Part shown: one piece after another, positions 1-64,000 of the stretch | How positions within the stretch are numbered: the first letter of the stretch is position 1 | How the letters are laid out: each line of letters starts with the position of its first letter | From: Paramecium tetraurelia | Taxonomy: Eukaryota | Direction of reading: 5' to 3' | Assembly: GCA_000165425.1 (NCBI GenBank) | Contig: CT868057.1 | Span: forward strand, 124,001-188,000 | DNA: 64,000 nucleotides | The notes under the pieces: generated by a model | What the model was told of the DNA's origin: nothing | Database searches by the model: none | The model's input: only the letters and a program-made list of their open reading frames with translations | Made by a program: the position numbers and the translations under genes

Positions 1-1456
1 CACTTAAATCTTCTTCCAAAGTCAACTTCTTCAACTCATCTTCACTCTAATATTTATGTAGAATATCTACTTTAGTACTAGTTTTATACTCCTGTTCAGG
101 GAAAAACATATAGATTTAAATATTAAAAATAATAATGAAAAAGGCTTTATATGTTTAAATTCGCATCGTTAATCACCTATTTGATTATTCTTCTCATTGC
201 AATTGTATCATATGCATCATAGTCTATTTTCAGATTCAAATTGATTACCTCTTTTATGATCCCTCAACCAATACACTTGATATTTAGATTAGCATTTCAT
301 AAATTTTAATGTCAATTCATTTTTTTCAAACTTTATGTAATTTTGGATTTCTCAAAATATTCCTAAACAAACCGTCCATCTTTATTCTCTTACTGAATCT
401 ATATAATTGATACCTCCAATTATTCAGTTTTCTCTTAAGCATTATATTTGCTAAATATAAAGTTATTTTAATTGCTGAACTTTAATCAACATTTTGACTT
501 AAATATTTTTTGAGTTTTCTATGATTCATTTCAAATTAGTCACAGCTAATCCAATGCAGAACTGATCCCTCCACTAAATTCTTAGTTTAGAATGATTTTT
601 TAATTTAGTTATCGAAGTCTACTTCTGATCTTAAGTTTATTCAATTATTATTCTACAATATAATCAAACTGATCCTTGTATTTCAATCTACTCAAATTAT
701 TAATCATAATAATAGGGGACGCAGAAATCAATTTATTTAAATAAAGGATTGGTAAATATGGATGCCAATTTTAAAACAGATTATCAAATCTCAATAATTC
801 AAAGTTCGAAAGCAGGGAGCTTTAAAGAGCATTTTTTTTTCAAAAATTTTTATTCTTTTAGTGAATATAAGTGAGATTAATTAAACATATTTTGAATAAA
901 TTTTTGTAATAGTTACTTCTTTGCAAAAATATAACTTATTTTATTTGTGTATTACATATAGATATTATTATTTCTATTTTTTATCTCAAAATTATTCTAA
1001 TCTCACATCATAATGAATATTCTCTAAGATAAATGTGATATCCAAAAATCTGTATTTTCTAAGATATCTCAGTTGAAATAAATTTCTATTAATGAGACTT
1101 TTGACATATAATAATCTTGTTTACAATTTTATTAAAAATGAACAATTTTGTTTAATTACTTTCAAACTAAATCCAATTATTCCTATTCATGGAATATTTT
1201 TAGATCTTGCTTTGTTTTATACTACATTTAATTGTTGTTTAATATATAAGCTAAACTTTCTTTTACTAATTATATAGGTTTATTTCTTAATTCATTTGGT
1301 ATCTGATTCTTAATATTTGCTTTCTTTATACATTTAGGATCTTTACTAGCCAATTACTGAAACCCAAATTTTTCGATACAAATTAAAAATTCTTTATTCA
1401 TTAACCTTATGTTTAAGAGCTTCGATTTTAATTTTTAATTTAAATCATATATAATA

Positions 1457-2462
1457 TCACACCTTAAGAATATACTTCTCTCTATTAATCATTTCTTCAT
1501 AAGCATCTTAAATGGTCTTAGAAACCCCTCCAAACCATTTCGAATTTTTTACTCCCTCTATATTAAATCTCTTTTCTGGATTTGGATTTACCATTCCCAA
1601 AAAGAGTTCCCTATAATTAAATTGTATAAGTACTTGAAATCGAACGAAAACTCCATTTTTTACGAATGAATTTCCCAAAACTATTTGTGATTCTCCTAGA
1701 TTATCAAATTGTATAATGCATCCTATTAGTTAGCTTTCGAAAATGGTGGCTAACCCTTATACATAATGAATAGAATGACTCCCAATGAAAAAACATCGGC
1801 TTTAACTCCATCATATATTGCTCCATACAATACTTCTGGTGCTTAATAATCTTAATAAGTATTGTGATATAATACTCTTAGTTCCAACCTTAGTCTTCAA
1901 TTTGCCATCTTTGTATTTATTCAGATATGAGGCGCATGCAAAATTACATAGTTTTAGATTAAATTTTCTATCTAATAATATTGACTCTAATTTTAGATTT
2001 CTATGAACGAATCCCTATCCATGCATGAAATCTACCACTTGAGTCAATTGCTTAAAGTAATAGCGACACAGACTCTCTCCAAAATTACCAGTCTTAGCTA
2101 TAAATTCAAACAAATCTCCTTTTTCCAAGTATTCCAAAACTAAGCAATCCATAGTTATAATTTCTCCTGAATCTCCCTATAAATAGAAACTTGAAATTTA
2201 CCTTGAATTTCATCTGCAAATTCTTATACAAAGTGATAATATTGGAATGACTCAATTTTTCCAAAATTTTTGCTTCATTGTGACATCTTATATCGCTGGC
2301 AGGACAAGTATAAACTTTGATGGCATAATTAACTTATGAATTTACATCCTACACGTGATACACACTTTTAAATAACTTAGATTATTACTCTGCCATTGAT
2401 CCAGTTCCTAATACCTTCAAGAATCGATATTCATTTATCACTGCACCAATTACTTGATCCAT
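1457..2462 (-). CDS. Ser/Thr kinase-fold protein (CAMK-like), probable pseudokinase; 4 small introns
   Basis: Ciliate-code translation: LGTGSMA, YAIK, HNEAKIL, LEYLEKGDLF, HRNLKLES, CNFA, APE, ADVFSLG, PEKR; ends at TGA. Confidence 0.85.
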
Positions 2463-2559
2463 AAAATTAAAAATAAATTTTGCTTACACATCATATCATT
2501 TTTAAATACTAAAAAAAAGAAGAAATGTTATAACTTTTTAATTATTATTAAAATATACT

Positions 2560-3192
2560 ATGAATAATCAAAAATCAGATGATGAAAAATACAAAAAATT
2601 TTAATGCAAAATTTGCTTAGATTTAGCCACAGAGCCAGTCATCACTCCATGCGGTCATCTTTATTGTTGGCAGTGTATATATACCGTAAAACTTTCAATA
2701 ATTTTATTCTAGTGGGCCTAAAAGAAGAATCCATTACAATGTCCATATTGTTCCAATGTCTTCGAATTAGACAAGGTCACAACTATCTTCACAGGGGATT
2801 CACAACAATCAAAGAAATCAGAAATTCCAAAACGACCCACAAATCCAAGACAAGAATAGACCAACTAATAACAACAATTTGGAAACTTTTCATTTGGCTT
2901 TGGTTTTGGAATGCCATTCATGATGATGTCCAATTTCAATTTTGGATAAGGACAATAGGCTAATGCAAGGGGTTTTATGTTAATATTCTTTCTTGGATTT
3001 ATAATGATGAATTTGCTTCCCATCCTCAATTTCGATTTCTATTTTTCAGAAACTTCCCAATAAACATAAAGAAGGTCAAGGAGACATCAAGACAAAAATG
3101 ATGATTATTTTACAATTTTTGGTATTGGCTTAGCCATTACACTTGGATTTGCTGGCCTTAGCTATTTAGTTAAAAGGATTTTGAACAAATGA
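2560..3192 (+). CDS. C3HC4 RING E3 ligase, RNF5/RNF185/RMA1-like, C-terminal hydrophobic segments; 1 intron
   Basis: [30 protein letters not shown]...CPYC, IPKRP, FSFGFGF, then hydrophobic C-terminus. Confidence 0.85.
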
Positions 3193-4427
3193 AGAATGAA
3201 AAATTTTCATGTTTTGTAATCTCAATATAATACACTCTGCATTTCGAGAATTAAAAATTTCATTAATTTTTAAAATGTTATAAATTATTTAAATATTGTG
3301 TTAATTTCATCACAACCTACTTAGCCTTCTGCATTGAGTGGGTCTCCATATAAGTTAATTCTCAAGTTTTAAACTTTTCCATTTTCAGTGAATTGTTAAT
3401 TTGATTTGAGAAAATAAATATTATAAACTATTGAAGCCATCCCAATTAACAAAATCAAATCTTTCATATTCTGGAATCGTTTGCTATCACAGATGTCGTC
3501 AGAACCCTGATTTTTTGAAAATTACACCACAGCGAATCAGCCTAACGAAAGATCTAAAATAAATTATTTCAAAAAATTGGTATTGGCTGTTGAAGAGGTT
3601 CAATAATAAAATAATAATTAGATTAACAGGCATTTATATATAAAACTACATGTTTCATAATTTGAATTTATTTTTTAATGAATTCTTCTCAAGTTCTCTA
3701 ACTTCGCTCAATAATTTCTTATACTTTTTAAGGTAGGTTTAGAAATTTATATATTTACACTTTTCTATTTTTTTTATAATGGATTTCATAGTTTTTTTTA
3801 TCTTATCTTAGAGTTCTTATTTATTACTACTTCCCATCAAATTAAATTTTAAATTATTGAATTTTTATATATTATTTTAAATTTATGTATTTATTTTTTG
3901 TACTCAATTCCAACCAATCCAATAAAATTTCTGAAGGTTAATTTGAATAATTTAATATTGTAGATTCTTTGCTAGAGCCTATCATTGACCCCATCGATTA
4001 TGATTCAAGAATTACCCAATTGATCAGACAACTTCAGTAATTATCAATGGCTATTCTATTTAATTATATTGGTATATTTTCTAATTTGCATCTTAAATTA
4101 TAAGATTTTTACGAATATATGCTTTATTAATGGATAATATAAATAATTGTTCCATAAAATGATAATTAATTAAAGAAAATAAAGCTTATAGCTTAAAAAA
4201 CTATTAAAGGAAGATTCCAATTTAGATTAATATAATTAAATCTTAAATAATTTAATCTTTTGAATCAAAATGATTTAAAAATTCGATAAATATCTAAGAA
4301 TATAAGAAATCTATATATATAACCTGCATAATTTTTATAATATTTAGTAATTTTTGAACTTTGAGAAAAGAATATTAAATATTTGATTGTAATAATTATT
4401 TACAAAAAAAAATGAATATATTTGAAT

Positions 4428-5964
4428 TCATTTTAGTATCTGTAAAAGCATCTTTTTATATCTAGCTACAAATGCTGGGATGAATTCTTTTTAAATATTA
4501 TTTGCTCTGATATAGATTTGCTATGCCTTGATAAATGGTTCTCTTTAGGTTGCAATGAATTTACGAATATTTTAGTTCACGTGTTGCAATGAAAACGATT
4601 ATGTTATTCTATGATTTACTTACTATTATAAGGATAATTTATATTTTGGATTATCATAAATTTTATGGTCAAACTCATACAATTCTTTGTTCTAATGATA
4701 TTTTTCTGTTATTTCTAGTATCTTTTTTGGTAATTTTGGTTGTCTCTTGTAAATTGTATTTATTGTTTAAGTTTATTCATGGTGAACTAAATTGAATTCT
4801 TTGAATTCTTTAGTTGCAACAAGTGTTGTAAGTATTTCAATAGGATTACAATTGTTGTACTTAATAATTCTTCTGTCATCATAATACTTGCCATTGGCAA
4901 TATTGATAAATGGAATATTAATAGATCCTTGAATAGAAGACATAAAGTCTATGGCTTTAGTTGGGAGTGTTTTTTCGAACATAGAAATGAATTCTAAGGC
5001 TGTAACCCTATAATAAGACTTTGGTGATTCTAAAAATCCGCTTGTCCATTTCTAATGATAAAATTCAGCCCTCTAAATATTGCCTTGATAAAAGTATGCA
5101 ATTCCCATGGCATCATAACATTGAATTTCAAGATCATGATAATCAAATGCCCATGAATACATCAAGGCTTTTTGGACAATAAGTATTTGCTAGTCAAATA
5201 ACTTATACCTATAAATATATTATATTTTACTGTTTAGCACATTATGCTAAAGCTAATAGAGTTTTGACCTTCAATAATGGATTACGAGTTAGATTTGATA
5301 GCGTATAGCAATCCTTAAGAAAATAGGTAGCTTTTGAATATTCTTGGCAATCTAGGAAGAAAGTGGCTAAGAACAATATCATTTCTGAAAAGGTTTCAGT
5401 TAACTATATTGACTTATTTGTATTTTAATACATTTTCTTATTATGCCAGAAGCATAGGAGTTAAAAACAGATTAACAATTCGTTCAACATCTTTCCTTCT
5501 AATTATGTCCTAAAAGATGAGTGAATTCTCTTCAAAAAATAGAGCTATATTGTATCTCTTGTCATTCTTGTTAAATCTTTATGTATTGATGAAGGAATTC
5601 ACTTTTTGTTCCTAAAAAATGAATCACATAAATTTAATACTCTGCTCATCTGATTTTTTGAGTTCAAAGGTGAATGGGGAGTCATGTTTGGGGTTCTGAT
5701 CTCAAATTCATGGAGATTACTGAAGTCTAGATGTTTTACTGTCTGATCTTGAGTTCTTTCAAATACTGACAAATCTTTTGGAACTGGCGATGTTCGCTAT
5801 GAGAAGGATTGTAACTTAGATTAGGGTTTTTACATAGTAGTAGGTCTGCTTGGAGGACTGTTCAATAGATTTCGTAAAACAGAAGACATTTAGCTTTTTC
5901 TATAATGTTTGAGTTTTTCCAAGATGTTTGAAGGAGTTGAAGGAGGTGAATAATTGGTTTACAT
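4428..5964 (-). CDS. Hypothetical protein with TPR-like helical region; 3 introns
   Basis: Continuous frame after removing short GT..AG introns; KALMYSWAFDYHDLEIQCYDAMGIAYFYQGNIQRAEFYH is TPR-like. Confidence 0.65.
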
Positions 5965-5982
5965 AAATAATTATTAAATTTA

Positions 5983-8758
5983 ATGGAACCAGATCCAAAA
6001 TTATTGTCTCTCTTAGAGAAGGTTAATAATCCAATTGAGTTGTTCAAAATACAGATAACTGTGAAAGTAAAGTGGCAATACAATAATTATAAAGGGAGTT
6101 TATGGATTTAGTGAAGATTGGAAATTAACAGATGAAACGAATCCAGGAATATTTGCAAATGTAGTTCGGTACTAAGGGGAAGATATGTTTGGCAAGATCA
6201 AGGGTCGAGAATTGACAGAGAAAGAGAAATTTGAAGAGTATTAGAAAAATAGTAAAAAGAATAAAAAGGACACTAAGAGTCCAGAGGAAGAAGAATAAAT
6301 GAAAAAGGCATTGGCATTGGAGGAAGAGGAAGAATTGAAGAAATAATAGCATTTGGGGACTTTATAAGAGCAGGATAAATTGTTTTTTATTTCTGAGGAC
6401 AAATTCAAAACCATAAGCATCTAATATGAAGAAACTCATACTATTGAAATTACAAATGTACGTTAATTAGAGGAAGAGATTCTTGAGAACAGAAACTTCA
6501 TTTATTTTATTAGATAACCTGCAATCACAGAGGAAGAATTAATTAAATTGAGGAAAGGTAAGACTAAAAATCTGAATAATGCTGAATTAACTTAAATAAT
6601 ATTTAAGGGAGCTTTCGATTTATCGGATTTATTAGAGCCAGGATGTACTCGTACAACTGTGAGAGCATTTTTAAAATAAGAAGAAAATGCAGATTGTCCT
6701 AAATACAATAGTGATAAGTTGTATGTCAAAGTAGAAATAGAGACAGAACCTGCTCTCACTCCTTTGGTAGAAGATATTCCAAAGTTGGATATTGAACCAA
6801 TCATTGTTTAAAGAATACCCAGCAAATTTGAGTGTGTTGGGTAATTTCAAAGTATTCATTATTCATGATCATCTCTAGGGGACATTAAAGAGGCTATGAA
6901 AGCTTTAGATGAAGAATATTCTAAACTTTATCCTAGCGATCAAAAAGTCAAAGTTAGTGCTAATTTAACAGTTTAAAAAAGGCAGGAGTTATAGAAAAAA
7001 AAAGAATCTTTTCTTAATGAAATTAATTAATCAGGAAAATATAAAATTCTTTAAGATAGATTGAGATCCTCTATTATTAGAGTTTGCATTGACAAATTTG
7101 CTAAGGAAGGGTTATTTGTGGGAGTTAATAAAGATGAATAAGACAGACTGTTTGCAGAACTTTATGTTTTCATGATGGAAGAAATGCAAACAACGCTTGG
7201 CGAATATGTACTGAATAATAAAGAAGACATTCATGAAGACTTATACTAAACCTATGATTAAAATCAAAGGGATCGAGACGTAGTGTTTCAATCTTTGAAG
7301 GAATAAGCATTTAAGAAATTCAAGCGATTTGCTGAACAATATGAAACTATCAATCAAGTCGACTAAGCACTGAAATACTATACTAATATGGTCTTGGTAG
7401 ATCCTAAATCAGCTACTATTTTTGCTAAATATTGTTTTAAAATTCAGAGATTTAAAGCAGCTGAACAATTAATCTAAATGGTCAGAGAACTAGAATGGAA
7501 TAAAGAAAATGAATTATTGATGGCTTGTCTTTATATAAGAAGAGAAAGATTTAAGGAGGCCACAAACATTGTTTAAGACTTACTATCAAAGGAACCAATA
7601 AATACACTTTTTAATCTCCTTATGGCCTTCATCTACAAGCAATAAGGAAATCAAAATATGGCTGACAAATATCTAAGATGCACATAAAGAATTTTTATGA
7701 GAACCATGGGCTTATTAACAAAAGGGTATGATAACTAATTTTTATTCAAGATTTCCAAAGCAATAACCTGATCCTCATGTCTTACCAAATTTCAAATAAT
7801 AAATGATAGAACAATAAGAAAAAGCTAAGAAAGCTCCGGTTTTGACTTAAGAATAAACTGATTAAATACAATTAGAATTAATAGAATATTTTGCATCTCG
7901 TAGCTTATTTGACTTAGCCGAGAAGGCCCTTGTAAATATAAAAGATAAAACAACTCAAAAAATTAACATTATCAAAGCCTTAGATTCATATTTTCAATGA
8001 AAACTATTCAGAAAGCTCCAAAAATCTAATTCCAAAAAATCTTTAAATCAAAAACCCAAAAAATTATGAGGGTCTATTCTAATTAAAGGGTGCTTTATGG
8101 CTATTAAACCAAGATCAGTTTTTATGAAGGCAGAAAGAAACATTTTTGAAAAAGCTTTATCTATTCAACAAAAAAAAAATCCTTTGATATTCTATTGGAG
8201 GTTGGGATATTTATTTATTTGAAACGTAAGGTCTTGGGCAGGATGGCTAAGGCTATCTTTTGGAACGAGCATTAGACCTAATAAAGTTCCTTTCAAATAA
8301 GTTCTTTAACCTGGTTAGGATTAGGAATATCCAATTTGAGATTGAAGGATCCAATTGCAGAAGAATGTCTTTGTCAAGCAAGCATTCATGAACCATTTAA
8401 TGGGGAAGTTTGGGGTTATTAGGCACTTAATTGCTTGTAACAAAAAAGAGGTTAGTAGGCTAAACAGTGCTTGCAAAGGATGGAGTAAACAGAAGTAAAT
8501 GATCTAGATTTATTGATCGAATTGGCTGAGGAGATGAACAAATGTTAAGATTTTGAAAGCTGTCGATAAATATTGATGAGAGTCTATAACTCAAAAGTCA
8601 AAATTCCTAATATGGGTTAACTTTTAAAGAATCTAGGGTCAGTTCATGCAGAATTAGGAAGAAAAGAGGAAGCCAAACAGTATTATGAGGAGTCATTGTA
8701 ATATTTGGAGAGTGGAAATGAAAAGGCTAAAGTAATTCAAGAAATGAAGCTTTTATGA
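5983..8758 (+). CDS. CFAP70: Cilia- and flagella-associated protein 70 (TTC18)-like TPR protein; frameshift-riddled segment about 7990-8290
   Basis: DLLEPGCTRTTVRAFL and SGKYKILQDRLRSSIIRVCIDKF...LFAELYVFMMEEM resemble CFAP70; C-terminal TPRs (SLTWLGLGIS, NGEVWGY). Confidence 0.75.
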
Positions 8759-9500
8759 AGATTTCCAATTTCATATATTTTATATATATAATTATAAATT
8801 TAAATATCCGATTCATAAAATATCTTACTTACTCAATATTTACTTAACATTTTATATCACATTCCAATGTATTTTAGTTCTCCTTCTTCTTAAAATTAAT
8901 CTCAGCATTCTTTTCTAAAGTGCTATAAAAAAATAATTCTATAAACTTTAATCAAGGTATAAATTTTAAAAAGAAAAAGGAGCTTTTATGATTATAAATA
9001 TAAATATTTTAATAAAAATGTTAAAATATTGATAAAGACATTGTTTAATTTAAACAGAGTTTTTTTTTAGAAATATTTATATAGAAAAAAAAAAAAATCC
9101 ATTAAAGTACGATTGTAAACTAACATCTAAAAAATGATGAAAGATTAGTCAACTAATTATAGAATAAAATTGAAAAATCAAATTGAGAATATAAGGGAAA
9201 AGAAGAATTTTTTGCCTAAATTATTCTATATTCAATAAATATATTAGATTAAAAAAATAGAATATATGCTATTGAGGATAATTAATTAATAAATCCATAA
9301 GGATAACTAATTAAGGGAAAAATGCTTTATTTATAGGATGATTATGATAACAAATACTACACTAGGATAACTTTATTCATTCACTTGAGCTAATACATAT
9401 GATAAGCTTAAAATAGAACTCTTAAATACATCTAAATAATCGAATGAATATAATTGTAATTCTTCATATAAGTCAGTATGTTTTAAAAATTAAAAATGAT

Positions 9501-10812
9501 TCATTAATTACAAATATACATCAATTCAAACAATATTGTGCATTCGCTTTAATATTCTAATGCATATCGCTGTAAATTTTAGCCTGCCCTTTTTTCTTGT
9601 AGTAGCTTAACTAATAATTAAGGACTTGCATTAGAATTCTCTTTAAAAAATTATTCAATTTATGTATAAATAGTTTTGATTTTAACTGATTTCTTCATAA
9701 CGCTTAATCTTTGTTTTGCTTTCTCTAATTTTTCATTGGGCACTGGTTTTTATTCATAATTCTAATATGATTAGAAAATATAATACATCTTGTCTTCTAA
9801 AATTTTTAGCCAAAATGGCTGATTGCAATTTTGTAATTGATTGTGCTGCATCTTTAGCTGATAGTAATTTTAATTATTGTTATCCTAAAGAAAAAGCTTT
9901 AATCTTTTAAATTGTTTCATCTATATCTTATTTATAATCATTGCCTTCTTCTTATGCGACCCTCTTAATTAAAGAGTTAATAATTTAGAGTTGTTTTGTT
10001 GCTTCCTCCTTGATTGTTTTCAACCCTCTGGTACTATCTTCCATAAGTTTTAAGAAAACCTAATTTACAAACTAATATAAGTCGTGATATGAGATTTAAT
10101 ATTATTTAAGATTGATTTCCTCTCCATTTACTTTAATTATCGGAGTTTCTGAGAAAATAGTTTGATTGGGTGCAAGTCTTCTCAATTTTTTCCCATATGG
10201 AACCAGAGATACAGGAGGTTCAACTCTAACTAGTTTGTAGAAGATTTCTTCTTTGATTTATTGCAATTTATTCGCAAAATCAACTTTTGAATCTTAAATG
10301 TATTCCATCTAAGAACTGATTAATGTTGAATTATGAATCCTATTTTTCAACTCAGCCACAATTGTATGAGAAAATGTTTCTCCTATTGCCAAAGTAAAGA
10401 ACTTAAATTAATATTCTTGCTCATGAAATAAAGAAAAGTTTTCTGCTAAATCATCTATGTAATCCTCCAATTTATCTTCACCAACTCCATCTGTGATAAA
10501 TATCACAATAACATTTTTTTTCAATTTTTCACTCTTTACTAGTTTTATTAATTCATGAAAACCCAAGGATATATTTGTTCCTTCTCCTTTTTGTTAATTT
10601 AATTTAGGATTCTATTATAATATCGCAGTATCATCAAATTAAATACAATATGAACTTTAGATATCTAATAAGAAATGATTCCAAGCCTTGCATAAATCTT
10701 CCCAGCATTCACTCATGCTTCCAGATCCATCAATCACACCAACGACAGAAAAATTATCATCTGGTTTTTGATCCACTATTGTATAGAGGTAGAATTGTTT
10801 ATCCTAATTCAT
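9501..10812 (-). CDS. von Willebrand factor A (MIDAS) domain protein with helical C-terminus; 1 intron
   Basis: VVGVIDGSGSM, GEGTNISLGF, VIVIFITDG, FFTLAIG; frame followed to TGA at 9501. Confidence 0.85.
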
Positions 10813-10993
10813 CTTAATAATTACTTAATTAAATATAAGATTAATAAGTTTTATCTGATAGCTTTTAATAGAATATGTGAATTAAAAGGGGGATTGACTC
10901 TTATTAAAATCATCATCGTGATAATTTTGTTTTTTATATGGTGATCCACAACTTAGAATTTTTAATAAAAATTATATCTTAAATATTTTATAG

Positions 10994-13900
10994 ATGCTAA
11001 CATTTACTGTATAGTATGATGGGAAATAATTTAATTCGGAATGCCAGAGTTATAGAAAGGTCCAAGATTACGTTGATAAGTTAATTTCTACCCTGAAATT
11101 ATCAATTTAAAATAAGCAATATGGATTATTCATGAATAATAATGAGCTTCAAAGGGATAAAACATTTTTAGATAACAAAGTTATTAGGGGAGCACTTTTA
11201 GAATTGAGAATCACTAAAACCTTTGAGTATGCCTTTCTCAAAGTTAATAGAAATGGGAAATCCTTTTGGCCTCATATGAGTTTGGCTGCGATGGCATAAG
11301 AATTATATTAAGTGACTGCTTAAGAGTTTAAAATTGCTGATGATACATTTACACTTTTCTTTTAAGGAATTCCCCTTGAGAGAAATGTTTAGTTAGCTTA
11401 ATATAATATAATTGGAAATTCTATTATTAATTGTGAAAACAAAGAGTTCGCTAAACAAGATGATTAGGTAATCAACTAACAATAAAACATTTTGAATGCA
11501 AAGAATATTACATAAGAATAATAGAATTATAGCTAGCCAGAAATTTAATAGCAATAATAACATTTCATAGTTATTTTAGAATATCGCGAATAAAAATAAG
11601 TAATTGAGGCAACTTTAGATACTTACATAAATGAAATCATAGAAATTGCTAAATATATGTATAAAATTTAGGAAAACATTATTTTGAAGCTGAATTAAAA
11701 AATTTTACCAAACGACTAAAACTTACAATAATTATAAATCAAGAAAGGATATACTCTAACAATTGAAATTTAATAATAGTAAATACCATAATAATAATAA
11801 ATATCTTAATAATAATAAATACCTCAATAAAATATTAATATTATTTTAGAATATATTAATTCAAAAACATAACTCGAAGTAGCGAAAGATACTTACATTT
11901 AAGAACTAGTCGATACTGTAAAATAGTTACACAAAATAAATGAAAGTATAGTCTTAAAATTGAATCAATAAATTTTACCAAACAACTTAACTCTAGAATA
12001 ATTATAAATCAAAAAAGGTCATACACTTTCAGCTGAAGTTCAATAATAGTAACAGCCATAATAGTAATTACCCTAATAATAAACACGATAATAAAATATC
12101 ATAATTTTTTTAGAGTATCTTAGCTAAAAAACACAAATCGAAGTAACTGTAGATACCTAAATATAAGAACTAGTAGATACTGTAAAATAATTACACCAAA
12201 TAAATGAAAATATAGTCTTAAAGTTGAATCAATAAATTTTACCAAATAACTTAACTCTAGAATAATTACTAATCAAAAAAGGTCATACACTTTCAGCTGA
12301 AGTTCAATAATAGTAACAGCCATAATAGTAAATGCCCTAATAATAAACACGATAATAAAATATCATAATTTTTTTAGAGTATCTTGGCTAAAAAACACAA
12401 ATCGAAGTAACTATAGATACCTAAATATAAGAACTAGTAGATACTGTAAAATAATTACACAAAATAAATGAAAACATAGTCTTAAAATTGAATCAATAAA
12501 TTTTACCAAACAACTTAACTCTAGAATAATTACTAATCAAAAAAGGTCATACACTTTCAGCTGAAGTTCAATATTAGTAACAGCCATAATAGTAAATGCC
12601 CTAATAATAAACACTATAATAAAATATCATAATTTTTTTAGAGTATCTTGGCTAAAAGACACAAATCGAAGTAGCGTTAGATACTTGCGTATAAGAAATT
12701 GTAGATATTGCAATACCATTATACGAAATTAATGAAAATATAGTCTTAAAGTTGAATCAATAATTTTTACCAAACAATTAAACTCTAGAATAATTACTAA
12801 TCTAAAATGGTCATACACTTTTAGTTGAAGTTCAATAACAGTAACAGCCATAAAAGTAAATGCCCTAATAATAAACGCTTTAATAAAATATCATAATTTT
12901 TTTAGAGTATCTTGGCTAAAAGACACAAATCGAAGTAGCGTTAGATACTTGCGTATAAGAAATTGTAGATATTGCATTACCATTGTACGAAATTAATGAA
13001 AATATAGTCTTAAAGTTGAATCAATAATTTTTACCAAACAATTAAACTCTAGAATAATTACAAATCTAAAATGGTCATACACTTTTAGTTGAAGTTCAAT
13101 AACAGTAACAGCCATAAAAGTAAATGCCCTAATAATAAGCGCTATAATAAAATATCATAATTTCATTAGAGTACCTTGGGTAAAAAACACCAATAGAAGT
13201 AGCGCTAGATACTTATATATAAGAACTAATAGATACTGTAAAATAATTGCACCAAATTAAAGAAAATGTAGTCTTCACTTTGAATTAATAAATATTACCA
13301 AACAACTAAACTTTAGGATAATTAAACATTTTGAAAGGCACTACTCTAACAGCGGAAGTTCAATAATAATAATAATCAATATAATTAATTATTTATCACT
13401 CTAATTCTTAACCATTACCTGTTGAGGTAGACTAAGATACTAAAGTGTCAGAATTAGCAATTGAATTATAGGGCTATTACCAAATTTCATAAATTTTGTT
13501 TACTTTAGAAAATAGATAGGTGTTAGATCAATTGTTAACTTTTAGAGAATAAAATATTCTTACAGGTACTAAATTATACATCTAATAAATCTACGATACT
13601 CCAACCTAAATACCATCTGGAATGCAAGAAATAGTTTTGATAATTTTATTTGAGAGTCAAACCATTAATATAACTATCCCTAATAATTCCCTGGTAAAAG
13701 AGCTTGAAGATATGCTAAAGAAAAATTGGAATCTCAATTATGAAATAAATCTATTTCACAATGATAAAATGCTGAATTCGAATGAAACCTTTCTAAAGTA
13801 GCAAATAGTTAAAGGATCAAAGTTAGTGGTTAAATAAGCATTAGCTTAAAAAAAATAAATTCAATTAAGCTTGGTTTATGAGAGTTTAAATCCTCTTCAA

Positions 13901-16420
13901 GTCGAAGTCGAGGATGACACTTCTATTAAAGAATTTGAAGATTTAATCATTGAATAATATAAGCTAGAAAAAGGTTTGATAATCTCATACAAAGAATAGA
14001 TTTTAGATTCAACAAAAACCCTGTTAGACTATTAAATTAAAGATAATTCGGTTCTCAACTTCAAATAAAAAGCAAACTAAGTTAACCTTGTTATTCAGGC
14101 CTTCCATCAAACTGTAGATTTTAATTTTAGTAAAGAGACAAAAATTAGTAATATGATTGAAGATATAAGGAGAAGATTTAATTCAGTAGATCAATTGATG
14201 ATCTAAAAAGAGAATGGAGAAATTTTAAATCCAGATTTCACTATAAAGCAATATGGGCTTTTTGATACATAGACCTTAATTGTAATTCCAAAATAAAATA
14301 AATAACCTGAATAAGTGATGCCGATAGGAAGAAAAATAAATGTGATAGTAGATTATAATGGGAAAAAAATATAGGTTGAAGTTTCTGATAACACAGTCGT
14401 ATCATAGTTCATTGAATAAATCAGACCAAATTTATAACTTTAAGGAGAAGTTTAACTTAATCTTGAGGGATAATAAGTTCTAAATCCTTTCGAAACTTTA
14501 GTCAATTAGAAAGTTTAAAAAGGAAGTCGATTAATTGTTAATCAAATGAAATAAGGTTCCTCTCCCATAAATATAAGATCACTATTCCTGACGATCGATT
14601 ATAAAGGTAACCGTACTACATTAGAAGTTACTGATGATACTCTTGTCTCTGAATTAATTTTTACGATGAAAGGTAATTTATAAATCAAAGAAGATTGCAA
14701 TTTGTGCTTTGAAAATAAAAAAGTTCTGCAACCAAATTCATCAATAAAGGATTAAAATGTTGATAACAACTTGGTTTTATATTTAATTCCGATTGTGGAT
14801 AATGCCTAGAAGCAACCTTCCTAATAATCACCTTAATTACTTCAATAAGAAATATTTTTGAACTTTTATTATTAAAATTAAACCACTGATTTAAAAATTG
14901 ATCCTAATATATTAGTGAAGTAATTGATTGAAGGTATTCAAAGCAATTTGAATTTATAGGAAAAATTTTAATTAAGTTTGGATGGCAAAAATATATTGAA
15001 TGAGGAATAGTCTTTGGCTGCTTTAAAAATATAGGATAAGAGCACTTTATATCCAATTTTCGACCAGAAACCTCAATAATAACAAGATTAAGAGAATTTC
15101 AGTTTATATATAGATTATTAGAATAATCAGCATTAGATTGTAATATCATCTAATTCATTAGGAAATGAGTTGGTGGAAATGGTTAAAAAAATCACTTTAA
15201 ACATACCAATAATAAATATACTGATTGATGGAAAAACTCCTTTGATCTTAGATAAGACTCTGAAGGCTTAGAATTTGAAGAACCATAGTCATCTCTAAGT
15301 TCAAGTTTAAGGATAAATGTATGGATCACAATTACAATGGCAATAACAATAACAATAACAATAACCGTTTTAATCCTCTTAATAATAAAAATAATAATTC
15401 CCCACTATGAATTAAAACCCGTTCTTTTAGAATCAGCCTAATAATTTTTAAATACAACCATAAAATAATAAACAAGGACCTCCAATAAATTAATAATTAA
15501 ATCCATTTTAAAAATTTGGTCCCCCTAATTAGCAAAACCAATTTGATGGTTCTAATTAAAGTTCATAATTCTTAAATAGTTCTGGATACTAACAATAATT
15601 TCCCTTATAGTCTTAAGCAGGTCTCTCTTAGTAATTTTAAAGATTTCCAACACAATTTTAAAAACCACAACAATAGCCAATGGGTGGAATTCCTTAGTAA
15701 TAATATAACCTTACTTTATCCTAATAAAACAAACCAATTGTAATTTAGCTGAAATACATGAATTAATTTTCAAGGTAGGAATTCAATAAAAACAATTCAG
15801 TATCAGATATGATTAAACGTTGCTAGGAAATATTTAATATACCATAAGAACCAACAATTCAACGTAATGGTCAGGATTTGAATTCTTCATAGGTTTTAGA
15901 ATCATGTAGATTCTAAGAATTCGAAATTTTAGAAGTTGTTTTAAAGCAATCAAATCCATTTATTTTGAATATTTCAGTGCAAAACAACAATATTCAAGTG
16001 GAAACAGATTTAGATTAATAGATTTTTGAGTTTATGGATGAGTTGAAAGTAGCATACAGTATCAATTATGCCACAGAACTCGTGTATAATCAAATACAGT
16101 TACTTCCAGATAAGACTTTTAGGTAATAGAATATTCCAAATAACAGTTATTTGATTTTGAGATAGAAACAACTAAATGGTAAATTGAAGATTACATAAAG
16201 TTTAAATTTAATGATTGTCAAAGTTAGAGATGGAATGAATTTGATACAGATTGAAATACCTCCCACAGCAACTGTTTAAGATTTTGAGAAAAAGGTTAAG
16301 GAAAAGATAATAATAAACACTAATTGTAGATTTTAATTCAACATGATGATTTTGAACCCATAGTAAACTTTAGCTCAATAAGGAATAAACAACAATTGTG
16401 AAGTATTGTTGCTTCGATGA
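10994..16420 (+). CDS. Giant multi-ubiquitin-like-domain protein (about 20 UBL domains, Q-rich linkers), 1808 aa
   Basis: 5427 nt from ATG to TGA in one frame; repeated ~70-aa units such as IEVTVDTQIQELVDTVKQLHQINENIVLKLNQQILPNNLTLEQLLIKKGHTL and VEVEDDTSIKEF...ILDSTKTLLDYQIKDNSVL follow the beta-grasp UBL pattern. Confidence 0.85.
11558..13365 (+). repeat. Coding tandem array, 7 units of 264 bp (first spacing 270 bp)
   Basis: Anchor resembling agctgaagtt recurs at 11761, 12031, 12295, 12559, 12823, 13087 and 13351. Confidence 0.95.
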
Positions 16421-16456
16421 TGAATTTAATTTACATCATTTAATATATATTAAATT

Positions 16457-17068
16457 TCATAAATCTCTGGCATCTTCAAAACTTAAGATAAAGACAGTGT
16501 GAGGATAATAGCTGACACCTCGTTCATCTGTTTTAAATTAATAAGAAACTTGGCACGTGAATCCAGAAGCATTCAAGACTCCCTGAGGGATAGAAATTAT
16601 TCCTTACTTTCAGAATCCCACACATAAATTATGCAGGGGATATATGTCCTTCTTCTGAAATATATTTGAGAAGCAATGGATTCTCATCTCTAATAAGATA
16701 ATCATTGGGTCTATCCTTCAACCTTTCAATTGATTCTGCTTGTCTACCAAAGAGGTGTTTCCAAAACTAGCCATGCATATTTGATTTACAATCCCTTAGA
16801 TGAACCTCAATTGTTCAACTAATTTGGTTTCCCTTTTATTTCGTTCTCTAAGACTCACTACTTCATAAAGTCGGATTCCCACTGAGACTCCTAATTGTTC
16901 CATTTTGGAGTTCATCTCATCGTAATCGTTCCCGTGTTTTCTCTTCAAGTAGCAAATGTATCTAGATATTGAATGAAAGTACTCAGCAAAGATATAATTG
17001 AATGTGCAGAAATTCAATTCAGGCCTTTGTTATCTAATATTCTTGTCAAGAAACTAAAATTTTTTCAT
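16457..17068 (-). CDS. TRAPPC5: TRAPP complex subunit Trs31/TRAPPC5; 2 introns
   Basis: KMEQLGVSVGIRLYE, KRETKLVEQLRFIQGIFWKHLFGRQAESIE, YLIRDENPLLLKYIS, FMCGILKGVLNASGF. Confidence 0.85.
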
Positions 17069-17092
17069 GATTATATGAATTAACTAACATTT

Positions 17093-18254
17093 TCATAATT
17101 GCTTTAATGATTCAGCAAATTATTCAATAAGAGTCATAAGATTCTTGCCATTCATACATGTTGCGTCAACCAAAGCACTACATACAAGATAGGGATCCAT
17201 ATTGGCTGCAGGTCTTCTATCCTCCAAATACCTAAAATTACTCAAATATAATATACCCCTTGCCTAATTCTTTTGTAATGATTGGTACTCTAATGGAACA
17301 TCCCCTTGATCCATCACCCCAAGAAAATTGATTATATTCTCCAGTTTCATGTTTACCTGTCAATCTCGCTTCATTGTTTAATCCATACAACAACATCATT
17401 TTTTGGTGATTCTTTTCCAAAAGAGGCAACATAAATTCTTTGATGTATTCATAACCTCCATTTTCCCTTGTCTTCGTTGTTGAGAAATTGCAATGAGCAC
17501 CTGTGCCATTCCAATCTCCTTGAATTGGCTTTGGATCATAATTGATATCAATGCCAAACTCTTCGCCCAATCTCTCCAATATGTATCTTGCCAACCATAA
17601 ATGATCTCCTGCCTCAATTCCATGAGCAATTCCAATTTGAAATTCCCATTATGATGGAGCCACTTCTGAATTAATTCCTGACAACTTCAGTCCAGCGTAG
17701 AGACAGGCTCGTTAATGAGCTTCAGATAAGGCTCTCCCGAAGTTGTTGCGTTCTCCTATTGAACAATAATATCTTCCCTACGGATATGGAAAACCTCCGA
17801 CAGGCCATCCCAAAGGCCATAGGTGGGTTGTCCCTGTTCTCTTCAACATAAAATACTCTTATTCAATGCCAAACCAAGGATCAATGTCACTAGCTTCTTA
17901 CATTATTTTTTCCGCAATCCATCTAAAATTAAAACGTGCTGGTGTTTTACGGTCTGGCTTGTATGTCTCACATAATACAAGTTTATGTGGGTCTCCACGA
18001 AAAGGATCCCTTACCATGCAAACAGGCTTCAAGTAAATCTCACTAAATTTTGTAATTGCTTGATCAGTGGATGAGCCATCAAATGTCCACCATTCAACAT
18101 CATCCAGGCTTTTAATTGGTGTATCGTACACTTTAGTTTTGGATCTCAGTCTCTCTCCAGTACCATCTATCCAAATATACTCAACCAAAACATGTTTGTT
18201 TGTGTTTAGTTTGAAATAGTTAAAATCCCTTAAGTTTTCAATTGTTTCAGTCAT
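17093..18254 (-). CDS. GLN1: Glutamine synthetase (GSII); 1 intron
   Basis: EYIWIDGTG, WTFDGSST, RDPFRG, INSEVAPSQWEFQIG, PKPIQGDWNGTGAHCNFST, RLTGKHET, EDRRPAANMDPY. Confidence 0.97.
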
Positions 18255-18305
18255 TGATTAAATAAATATTTTAATATAATAAATATTTTTATATGATTGA
18301 CGAAC

Positions 18306-18959
18306 TCATGCACCATATTTAGGAAATCTGCCCACTTAAGTAAGGAGTTCTCTCCAAAGACATTGTAATCTCATCACATTTCGTCTGATATATGAAAACT
18401 CATTAATTTATTCTAACGTTTCAATATCGTCAACTCTCATCTAATAATTTGAATAATGTATAAGTGCAATTTGTTTTCCTTAACTTTCTAATTGCTAATA
18501 TTTAAATTGATTTCTTGATTAAAGTGGAAATTCTATATCATTATTATATTATTTGATGTTAGATATGATGAAATATATATGATGCAATTTCTGTTTTTGT
18601 ATTTCTTCCAATACTTTTACTTAATCTTTAAATGCAATAACAATGTCAAAATTCTCAAATAAATTATCTTAATATTAATCATAGCTTGTCAATTTAAATT
18701 CATCGTATTGTTTTCCAATAACAGCTGTTTTAGCACCATAACTTATTTAAGAGTAGAATTGAGCATCACTGATCAAATTAACTTCAAGAATTTCCTCATC
18801 ATTTTGTTAGTTTTATTGAATTTGATGAAATCCCCCCTTCTTCATTCCCATCAATTCCAATAGAAAGTCCTCTTATTCTTGGACCACAATAGTAGTATTG
18901 CCTTTTTTGATGAAGTCTTGGCAATCGTAATCGATTATTAGTGCCACCTTGCCCTTCAT
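18306..18959 (-). CDS. Hypothetical protein; needs an unusually long (41 nt) intron or a frameshift near 18745-18785
   Basis: MKGKVALIIDYDCQDFIKKG start frame joins a long downstream frame ending at TGA 18306. Confidence 0.5.
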
Positions 18960-18984
18960 ATTAATTATAAATAATAATAAAGGT

Positions 18985-21900
18985 ATGAAGCTAAGCCAAG
19001 TTGCACCGATGCCAATAAAAGTAGATATACATCTAATAGTAGCAAGAAGTTGAGGACTTCGAGAATAGAGTAACCCTGAGATTGTATTTGGAGAAACTGC
19101 TGAGTCAGAAGTGGGGTCGATATTTAGACATATTTTCTGGATTCATTAGTTTGACATCCTGCATGATCTATTTGGGCACAACTTACTTTAGCAATGTGGA
19201 TTGGCTGAGTACTATAGACATCATAGTGTGTTCCCTTTATTTATTTGAATACCTTTTGAAAACATTTGCTGCTTAACACAGACTGCAATACATACTAGAA
19301 GTGAATTCAGCAGTAGAATTATTTACATTGATGCCCTTGTTTATATTATAGGAATAAGAGAATTGGGACTATTTAACAAGATTGATAAACATCTCCAGAG
19401 TGATAAGATTCCTAAGAGTGGTTAAGACGATTTCTAAGTACTACCAAATTGGTGACAATGAATTCGGAGGTGTTAATAAATAAATTTACACAATATCCTT
19501 GACAATTCTGACTTTGATTATTGTGACTGCAGGAGTTTTATAAGCATTTGAATCTCCAAAGAGAAAGGAACTAATAGCACTAGATGAAGAAAATCAGTGC
19601 GGAGCATCAGTGGATGAGTGTACCTTTCACGAAATGGTGTACTTTACAGTGGTGACACTAGCCACAGTAGGTTATGGAGATGTAACTCCTTAGACAGAAG
19701 AAGGGAGAGTTTGTGTGATTGTATTGATCATCATTGTGTTGGTTGTAATACCCAAACAGATGAATGAATTGATTAGATTGATGGGATTACAAAGTGTCTA
19801 TGCAAGAGCATTCTATAAATGGAATCCAGAAGTTCCACACATCATTATTTGTGGACATGTAAGTGTTGCAGCCCTGAGAAACTTTTGTAGTGAGCTTTTC
19901 CATCAAGATCATGGCAGTCAAGATAAGAATGCTATCATTATGAGGTTGACTAAACCTAATACTGAGATGGAGATCTTCTTGCACAATCCAAAATATGAGT
20001 TATTCTTGACTTATCTATAAGGCAGTCCTATGGTTGATAGAGATCTCAAAAGAGCTGCAGCTACTTAAGCTAAGGCTTGTGTGATATTGACCAATAAACA
20101 AATAGTTAATAGTCAATCCTCAGATCATAAGAATATATTGATTGGATTGTAAATCAAAAAGTATGTTAATCATATCACAGGTGGAAATATACGTCTATGT
20201 ATGCAATTGATCAAACCAGAAAGCAAGTTGAATTATAGACAAGCTCTAGGCTTGAAAGTCATAACAGATTAGATCATCTCTGTTGAAGAATTTAAGATGA
20301 ATCTTTTGGCTAAATCTTGTTTCTGTCCTGGTATAATTGCTTTGATTGGCAATCTGATTACATCTGCAGGAGAATAAGAAGGAGATATGGAATATGAATG
20401 GTTAAATGAATATACTAAGGGAATGGGACATGAAATATATAGGACTGATCTAAGCTTTAAATTTTAAGGCAAAAGTTTTAGTGAAGTAGCCACCATAGTT
20501 TACAATGAATTTAAGGGTATATTGTTTGGCATAGAATTTGACATCGGCAAATACACTATAATTCGATTGAATCCAGGTAGTTACATCATTCCTAACACAA
20601 CAGAGGCTAATGTTCATGCATATATCATTTGTGAGGATAAAAAGGTTGCTGATTAAGTGGCAACTTATGAGATGACTACTGAGGAAATTGCTAATTACCA
20701 TTATCAGTTATTGTAAAAATCCAAGTAAAAAGAAAAACTACCAGATGATGAAGAAGAAGAGAAATTTGATGATCCTCTTCTTTATGGAAAAGATTCTATC
20801 GAAGAAGCTGAAATGTTAGAATAAGATTATGTTCTTGACCCAGAACCTATTTCCTTAATGACTGTTACTCCAACATCCTTATAAGACTCAACAGAAATCA
20901 CCAATCATATTGTCGTTTGTGGAATCCATCCATCTATCTATTACTTCTTACTAGCACTCAGAGCTAAGTATCTTAAAGAACTTCAATTTGTTGTGATTTT
21001 AGCTCCTGAATAACCAACCAAATAATGGGAATACATTAACAGATTTCCCAAGGTTAGATTCATCAAGGGATCCCCTTTAACATCAGATGGGCTATTAAGA
21101 GCTAACATTAACTTTGCTGATAAGGCTGTCATTTTCGCTTAAGGTTCAGATTAATCAATCGATGAAGTCGGAGATGCAATAGATGAAATGCATGATGCAG
21201 AATCCATATTTATTTACAAGGCCATTAAAAAACTCAACCCATCTATTTAAATTATGATTGAGCTTGTTTATAGTTCTAATATAGAATTTCTACTTGAAAA
21301 AGATTACCAATATTAAAATGAGTTCAAATATGAATTTGTATTACCTCCACATTTATATTTTATAGACCCCCCTTTAGGCTTCTGGAGAAGTCTATATTTC
21401 AGCCATTATAGATACTCTTACATGCTAGGCTTACTTCAATCCGCACATTGTGACTATTCTATAATAAATCCTAACCGGTTAGAGATAGTCAACTCAAGTT
21501 ATAAGAGCTATTTGTGAGCATGCTGATCTAAAAGACTCCAATCTATATTAAGTGCCTGTTCCAGAAGATTATCTTGTAAATTTTTATTGGATTATTTTAT
21601 CTAGAATAAAACCTTTGGAGAACTATTTAATTACTTATCTACAGAAAGGCATCTTATTCCTCTTGGGTTGTATAGAATGGCTGGAGCTGTTGATAATAAA
21701 CATCCTTATGTTTACACTAATCCTCCATCAGAAACTAAATTGACTCACAGGGATAAGGTCTTCGTCCTAGCCCATCAATTACCAGCTGATTTAACTGGAG
21801 GAAGCAATCTTGATTTAAAGGCAATGCAAATGGAAGGAAAATAACTTGATATTGAAAATGAAAATAAGGGACTCATCCAAGACAAATTTAAAAATCAAAT

Positions 21901-22218
21901 TTAAAATGGAATGCAAAAGACTTTAAGTAATTACTAGATTTAATTTTAGTTAAATAGAAAAATGATAAAATGGTTGTATTTTCAGGCGTCAGTAAAAGTC
22001 ATAAGATTTTGGATCTTGACAATCTCAATGTTAGTAAGTCAATTATGTTATCATTAGATTCCACTACCTTTACAATGTTGGATTAGATTAACGAGACCAT
22101 ATCATTGATTAAAGAATAAATACAATCTGTTTAAACTAATCTTTTATTACAAGAAGACGAAATCGTGGAGAAATGTAGAACAGCTGTTAGATACGAATTA
22201 ACAACTTTGATTTAATGA
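18985..22218 (+). CDS. Slo/BK-type calcium-activated K+ channel with RCK domains; several small introns
   Basis: S4-like ISRVIRFLRVVK, pore VYFTVVTLATVGYGDV, HIIICGHVS, NFCSELFHQD, LLAKSCFCPG, GMGHEIY, FIKGSPL...LLRANI, PYVYTNP. Confidence 0.93.
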
Positions 22219-22849
22219 TATGTATTACTAGATTTTTAAAAATTTTAAAATTTCCATATATTCAACTAAAATGTTCCTTATAAGGCAATTTTATTGGTAT
22301 ACATTTCATTCTTAGGCAAGAGTAATTATGTCATAGCATTATGAACAGGTTGCTCCGACATCACTTTAAATAGATTTAAAAATAAATAAAACTCATTACA
22401 TAAGTAATTATTTATAAATTAGAAGTAAATTCTTCAGATGACAATATTTATTATTTATCAAACGCAAATTAATTTAATTAGTTATTTTTATATCAATTAA
22501 AAGCATTACGTCATATTCAACTAGATTTTTTTATTCCACTATTGAGGGATTAAGCACTTCATAAAGTAAAATTGTTTGTCAAATATTACAATTAAATATT
22601 TCTAAAATCAATGCTTTTCTATAATCAACCCTTCATAAGTAAAATCAAAATTAAAGTGGACATAAAGGTTGAGGAATTTTCTGCCTTCTTTCAATTCTGT
22701 TGACCACTTCCTAATTTATATAATTTTTGATATATTGACTGGGATGAATTTGGCAGATCTCCAATTGCAAGAAGAAATTCTTCAAAAGTAAAGGTTTCTT
22801 GCTGCAGAGTGTTGGAGTATTTTAAATATTCCCCATAAAAGTTTATAAT

Positions 22850-23358
22850 CACTAGTAATAATTATATACAAACTCATATAAATTTTATCCTTTATCTGAA
22901 AAAAATGGCCTTTTATCACATCCATCCTTTAACATATTTAAATTTATCACTCTTCTCACTTTAGGGGGTTTTCTGTGTGTGTATGATGTGATATTTAATA
23001 GAGCTGGCGATTCATATGTTCTTTAAGGAGAACTATATCGAGGAATGGGTTGAAATACTACCTTACCGTTCTTTCGCCTTTTTAAAACTCTGGTTTCTGG
23101 AGTAAACAATCTTGTTTGAGGATTGTCGAAGCTGTTAATCTGGCTTTAGCAATTAAAAGTTCGGTTAATGTGCACATTTTCAAAGATGTCACAAAGTACT
23201 CCTTGTTCTTTGCTTTTTCTTTCATTCGATGTTTTATATCTGGTAGAGTAAAATCCCTAATCCCTCGACTTCTAGTTTATGGGAGATGCTTTCCCCAAGA
23301 TTTGGAGGTCATATTGTGTTTGAGTCAAATTCCTGGAGGTTTATTGAGCTTTTTACAT
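22850..23358 (-). CDS. Possible hypothetical protein, structure unresolved
   Basis: Open ciliate-code frame MQKAQQTSRNLTQ...; 3' end and splicing ambiguous. Confidence 0.3.
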
Positions 23359-23396
23359 GGAATTGTGTATAGATCCATTTCAATATTTATAATAAA

Positions 23397-24127
23397 ATGA
23401 GTTTTGCTCTACCTTCTTCAAAATTACCACTTGTATACCGACACCCCTACCAAGGATTCGTCAATGTTTTACCCTATATTGATGGGGAATTAGATGCCAA
23501 AACTTAAAACATAGTATTGAATGTTACACTACACAGGTCGATCGTCTGATTCAATAAGAAATGTCAAACATGGACCCTCAGGATTATTTGCATGAATTGC
23601 CAATGCCCTAAACGAAGTTAACAGATCTGTTGAAATCAGAGATGGAAAGAGTCTAACAACAGTAACCCATGAATAAAATTGATTTCGAATAGAAACCAAA
23701 TTTCAATGAAGAGTTTTAATCAACCCATGAAATTCAAGAGGCCAATTAATAATTAAATGTGCTTAATCAATACGCTTAAATTAAGTACTTAAAAATCATC
23801 ATACTTTAAGCATAATCAATTCCGAATTGCTCAATAAATATGGCAAAGAATCATGGGCATTATTGCTCAAATCCTAAGAAAATGAGAAGAATAGATTATC
23901 AAATGAGGTTGTCAAGTAATAGCAAGAATTGAATCATATTAATGCATAAAGAAAATACGAACAAGTATCATTTACCTCATATTAAGAATGAAGTCAAATA
24001 TAAATTAGATAGCCTAAAAGCTAAGGTTTAAGAAGTCTTGACAAACAATGCTTAATTGGAAGTTGTTTGTGGAGAATTAGAGCAAGAAATATATGATAAA
24101 CAAAGAAAAAAGTTAAAATTGAATTGA
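23397..24127 (+). CDS. BCAS2: Pre-mRNA splicing factor SPF27/BCAS2; 3 introns
   Basis: VNVLPYIDGE, VDRLIQQEM, DYLHELP, LLKSEMERV, INSELLNKYGKESW, INAQRKYEQ. Confidence 0.85.
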
Positions 24128-24165
24128 TTTTAAAATATATATTATTTATTCTTAATATCATAATC

Positions 24166-26181
24166 TCATTCTGAATGATTTCAAACAAAATCATATTTAT
24201 ATAGATTTATAGTGTGTTAAAACAATATATTTTCAGATAGAAAAGATTAAAAGATAAATCTTCATACTCTTTTAATAGATTAATTGAACCTGAGACTGAT
24301 ATAATAAATTTTATTAAACCGTCATCTCAACCTTAATTTTTATAGATCTCAATGAATAAATTACTTAAATCAAGTTCTTATTATAAATTTGTCAAATCAA
24401 TTTTGGCAATAGATAAATTTGACTGACAATTTTAAAACATATAAAGGAAAAAAAACAATTGTCAATTGTTTAATTTAACTGGGACCCAATTCTGATACTA
24501 AATTCTTCCATTTCTAAGATTTTTAAGGTCAAGAGAAGGAAATTAACTAAATAAATGATTTTAATTGATTAAGCATAAAAAAGAATTGCCAGATGAACTC
24601 ATTCTCCTTAAATTTTTGAATAAATAACACTATGTTAGAACAGTAATAAATTAGTTTTTTTCTTAAACTTTTTATTGTTCCATAGCATATACAATTACAG
24701 AAGGCAGATTGAAATAAATTATACTTTGAAAGCTATTGTTTTGTTAAAAAATTGAATACAATAACAATTTAATGAATGATTTGATCTATAATTCTTTCAT
24801 ATAAATTACTTCAACTTTGAGAAAGTTCCTTCAAGATTTTTGAATAGGCTATAAAAAAATTATTTTAAGAATATAAAATCTCTTTGAGCTTATTTTCCTA
24901 TGTTATATAATTAGCAAGCTTCATCAGACTTTGATACTATTTCTGCGCAAATTCAATTAGTAATTTAAGATCAGTAAATTCCTTTCTCAATTCTTATTTC
25001 CAATTTGTTATTTCTAATTCTATTTTAGGAAACTAAAAATTTTGAATTTCAATCAGATTTAGAATTAATGTAAAGTATTCTTGATAAATCTAGAAATATT
25101 ATTTTATAAACCTGTTTTAGTTTTCTAAAATTTATTGTAAAATTACCTGGTTAATTTAATTATTAGTTTTATCTTCTACTTTACATAATCATTTCATAAT
25201 TCTTTTTCTATTATTCCATCTAACCTTAGCACTCTACTCTATACTTTTATTCATTCTGTAATTACTCTTTATAGTATTGTATTTTTTTTTCATGTTTTTC
25301 TATTGCACAAGCAAAGGTGTTTAAAATTGCTATACATTTTGTGTATATAACATTATTATGTTGTAAAAAATTTTATACTAGGCTTATTTATTAAATTAGT
25401 GTTTAATTTTTTGCAGATTTTACTATTAAACTTAACTTGTTGAGCAAAGTATCTGATATACTCAGTACTAATTTTATTTAATCAACTATTTATTTAATTT
25501 TGTCAATTATCGTTTAATTAGATACAGATTAAGCTGAACTTATTTAGTCTCTAATTAAGTTTTGATTATAGTCTTTTTGAAAGTTTTTCATTTAATATAC
25601 TATTTCTTATGATTTCTATTAGATTTCTTCTTAAGTTTTATTTATTTCTTTTATTTCAACTTAATGCTCCAATTAATTTTATATAGTTTGAAATTTACCC
25701 AAGATCTCTTCCTCACTCTTAATAGTTCTTGCGAATTCATCAATAGTAGATTTTTTGTATTATGTTATGATATTCTGAAAATGATTTACAACTTCCTCAT
25801 AATTAGATAGCAATTTCTGATTTTTTCCAAATAGTTCTTGATTAAATTTGTAAAGCTCTATATTCTATTTCTCTAGATCTTGCTTCCCTTTTTATAGTTC
25901 TTAGTTAGAATTGGATAATTCCTTATTTGAATTGGATAGGTCTTGATTAGATTTGAGTGTAGTTTCATATCTTTCTTTATAGTAAAATGCCGATCCCTGA
26001 ATTTCTTATAATCTATTAAGTCTCTTAATCTCAAGATAAAGTATTTATATTCCTTTAATTAGATCATAAATATTCATCTAACCTAAATGAATAGAGGACT
26101 CTTTTTACTTAATTCATTGGTTATTCCATCTTAATCTTTATCATCTTTATTTAATTTTTGAAACCAATCACTATAGTTCAT
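24166..26181 (-). CDS. Hypothetical coiled-coil, Q/K-rich protein; may be two genes, 3' boundary not fully traced
   Basis: MNYSDWFQKLNKDD start, heptad-like NQDLSNSNKELSNSNQELQKGKQDLEKQN. Confidence 0.45.
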
Positions 26182-26479
26182 AAAATTTATTTAATTTATT
26201 AAAAAAAACTCTATTAGAAAAATAAATCTTTCCACATACCTTTACATAAATAACTTTGCCGTTTCTTGTTCTAACTGTCTTTATTTAAGTATTTAGCAAT
26301 TAATTAAGTTCATGTTCTTTGTTTAATGATTAAGAATTTAATTTAACTTTAAATTGCATTATGGAAGTTAGATTGAGGGGAATAATTATTATATGTATGT
26401 TTATTTCTAAAATAAGATGATATATTATACAGAATTATTTTTCGCAGAAAATATAATTTAAATTTGAACTAAAATAAAA

Positions 26480-27519
26480 ATGCAAAAGTAACAAAATGAG
26501 TAGATTGAGGAAGATGAATATGAAGAAGTGATTTCTTATACATCTTTGGAAAAGTTAGCAATTCCAGGGTTTGGAGCAGTAGATATACAGAGATTAAAGG
26601 ATGCAGGATTTACAACATGTGAATCAATTGCATATACAGCTAAAAAGAATTTAATGAATATCAAAGGCATGACTGATGCCAAGATTGAAAAGTTAGTTGA
26701 GGCTGTGGCTAAACTGGTAGTAAACCAATTTAAGCCAGCTACAGATGTACTAAAGTAAAGAGAAAGAATAGTACATATTTCGACAGGGAGCACCAAATTT
26801 GATAAATTACTTCGAGGAGGAATAGAAACTGGTGGAATAACTGAGATATTCGGTGAATTTAGAACTGGGAAGTCTCAAATTTGTCACACCTTAGCAGTCA
26901 CTTGTCAAATGAATGATGGCAAGGGAAGACCAGGGGGGAAGTGTCTATATATTGATACAGAAGGAACTTTTAGACCAGAGAGGCTGAGTGAAATTGCAAA
27001 GAGATTTGAATTGGGAATAGAGGAAGTCTTAGAGAATGTCTCTTTTGCAAGGGCTTATAATGTAGATGAATAAATGAAGCTACTAATTCAAGCATGTAAT
27101 TTAATGTCTACAGATAAATACGCTTTGTTGATAGTCGACAGTGCAACAGCATTGTATAGAACTGATTATTTGGGGAGAGGAGAGTTATCAGCAAGACAGA
27201 ATCATTTAGGGAAATTCTTGAGGAATCTATAGAGGTTGGCGGATGAAGTATAATTATTAGAGTTATTTTTTAGTTCAATGTAGCAGTTGTAATAACGAAT
27301 CAAGTGATGAGTCAAGTTGAAGGTACAATGATGGCAATGGGTGATCAAAAGAAACCTATTGGAGGTAATATTATGGCCCACGCTTCCACAACAAGATTGT
27401 ATCTGAGAAAAGGGAGAGGGGAGAATAGGATTGTTAAGATCTACGACTCTCCATGCTTGCCGGAATCGGAGGAGCAATACACCATATCACCAGGAGGGAT
27501 CGATGATTGTGCTGATTGA
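26480..27519 (+). CDS. RAD51: Recombinase RAD51; intron 27248-27273
   Basis: [21 protein letters not shown] (Walker A), [38 protein letters not shown] (RAD51 rather than DMC1 signature), [21 protein letters not shown]. Confidence 0.96.
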
Positions 27520-27563
27520 ATTAATTTGTAATATTTATTTTGTAACTAACAAATAAAAGTTAT

Positions 27564-28254
27564 TCAGAAGTTTTTACAAGAGTTGCAGAAGTAGCTTATG
27601 TTTTTGGAATCGTGGTTTTGTACGTCTTTGTTGCATCGAAGGCATTTTCTTATGATCTACTGGATTTATTAATCTGCTAGTCTTGAATAGTTCATGGGGT
27701 CTTTGAATAATTCCCCAGTGGATGATTGGCATCTCTGTTTTGACAATGATGTCATCAAGGGATCCTGAGGTAATTATTTAAGTATACATCCAATGATTGT
27801 AAGCATTTGAAAAAGTCATCATTATCCAATTGCTATAATGCTCTGAAGACATTTGAGCATTTCTGTTTAAATTCATCAAATGGCTACTAATCATCATTAA
27901 ATTTACTGATTATCCACAACAAATGATGCATTCTCCACTCTGATCCATGGCCTCAATCTCATGTCCACAACCTAATGTTTTTCGTTTGAGATGACGTGAA
28001 ATTGCCTCTTATTCTTTTCTGATGCTGCTTGATTTTTTGGTTTATGAATTGTCTCTTTTTAGAGGTGATTTTTATCCTTAGAGATCATGCAAATATTTTT
28101 CAATTCCAGCATCATTAGCATATAATAATGCTTTAAATTGATACAATGATTTTAGCATTTGTTCCCGCTATGGATTATGAGAACTCAAGCGATCAAAAAA
28201 AGTTGAAAACAATTCAATCATTGTCGTTCTCTCCACAGAAGACAGTTAAGACAT
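27564..28254 (-). CDS. Hypothetical protein with CxxC pairs; 2 introns
   Basis: Frame traced; CGH...CIIC, C-terminal CLRC...CNSC. Confidence 0.65.
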
Positions 28255-28388
28255 TAAAAATTTAAAATTATTACCTTATTTTATATTCTTATAATAATCT
28301 GCTTTTTTTTCAAAAACAAGAGATTTATGCGTTATATCTCTAAGAAAAAAAGTGGGGTGTGGATTTTATAGAAGCATATAAAAAATAA

Positions 28389-29029
28389 TCATTCATTTTT
28401 CAATGAGGTAGTTATTGCTTATGCTAACTTAACTAGTTCACTCACATAAGTTGAGGTCAACGTGCTTCTGCTGACATAGGATGATTCAATTTTATTTCTG
28501 AGTGCCACAATTTCATTCAATTAAACCACATCTGCAAGACTGCGTCCCTGTCTTTTTTTGTATTGTTCAGAGGATGTTCGAAAGGAATCATATTTGAAAG
28601 AATCAGAGGGTTTATTGGTGTATGATTCTGTTTCTATACTGTATTTGATTTAAGGTGGGGATTGAACGAATTTGAAGGGGGATTGGGAAGAAATGGAAGG
28701 AGATTGGAAGGATTCTCTCCACTTGTGTCCACTATTGAAGGACTTAGTGCGTGGTCCCAAAGTATCGGTAATTCTGAGTGTAAATGTATTGGGTACTTTT
28801 ATTGAAGGCCTTGAGCTTTGTAAGGGGAGTAAGTGGGTTCGCTTCTTTAGGGTTAAGTGGTAACAACATTGGAGAGACGGGAGTAGGAGAAGTCTCTGAT
28901 TCTTGCTTGAAGATTCTCAAAGGAGGGTACTTGTGCACGAGTGTCCTTTCTGAATGGATAGAGGATGGTGATATACCTATTTGAATTGAATTTGTTGGAA
29001 CTTTGTGGAGCTTCACGTTTTAAGAACAT
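28389..29029 (-). CDS. Hypothetical S/P-rich protein; several introns, exon structure partly inferred
   Basis: MFLKREAPQSSNKF start; C-terminal EIVALRNKIESS...YVSELVKLAQAITTSLKNE then TGA. Confidence 0.55.
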
Positions 29030-29072
29030 AATTTATTAAACGTTAAAAATTAAATTGTCATCATGTATATTG

Positions 29073-30233
29073 TCATTAAGTTTCTAATTTATTAACCGTC
29101 GTATGGATGGCTTTCCTAGATGAATAAGTGAGAATTACTAATTCAATTCTTCCAAAGGCTATCAATTATTTGATGCGTCTGGGTAATTGTAGAAACTGTT
29201 TGCGTTTCCACTCTCTGGTTTCCGAATAATAGTTATCCAATTTGATTTCGCAAGCAGATTACAGAGAGGAAGCACAAGAGTCATCAGGATTATCAGGTGG
29301 ATCCTGATTGTAATGAGTTCTTTTGACTTTCCGATTGACTATTTTCCTGCCGAAGTTCTTTCTGAAATCCACTTCTTAATCGATAACATTTTGAATGTAT
29401 TTGGGGTGTTTTTGGATCATGACTCCTTTGGGTTTGTTGTATAGATAATCATACAATTGGACATCAGCATGAGTCAAGATTCCATCTTAATTTCTACGAT
29501 CGGTTTTGGCTGCCTTGTGAAATAGAGTGAAGTCATTGCGTTTGTTTTGTATGCTGAGACGAACAATTTTGTTGATATTGTTTTCATGTTATTCAGCTTG
29601 GGCTTCTAATTCTTGGAGATAGAGTTAGGCATTGTTTTCAAGGACTGATTTTAGATAGGATCTGGGAGGGATGGTTTGAATAACTTATTATTGCAATTTG
29701 CAGAGAGGTTCCACATTGTCATAATTGAGACGATATTATTTCAGACTTTTGGTTTTGGGTATCAATTTCTCTTGGTAACCCATAGAATTATCTTTGTGAT
29801 TGGCTATGTCTAAAATAGTTTATACTATAGTGAGAGTTTGAGCATTGCCTTGTCTGATTTCTTCATTGTGAGGTTTTTTGATTGCTACTTTCTCATTGAT
29901 AAGGTTGCGAACTTTGACAATTTTACTCTTTAGATAGTTTTTTCTTTGTTCTGTCTATTGACGTATTTTGAGAGTCATTCTATGTTTGGGTTAGATTTGT
30001 TGTTCTGCATTCAGTCTTGGGTAGTTGAGAGTTTGTATTAATCTTTAGAGATTCAAGTCCCCTTTCAAGTAATGGGCAAAATGTTGTTCGAATTGTTATC
30101 CATGATTGCGTGTTTCGAATGGTTTTGTGGTTATCAAAGGATCTACATGTTTTCTGGATGACACATGAAGAGTATTGAATTTACGATGGATATTTTTGGA
30201 GTGATCGAATTCGCATGTTGTGGAAAAACTCAT
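29073..30233 (-). CDS. Hypothetical protein, about 386 aa
   Basis: 1161 nt ATG-to-TGA span in one frame (MSFSTTCEFDHSK...TVNKLETQ). Confidence 0.7.
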
Positions 30234-30247
30234 TAATAATTTTAATA

Positions 30248-30846
30248 ATGCAAATTAAAGAAGAATTGATTAATGTGATTATCAATTTGATTGAAGAATT
30301 GTTTGAATGCAAAATCAATTCCATCATGCAAGAAGTATTCCATCACTTATCTTAGGTTAATGACAAACTCACTCGCATGCATTAGGATATCGAGAACATG
30401 TAGGATGTTCTGGTCAAACACTTTTCTCATCAAATTGCACATTCCAGAACAGAGTCTTTGAGTGAAACTGTTGATACTGCTGAGGAAGATTAATTTAAGA
30501 AATCCATTAATGCAGAATTGGATAGTCTTGGTTTACGTGTGTAGTAGTTGGAATACATGAATCACATCATTCTGGATACTCAAAGTGCCAATAAATCCAA
30601 TTTCAAAGAACTAGAACGTAAAATACAACCATTGCAAGAACAAATTAACAAATCAATCGAGGAGATGAAAAAAGACTTAAAGGGTACAATCCATCTATCA
30701 AATTAGACAAGCAAACCTTTTAATGGACAGTATTGAATGACCAAATTGAACGCGTTGAAAAGTATGTCCAGAAACTCAAACAAGCAGATCTCTTATTCTA
30801 ATAAAAATAATAATTGTAAACATAAACGAATAAGAAATCCAAATGA
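30248..30846 (+). CDS. Hypothetical coiled-coil protein; 2 introns
   Basis: MQIKEELINVIINLIEELFE...; frame restored by 21- and 23-nt GT..AG introns. Confidence 0.7.
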
Positions 30847-30874
30847 ATTTAACTAATATATAGTAATTTAAACA

Positions 30875-33800
30875 TCATTCTGCATTATTGTTGTTTACAT
30901 AACTAAAAATTGTAGATATAGTGCTCTTCTTTGGCAATTGCATAACATCCGGACTCTAAGGATTTTCAGGATCTATGTAAGCCGATATCACACTTGTGAA
31001 ATCATTCTACTCTATTACTCTCTAATTCATCTTGTTTCGATCTAATGTGCTATTATATAATCTATGGATATACATATATTTCAGTAACTGAGGTGCAATC
31101 GAATTCAATAAACTGATCGTAGTATTCGTGGATGACGTATTGGGTCTATTGGAGTTGACTAATTATTAGGAACTCAGATTCAGATTCGATTTTTGTAACT
31201 TCAATTTTCCAATGAATTCCATAACGTAAATCCGGGCCTTCTTCCAGAGTAACAACGCCTTTCGCTTGGCATTATAATTCTTGGGTTTCTTGACGCAATA
31301 CTTGATGCAAGGATATCGTATAATCAAATTGACTATCTTCTCTACGTGTTACTGTTACAACCCAGACAAGTACTCCTTGATGATCTTCGTGGCTATGTAG
31401 GAACAGTAGAGGAGATTAAGACTCGAACATGATATCGACAACATATACACCAACCAACTGTAGGGGTTCTTGTGCTGACTATAGGTACAAATCAAGGTGA
31501 TAATGGCCAATTGAGTGGATATCTTGTCGATGAAGTTGTACTGTTTCTCGATGTAAGGTTAATGTTGGTTCAGTAACTCTAAGTATATTAGCAAGACTAA
31601 TATTGCAAACAGAAACATCAGTTTTATGTCCTAAATCAATAGAGTCTCCAAAAGGTAGAAGATCGATTTCACAAAGAAACAAATAAACTCCCAGTAATAA
31701 TATCGATCCTTATATTCCACATATAAATAACCATAGGGCATTCGCAATTTGCAAGTCCACAACTTGTTCCTGTTCATACACAACTTCACTATGTAAAAGA
31801 TGGGAGATATTACACCCACTATCATCAAGGTAGGGATTATAAATATTTCTAAGTAGAAGTAATACTCCTCAGTATAACAAATGTACGAAGTGGCTGCCTA
31901 AATGTAATATTACCCTGAGGCTTTGATGCAGAACATCAATTTCAACAGTCCTTCTATGATGTCTCCTTGAAAGTAAAAGTTAACTTGGATGACACAAGTG
32001 ATGAAAATAGTCTTGGTTGAATTCTCTAGTTGTTGTTTCTTACATAATTGCAATATTGAGTAGATCAATACAAACGAAAACACGAACAGTAATGAAACAA
32101 ACAGATTCCAAAATTATCTCAAATACACTATTTCAATATCTATGTGAGAATGCAATAGAAAACACTCAATGGAAAATCCTAATGTGGACAGGGGATTCCC
32201 TATCACTTAAGCAAAATATACTATAGGAGTAGGGAAATCAAATTCAACAATTAAAATTATCGAAATTAATTGAAAGTAACTAGAAACCAATTTAATCAGA
32301 ATTTCAGTCTGATCTATTACCATAGTAGATTTGCTAGCAAAGAATATTCCCATCATCCTTAGGTAATAGGCTGATAATTGGGATCTCACCAATTTCAAGC
32401 TTCCTCTGACTGATATAAACAATACAACTAAAATCCACAAGAATGATAGAATTATCTTTAATAAATTAAATGCGTCGTTTTAACACAATGAACAATTTCC
32501 ACTATAATTCTGTGTGTATGAGGCATTCCATTTTACAGCGTAATAATCACAGTCACTACATAATGCTCCAACGTAACCTTAAGAACAAGTGAAATCCTCT
32601 GCTCCTCCTAAGCATTAGGACTGAGAAGTGCCACAATATTCAATTTCATCAGTTAAATTGTTTGGTCTCCAATAACCCTACTTAACAATTAACTACGAGC
32701 CTCCAGGACATGATTCGATCGAAGTTATACATTGCAAACACTATCTATAATTTGTTAGACTATATGAACCAACAGGACATTATTAACATGTTTAATTGGT
32801 CCACTCTTCTCCAATCCCACATTCTATCATGCCTAAATGTAGTGATAACTTGAAGGTATCATTGTAGAATTCAAGTTAGGGAAACTCTATCTGTACCTCT
32901 ACAGTTTCATTCTTTGGTAGATTTTAGTATTGAGTATATGATATTGCATAATGACACTTCTGCAAGTCCAATTTAAATATCATCTCGTCGATTCTCAGAT
33001 AATTAGTCAATTTGCACAATCTATTCATCCCACTATCTAAAAGTGCAATGATGAATTCAAACATCTGTCCACTCTTTATTTTATCATACTCGATTATTAC
33101 ATTCTTTTTGATCAAATCATCTAACAAATATGTCTCTTTATCCACAATAACGTAGACAGGCCCAGTATTGTAAATCAAAACATCTGGTTCAACAATTTAG
33201 GTTGTGATTAGATAAATATGCTTATTGGTTTTCATAGTGCAATTTTCATATTGATTGAATTCAATATAATGATTAGAATCTCCAGTTTGATTTAAATAAA
33301 TGACTCCGCCTTCAGTTGCAGTTAAATCAATAAATTTATTTTAGTAGATTTTGATTGACGAATTCGTCACTGCAAAGGCAGACCCATAGGAACTGGTAAT
33401 ATTGGTAAATTAATTTTCAGATGCAACCAAATTGGTGTTGTTGTCGATATTCATGTAACCGAATTATGAGATAGAATTCCTGAATATGCATTTTTGTATA
33501 TCAGTGTGCATGCTATTCTATATTACAATAACTCCATCACAAAATTAGCAATTGATATCGTAAAGCTGCAATTCATTGAATACTACCTTATTGCTATCTT
33601 CCAATTTTAGAAGTTATTTGTTATTCTAATTAACATTAAAAATCTGACTCTATTTAATTGTAAAGGTGGATTTTTGGATTACAATGAATGGAATCAAGTA
33701 GTTCCTAATTTAAAATATCTTAATTAAGCTTAGTTCAATTTATGAGTCATCAATGTGGAGGAAACTGCATTCCTCACAATCCTCCATTTTAAACATTCTT

Positions 33801-35053
33801 ATTACAACATTCACAATGTTTGATAATTTTGCAAATTGGGTCGATGCACAATTACTCATAATCAGATTGGTGATTTGAATCAAGGAGGTCCATTCTAGGT
33901 CAAATAAAAGCGAGTCAGATATGTGAGTGAAGTTGACCTAATCAATTAGGAGTTCTTGAATTAAATTTTTATTTGATATTGTCCCTAAAATAGAATCAAA
34001 ACTCCCTTTATAAATTGAGAGAGTGCCATTGACAGAAAACAATGGATTAACTGATTAACTAGATTGGAGGGTGACTTAGTTAATTATGACATTACTGGAA
34101 TTATGTGTATTCATCATTAAACTTCCTTAAAGATCATTCAAATTAAATTGTTTGATCAGGATATTTTATGAGTTTAAATACAAGATTACCTCTGATTTGA
34201 TGTTCACCATCGTCGTATTTAAGATTGATATATATTTACTCTCTGCCACAATTAGTGGAGATTCTGATATAATAGATTGAAATCGATTGCCAGCAATTTA
34301 AATTTGATTCGGGCTTTGCATGTTCATCAAAGTGCTTTGGGAAAGAGTTACATTAATAATTGTAGTGTAAAGTGTGCCATTGGCTTGGAAGACAGTGGAA
34401 AGAGTGAAGTAGGAATTTTGAATTGTAATTTCTTGTGAAATATCCGTAGCAATCAAAATACTTTAAATCACAAATGAGTTATTAAAAGTGATTCTATTTA
34501 ATTAAGCATGTGTGGCTAGGGTGGAGTTGATGAAACTCACTTAGTTAAACTGAAGATTGCGTAATCTACTTTGCTTTTGGACAAGAGAACTTCTAAAAAA
34601 AGTTGAGTCAGATATAATCAGTCCATCTACATCGATAGGGGAATCAAAAACTGGATAATATTGAAAGGTCATCTTGGTCATTGTAGTCTGTTGAATCAAT
34701 ACTTTGGTGGCATTGATCTAACAATTTCTTAGGAGTGTAACATTCTTCAGAAGGACTTGTGTTGATATTGAAAGCACTTTAGTTTGGGTATCAATAGTGA
34801 TATTCTGAAATTCAACTTGTCGGAATCCTTGTAATAGAATGTTCTAATTCAAAAGCAATTCAGTTCCTGTAATTTAAAGTTACCCTCCCAAGGATGTTAA
34901 ATTGATTAGTTTTTCATTACTTACGTTCAGGGTGCAATTATAATTGGGGATTGTGATGGACTTGTCAAGTTGCAAGGTTAAACCTTATTCGTCCTAACAA
35001 ATCAATAATCCAATAGTGATATATATATTTATGAGGAAAAACAATCTTTTCAT
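30875..35053 (-). CDS. Large ciliate surface protein: signal peptide, beta-helix-like ectodomain, Cys-rich juxtamembrane region, multi-pass TM C-terminus (about 1392 aa)
   Basis: 4179 nt in frame; ATEGGVIY, CGIGEEW...CQQCPVGSYSL, CPGGSQLIVKQGYWR, CSQGYVGALCSDCD, YGYLYVEYKDRYYYWEF. Confidence 0.85.
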
Positions 35054-35388
35054 CAAATAATAAATAGTGATTAAAATATTTCAATATACATCAAAATCAT
35101 AAAACATCAATTCACATCATAATATTTATGGGCTGTTAACTATTCAAAATATTAATAAATAATATTAAATTATTAGAATTACAATATTCAGTATCAAATT
35201 AATTTGTTGTAATCATTGCTTTTCATAATAATATTGTTATTAATCAAAAAAATTCACATCTAAATATATAAAATGGAATTTATGGATTATATATAATTAT
35301 TCTTAGATTAATGATATCCCTTTTCATCTCAGGTAAATAATTTTTAAACAGATTTCTCATAGCCTAGAATAGAAATCTCTATAAGTAT

Positions 35389-35727
35389 TCAAGTCTGAAC
35401 ATTAGATATCTTCATTAGATGACTAATCTGATCAACCCCTTCTATTTTGATATTATGGAGATTTAAGGGGTATTCTTTCTTATGATTCCATTTGTTTACA
35501 TCATTTTATAGTTCCTTATGGTATGATCTATTGTAATTAGAGTGCTTGAGGGCGATGCATGAATTTCTATTCACATGGAAGCATTTAGCAGGATGCATTT
35601 GGAGATAAGTGTTATAAGATTAGAGGGCCTTTGTGTTTGTTTGAGGTAGCTGATGTGAATTTCTAATCAGAAAAGAATTGGGATTTTGTTATTGATCATT
35701 ATTAGGTTATAGTTATTATTATATCAT
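35389..35727 (-). CDS. Possible small hypothetical protein (112 aa)
   Basis: ATG-to-TGA frame MIQQQLQPNNDQQQNPNSFLIR...; no recognisable motif. Confidence 0.4.
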
Positions 35728-35754
35728 ATAATATTTATATATAAAAATATAAAA

Positions 35755-37679
35755 ATGAATAAACCTGATGAAAGTGCTAATTAGTTTTTTGTGATTGAAC
35801 GTAAGACTATCATGTAGATAATGTAGAAATTGAGATGAGTAGTGAGAGTGAACCTGAAGATTTGGAAGATTTGGATGATTTGAATGACATCAAACACGAA
35901 GAGGACAATCTCAATGATTTGGATAAGATTATAAATGATGTCAAAAGTAATGATTCCATTCTATATTTACTTAGAGGAAGATTACATACCCAAAGCACAA
36001 CCTAATGAGAGAGTTACAAAAGGACCAGGATGGAAAGATAGATTGGAAGTGGTTGATGACTTTATTCGTAACTTCCTTATCAAGAATCAAATGAATCGAA
36101 GTCTGGAAGTATTTCAGGTATTTGTGATCATTAACCCTTCTAGTAAGAGTGGTACGAACTCTCACAGAAAGGTAAATTGGCTACAGACGGCATGGGTTAA
36201 GTAACAGATGTTTATATTCAAAATGAAAAACTCAAAGAAGAACTCAAATACGTAAGAGGCGAGTTGGATAAAGCCAAAATTGTGGCTGAAAATGCCAAAT
36301 CTACATACGATAAACTCAGAAAGGAAAGAGATTTTCATAAGATGCATCATCATAGAGTGCAATAGGAAAAGAGGAAATTAAATCACGACATAGATAAATT
36401 GAAAGGATTGCATTTGCAATATGAGACCAAATACGAAGAACTCTCCTAGAAGTATTCACATGCAATGAAGGAGAAAATGCTTTTGAAATTGGAAAGAGAT
36501 CGTTTGGTGGCCAAAAACGAAGCACTCCAAAGAAGCTTATAAAATGTATATCTACTTGAATTATAAATTAAAGGTTGAAGAGAAGATTAACAAAGAAAAA
36601 GAACCAGGAAGTCCTACAGATAAGCTTCCCTTGGTTGATACCAAGGCTAACACCAAAAAGGCATCGACTAAGACCAATACTGCATTTCCTCCTGATGACA
36701 GACCAAATCCTTATGCAGGTACTCAAATAGAACCACAAAATTACAGAAATGCCATCTTAAATAAAACATTTAAGGGACATATGATGGCCATATCATCCAT
36801 GGATATGCACCCAAAGAAATCAATTGTGGCCACTGCCTCAGATGATTTCACTTGGAAGATTTGGACATTGCCACAAGGCGAGTTAATCATGTCTGGAGAA
36901 GGCCACAAAGATTGGGTCAGTGGAATTCATTTTCATCCAAAAGGAAGTCATTTAGTCACTTCATCTGGTGATTGCACCATTAAGGTCTGGGATTTCATTA
37001 ATGCTTCATGCACTCATACATTCAAAGATCACATCTAACCTGTTTGGGGTGTTAAATTCAATGACACTGGGGAATTCATTGTGAGTGCTAGTATGGATCA
37101 TACATGCAAAGTATTCGATTTAGCATCTGGTAAAACTAGACATACATTCCGAGGACATGTAATTATCCATTTATTAATGAAAGGTTGATTCTGTCAATCA
37201 TGTGAGTTTCTAGCCATTTTCAAATATCTTCACTTCTGCTTCAGCTGACAAGACTATTTCCTTGTGGGATATCAGAAGTGGGTTATGCGTTCAAACCTTC
37301 TATGGCCACTTGAATAGTGTCAATCATGCAACCTTTTCATTGAAGGGAGATAGCATTGCCAGTTGTGATGCTGATGGAATCATTAAAATGTGGGATGTCA
37401 GAATGGTCAAGGGAAGATCCCAATTCGATGCAGGTCCTTATTCTGCCAATGCAGTTGCCTTGGATAAAAGTGGCACCATTCTTCTTGTGGGATCCGATGA
37501 CCAATAAATCAGACTCTACAATGAAACCACCTAGAAAGTAAGGTCTTCATTTACTTATCCAATAGTAAGAACACACTTTGAAGGGCCATGAAGATGCTGT
37601 CTAAGATGTCGCATTTGATTACAATAGCAAAATGATTATTAGTTGCGGTTCGGATGCTACTTTTAGAATTTATTAATGA
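35755..37679 (+). CDS. SPAG16: Axonemal central-pair WD40 protein PF20/SPAG16; 6 introns
   Basis: EVVDDFIRNFLIKNQMNRSLEVFQQEWYEL, KERDFHKMHHHRVQQEK, WD repeats (KGHMMAI, SDDFTWKIW, GHKDWVSG, FYGHLNSVN). Confidence 0.92.
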
Positions 37680-37890
37680 TTTAATATTTTATAAGTAAGA
37701 TGTATATTATTAAGTCAATTTACTCAAGATTTACCATTATTTACGTATTCAACATTAAATTATTCTTCTTCTGCTTCTTCACCATTTTCTCACAAACCTT
37801 ACCTTTACTTTGCTTATTTCAAATTATTAAAAAATAAATCTCAACTATTTAAGAATATCCTAATTTATTGATAAGAATCATTAAAATTTA

Positions 37891-39418
37891 ATGAATTAAT
37901 TCTCAGAAACCTTTAGAAGATTTGATATTTTTGGATAAGAAATAAGACTCTTGGCCACTGGACAATCAGCTTATCGAACCAATATTGGGGCTTTTATGAC
38001 CATGGCACTCTTTGCAATCCTGGCCTATTCTTGTAATTCCTTTATTTTGGAAATGAATAAAGGGAAAAATGCAATTCTTAATTCAAAAGAAGCTGTAATT
38101 TCAAGCGACGAAGTAAAAGAAGAGTTAAATTTATTTAGGGCTATACGTTTAATTCTTCTGAATATATTTTCGCTGTTGGTCTATTGGACAACTTGGGATA
38201 ACCCATTCCAAATGAGAATAATCGAGTGTTCACGATCAGTTTTTATTACTGTAATAAGTCACTAAATGAAACTACATGTGCGTCCATCCCTGGAAGAATA
38301 TGTGGTAGCAGAATTCAGGATATCTCATTAGTAGCTATACTTTTATACGTTAGCATTTAAACATCCCAAAAGAATATGAGGAAATTACGTATTGTATGGA
38401 TGAAGAATACATCAAGCAAAACCCAGAAATCAGAATCCAAGGTTCTACTAGATAAGACAACTTCACACTATTGGGGGCATTAGTTTAACGTTGTTAGAAT
38501 GGTACAGAATATAATCGTACATATTTATTCATTAAGTTAGATTGTGCCTCAAATGATGACATCGATTCATATATCAAAAATGCCAATCTTTACTACTCTT
38601 ACTCTTTTCATTAGTTCAATAAGGAATTGGATAATTCTCCTTACGAGAAAGCATAAAGCATAGACATTACGCCCATGTATTATAAAGTTCGAAAATACAT
38701 AAAAATCTATTTTTAATACTCATAAAGTTAACTAGAGTATAATCCCTTCTATTTCTTTCCTTCCTTTGTCTAACACGATGGCTTTGAATATTAAAATTCT
38801 GCAGTCGACTCTGCTTTAAATTTTGAAGACGACACGAGTTTTGCTCAAATAGAAATTAATTTAGATGCTAAAAAACGGATTCATTTTATCACCTATTAAA
38901 CTTTGATGGATGTGGCTGCCAAAATAGGTGGCTTTTTCACGATCATTAGAATAATGTTCGATTTTGCACTATTTCCAATCTAAACCATTCTTTATCGACT
39001 CTATTTGATGAATTGTTTAACTCATCAACAACACAACTATAATAACAATAATACTGATATGCCTAAAAGTACTTCATCTGAGTCCCTAACATTTTTTAAA
39101 CTTATCAAATCAGGCAATGCAAGATAGCTATATCAAAATCAATCGCTTATGATTGATAAATTTTTGGACATAACAGAAATACTTATTAACCCTTTAAGGT
39201 TTAATCGGTAGGTCGAAGATTTGTATGGTTCGCTTAAGAGATTTGATATTGTGAGTGCTCGTCAAAACAATCTCAATATAAATTAAGAGATTGATGAGTT
39301 GGTGGCTAATAATAATGAGTTTAATGATAATTAAAGCATCACTCCTAGGACGATAAATTTAGAAATGAAGTTGGGAAGCTTAACAAATTTTAAAGTTCCT
39401 CAACTTCATGTAAATTGA
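37891..39418 (+). CDS. Ciliate-type membrane protein with two terminal TM helices and a Cys-containing loop; 3 introns
   Basis: FDIFGQEIRL...YRTNIGAFMTMALF near N-terminus; ITYQTLMDVAAKIGGFFTII near C-terminus. Confidence 0.75.
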
Positions 39419-39476
39419 ATCTATTTACATCAATCTATTAAATATTTGTATTTTTAAACACGAAAATAATTTTAAG

Positions 39477-40433
39477 TCATTTTAATAATTAATTTAGTAA
39501 TTCTTATGCAAGATAAGTTTTTGAATCGATTTCTGATTTAATTAACTAAATTTGTGTTCTTAATACACTCTCTTTAAAAACTTATTAATTAAGTATCAAA
39601 TTAATTGAGTTGATCTCTTCAATCTATTCAAGTTATCTTACTTACATTATAATCTTTATCCATTTATAAAAATATAATGAAACTTTATTTTTCAATTTAT
39701 CATCTACCTTTTAAAGGTAAATCAACATTTTAAAAACAGCTCTGTTTCTAGAATTCAGTGATTTCGTAGACAATGAAACCTTTGAGTTATTGTTACTAAT
39801 TGGTGATTTAGATCTCGATTTTTATTTGTTTTCCTTCTAATAAAAAACATTATTTTATTGTGTAACAGTTGATTTAAATGTATTCTGATTTGTATTGTAT
39901 TTTGAAGTGCTTGAATAATTCATTAAAGATGCATTCCTTATAAATCTATGAAATGCTATGGTCTTGATTAATCTCTCCTTCCGAGCTGCATTTTTGAATA
40001 ATTGTATTAAGATCTGCTTCTGTCTATATTGGAAGAAGTTTTTCCTTTCCAAATCAAATATCTATTCTTCGATATATTTACGTTGTTTCTTCATATTTCT
40101 ATATGGATAACGCTTCTGTTTCTCTAAATCCTTTCTTTCAATTTCCCAATTTTTTTCAAAAATGTCTTAATTTTGAAAGTATTTCCAAATATAAAAGTAA
40201 AAGCATTTCTTAGTTTAATAAGTTTAACCTTCTTATCTGCTATAATATTTTAACATAATAGTTATGAGTTTTTGAATATCCTTTTAATCATACTGCATTT
40301 AATAAAATGATCTGTCATCATCTGATTCATGTAAATTTTTGAGATGATCATCCATTTCTTAAATGATATCTCTTTATTCCATTTACTTATTAAACTCATA
40401 TTTTTTCAATGCAATCTATTCTGCTATATTCAT
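39477..40433 (-). CDS. Hypothetical Q/K-rich protein (about 318 aa)
   Basis: 957 nt ATG-to-TGA span in frame; contains ORF-track fragment ERKNFFQYRQKQILIQLF. Confidence 0.65.
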
Positions 40434-40470
40434 TAAAATAATAAAATAACAAAAAAACCCATATATCAAA

Positions 40471-42724
40471 TCAAAAATCATCTTCTTCATTAAATGACAG
40501 AGATCCTAGCCTCTGCTCCTTACTCTTAATGGGAAATTAGGTCTAACCAAAGCCCTTAAATCCTGGCTTTCTCTATTTGATGCTCCCAAAAACTACTTTG
40601 CTTTCTTAATTCATCAATAATTCCTATTGCTTTTATTACTTCTCAGCCTCTATCTTATCTAATTAATCCTTCTCCTATTGATGTTTCATCTCTGCAATTT
40701 CCTATCTGGCATCCCTATAGAAATGAGGTGCAATTTCAAACAACCAATGTGGATCAAGTTCTGTTACATTGTGCATAGTTAACTTATTATCTATAAATTA
40801 GGCTGAAGTTGTTACTTTGCTCAATCAATTCATGATAAATTACCCATTCAGGGTATGAAACTGTTAAAACAGAAGCAGGATGAAGATGAACCAATTATTT
40901 AGTGTAGATATTCCTGTAAACCCCTTCCCTTGCTGTATTTTCTCGTTATGCTACTTAAGAGAAGAATCCAGAAACAAAGCACCTTTAAACAGCCTCTACA
41001 TCTTGGATGGAACTTTTAATTTATCTATTTTTTCTTCTCTTCTGAATTTATTTGTATATTTTTCCAGCTGATTCTAACTTATGTTTTGATACCCTATATG
41101 TATCACACCAATTCCCTTTATTTCCGATGTTAATATATCTAACAAAAATGTTGTGAAGTGATAACACATCTCCTTCTCTACATCCCAAAGCCTTCTTAGC
41201 CTTCAACATCTATAATGGTGTGGCATCGCTACTAAAGATGCCTCCTTGTATACTGAGAATACTGGCTATTTTGAGCATCTCGTCGGAACATTGATATTCC
41301 TCTAGAAAGCTATTTTCAACACAAACTGCTAGTTATGTTTCTAATGGATAATCAACTATGGCATTTCCCAATTCTGTTAATGAAAAGTTTTCATCAATTA
41401 ATTTCAGGCTCATCAAAATGTTGATACAATTGATTAATTATTCATTCGAAACAGGAGTCAAAAACGTATTGCTGCATTGCAAATGATTGGGTGTCAATGA
41501 GAATGACTACATAAATATGAGTTATTCTTACTCTAATCTATAAAATGAGTTCTGTGAGATTGGATCTCAATATTTCAGGAGGGAAGGTCTTAGGCAAATT
41601 TTAATAATCCTCCTTAGTACATAATCTATAACAGATTCCATCTCTTGTTCTTCCAGCTCTGCCTGCTCTCTAGGCACCAGATTGCTAGGATATTGGTAGT
41701 ACATTTAATTATTCCAAATCTAAGTTAATGATTAAATTAGTAATACTTCTCTTATAATCATAAACTTTGACTTTTTGATAACATGAATCAATCACATAGA
41801 CTATTCCATCTATTGTGACACTGCTTTCTGCCACATTTGTTGATACTATAATTTTTCTGCTTGCATGCTATTTAAATACTAATAGCTATTTATCAATGGC
41901 CAAGCTAGCATGAAGTGGTAAGACTGCACAATTAGCCTTATGATGCGACCATAAATTGATAAATGCATGAATTTCTTCAACAGATGTTAAAAATACAAGA
42001 ATATCACCTTCAGGCATCTTCTTGTGAATATGATATGCCATTTCAACAGCAGCAATCACATAATTTTTACATGGTTCAAGCAAATACATAATCTAAAAGC
42101 CAATTAGATTATAATTACATCGACTTCGTAATTCCTCCCTCTAATTGCAATGACTTTGCTATTCGGAAAAAAGTTTTAGAGTAATTCTACCTCCATCGTA
42201 GCAGATGAAACTATCACCTTCAATTCTGGTCTCTTTTTTTGGATCTTCTTGATCAAACACAATAAGAGATCTGTATTTAATGTACGTTCATGAATATCAT
42301 CAAGCATTACAACTGAATATCCTTCAATCAATGGATTGCCCATTATAATTTAGATCAAAGTTCCATCAGTCCATATATTCGATCTTTGTATTTTCACTCA
42401 CCTTTCGATTCAAATCTCACTCTATAACCAATATCCTATCCCAATTCAGTCCCATTTTCATCAGATACTCTTTAAGCTATACTGATGGCAGCCATCTTTC
42501 TTGGTAAGGAGACTAGAACTCTCTCATCTCCCCCATAACCAGCTTCTATTAAATATTATGGTATCTCTAATATTCATTAAACATTATGTACAAGTTGTTT
42601 TGCCTGACCCAGTTTCAGCTAAGATGATCAATGTGCTGTTTGTATCGACCCCATATAAGATTTATTCTTTATATGCTCTAATTGGCAGACTTTATGGATG
42701 ACATTTTTTTGATTAAATAAGCAT
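40471..42724 (-). CDS. DEAH/RHA-family RNA helicase, DHX35-like; multiple introns
   Basis: [76 protein letters not shown]-like OB-fold region. Confidence 0.9.
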
Positions 42725-42740
42725 AATTAAAATAAACAAA

Positions 42741-44418
42741 TCATTATTCAGGTACTACACTGTATATTTCCATTTCTCCATCAGTTTTCTCCTACAATAA
42801 ATTTCTAAGTAACCATGTTTTCATTAGTGATTTCAATCTTCTTCAGTTGCATCAATTTCAAATTCAAAATCTTATTTATGGGATACAATTTATTTTCAAT
42901 TTCTGTATAGATCTCAACAGAATTACTGAGTCCAAGAATAAACAATTTATCACTTTCATAACTTTTTATTAATTCTAAGCAAACCACCTTAGCTCCACTA
43001 TAAATAGGTCCAATTATCTCCAAATTCTAACTCAATACATATATTGATGTTGAGGTATCGTCATCCATCTTCAGGATTACTCTATTGATATCTATGATCA
43101 TTTATGTGCACTTCTAAGTAAACTTATATGGAATTTCAGTTATGATTCGATCCATTAAATAAATAGAGTTGACCACTTCTCATTCCAATCAAGTAATTGT
43201 TCCCAACCTTAATTACACTCTCCATGGATTGTTCAACATTGTAATGTTAAGTGCACTTTAACTATCCCATCTCATTCCTAATGAGAATATCCTGATCAAT
43301 CCATCTTTACAAAATGTATATAATTATCCATCCTCAAAGTTTGTATAGACAATCTCTTTCATTGATATATCAGATATAATATAAGGACATTACTATTGAA
43401 ACACATTATGAAATATCAATAGATTTTTAAATGATTCCTCCTCCTTCTAAAATTGTATAATAAGTGTATAACCATTATTTGGATGTTCTTATATAAAAGC
43501 AGAAATAAATTATTTATCTAAATGACTAATTGTTACTTTCTTTTCTTCATCTATTATGTCGCTCCCACTTCTTTTGAATGGGATTTAATAAAAATCAATT
43601 GCATCTGATTTCAAAATACCTAGAAATTAAAAATGATATCCTGCGATTTGAATTAGACTATCTATATTTTTCTTTTATTCCAAATTCAACACTTAAGACC
43701 TCGTTTTTACTTAAATCTCATTCTTTTTCACTTTCTTTGTGAGACTAACAGTTTCTATTTACCATTCACTCTAATTCCCTCTCTCTTTATCCCTCTCTTC
43801 ATCTTATATCTAATCTCTTTTTGTAAATGTATTTTCTCTACCTTCTCTACCTCTGCCTCTTCCTCTTCCACGTGTATTTTAACGAAATTATTGCTAATCC
43901 TCTCCATTCTCATTCTCCTGATTTCTTTACCACCTCTCCGAATTAACATTATTCTTCTCTTAATTAAAATTATGTTTCTCTCTATGCGTAGGTTACTGAT
44001 TCTAATTTTTCTATTCATCAAAATTTCGATCAAATTTCTATTTCACTTATCTATTCTCATTTCCCTCCTATGATTATCCATATCGCTGGAAGCTATTTTG
44101 ATCATAAGATATCTTTGATTATTGCTATCTCTATTTATACTCATTTCTCTCGCTTTTATCTATTTTATTATCTTCTTTGGTTTATTACTCTTCCTAACTT
44201 CTATCTATGTAACCTCTTCCTCTGCCTCTGCCTCTAAAAATTTTTCTATCTTGTGATTAAAAATCATTAGTCTTCTTCAAATTCAGTTTTCCCTTATCAT
44301 CTCTGTCTAAATTAACTTTCTCAATATTTGATGTGTCATGGGAATATTTGCATTGGTCTCCTTGCCTACAATTACCTTAAACAAAAAATCTGCATAGAGC
44401 ATCAAATTTAGCATTCAT
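42741..44418 (-). CDS. CCCH zinc finger, RG/RE-rich low-complexity region and beta-rich (propeller-like) C-terminus
   Basis: LCRFFVQGNCRQGDQCKYSHD; RGRGRGRG twice; LYTFCKDGLIRIF, GWDS, GTITW, AKVVCLE. Confidence 0.7.
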
Positions 44419-44760
44419 ATATATTTGTTAATAAATTAATCATAAATATTCTCATCAAATAATTAAATTAGTTAAACAAAAATCAATTGTTTCCGCAATA
44501 AAATTCAATTAAATTAGACTAAAATTTATGCTATACAATACTTTATACATATATAATCTATCTAATGAATCAATCTGGTTTAAGAAATTAATAAAAATTG
44601 AACCAAGATTAAATTATCAAGATTTACTTTCAATATCAAACTTTGAAACCTATTTTATTATTATGATTTACAATTTATAATAGTATTATTCTTACAATAT
44701 CTAAGTAGAATATTTTTTAAAGTAAAATCCTATTGTAGAATATTTTTATTAGTTAATAAA

Positions 44761-46111
44761 ATGAACAATTCAAAATATTAAACTTCACTTGCCAGGTAGC
44801 TTGAGTTATTAACTCAAAATGAAAAAGCTGCTTTATTTTATTTATAAAGTAAAGTTAATATCAATTTTATAAGATGATTATAATAAAGAAGAATTAGTGA
44901 AGCTAGCATTAAATTTATAGCAAACGATCTTACAAGAGTAAAATGAAAAATTAAATTTGCAGAAGTAAATAAGTAACTTGAAGGCGACTTCTTAAGAAAG
45001 TGAAATGAGCTAATAAGGCAAAATTGCAATCAGTAAATTTGATAAGCTTTGTATCGAATATGAGAGACTCTATGAAGCGAATTAAAAAATTTCGAAAGAA
45101 CATTTAATGATAGAAGTCAAAAATAAAGAATTAATTGAATCCTTAAAGAAATAAAAAGATGAGGCTGATAAAAGGCTATTTAAATATCAAGAAGACATTC
45201 TTAAAGCCTAAGATCAATAGAGAATTCCATTTCCTTAGAATACTAAATATGAGTAGGAATTTAAGAAATTTACGGAGCATTTTTTAAATATTTCAACCAA
45301 TTGCAGCATCACTAGCGATCTTTGTTAAAAATTAATTGAAAGTAAACAAAGAGGATAGGAAGAAGTTGAGATACTTTTGAGTAAAATCGAGGGGATAAAA
45401 GGAGTTATAGAAGATTTGAATCAATAATATGTACATTTTAGGGCTAAGAATAAAGTCACTGATATTTAGGTAGATAATGTATTGAAAAATCATTAAAGTC
45501 TCCTACAATTAAATTAGATGATTATGAAAAATTTTTAGCAAATTTTGATTTAAATGAAGATTGATTTCGATAAATAAGACAAGAAAAACTGGATATTAGA
45601 ATAAGAGGTTATTAAATTAAAAGAGTATGTTAAAAATATAAGCGAAACCTGTTAGAATTTGATAGATGAAAATAAGGAAATCCTTTAGTCCTTAAAGAGA
45701 GTATAAAACCAATTGATTGACTAAGAGAACACTAATATAACAATAAATAGTTATCATAGGTTTAAAGAAACTTTAAAATTGTTGAATGAAGAATTCTATT
45801 AGATTTTATTACTGTTTAGTTCTTAAGGCTTAACTATTTCATAGATGTAATTGAGATTTTAGAATTAATACGATGTAATTGCCATAATTGATAATTAAAA
45901 ATAATTACTTCTAGGAAATTCCCCTTCAAATTGTGAATAATTAATTTTAATTTTGGATAGGTTTAAGAACTTCTTTAACAGTCTCAAATAATACATAGAT
46001 GATTAAAATTAACTCATTGATGTTTTCTAAATTTAGGATGACTTCTTTTCATGTTATGAAAAGGTGATAAGAAAATTATCGGAGAATGAAAATCCTTAAT
46101 TGCAATTATGA
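44761..46111 (+). CDS. Hypothetical coiled-coil protein; 1 intron
   Basis: MNNSKYQTSLARQLELL...; long Q/E/K/L-rich frame ending at TGA 46111. Confidence 0.65.
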
Positions 46112-46190
46112 GCATATTAAATAAATAGTATATATATAAATGATATGTGATTTCAATAATAGTATTCGATATAAATAATAAAAATATATA

Positions 46191-47586
46191 ATGATATCTG
46201 AGAATGAGAGTACACGAGTTTTGTTGGTGATTGTGTAGAATCCTTAATCAATAATACTGCCTCATTCTTTGTTCTATCGATACTTTTCAAATTATGGGGA
46301 AGTTAATAAGATATTGATATTCGAGAAAGGGAAGTTATGGAAATGTTTTATAGAGATGGCTACTTTATAATAGGCCAAGATTTCACAGTAATAATTGAAT
46401 GGCTGTTAGTTGTACGAGTAAACAATAATGAATGTGTAAATAATCTAAATGAATAATAGTTACTATTCGACATTGCAGAGTGTCACATTTCTGAACAACA
46501 ATTCAGGGGGTGTGGATTATAAGGCAATGAAACAAAGAAACTCAACCAAGACTGTGAATGTTTATGAATAAGACTATTATCCGAAGACATACAGTCAACC
46601 TTTGATAACTCAACAGGACACGAAATTAAGCATGGCGAGTTTTGGAAATGAGAGAACAATGGCCAGCTTAAATGACAAATAGGATTTTCAGGATTATAAA
46701 AATGAATGGGAACCTTCAAAAATATAAACATCGCTGGAATTTATAGATGATATAGATTCTCCTAGAAACAGAAAGTATGCGTCCTTTAAATCAATATAAT
46801 TTGATGACAATGAACATGACCCCATAGATGAAGACATAATGCATGCATTTTCATCTGAAAAGAACACTTACCTAAATTCGTATATGTTTTCGATACCAGA
46901 AGTAGAAGACAAGATAAAGAATCAAGATATTGACCCATACACCTATGTATCACCTCAATTCTTAAGAGAAAATCAGCCTTCCAAAGTTGTCTATTTGAGA
47001 GGGCTGATGAGTCAGAATATTACACCATTAAACATATTTAATTTACTATCAAATTTCGGAAATGTGTTAGTAATTATTCATATCAAGAGTAAAACATCAG
47101 CATTGGTGTAATTTGAGAAATTGCAACATGCTTAAAATGCACTTGATCATCTAAACAATCAAGTGTTCTTTGGATACAAATTGAAGATCTTTTATTCCAA
47201 TTATTAAGAAATTCAGTTTCCTTTACCATTCCAATCCCCTTAAACTCAAGTATTTATGCCCATTCCCCTCTCAATTCAGATTTAGTGATGGCAAATCTAT
47301 ATCATTCAATCCACCTAGCCAAATACTGCATTTGAGCAATATCAAAGGGAAGATGTGTGAAGACGAATCCTATATTAAAGAGATCTTTAAGGGAATTGGA
47401 AACGTTTAAGCAATCAAATTTATACATATTGACAAGTAAGAAAACATCTATAATAGACAAAAACATATGGCATTAGTAAGATTATCATCATTAGAAGAAG
47501 CATTGAATGGAGCAGCTTTACTTCATGGCAAAGAAGTGATGGGCAGAAAGATCAATGTTTCATTTACCAAAAGTAAATTATGCTGA
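46191..47586 (+). CDS. PTB/hnRNP L-like multi-RRM RNA-binding protein; introns present
   Basis: RVLLVIVQNP...FSNYGEVNKILIFEK...CFIEM; PSKVVYLRGL...IFNLLSNFGNV; NPPSQILHLSNI; INVSFTKSKL. Confidence 0.85.
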
Positions 47587-47666
47587 AATGTAACAGAGTC
47601 AGCTTTTGCTCAAGTATTATGACTTTCTAAAAAAATATAATTATTAATAATCCTTATTCTTATATT

Positions 47667-48715
47667 TCATGCTTTTACACCAGATGATGCGAATAGATCC
47701 TCAGTCTTCTTTTCAACTTCAGGCTCGAATTGACATAGTTGTAAACTTCTCTGGAATTGGCTTATTCTTTTGATGATTCTGGAATGCAAGTAAGTCTTGG
47801 AGGCATGAATATGATAATGCAAATATTGTCTATTATCACTATGTATATTACCTAAATCCTTATAAAAATGTAGATAATTATTCTATATTCTTGCTAAAAT
47901 GTTATGCCTTGAATAATGTCATTGTTATTAATTAGGAATTTGGATCCACTTTGATATTTGACACCTCTGGAAATGCTGATTTCAATATAGAAGATTGATA
48001 ATTCGATCTTGAAATAGGAGGAGCCATCTTCACATTTTTCTTTGCATCAATTATCTCGGTGATTATTAGATTTGCTAATGTTCTATCTACATTGTCAGAA
48101 AATGAAATCTCATAGAAAATGTTCAAAGCATCTTTGTCAGGAATAGCATAAACAACTTCATTCTCTCTACTTTGATATTTGAATGTAGATGCTGCTTCTC
48201 CTTTATTGATTTGATCAAATGCCTACTCAAATGCAGCTGCATAGAAGTTTCTTCTTATCTATGAGAAATCCTTTGTGACCTTCTCAAACAATTTCTAATT
48301 TTCTGCTCTTATCTGTAATTTTAGTTCTTAGATTTCTGCTTTCTCTGCTTCTGTAGCATTCTTTGGAATCTTAGGTTCTTCTTTGGCCGATGCAGCATCA
48401 AATGAAAATGTCAAATGAAATCCAACATCTACAGCTTCCTTAGTGTAATCTATGCTTATTATAAGTAAATACCCTTGTAGTATTTCTCTATCATGTAGTT
48501 ACCTGCTATGCTGAATATCTCATTGAAATTAAAACAAGTAAATGATAGAAACAATTTACCATCTTCCTTATATTACAATTTTGTGCATGAGTAATTGTAA
48601 TCTTTTGCGACCACGATTCTTGGATCCTTTTTCCTACAATCTTTATCTTAAATTACATGATCAAATCCATAATCTAGGTTTGAAGTAGCTTATTCTGTGG
48701 ATCTATGAGCATCAT
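47667..48715 (-). CDS. ARPC2: Arp2/3 complex subunit 2 (p34-Arc); 3 introns
   Basis: RRNFYAAAFE, YQSRENEVVY, ISFSDNVD, RQYLHYHIHASKTYLHSRI. Confidence 0.88.
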
Positions 48716-48818
48716 TTTTGTTAATTATTTATTTTATTATATATTTTAAAGACAATCTTTCAATTATCTCTATATAAATTAAAAAAATATTGATTCTAAT
48801 ATCTTATTTATAAATTAA

Positions 48819-50237
48819 TCAAATGGGTGCTTAATTATTAGCCCTTTCTTTAATTCTTTAAATTTATTCCTTATTTTCTTAAACTTTTCTTTTAATGTCT
48901 AAAATCCATTCAAAAGAATTCTTGATATACTAATTTACAAGAGAATCTGTGCTAATTTTAGAGATAATTTTCTGAAACAAGTTCAAACTTCTTTCCCATT
49001 ATTATTCCTAACTATCAGTGTTAATATTTTCGTTCTCTTGGCTGATGTTATTGATAAAACTTATCATATCGGTTATAGTATCACGATCTAATTGAATCTT
49101 TTATTGTAAATTCTATATTGGAAACACTGCGTAAATTATTTGAGACAGCTTCTTTATTCCAATAATTATCTAATCATTGAATTCCTCATAATGATTTAAT
49201 AATTCTAAATAATTTAAAGGTAATACCTTAGCTGGTTTTTCTATTGGCATTTAAACAAATTCCTGTCATAAGATTATCTATTTTTTTTTTGTTTTTTTAT
49301 GATTCCATCATTTAAACTTTGAATTAGTTTAGATATTAATTGTTTGTCCGTTACAATTCATGAAATTTTCTTTAAAGATCTCTAATTTTTTAAGACTAAT
49401 TTCTATTAAATATTTAAAATTGTTAAACTGCTTCTATTGTTTAACTAAAAACCTTTTTAAAGTATGTAAAAAATGATAAGTTCCCATTCAATCTATTTTA
49501 TAAATCTTAAATAACTACAATATTAGAGCCCTGGTTTGAATTATTATTATAAAATCTTTTTACTAACTCAACACAATTCTATAGATTTTCTTCTACCTCT
49601 ACTATAGCTATAATTGCTCTCTCCATAATATTTTTTAGGTTTTAATATTAACTATCCTAAGACTCATCATCCTCTATATCTTAAGAAATATTTTGAGAAT
49701 TAATTTCTTCAAACTTTCTTATTATGTCTTACATTATTTCTATTATTTAATCTCGTTCTCCATTAATAATTTGTATTTTCTCTCTAAATACTTCAAGATC
49801 TATATCAATCCTAATAGAATTTTAATTGACTGATTCTAATTAGTAATTCAGCTGAGCTTTGTGATATTATATCCCCGGTTTATCCTACGCTTAGATTTAT
49901 TCTGTTAAACTATCAATATTTTTTCCTATCTAGTTGTATAACTGCTAATAAGAGTCCAATTTGATTTAATTTATAGGAGATGGTACATTCTGATCTACAT
50001 AATTTTATTCTATTAATTACTTGATGGATTATTAGCATCACTCCCTTATTATCGAACTCTTTTCAAGAGGTTATCAATTGTAGCAGCGTCATTCTAACAC
50101 ACCTTATTAACTTCCTCTGGTGTACACTTCTTTCCTGAAGCTTGTATCACTTCCTTGATAAAAGTCTTTAAATTAACCATCGAATCATGTTACTCTTAAA
50201 GTGATCTTGGAATTTCATAGATCTAGTTTTTAATCAT
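48819..50237 (-). CDS. Hypothetical coiled-coil protein (about 472 aa)
   Basis: 1419 nt span in frame, MIKNQIYEIPRSLQEQ...QAPI then TGA. Confidence 0.65.
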
Positions 50238-50809
50238 CGATATTATATATGAATTATATATTAATGAAAATTTTTATTTCAATGAATGAATTAAATAGTA
50301 ATATATACGTTGAAATTTATAATTCAAATTTTTGTTTTAATTTGTGATGATATTCTATTGAGTTATATCCAATAAATATAAATTGGATTTGACTAACTTA
50401 GTTATTTCTTCTATTATCTGCTATTCTTAATTTCTAATATTACTTCCAATTATAATTCATCCATTTTTAGATATATAAAAAAAGTATATAAAATTTTATT
50501 TACTTATTTATCTTTTACCCTAAGATATCAACACTTAGATTCACTTTTACTAGTCTAACAAAAAAGTTTTATTATTTAGTTTTGCCCTGATAATTATTTT
50601 TTTTCTTTAGAAATTAGTATTTACATATATTCTTAATTTTATTGGATATTCTAAGATTATCCTAAAGTTTTGAATCATTAAAATTCAAAAATTCATTGGT
50701 TGATATTTATTCATAATTTAAGATTATAAAGTTTTTATTTAAAATTACAGTTTATAACTCAGAAATTTTTATTTCATTATTCCACACATTAAAATAAATT
50801 AAAAAAAAG

Positions 50810-52640
50810 ATGTCTAAATTTACAAAACCCAATCAAGTTCCCAGCAAGCTTGTCAAAACAAACCAAGGTGCACCAATAAAAAAACAAGACTCTGATTCTG
50901 ACGAATTGAGCGATGTTCCACCTCCCCCCAAAAAATAATAATAACAAAAGGCAGTTGTTGGTACAACTAAAGTAGTTGCTAAAGCACCACAAGTAGATTC
51001 TGATGATTAAGATGAACCAGTTAAGTTGGTATAAACTGTGAAAAAGGGCAGTTTTGATGCTACAAAGTCAAACACCACAAATTAAAATGTCCCTAAGTAG
51101 GCATAAAAGAAGCCTGTTCAAGAGGATGATGATTCTGATGATGTTCCACCTCCCCCAAAGAAAGGAGCAGTGGTTTAAAAAAAGCCTGTTAAATAATAGG
51201 ATTCTGATGAGGAATCAGATGATGCCCCTACTCCCCCCAAAAAGGTGACTGCCCCAGTTAAACAAGCTGCTAAACCAGTTGTTTAAACCAAAGTCCCAGT
51301 TAAACCATAAGTTTAACAAGATGATTCTGATGAAGAATCTAGTGATGTCCCTCCTCCAAAGAAGCCAGTTGTTGCTACCAAATAAGTTGCTTCTAAGCCA
51401 GTTGTCTAAACAAAGGCCCCTGTTAAACCATAAGTCCAAGATGATTCAGATGAGGAATCTGATGATGTCCCTCCTCCAAAGAAGCCAGTAGTAGCCACAA
51501 AACCAGTGGCTAAACCTGCTGTCTAAACAAAGGCCCCTGTTAAACCATAGGTCTAAGACGATTCAGATGAGGATTCAGATGATGTTCCTCCTCCCCCCAA
51601 GAAAGGAGCAGTCGTTGCTAAACCAACTGTTGCTGCTACAAAACCAGTTGCAAAGGCTCCAGTCAAACCATAAGTCTAAGAAGATTCTGATGATGACTCA
51701 GATGATGTTCCTCCTCCCCCCAAGAAACCAGTCTAATAAACTAAGGCTCCATAAAAAACTCAATAAATTGAATAAGAAGATGAGGATGAAGAGGATGAAG
51801 CTCCTAGAGGAAAATAATAATAACCTTAAAAGCAAGCTCAATAAGCTTAATAAGGATAATAAGATCATGAAGTTTTCGTAAGAGGACTCTCATTTGATGC
51901 CACCGAAGATGATATCAAAGAATTTTTCGGTGAATGTGGAAACATCAACAGCGTTAACTTGTTGAAAGGACCAAATGGATACTCAAAGGGAATCGCTTTT
52001 GTTAGATTCTCCACTGAGGATGCTTAAAATTCAGCTGTTGAATACAGTGGCTAAGATCATATGGGAAGAACAATAACTGTTGAGAAGACTAAACCAAGAG
52101 ATCAAAGACCATAATAAGGAGGATAATAAGGAGGATAAGGAGAAAGCACAACATGTTTCGTTGGAAACTTGAGTTTCTATGCTACTGAAGACTCTTTGTA
52201 TCCAATTTTTGAAGACTGTGGAAAGATCAAGGAAGTAAGAATTGCTAAAGATGCAGAAGGAAAGGTATAATAATTGTATTAATGTTTAGTCAAGAGGATT
52301 TGGATATGTTGAATACTTTGATAATGCTTCAGCTCAAAAGGGACTCTCAAAGACCGGAACTGATGTTGAAGGTAGAGCTATCAGAGTTGATCTTGCAAAT
52401 TCATCATAAAGAAGTGGTGGCGGTAACAGAGGCGATAGAGGAGGCTTCGGAGGAAGAGGAAGCTTTGGTGGAAGAGGAGATAGAGGAAGCTTCGGAGGAG
52501 GTTTCGGAGGAAGAGGCCGTGGAGGTGACAGAGGATTCTCAAGAGGAGGCCGAGGAAGAGGCGGTAATTTGGATGCTAATGATATTGCTGCTAAAAAAGG
52601 AACTATTGCTGGATTTGCTGGAAAGAAAATGGCTCTATGA
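50810..52640 (+). CDS. Nucleolin/NSR1/Gar2-like protein: acidic-basic repeats, 2 RRMs, RGG tail; intron 52265-52289
   Basis: DDSDEESDDVPPPKK repeats; VFVRGLSFDATEDDI, SKGIAFVRF; CFVGNLSF, SRGFGYVEY; RGGFGGRG tail. Confidence 0.93.
51260..51730 (+). repeat. Coding repeats of about 120-135 bp in the nucleolin N-terminus
   Basis: Four units resembling gttaaaccataagtc..gatgattcagatgagga..gatgatgtccctcctccaaagaag. Confidence 0.8.
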
Positions 52641-53054
52641 TATTATTATAATAAATCATAAATTTGTAGAAATTTCTAATCATTTTTCTCTATAGAATTA
52701 ATTAATAAAGTGATCTAATGAATTTCACCTAGAAATATTCATAAAGATTTCATAACAATAACATAAGTGAACATTTGCAATAGAATTATCATTATTATTT
52801 CTTAGCAAACTTTTGCTTTAAAATTTGAAAGGGTAAACATAGAATGTATTATAGATAATTTACTTAAATTGGATACATAATTCACCATAATTTTAAATAT
52901 TATTTAATTTGATCAAATTAAATAGGACCTAGTTTAGATGTAATTTAAATCTTAAAAATAGATTTAAGATTGATGCAATTCAATTTAGTAAGGAAAGAAG
53001 GTGGTATTTACAGAATAGATTACAGTATATTTATGGTATTTAAATAAGAATAAT

Positions 53055-53722
53055 TCACAACTTTTATAACTTATCAATTGACTTATGTAAATACTAATTT
53101 ATATGCTTTAAGCGAGATATTTCTAAATTTTAAGAATCGATAATTTCTTTCTACTCTTTAAACTTAGCTTCGTACTCTTTGATTTTTTACTACATTTGTT
53201 TTCTTTCTTCTAAGAAGTTTAAATGATCATCTAAAATTTCCAGTTGTTTTCTGATCACACTTTAATTCTTATTTTCTTCATCATTTTATATGTTTTATTA
53301 TTTATCTTAGTTATTCAACCTATTTATAGAGTCTAGTTTTACAGATTCTTAAGTCTCTTGATTTCTTCATCTTTTTCCTGTTTATCTTCTTCTAAAGTTA
53401 TCAATGCGGACTCATAAATCTTTATTTTATTCTCTAAAATCTACTCTCTTTCACTTATCTATTTCTTCTCATCCTCTTCATCCAAATGATCCCACTCTTC
53501 TACTTCATTTTCTTATTATTGAGTTTGCTATTGAAATTCAGCTGAAAAACTAAAACGATTATCTTCTTTTGGTTTCTATAATTATCTTAAACTTTAGTTT
53601 ATGAGGTTGTTTAGACTCCTACTGGATTTCGATAACTCATCATGCATATCAAGAAGTCTACTATAGATGTCTCCCTGACTGAAAGAAGATGATCTATGAG
53701 AAAACTTCATAATTGCATTCAT
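53055..53722 (-). CDS. Hypothetical coiled-coil protein; 1 intron
   Basis: Frame traced from MNAIMKFSHRSSS to DKLQKL then TGA. Confidence 0.7.
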
Positions 53723-53748
53723 TAAATAGAAAATTATAATAATATGAA

Positions 53749-54308
53749 TCAAAGTTGTTTTCCACTTTTCTTTTCAAAATTCTCCAACCATTATTTATAT
53801 TTTTATTGCATTTATACAAATTAGAAATGTGCTTCTTCAATGCTTTCTTCTTCGAGTTCTTAATTTTTTTTCGAGATGAACGCAGTTTAGGAAGATGGAG
53901 TTATTTATATCAATTTTCTTTTGACTTACTAAGTATTTTTTACAACTGAAATGTCATCATCAGTCCCTAGTTAATGATAGAAAGATTCCAAGACTGTGAT
54001 TCTTGTTTTACGAGCATAAGTTTCTTAAATGTTAGTTTATTTCTTTATCTCATCATGCTTTCCTGGAGTATGAAATCTTGTATTTTTAAGTTTAAAAGAG
54101 GGACTCTACCTTAATTGATTTACATCTGATTATTTCATCTGACTTTTTAAGGAATTAAAATTACCAACAATTTATCTTCAGCTGAGTTTTGCATTTTCAT
54201 TTTTGGAGTTTAAAAACTACTATTATTTTCTAACCTTCCACATTTTATAGCACTTCCACCTCGACGATTGCTTTAAAAATAAGGATTTACTCTTGTACCT
54301 ACTATCAT
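53749..54308 (-). CDS. Hypothetical protein, exon structure uncertain
   Basis: MIVGTRVNPYFQ start; K-rich end EKKSGKQL then TGA. Confidence 0.45.
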
Positions 54309-54473
54309 TTTTATTAATAAATTAAATATTCTTTTTAAGTATATTAATATCTATAATATTATATAGATGATATTTTGATGTAGTTTTAGCATTTTTGAAT
54401 TTATATCCAAATTTATATTATTGTTAATCAAATGTGGAATTGATTATTTTAATAATATTAATCATTTTCTTTT

Positions 54474-55638
54474 ATGGGCTAATGTTTTGATAGTTGTAGG
54501 GAAAGCAAGTCGGATAGAATTTCATTGGAATCCTAGAATAAAGTAAGTATCTAGGAAAAAGGGTATGATAATTATAGAAATAATTTTACTACGCAAATGA
54601 GTGAATTGAACGAGAAAGAATAAATGTAGAAAACTGACATTACACATTTTAAATTACTAAAGACATTAGGAAAAGGAGCATGTGGAAAAGTATTATTAGT
54701 GAAAAAAAAGAACAAAAATACACAATATGCAATGAAAATAGTATCAAAGTAGAGAGTCAAAGAAGAATATATTTCGGCAGAGAGATTCATTTTATAGCAT
54801 ATCACACATCCCTTCATTACAAAACTCCACTTTGCTTTTCAAAGTGATACTAAGTTATACTTAATAATGGATTTCTGTTAAGGAGGAGAACTGTTTTTCC
54901 ATTTGAGAAGAGCCTACAAATTTAGTGAGGAATAATCAAAATTTTATATTTGTGAAATAATAGTTGCATTGGAGCATCTCCATAAAAATAAAATATTGTA
55001 TAGAGATTTAAAACCAGAAAACATATTAATATGTTCAGATGGACACATCAAACTGATTGATTTCGGATTATCAAAAATATTGTCAGATATTAAAACTAGA
55101 TCTCATTCAATTGTTGGTACGCCTGAATATTTAGCCCCTGAGATCTATTAAGATGATGGATAAGGACATGACGAATAATGTGATTGGTGGTCTTTAGGAG
55201 CCTTATTGTATGAAATGTTGACTGGAGCTGCTCCATTTTATAGTGTCGATAGAACTCTAATGTTTAGAAATAGATTAGAAAAGCCCATAGATATCAAACC
55301 TTGGTTTAGTGAAGAATGCAAGTCTTTATTGTAAGGATTGTTGAATAATGATGTATATACAGGATCATATTATTTTAGGCTAGTGAGAGGTTAGATGTTA
55401 ATTAAATAAAATCACACGGTTTCTTTAGGGGGATAGATTGGGAAGGTGTTGTTTATAAGTAATTGGAGCCTCCTATCAAATTGGAATTGAAGGGACCTTC
55501 AGATTTATAATATTTTAATAGGGTAGTAAAATAAACTGATTTTAGATGTTTATAGATGAACCAGCTATAGACAGTCCTGAATCATGCAGAAATGAGAAGA
55601 CATTTGAGAATTTTAGTTTCGATGAAGATGAATCTTGA
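54474..55638 (+). CDS. AGC-family Ser/Thr kinase (S6K/SGK/Akt-like) with N-terminal MGxC motif; introns present
   Basis: [59 protein letters not shown], hydrophobic motif FENFSF. Confidence 0.93.
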
Positions 55639-55683
55639 TTTATCTATTTAATGTGATATAATTAATTACAAATATAGTTAAAA

Positions 55684-57221
55684 TCATTATTAAAATCTGC
55701 TAGCACCATATCTAACTTCCAATCTAAGATTATCATCAATTGTTAATCCTGCACATACTTTAACTAAATTTTCAAGCATAGCTCTTTGTCTTGATAGAGA
55801 ATTGATGGTAGTGATTCCACTTTCTGATTTAGGAGCTTTCATCAAATAACTCAACCAAGATAAGACTGTGTCGAATCTTTGGTATTCAGAAGAATCCTTG
55901 GAGAATTGAATTCTCTCAAACAATTCGCACAATAACAATAGATCCATAATCAATGGAGCAGCCAATAATGAATCTTCACAAACATTGTAAACTGCAAAAG
56001 TTTATCTTCCTCCCAAGAAGATTTCAGCAATATATTCATCCATAGCCTTCTTGCTATCTCCAGTTTCAGGACAGTACTTAATAACAATGGTATGATCAAT
56101 GTTCAATTCCTCTTCTGTTGGATATAAAACTTTATTGGATTCCAAGATATCATCAACACAAGTCTTCTTGCTTCTTTCCTTGCTTTTGAAACAGGATTCT
56201 TATGACAAATTCTTTCCATCGTTATTTCCCAAATGATTATATGAGATAATGGCTTTTGGTTTGATACCTGCACCAACCAAATATTCAACTAAACAAGTCT
56301 TAAATTTAGTTTATCCAGTCTTGAAATCATCTCCTGCAACAAAAACTCCGGCCTTTTCTGCTAATTCAATAACTCCTGGAACAATAGTATTTTATGGTGA
56401 TCCATTAATGAATGAGCATCCTTCCAAACATGCAGCACATGCAAAGATTGTTGAGGCACTAATCTCTGGATGGCTTGATTCAATTGATTTTAATAATTTC
56501 TCAGCTGTTCCGTGAATATTTGGATCTTCAACACAGAATCTCTCTGTATTTGCTGTCCACAAGAGGATTACTTTATCCAAATTATTTTATTATTTGAAAT
56601 CTGCAATGTTCTTTCTAATGATGTTAAGATGCTCTAATTTATTATTTCCTGGAATGACATTGTCTGCTCTGTCTCCTTAATTAGCTGCAATGAAATCTGG
56701 ATAATAGCATTGAGGGTAATGGAACCCAACTTCTCTAAATATGGTCTCAATTTTTATTGTAAATCGTATTCAACAACTTATGCTCTGCTCATAGCGTCAG
56801 CCAAATTCAATGAACTGATATCCCATCCACCAAATACTATGTCACATGGATTAACCATTGGTAACACATCTTTGAATGGAACAAAGACTTCTTCAGTGTT
56901 GCATGTACCAATCTTAATGACACTGCTTTATGTAAGAGATCCATAAAAATTTGGTTGATGAGTTCCTCTTCTGCTATTCCATGTAATATTGAATTTGTTT
57001 GCCAATATACCACCAGTAAGAGTTGTTCCATTATTTCCTCCCCATCCTACAAGCATAACACCTACTTTTGGTATTCTGGTGTCAGTCTTGAATTTGAAAT
57101 TTGTAATCTAGGGTTTTGCTATGTACTTGTCTCCATTCTTTTCAATGTTGGTTGACTTATAATCATAGTTGGAAATTAAGAAGTGATCATCTTATTGTGT
57201 TGTGGTTGATTAGACTTTCAT
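55684..57221 (-). CDS. INO1: myo-inositol-1-phosphate synthase; apparent net +2 frameshift at 56708-56727
   Basis: [76 protein letters not shown]. Confidence 0.95.
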
Positions 57222-57274
57222 TGATTGAATTAATTATTAATCAATTAGTTCAATAATGTATTTGTAAACATTAG

Positions 57275-57364
57275 AGTGCGCATAAATTTTATAAATTATG
57301 AACAAATGCGTATTTCTAAAAAAGAAGTGCGCACTTCATTATTAATAATTAAAAAAAGTGCATA
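57275..57364. promoter_or_regulatory. Cluster of TGCGCA-like palindromic motifs upstream of INO1
   Basis: agtgcgcat 57275-57283, aaatgcgtattt 57304-57315, perfect palindrome gaagtgcgcacttc 57324-57337, agtgcat from 57357. Confidence 0.45.
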
Positions 57365-57656
57365 TTTAAAATAATTGAAAAAATAATAATTATTGTAATT
57401 ATAATTCAAGAATTTATATTATTTATTAATCTAATTATAGTTTACTTTTTCATTTAGAAATTAGTTTATAAAATTTTTTTAAGTATGTTATTTTTCTAAA
57501 TTTTTTAGTAGTTATGCTAATATTTGAGGATATTCTCCATATATATAAACATGTATTTCATTGAAAAAATTGATTATCTTATTTTTTATTTTTAAAACAT
57601 ATTGTCAGATATTATATTAAAGTAGTCATATAATAATATGAATATATATATATAAA

Positions 57657-58353
57657 TGGGTTAACTAAATCAAGAATGTATGAGCATTAACTCAGCCTAA
57701 TAGTTTGCTATCTGTTAGAGTAGTATTTCAGATGTGGGTAACTTTTTTATATTGTTTTGATGATATGCTTTAAGACAAAGATTCAGCTTAATCATAAGCA
57801 AGGTTCTTTTGTCAAAACACAATTGGTCATCCAAAATAGAATCTAATTAAGTAATTTCATTGGTAGTTATTGTTATCACAGAAGATTTAGAAGTTCTAAT
57901 GTTGAATTAGTACAAGCATGGATTTAATGCTTTTTTGGGCTGTTTGGTTACTTCTTATTCGTATTCATCTTCATTAGAATTAGCCTTAGTTGTAATCAAA
58001 GATTAAGGAGGAGATACTTCGCATGGCTTAGAAACTGGAGGAGGTATGTATTTTATAGTCTTTTTGAATTTGATAGTCATGGCAGCTTTGAGGATTTGAT
58101 GAATTAAATTGATTATACGCAATATTCTTAAGAGGAGAGTGGCAGCTTAAATAGTTTCAGTGTTAGTGATAACCTCTAAGATGACAAAGAGATCGAAGAA
58201 CATGAAGCACCCATAAATGAATTGAAGTGGATCTTGGAAATTACGAAAGTATTTATATATATCTGGGGTAAGTAGTGAGGCAACTACATATCTCACCTAG
58301 CTAAGGAACACCATCATACCTTGGTGTCTGAGTAATTATTGTACTCATGAATG
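57657..58353 (+). CDS. Possible hypothetical multi-intron gene or pseudogene
   Basis: Exon-like segments (MGQLNQECMS, HGSFEDLMNQIDY) separated by GT..AG stretches; a clean model could not be closed. Confidence 0.3.
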
Positions 58354-58513
58354 AGTGACAACTTCAATACCCCCGAAGCTGGCATTTTTTAAGGCAACCT
58401 CAATCTATCTAATAATAGAACATTCAATGTCAGTTCTACACTTCCCCAAATTAGATCACCCAAGTTTCCCTCTATCATAGATCCGTTTTAAAATATTAAA
58501 ATTATATAAATTA

Positions 58514-59227
58514 TCATATTTTCCCTCTTGTAGCAAAGTAAAACGCTAATCCAGCTAAACAACCGCCCAAATGAGCATCATGACCAATACCACTTCCATC
58601 ACCTTATCCTGCCCAACCTTAGTATAATATCAATAATCCCACTATCCATGCTGGTACAGGAATAAAGAACAATAATATTATTTCTCTAGGAAAATTACAA
58701 ATATAATATGTTAATAAAGCATTGCATGCAGCACTTGCACCCAATGATATCCCTGCTTATCTTGATTACATAAATCCTCCTACTAATGCTCCTGCCAAAT
58801 ATATAGCTAGCAGTCTTTTTGATCCAAAATAAGCTTCAATCGTCCTTCCGAAGAAGTAAAAAGTCACCATATTAAATACTTAAAATTTCTAGAATTTTTA
58901 CATAAATGTAATGTATTCTAATGGGAGAATGAATATGTTATAAATGTATGCAATTCTCTTATATTCATAGATCCAGGATGAAGAGTAAAATGTCTATACA
59001 TAAAATTCTAATAATATGTATTATATATTCACCTTGTCAACTGCAGGAAAATGCCATAATGCATATACACCAACATTTATTCCTATTAAGTAAAAGTAAA
59101 GAGGCATTTATAATCTGTCTAAAAATCGATCTACTTATCCATATTGAAATTAGGGCTTATGATTAAGCAAGTATGTTTGTTTCAATTATTATGGAGATTT
59201 TGATAATAATTTGGCTATTTTTATCAT
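58514..59227 (-). CDS. Rhomboid intramembrane protease, PARL/Pcp1-like; 2 introns
   Basis: LIGINVGVYALW, FSHQNTLHLLFNM, SLGASAA (catalytic Ser), HDAHLGG (catalytic His), basic N-terminus. Confidence 0.9.
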
Positions 59228-59248
59228 TAATTATATTAATACGATATT

Positions 59249-59917
59249 ATGAACAATATTTCAAATCTAATAGGATAACGAAGAGATTCAAAACAATCTA
59301 AGTGCTCTCCCTCTATTAATAAATAAACTTCTCAATAAATTCAAATATATGATCAATTGAAGAATTCCTTAAAATGTGACTGTTAAAAACAAAACAATAA
59401 AGATTACTCCTAATATCAAATTTTTGAATATAAAACTTAAAAAGAACTTGAATTTTTAATGTAATTTATTCAATAGGCATGTATTCATAATCCTTAATGC
59501 ATTCATGAATAATTATTTGAAAAAAATTTGCAAAATAAAAAATTCCGATAATTATGCGATTTTCGAATTGATTGGACCAAACTAATTTTGAAAGCTGAGA
59601 AGCAATTTGAGAAAGCACTTATTAAGAAATAAATGGCCATCAATTGTTAACCCAATAATGATTGCTTCAAAATAATAATTTTAGAGGCCATTAATAATAA
59701 AGAAAACTCTCTCAAAATGCTCATTGATAAATCAAAATAAGAACAACAATTTATAGAATATGCTAAGAGATTTGCCATTAAATTATAATAGAAATTAGAT
59801 TGTCCAGAATCCTTATTATGCTAATTCGAGGATGTGTAAAATCGTAAGAAATACATTCATCCTCCATCAATTTGGTCGATTATGAATTGTTCATGTAATA
59901 CTACTAGTATAATTTGA
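59249..59917 (+). CDS. Hypothetical protein (222 aa)
   Basis: 669 nt ATG-to-TGA frame; C-terminal RKKYIHPPSIWSIMNC. Confidence 0.65.
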
Positions 59918-59923
59918 TAATAG

Positions 59924-60658
59924 TCATTTGCTCTTTAATTATTCTTTTAATTCTATTATTTCTTGTTGTAACAATTTTATGAATTGTTCTTAATGTGTCA
60001 TTTATGCTTTTGTTATTTCCTCTCGAATCTATTCTTACAATTAATTTTATTTATTGTTTTCCAATAACTAGGATGACTTACATTATAATTCAACTGTTAA
60101 CTTTTGTATCATTATCTAAGAGTCATTCAATTTTATTATTAATTCATTCTTCTCCTGTTTTAATTAATCCACTTAACTTAACATAATAAAATTTTATTGA
60201 TCAAAATGATCATACTAAAATTGTTATTACTCAATCGATGTTTCTAATTCATAAATCTAATTCAATAATGCTTAATTTTCGTATTCTAATTATACGATTC
60301 TTTCGCTTTTTTGATTCATGAGTAATGTCAATTAATCTAATTCATTTATTAAAGTTTCCAACTAACCTGAGAATAACAATTTTTATCTGAATGCACTTTA
60401 TTACAACTATTATTCATAAGTCAATATTTATTGCTTCAATTATCTGTTATTCATAATCTGTTCATCTAATTGCATTTACAGTCTTCGAGTCTTCTCTTTG
60501 AATTGCTCTTCCAGTTTACAGATGTAATTTTGAAACTGATTAACTTATGCTTTCAAATTTGATATTTCTGAGTGATAGAAATCATAACTTAATTCAATAT
60601 GAGGTGTCTCTTAAGTGCTTGAATTGTGCTACCAATCTCTGACTGTATACTCTGACAT
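59924..60658 (-). CDS. Hypothetical coiled-coil protein
   Basis: MSEYTVRDWQ...EISNLKAQVNQFQNYICKLEEQF; ends QLKSK then TGA. Confidence 0.6.
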
Positions 60659-60698
60659 TAGTAAATTTTAATTATAACAGCTAAATGTATTAATATAT

Positions 60699-61049
60699 TC
60701 ATGAGTAACGTATTTTAATAATTTGTTTTGCCTCGCTTTACTATTTAAGTAATCCTTCTTTCATTCTCTTAAACTATTTCTTTGAAAATACTAGAATCAA
60801 GATGTAATTTTGATGGAAATCATAGTTTTTAATGACGTTCTGGAATAGTTTTGGAAAATTAACTCCATCTTGAGGTTTACATGGTTTAAAAGCACTAATT
60901 TATTTTTCTGAAATTTTCTATTTGGGAATTCTCAACCTCTTCTTAATTGGAAAATTTGGTATTCTTATTCTCATCATAATAGAGTTATTTTCAGAATATC
61001 TTCGTTTTAAAAATTGTTTACAATGTTCAATGTTAATAATCTTGGTCAT
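60699..61049 (-). CDS. Small basic hypothetical protein (116 aa)
   Basis: 351 nt ATG-to-TGA frame, MTKIINIEHCKQF...ISAFKPC. Confidence 0.45.
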
Positions 61050-61302
61050 TTCTAATAAACAAATGATATCATAGCTGAAAATAAATTTTTGATATTAAAA
61101 TCTTGTCTTTACAGATTGACAAAATCAATTAAAGAAATTAACTTTCTATTCCATAATTATATATTATTATGCATCAAAAATTTCTTTATTTTCAAAGTAT
61201 CATCTATTCATATTCTAGAATCAACTTCCCAAGAACTAGAATTGCTATTGATGTAGCTTTATTTATATTCTTTATTAATTATTATTTCATATAATAATTA
61301 TT

Positions 61303-61956
61303 ATGCAATACAAAATTAAGACATTTCGTAAATATAATATTGACAGATCAGGTACACTGTAAATTACAATCATTTTAGATCTTTTTAAGATCGCATATCT
61401 AACCCCTTAAGAGTTGAAACCATCAACTTCATGCGAAGTTAGACGCTAATAAAATAATAAAAAATTCACTACCGAAATTGAAAATGAGGATAATCCGCCA
61501 ACTTAAATCATTGATATATCCAAATTACCAAATGGATAATTCAAGGATAGAAGTAATATATAAAATTTTATATCTAATTTCCAGGATACATGCACACAGA
61601 TGAAACATTCTTTGTTAAAATGGGAGGTAAAAATAGGGATCTAATTGCAGAAAGACTAAGATCAAAATAATCAGATAGATAGAGTCCGTTCAAATTTAAA
61701 GGTACTTTTAATAAAATTGTTAATTTAGTTAGAAAATCCATTTTTCAATCAAAATTTCATCAAACAAACCCTTAGATTATAAAAAAATTGTTCTCCTATT
61801 TCATCTAAAACTATTCGAACATCACAAAAAAAACTCTCGTTTCTCTAAGTTATTGATATAAAGCCTGTTACTATTAAAGAATAATAATTAAGAAGAGCAT
61901 CTTCATTTACATCTGCAAAATAAAAGCTATTTAAGATTCTAACTGAAAAATCATGA
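61303..61956 (+). CDS. Hypothetical basic protein; about 3 introns
   Basis: MQYKIKTFRKYNIDRS, exons joined by short GT..AG introns; ends ILTEKS then TGA. Confidence 0.5.
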
Positions 61957-62299
61957 TATTTAATAATTAGTTATAAAACAGTAGTCTTTGCTTCATCATT
62001 ATAGATACACTAATCATTTATTATATAAATATCAATAATTTTTTAAATATTAACAATATATTTATGAAAATTGAATAATAATAATTGTTCCTCAATTAAA
62101 AAATTATTTAATCCTCTTATAAAAAACAATTCATTTTATTCCATCTTTTGTTAATTCGTGAATGATAATAAATTATTTAATCATTTTATATATTTACTTT
62201 AAATAATTAGATCTTAATGTTTTTTCCAATAAGTTTAAGCATTAATTAATTTATTTCATGAATTAATAATGAGCCTTTTTTTTTCAAATGATTTTCTTT

Positions 62300-64000
62300 C
62301 AAATTTATGAAAGTTGCTTATTATTTTAGAGTAAAATTCTGAAAAATCATATCTTTATCGAGATATTGCATTATTCAATTATAATATCTATTTTTTATTT
62401 ATTAGCGATAGATTTTATTTTTGACTTAATAGAGATTTTTTTAATCAATTAAGATTGCATGATTAGATAAGTTATTAAGAAGATTAATTTGTAGGTTATG
62501 TTTTCAAATTACTGTTAATTGATAAAAATAATCTGTTTTTATTGTTCTTTCAGTTTAGGAATGATTTCTTTTGATTAGGTAATATGCCTGCAGTTATATT
62601 AGAATAGAAATAGAAGTTATCAAATTTTCCTCAATTTTTATTTTCTTTGATTTGCCATAAATAATCCGTATAGATGTCAAATAAATAAAAAGATGGAATA
62701 CTTCCTTATGATATTCCATTTCAAAAAGAATGTTTAGCTTCATTATTATTATAGTATTATTTACTAATTAATGCTTTTAGAAATTTTAGCTCGTTAATCG
62801 CAAGTTTTGTTTTCTTTTTTATATACAGATATAGTAGATCTAGATTAGCAGTATTGTATGCCCATTTAAAATCAATGAATATTACTACTTTATTATAATA
62901 AGCTCCTTATCTTGAAATATCTTTTATTAATTTAAAAATCTGAAATAAAGTTCCAAATCCTTTCATAAAGCCAAAATATTGTTTTATTATTTTGCTTTCA
63001 CAGAATCTGCTTAAAAATTTTAACAATCGCAATTCTATCCGCTTATATAAGAGTCTTAACATTGTAATTGGTCGAAATTCGCTAGGCTTTGGATAGTTTT
63101 TATTTAATGGGATTATAACGAACTCTCCGAAGTTTTAACTAAATTTTATGTACTACTTCTCCAAACATCATCAAAATAATGAAGGATCAATTTTTGGATA
63201 TCCAAGTGTCTGAAATTAAAACATTCGTTAACGCCTTGTTTTATCTTATTCTTGATTTCATATATAAAAATGGTTTAAAAGTAGTAGGTTCTAATTCTTG
63301 GAGTGGGATAGGTAGAAATTTATTAGTCCTTAATTATTTTTTTATGTATATAATACATTATTTTTGGATGTCTGTTTTCTGTGATTAAGTAATCTAAATT
63401 ATCAATGTAACAATTCATGATTTCACCATCCCTTTTAATTGGATTAACTATAACTGGCTTGTTAATTAGTTTGCGAATAATCTTATTTTACTTAATTCTA
63501 ATATTGCTATTAATTAATTAGAGTTTATTTAAAAATCTTAAGGAATTCTATGCATTATTAATTCGAGACTTTATCTTTTCTTCTATAGAGTTAGAATCTC
63601 TTTTGATTCTACTGAATTTTATGGATAAATTCTCTGAAATTCTCACTGAGAGTGCAATTCGAATTCAATAGTTAAACCTACTGCTTGTTCATTATGAAAT
63701 TATATTGCTTTTAACTTCTTAGGTTTTTTTTCAAATTTAATGAACAAATGATTAATTTATGATTAGAAAGTTTATTTTCCTGAAGTTAATCGAATGCGAA
63801 AGCTCTTAATTGATTTGAAAAATGTCTGCTTTTGATTATCGAAGCTTGTTCTTTACGTATTTTTAGTACGTAATTTAAGATTTTTGGATTAAATTTCCTT
63901 TGAGCTTAACTGTACTATTATTAGCATCATTATAGGAGCAAATTGGATTTTTGATTTTAAGTTGAACAATCAAGCTTTGCAATTTATTTAATTAGTTTCT
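62300..64000 (-). mobile_element. Decayed non-LTR (LINE-type, APE endonuclease plus RT) retroelement, continuing beyond the right edge; left boundary approximate
   Basis: Minus strand, ciliate code: ITYQ...QSKADIFQIN...LSNHKLI (APE C-terminal motifs, 63730-63880); NKALTNVLISDTWI; IIPLNK...EFRPITML; FGFMKGFGT; VIFIDFKWAYN; NGISQGSIPSFYLFDIYTD; in-frame TGAs and frameshifts. Confidence 0.85.

Follow-up and report, generated by a model that had tools for sequence, protein, structure and literature searches.

A chain of twenty ubiquitin-like units without glycine ends in Paramecium tetraurelia

Results

A single intronless frame transcribed at a low level

The window analysed here is the whole 64,000-nt stretch of contig CT868057.1 from P. 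tetraurelia, and all positions refer to it. On its plus strand we found one uninterrupted ATG-to-TGA frame (stop codon at 16418-16420) that encodes 1808 aa when translated with table 6, as the first-pass annotation had it, with 241 TAA/TAG codons read as Q (Table 1). The runner-up frame within positions 1-26000 has 784 aa. At a GC content of about 26%, by our own estimate, a run of 1808 TGA-free codons is not expected by chance. The identical 1808-aa protein is already present, without a name, in public protein sets.

Table 1. Features of the gene and of the encoded protein (positions in the window).
Feature	Position	Strand	Basis
5' UTR, 30 nt or more	10964..10993	+	spliced-RNA contig (X1 record 2) starts at 10964
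Whole coding frame, no intron	10994..16420	+	table 6 translation; RNA reads without joints
Two divergent N-terminal UBLs, aa 2-76 and aa 81-152, 4 residues between them	10997..11449	+	unit profile; Pfam
Q/N-rich linker, 38 residues	11450..11563	+	junction analysis
Repeat array (7 related UBLs), aa 191-792	11564..13369	+	unit profile; TRF 264-nt period
8 divergent UBL units, aa 796-1441, linkers of 1-17 residues	13379..15316	+	unit profile; Pfam
Low-complexity insert, 140 residues, aa 1442-1581	15317..15736	+	composition
3 C-terminal UBL units, aa 1582-1808, ending in LLLR	15737..16417	+	unit profile; Pfam
3' untranslated part, about 45 nt	16421..16465	+	spliced-RNA contig (X1 record 3) ends at 16465

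To follow transcription we mapped three stranded raw-read RNA runs with the same species label (58-nt reads) and divided the frame into 18 bins. Only sense-strand reads were found over the frame, covering 17, 18 and 10 of the 18 bins in the three runs, while the minus-strand neighbour genes gave reads in the opposite orientation in the same runs. The gene is hence transcribed in sense and at a low level, with a depth of 0.1-11x versus 17-57x for the neighbouring glutamine synthetase. No joints were seen in the reads over the frame, which indicates an intronless gene. Contigs from run X1 were gap-free over 10964-11977 and 12998-16465; between both, inside the repeat array, they are interrupted, a single full-length mRNA not being spanned by 58-nt reads. 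Regarding the neighbourhood, the upstream gene is divergent, with its frame starting at 10812 and an intergenic stretch of 182 nt. The neighbours encode a weakly matching vWA protein, a small minus-strand gene product, glutamine synthetase and a BK-type channel, and we found no functional hint among them.

Twenty ubiquitin-like units make up the protein

With a profile built up from the repeats we detected 20 ubiquitin-like (UBL) units in the order 2 + 7 + 8 + low-complexity insert + 3, exactly the layout read from the sequence in the first-pass annotation; such a profile is circular, being built from units of the same protein, and Pfam was used as independent support. Array units start at aa 191, 281, 369, 457, 545, 633 and 721 and have 72 aa each, followed by Q/P linkers of 16-18 aa. 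Those of the divergent block start at aa 796, 880, 956, 1030, 1115, 1197, 1287 and 1369, and the C-terminal ones at aa 1582, 1656 and 1739. At the DNA level, TRF reported a 264-nt period with 6.4 copies and 88% matches at 11687-13372. The remaining array units are 56, 83, 94, 75, 74 and 76% identical to unit 5 in protein sequence; they are indeed related 72-aa repeats, but calling them near-identical, as had been done, was generous. Across the units, identity to unit 1 is only 11-22%.

With the whole protein as query, TUG-UBL1 and Rad60-SLD were the best Pfam matches; Rad60-SLD gave 3e-23 over 13 stretches, YukD 7e-23 and ubiquitin 6e-19 over 9 stretches. Taken singly, 19 of the 20 units matched a UBL-type family at E<=0.05 and about 15 did so at E<=0.01, with the curated cut-off reached alone by three of them. 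Unit 18 had no UBL match in Pfam when taken alone, and the values of units 2 and 20 against the ubiquitin family were 2.6e-6 and 5e-5, respectively. In a PDB search with the unit profile the nearest solved sequences were ubiquitin and the UBLs of ubiquilins (ubiquilin E 6e-7), and polyubiquitin chains were matched over 9 stretches (E 5e-46). Only UBL-type clusters were matched in the ESM Atlas, with scores up to 0.84 and without taxa, and we take these matches as a lead at most. By profile similarity, the units belong to the ubiquitin-like beta-grasp superfamily.

Structure models cover four of the 20 units, and all of these fold confidently. The AlphaFold model of unit 5 has a pLDDT of 95.8 and superimposes on ubiquitin with a TM of 0.85-0.90 and an rmsd of 1.5-1.9 A, at a sequence identity of units to ubiquitin of about 20%. 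Units 10-12 were modelled as three beta-grasp domains (pLDDT 83.8) with the same beta-beta-alpha-beta-beta...beta order of elements, and the first linker between them has a pLDDT below 50. Folded domains together with a pTM of 0.40 for this model suggest beads on a string, although the alignment had 16 rows, all from the same protein, and the low pTM is thus weak evidence of flexibility. The beta-grasp check proposed in the first-pass annotation was passed by both models, which support the view that the modelled units are real ubiquitin folds.

No glycine ends and no receptor patch

No Gly, let alone Gly-Gly, stands at the end of any of the 20 units. The sole GG of the 1808 aa lies at aa 1564, within the insert, so the earlier statement that no unit ends in GG holds. 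The tails of the units are QQQQQ and others, and the protein itself ends in LLLR; the C-terminal Gly that conjugatable modifiers (SUMO, NEDD8, ISG15, FAT10) need for E1 activation is absent. Junctions between units vary from 1 to 38 residues, several of them being only 1, 2, 3 or 4 residues long, apart from the 140-residue insert, and we found no common motif across them. Hint, BIL, UBA, UIM, STI1 and enzyme families were all absent from the 14 Pfam rows obtained for the whole protein at E<=10, which agrees with the lack of a visible enzymatic domain reported before. The absence of Gly ends combined with that of a common junction motif would rule out processing or conjugation of the polyubiquitin type. 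Judging from the sequence, the chain therefore appears to be neither cleavable nor conjugatable in the polyubiquitin way, in support of the earlier claim of a non-cleavable protein, and it probably stays whole.

We then compared the units with the receptor-binding surface of ubiquitin in a sequence alignment, where identity is about 20%. Not one of the 20 units is hydrophobic at all three patch positions (L8, I44 and V70): in the seven array units I44 is replaced by K or T and V70 by E. K48 is kept in three of the 20. The columns conserved among units are core and turn positions, which determine the fold and lie outside this patch.

The insert, placed at 15310-15730 in the first-pass annotation and borne out here with slightly different limits (Table 1), is composed of 35% Q, 11% P, 11% N and 9% F. 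A Q/N-rich insert with 7-9% Phe occupies the same place in both P. sonneborni relatives, P0002 and P0017. Two NPF motifs within it were considered as EH-domain ligands and rejected as chance occurrences, since neither P0002 nor P0017 has them in its insert.

The array turns over while the architecture is kept

P0002 is a collinear orthologue with 23 units that aligns to 75% of the query with 40% identity. Between both species, conservation is highest in the N-terminal pair (63% and 58% identity for units 1 and 2, respectively), and the three C-terminal units are collinear with units 21-23 of P0002. Unit order, N-terminal pair, insert position and C-terminal triplet are all kept. P0002 carries its own homogenised array, of about 10 units versus 7 here, and array units are 74-94% identical within the species (units 4-9) versus 53-65% between species. 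According to these results, the array turns over. Smaller paralogues from other Paramecium species (P0003, P0011, P0016, P0017 and P0038) have 9-10 units, with a short-repeat tract in place of the array in P0017. The protein shows the architecture of this Paramecium family, namely an N-terminal pair, a homogenised array, divergent units, an insert and terminal UBLs. Among units 4-9, dN/dS ranged from 0.26 to 0.62, and none of the 15 unit pairs reached 1, which argues for selection on the protein.

Beyond Paramecium, 47 of the 50 proteins with at least 10 units among the best 150 database representatives were GG-poor (at most one RGG) and had 10-23 units; in five of them Pfam recognised 16-23 ubiquitin stretches. 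One belongs to the diatom Cylindrotheca closterium (1420 aa, 16 UBLs). A word-based homologue search with the full-length protein, an insensitive method, returned only the query itself and P0002, and word-based queries with aa 796-1441 and 1-152 returned only the query, even though P0002 shares the N-terminus. Given this insensitivity, such blanks say nothing about distribution in ciliates. No report of a characterised giant protein made only of UBLs was found in the literature searched, and the available passages of PMC2848206, PMC1949818 and bioRxiv 10.1101/2024.06.24.596764 had no bearing on such a protein. In this respect the earlier remark that no characterised protein is known to have this architecture stands, but the architecture is not unique, as comparable strings are found in the P. 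sonneborni orthologue, in the paralogues and in GG-poor proteins with 10-23 units.

Discussion

A probable unprocessed scaffold and its alternatives

We favour, with moderate confidence, the view that this is an unprocessed protein with integral UBLs that serves as a beads-on-a-string scaffold or spacer. With TAA/TAG read as glutamine, the gene would give one chain of about 200 kDa (estimated from the 1808 aa), in which 20 separately folding ubiquitin-fold domains would sit on flexible, often Q/P-rich linkers together with the disordered insert of 140 residues. The domains would be integral parts of it, neither cut to monomers nor attached to substrates, since the chain lacks Gly ends, an intein-like domain and a conserved junction. 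Conservation at fold positions rather than at the receptor patch likewise suggests a scaffold or spacer, and the protein probably acts as a structural or multivalent one. Its valency would equal the unit number of the middle array and could change quickly by unequal recombination, and the disordered Q/N/P/F-rich insert may add self-association. The multivalent scaffold put forward in the first-pass annotation fits these data, and an insert kept between species is consistent with the condensate-prone region that it also proposed.

One could argue that we are looking at a weakly constrained repeat protein of fast turnover, in which TAA/CAA slippage and unequal crossing-over inflate a dispensable UBL array. 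An identity of only 40% with the orthologue in P. sonneborni, the 7 versus about 10 array units, the short-repeat tract at the array position of P0017, the low RNA depth and the dN/dS values of up to 0.6 in some unit pairs are what such a protein would show. Nonetheless, we consider this unlikely: the 5.4-kb frame is intact, dN/dS stays below 1 in 15 of 15 pairs, the modelled units fold confidently, and unit order, N-terminal pair, insert position and C-terminal triplet are kept between species. Quite unlikely in our opinion is a multivalent ubiquitin-chain mimic, decoy or shuttle, that is, an uncleavable string of UBLs engaging proteasome receptors, p97 adaptors or UBA/UIM proteins. The UBL domains of Rad23, Dsk2 and ubiquilin do dock on the proteasome, and the units here are true ubiquitin-family folds with ubiquitin and ubiquilin UBLs as nearest solved relatives. 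But a complete L8/I44/V70 patch occurs in 0/20 units, with K or T for I44 and E for V70 in the repeats, K48 is kept in 3/20, neither UBA nor UIM was found by Pfam at E<=10, and what is conserved are core and turn positions. The mimic or decoy suggested in the first-pass annotation is thus not supported.

The junctions bear on a further alternative, a polyprotein precursor whose linkers are cut by a non-DUB protease to set single UBLs free, which might then serve a non-canonical purpose. Lacking a conserved motif and Gly ends, and leaving no tail where they are 1-4 residues long, they speak against it, as do the absence of a Hint/BIL domain (Pfam, E<=10) and units that are 11-22% identical to unit 1, unlike a precursor of one product. 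We deem it very improbable, in spite of a head-to-tail layout like that of polyubiquitin and of the unorthodox release and attachment of UBLs that exists in ciliates at the BUBL loci, as described in the available part of PMC8616854.

The scaffold that we prefer for the Paramecium protein invites a broader and more doubtful idea, which we offer tentatively: GG-less poly-UBL giants may form an unrecognised class of eukaryotic scaffolds, in which the ubiquitin fold is a mechanical or spacer module combined with disordered sticky regions, with separate expansions in ciliates, diatoms and further lineages. Such a protein might, in Paramecium, form or adjust a structure of the cytoskeleton or a condensate, sized by unit number. 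Ig and Fn3 domains are mechanical and spacer modules of this kind in titin-like proteins. In known cases a ubiquitin fold is a modifier or one of 1-5 docking domains of a larger protein, and 20 UBLs without cleavage, conjugation or receptor patch suggest that the fold is also used for something other than ubiquitin signalling. Besides, this design turns up repeatedly in public data. GFP tagging and RNAi by feeding are routine in Paramecium, and a role found there could be extended to the set of orphan proteins that share the design. With its fast turnover, the array provides a natural series for asking if unit number matters.

Comparison with known systems

With polyubiquitin precursors of the UBI4/UBB/UBC type, the protein shares ubiquitin-fold units placed head-to-tail in one frame. 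Polyubiquitin units each end in RGG for cleavage and are near-identical and without spacer, while here very unequal units are separated by 1-38 or 140 residues; neither an RGG end joined directly to the next unit nor near-identity to ubiquitin was found. The BUBL (BIL-ubiquitin-like) loci of ciliates are treated in PMC8616854, whose references include Dassa 2004 and Chiarini 2019/2021. These loci, such as Tetrahymena BUBL1, are polyubiquitin-like genes whose UBLs also lack the canonical route; intein-like BIL domains on either side release and attach these UBLs, according to the part of that paper available. Here, in contrast, no Hint/BIL family flanks the UBLs (Pfam, E<=10).

Regarding UBL-UBA shuttles (ubiquilin/Dsk2 and Rad23), the likeness lies in the ubiquilin UBLs being among the nearest solved sequences, and shuttle factors contain low-complexity regions as well. 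They differ in their UBA/STI1 domains and hydrophobic receptor-binding patch, of which the UBA and STI1 domains are absent here and the patch is kept in none of the 20 units. YukD reaches 81.5 bits summed over the whole protein and 24.0 bits in the best single unit, versus a curated cut-off of 27, and membership in this bacterial ESX/WXG100 family is unlikely given the eukaryotic context.

Tandem ubiquitin folds in one chain are also found in ISG15 and FAT10 (2 UBLs), USP7 HUBL (5 UBLs), TUG and Rad60/Esc2/NIP45, and the literature searched returned only such multi-UBL proteins. These have 2-5 UBLs, joined to other functional parts or ended by GG, and Rad60-type domains lack GG too. Although Rad60-SLD is the best Pfam profile, Rad60/Esc2/NIP45 proteins carry two SLDs at the C-terminus, preceded by a long SIM-containing N-terminal part that is not UBL, an arrangement not seen here, where the protein consists of 20 UBLs and linkers alone. 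Finally, a similar design is that of the GG-poor poly-UBL proteins of other eukaryotes, which likewise have 10-23 units and at most one RGG. Their composition is K/D/E-rich, versus Q/N-rich here, and the diatom type carries non-UBL pieces at its N- and C-termini, unlike the Paramecium protein; the similarity that we see is one of design.

Coding frame and transcription of the poly-UBL gene

The poly-UBL gene is a single ATG-to-TGA frame of 1808 codons in the ciliate nuclear code; TAA or TAG specifies Gln at 241 of them. The host uses this code, since full Pfam matches are retained by the nearby glutamine synthetase and BK-channel frames despite 9 and 23 such codons, respectively. In the first 26 kb of the window the second-longest frame has 784 aa and, by our own estimate, a TGA-free run of 1808 codons would not arise by chance at the ~26% GC of the region. 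The identical 1808-aa sequence is already present, without a name, in public protein sets.

Features in the window
Feature	Position	Strand	Remarks
Upstream gene, divergently transcribed	9754-10812	-	Weak vWA-type Pfam matches, below cut-offs; 25-nt intron at 9762; 182 nt to poly-UBL start codon
Poly-UBL gene	10994-16420	+	20 ubiquitin-like (UBL) units
Low-complexity insert (aa 1442-1581)	15317-15736	+	Q 35%, P 11%, N 11%, F 9%
Small gene between poly-UBL and glutamine synthetase genes	16423-17100	-	Convergent with poly-UBL gene; minus-strand RNA 7-14x; exon-like frame pieces 16524-16778 and 16718-17068
Glutamine synthetase gene	17166-18254	-	Pfam
Slo/BK-type calcium-activated potassium channel	19163-21517	+	Pfam: Slo-like RCK 5e-58, BK_channel_a 5e-31

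Reads from three RNA-seq runs under the same species label (X21, X22 and X23; oligo-dT, stranded) were mapped over 9500-18500. Between 11005 and 16422 the reads belonged solely to the 'first mate on minus' class and were found in 17, 18 and 10 of 18 bins, respectively. Minus-strand neighbour genes gave reads in the opposite class only, so the poly-UBL RNA is sense to the frame. Its depth was low (0.1-11x, with 3' bias); the upstream gene had 2-3x and glutamine synthetase 17-57x. The mapped reads showed no splice joints inside the frame. Contigs assembled from run X1 represent spliced RNA, because they leave out 25 nt, typical of ciliate introns, in each of both neighbour genes. Over the poly-UBL gene they are gapless across 10964-11977 and 12998-16465, giving untranslated ends of ~30 nt (5') and ~45 nt (3') and no intron. 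The array stretch 11977-12998 is spanned by reads but not by a single contig; hence, a single full-length mRNA is likely, though not proven.

In the glutamine synthetase gene, the spliced contig omits 25 nt at 17228; the listed frame therefore reads through an intron at its C-terminus. Ten sites (17382-18180) show up to ~57% other letters in the RNA reads, which probably come from a close paralogue.

Twenty ubiquitin-like units without di-Gly ends

A profile built up from the repeat units recovered 20 units arranged as 2 + 7 + 8 + insert + 3, exactly the order proposed by the first-pass annotation. As such a profile is circular, we relied on Pfam, a structure database and AlphaFold2/Foldseek for independent checks. 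The whole protein matched Rad60-SLD (3.3e-23, 13 stretches), YukD (7.4e-23), ubiquitin (6.4e-19, 9 stretches) and TUG-UBL1 (2.9e-11) and, in agreement with the earlier reading, no enzymatic family even at E<=10. Scanned singly, 19 of the 20 units reached E<=0.05 for a UBL-type family and ~15 reached E<=0.01, with just three passing the curated cut-off; unit 18 alone gave no UBL match in Pfam. Among solved structures, the unit profile matched ubiquitin, polyubiquitin and ubiquilin UBLs. The AlphaFold2 model of unit 5 (aa 369-440), with the remaining 19 units as alignment, had a pLDDT of 95.8, a pTM of 0.83 and a beta-beta-alpha-beta...beta order, and Foldseek ranked ubiquitin first (TM 0.85-0.90, rmsd 1.5-1.9 A, ~20% identity). 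A joint model of units 10-12 gave three domains of the same kind, so a beta-grasp fold is predicted for all the modelled units. This joint model (mean pLDDT 83.8) had a linker with pLDDT <50 and a pTM of 0.40, and therefore predicts no fixed arrangement; since its alignment comprised 16 rows, all from the poly-UBL protein itself, it can at most hint at a flexible, beads-like one.

Units 3-9 form a tandem array with a 264-nt period (6.4 copies, 88% matches). The first-pass annotation had called them near-identical, which holds for the pairs 5/6 and 7/8 only; protein identity to unit 5 ranges from 56 to 94%. Its Q/N/P/F-rich insert was recovered, and no unit ends in GG, as it had stated: the sole GG (aa 1564) lies within the insert, and the units have tails of QQQQQ or of unrelated residues, with LLLR at the C-terminus of the protein.

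Relatives in Paramecium

A word-based search found one long relative, P0002 from P. sonneborni (2037 aa; 40% identical to the query across 75% of the latter), annotated as 'Ubiquitin-like domain-containing protein'. Both proteins are collinear: units 1 and 2 pair with units 1 and 2 of P0002 (63% and 58%), whose array of ~ten near-identical units corresponds to the seven of our protein, and units 10, 11, 14, 15, 17, 18, 19 and 20 pair with units 14, 15, 17, 18, 20, 21, 22 and 23. Pairwise identity among units 4-9 is 74-94% within our protein versus 53-65% across species, so the arrays were homogenised or expanded separately. A Q/N-rich insert with 7-9% Phe occupies the equivalent position in P0002 and in P0017, a 1093-aa P. 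sonneborni paralogue, conserved in position and composition but not in sequence. In P0017, a short 'QQQIIQKEP'-type repeat tract (aa 235-406) takes the place of the UBL array. Further Paramecium proteins among the 150 best profile matches had 9-10 units (P. sonneborni and P. primaurelia) or, in the case of a 188-aa protein from P. pentaurelia, two.

Possible roles

The units lack GG and a terminal Gly, and their junctions go down to one residue, which rules out a polyubiquitin precursor or conjugatable modifier. Likewise, the Pfam scan contained neither the Hint/BIL domains with which PMC8616854 describes BUBL loci nor a UBA domain, discarding a BUBL-type locus and a UBL-UBA shuttle. Cleavage of a precursor by some non-identified protease seems very unlikely. 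The first-pass annotation had also proposed a ubiquitin-chain mimic or decoy, which should keep the L8/I44/V70 surface of ubiquitin. Conservation among the 20 units falls on columns that also define the ubiquitin core and turns. When aligned with a ubiquitin unit from the protein P0029, none of the 20 units had hydrophobic residues at all three positions, the repeat units have K or T at I44 and E at V70, and K48 is retained in three units. Judged from this alignment, the surface appears to be absent throughout, and we regard such a role as improbable.

A weakly constrained repeat protein is also rather doubtful; dN/dS between repeat units was 0.26-0.62 in all 15 pairs, which indicates selection on the protein sequence. 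We lean towards an unprocessed, non-conjugatable, beads-on-a-string multi-UBL scaffold. The non-cleavable part of the first-pass proposal agrees with the missing GG, terminal Gly and Hint/BIL domains, while a scaffold function is what we infer. In such a scaffold, unit number (valency) would evolve fast, and the conserved disordered insert may drive self-association.

Comparison with known multi-UBL proteins

Public databases already contain both the gene model and its UBL domains, and integral UBL domains are of a known kind; the unusual part is the all-UBL, 20-unit, GG-less design. In the full-text literature searched, which excludes most subscription journals, tandem UBLs appeared only in proteins of 2-5 UBLs (ISG15, FAT10, OASL, USP7/USP47, TUG) and BUBL loci, and no protein of this design was characterised. 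The earlier remark that no characterised one is known agrees with this, but the architecture itself recurs. An exhaustive profile search over 1.84 billion representatives gave 2579 matches at E<=1e-3, of which 54 reached E<=1e-30. Among the 150 best, 28 were true polyubiquitins and 50 had at least 10 units, 47 of these with at most one RGG, as had all eight with at least 16 units. Pfam found 16-23 ubiquitin stretches in five GG-poor proteins. As these best matches include many GG-poor multi-UBL proteins, one of them of 1420 aa from the diatom Cylindrotheca closterium, the architecture is recurrent.

We also observed a separate GG-less family (P0005-P0008, P0015, P0018, P0020, P0027 and P0006/P0164; 8-18 units, K/D/E-rich, one from C. 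closterium) with a conserved non-UBL N-terminal piece in common, and a short C-terminal piece common to P0005, P0006, P0007 and P0020. For another poly-UBL cluster (P0154), a metagenome relative measures 5416 aa. The observation is correct and somewhat surprising, not unique, with function by inference. Compared with the Paramecium type, the other GG-poor proteins have a different composition and different additional parts; they resemble it by architecture rather than by demonstrated orthology.
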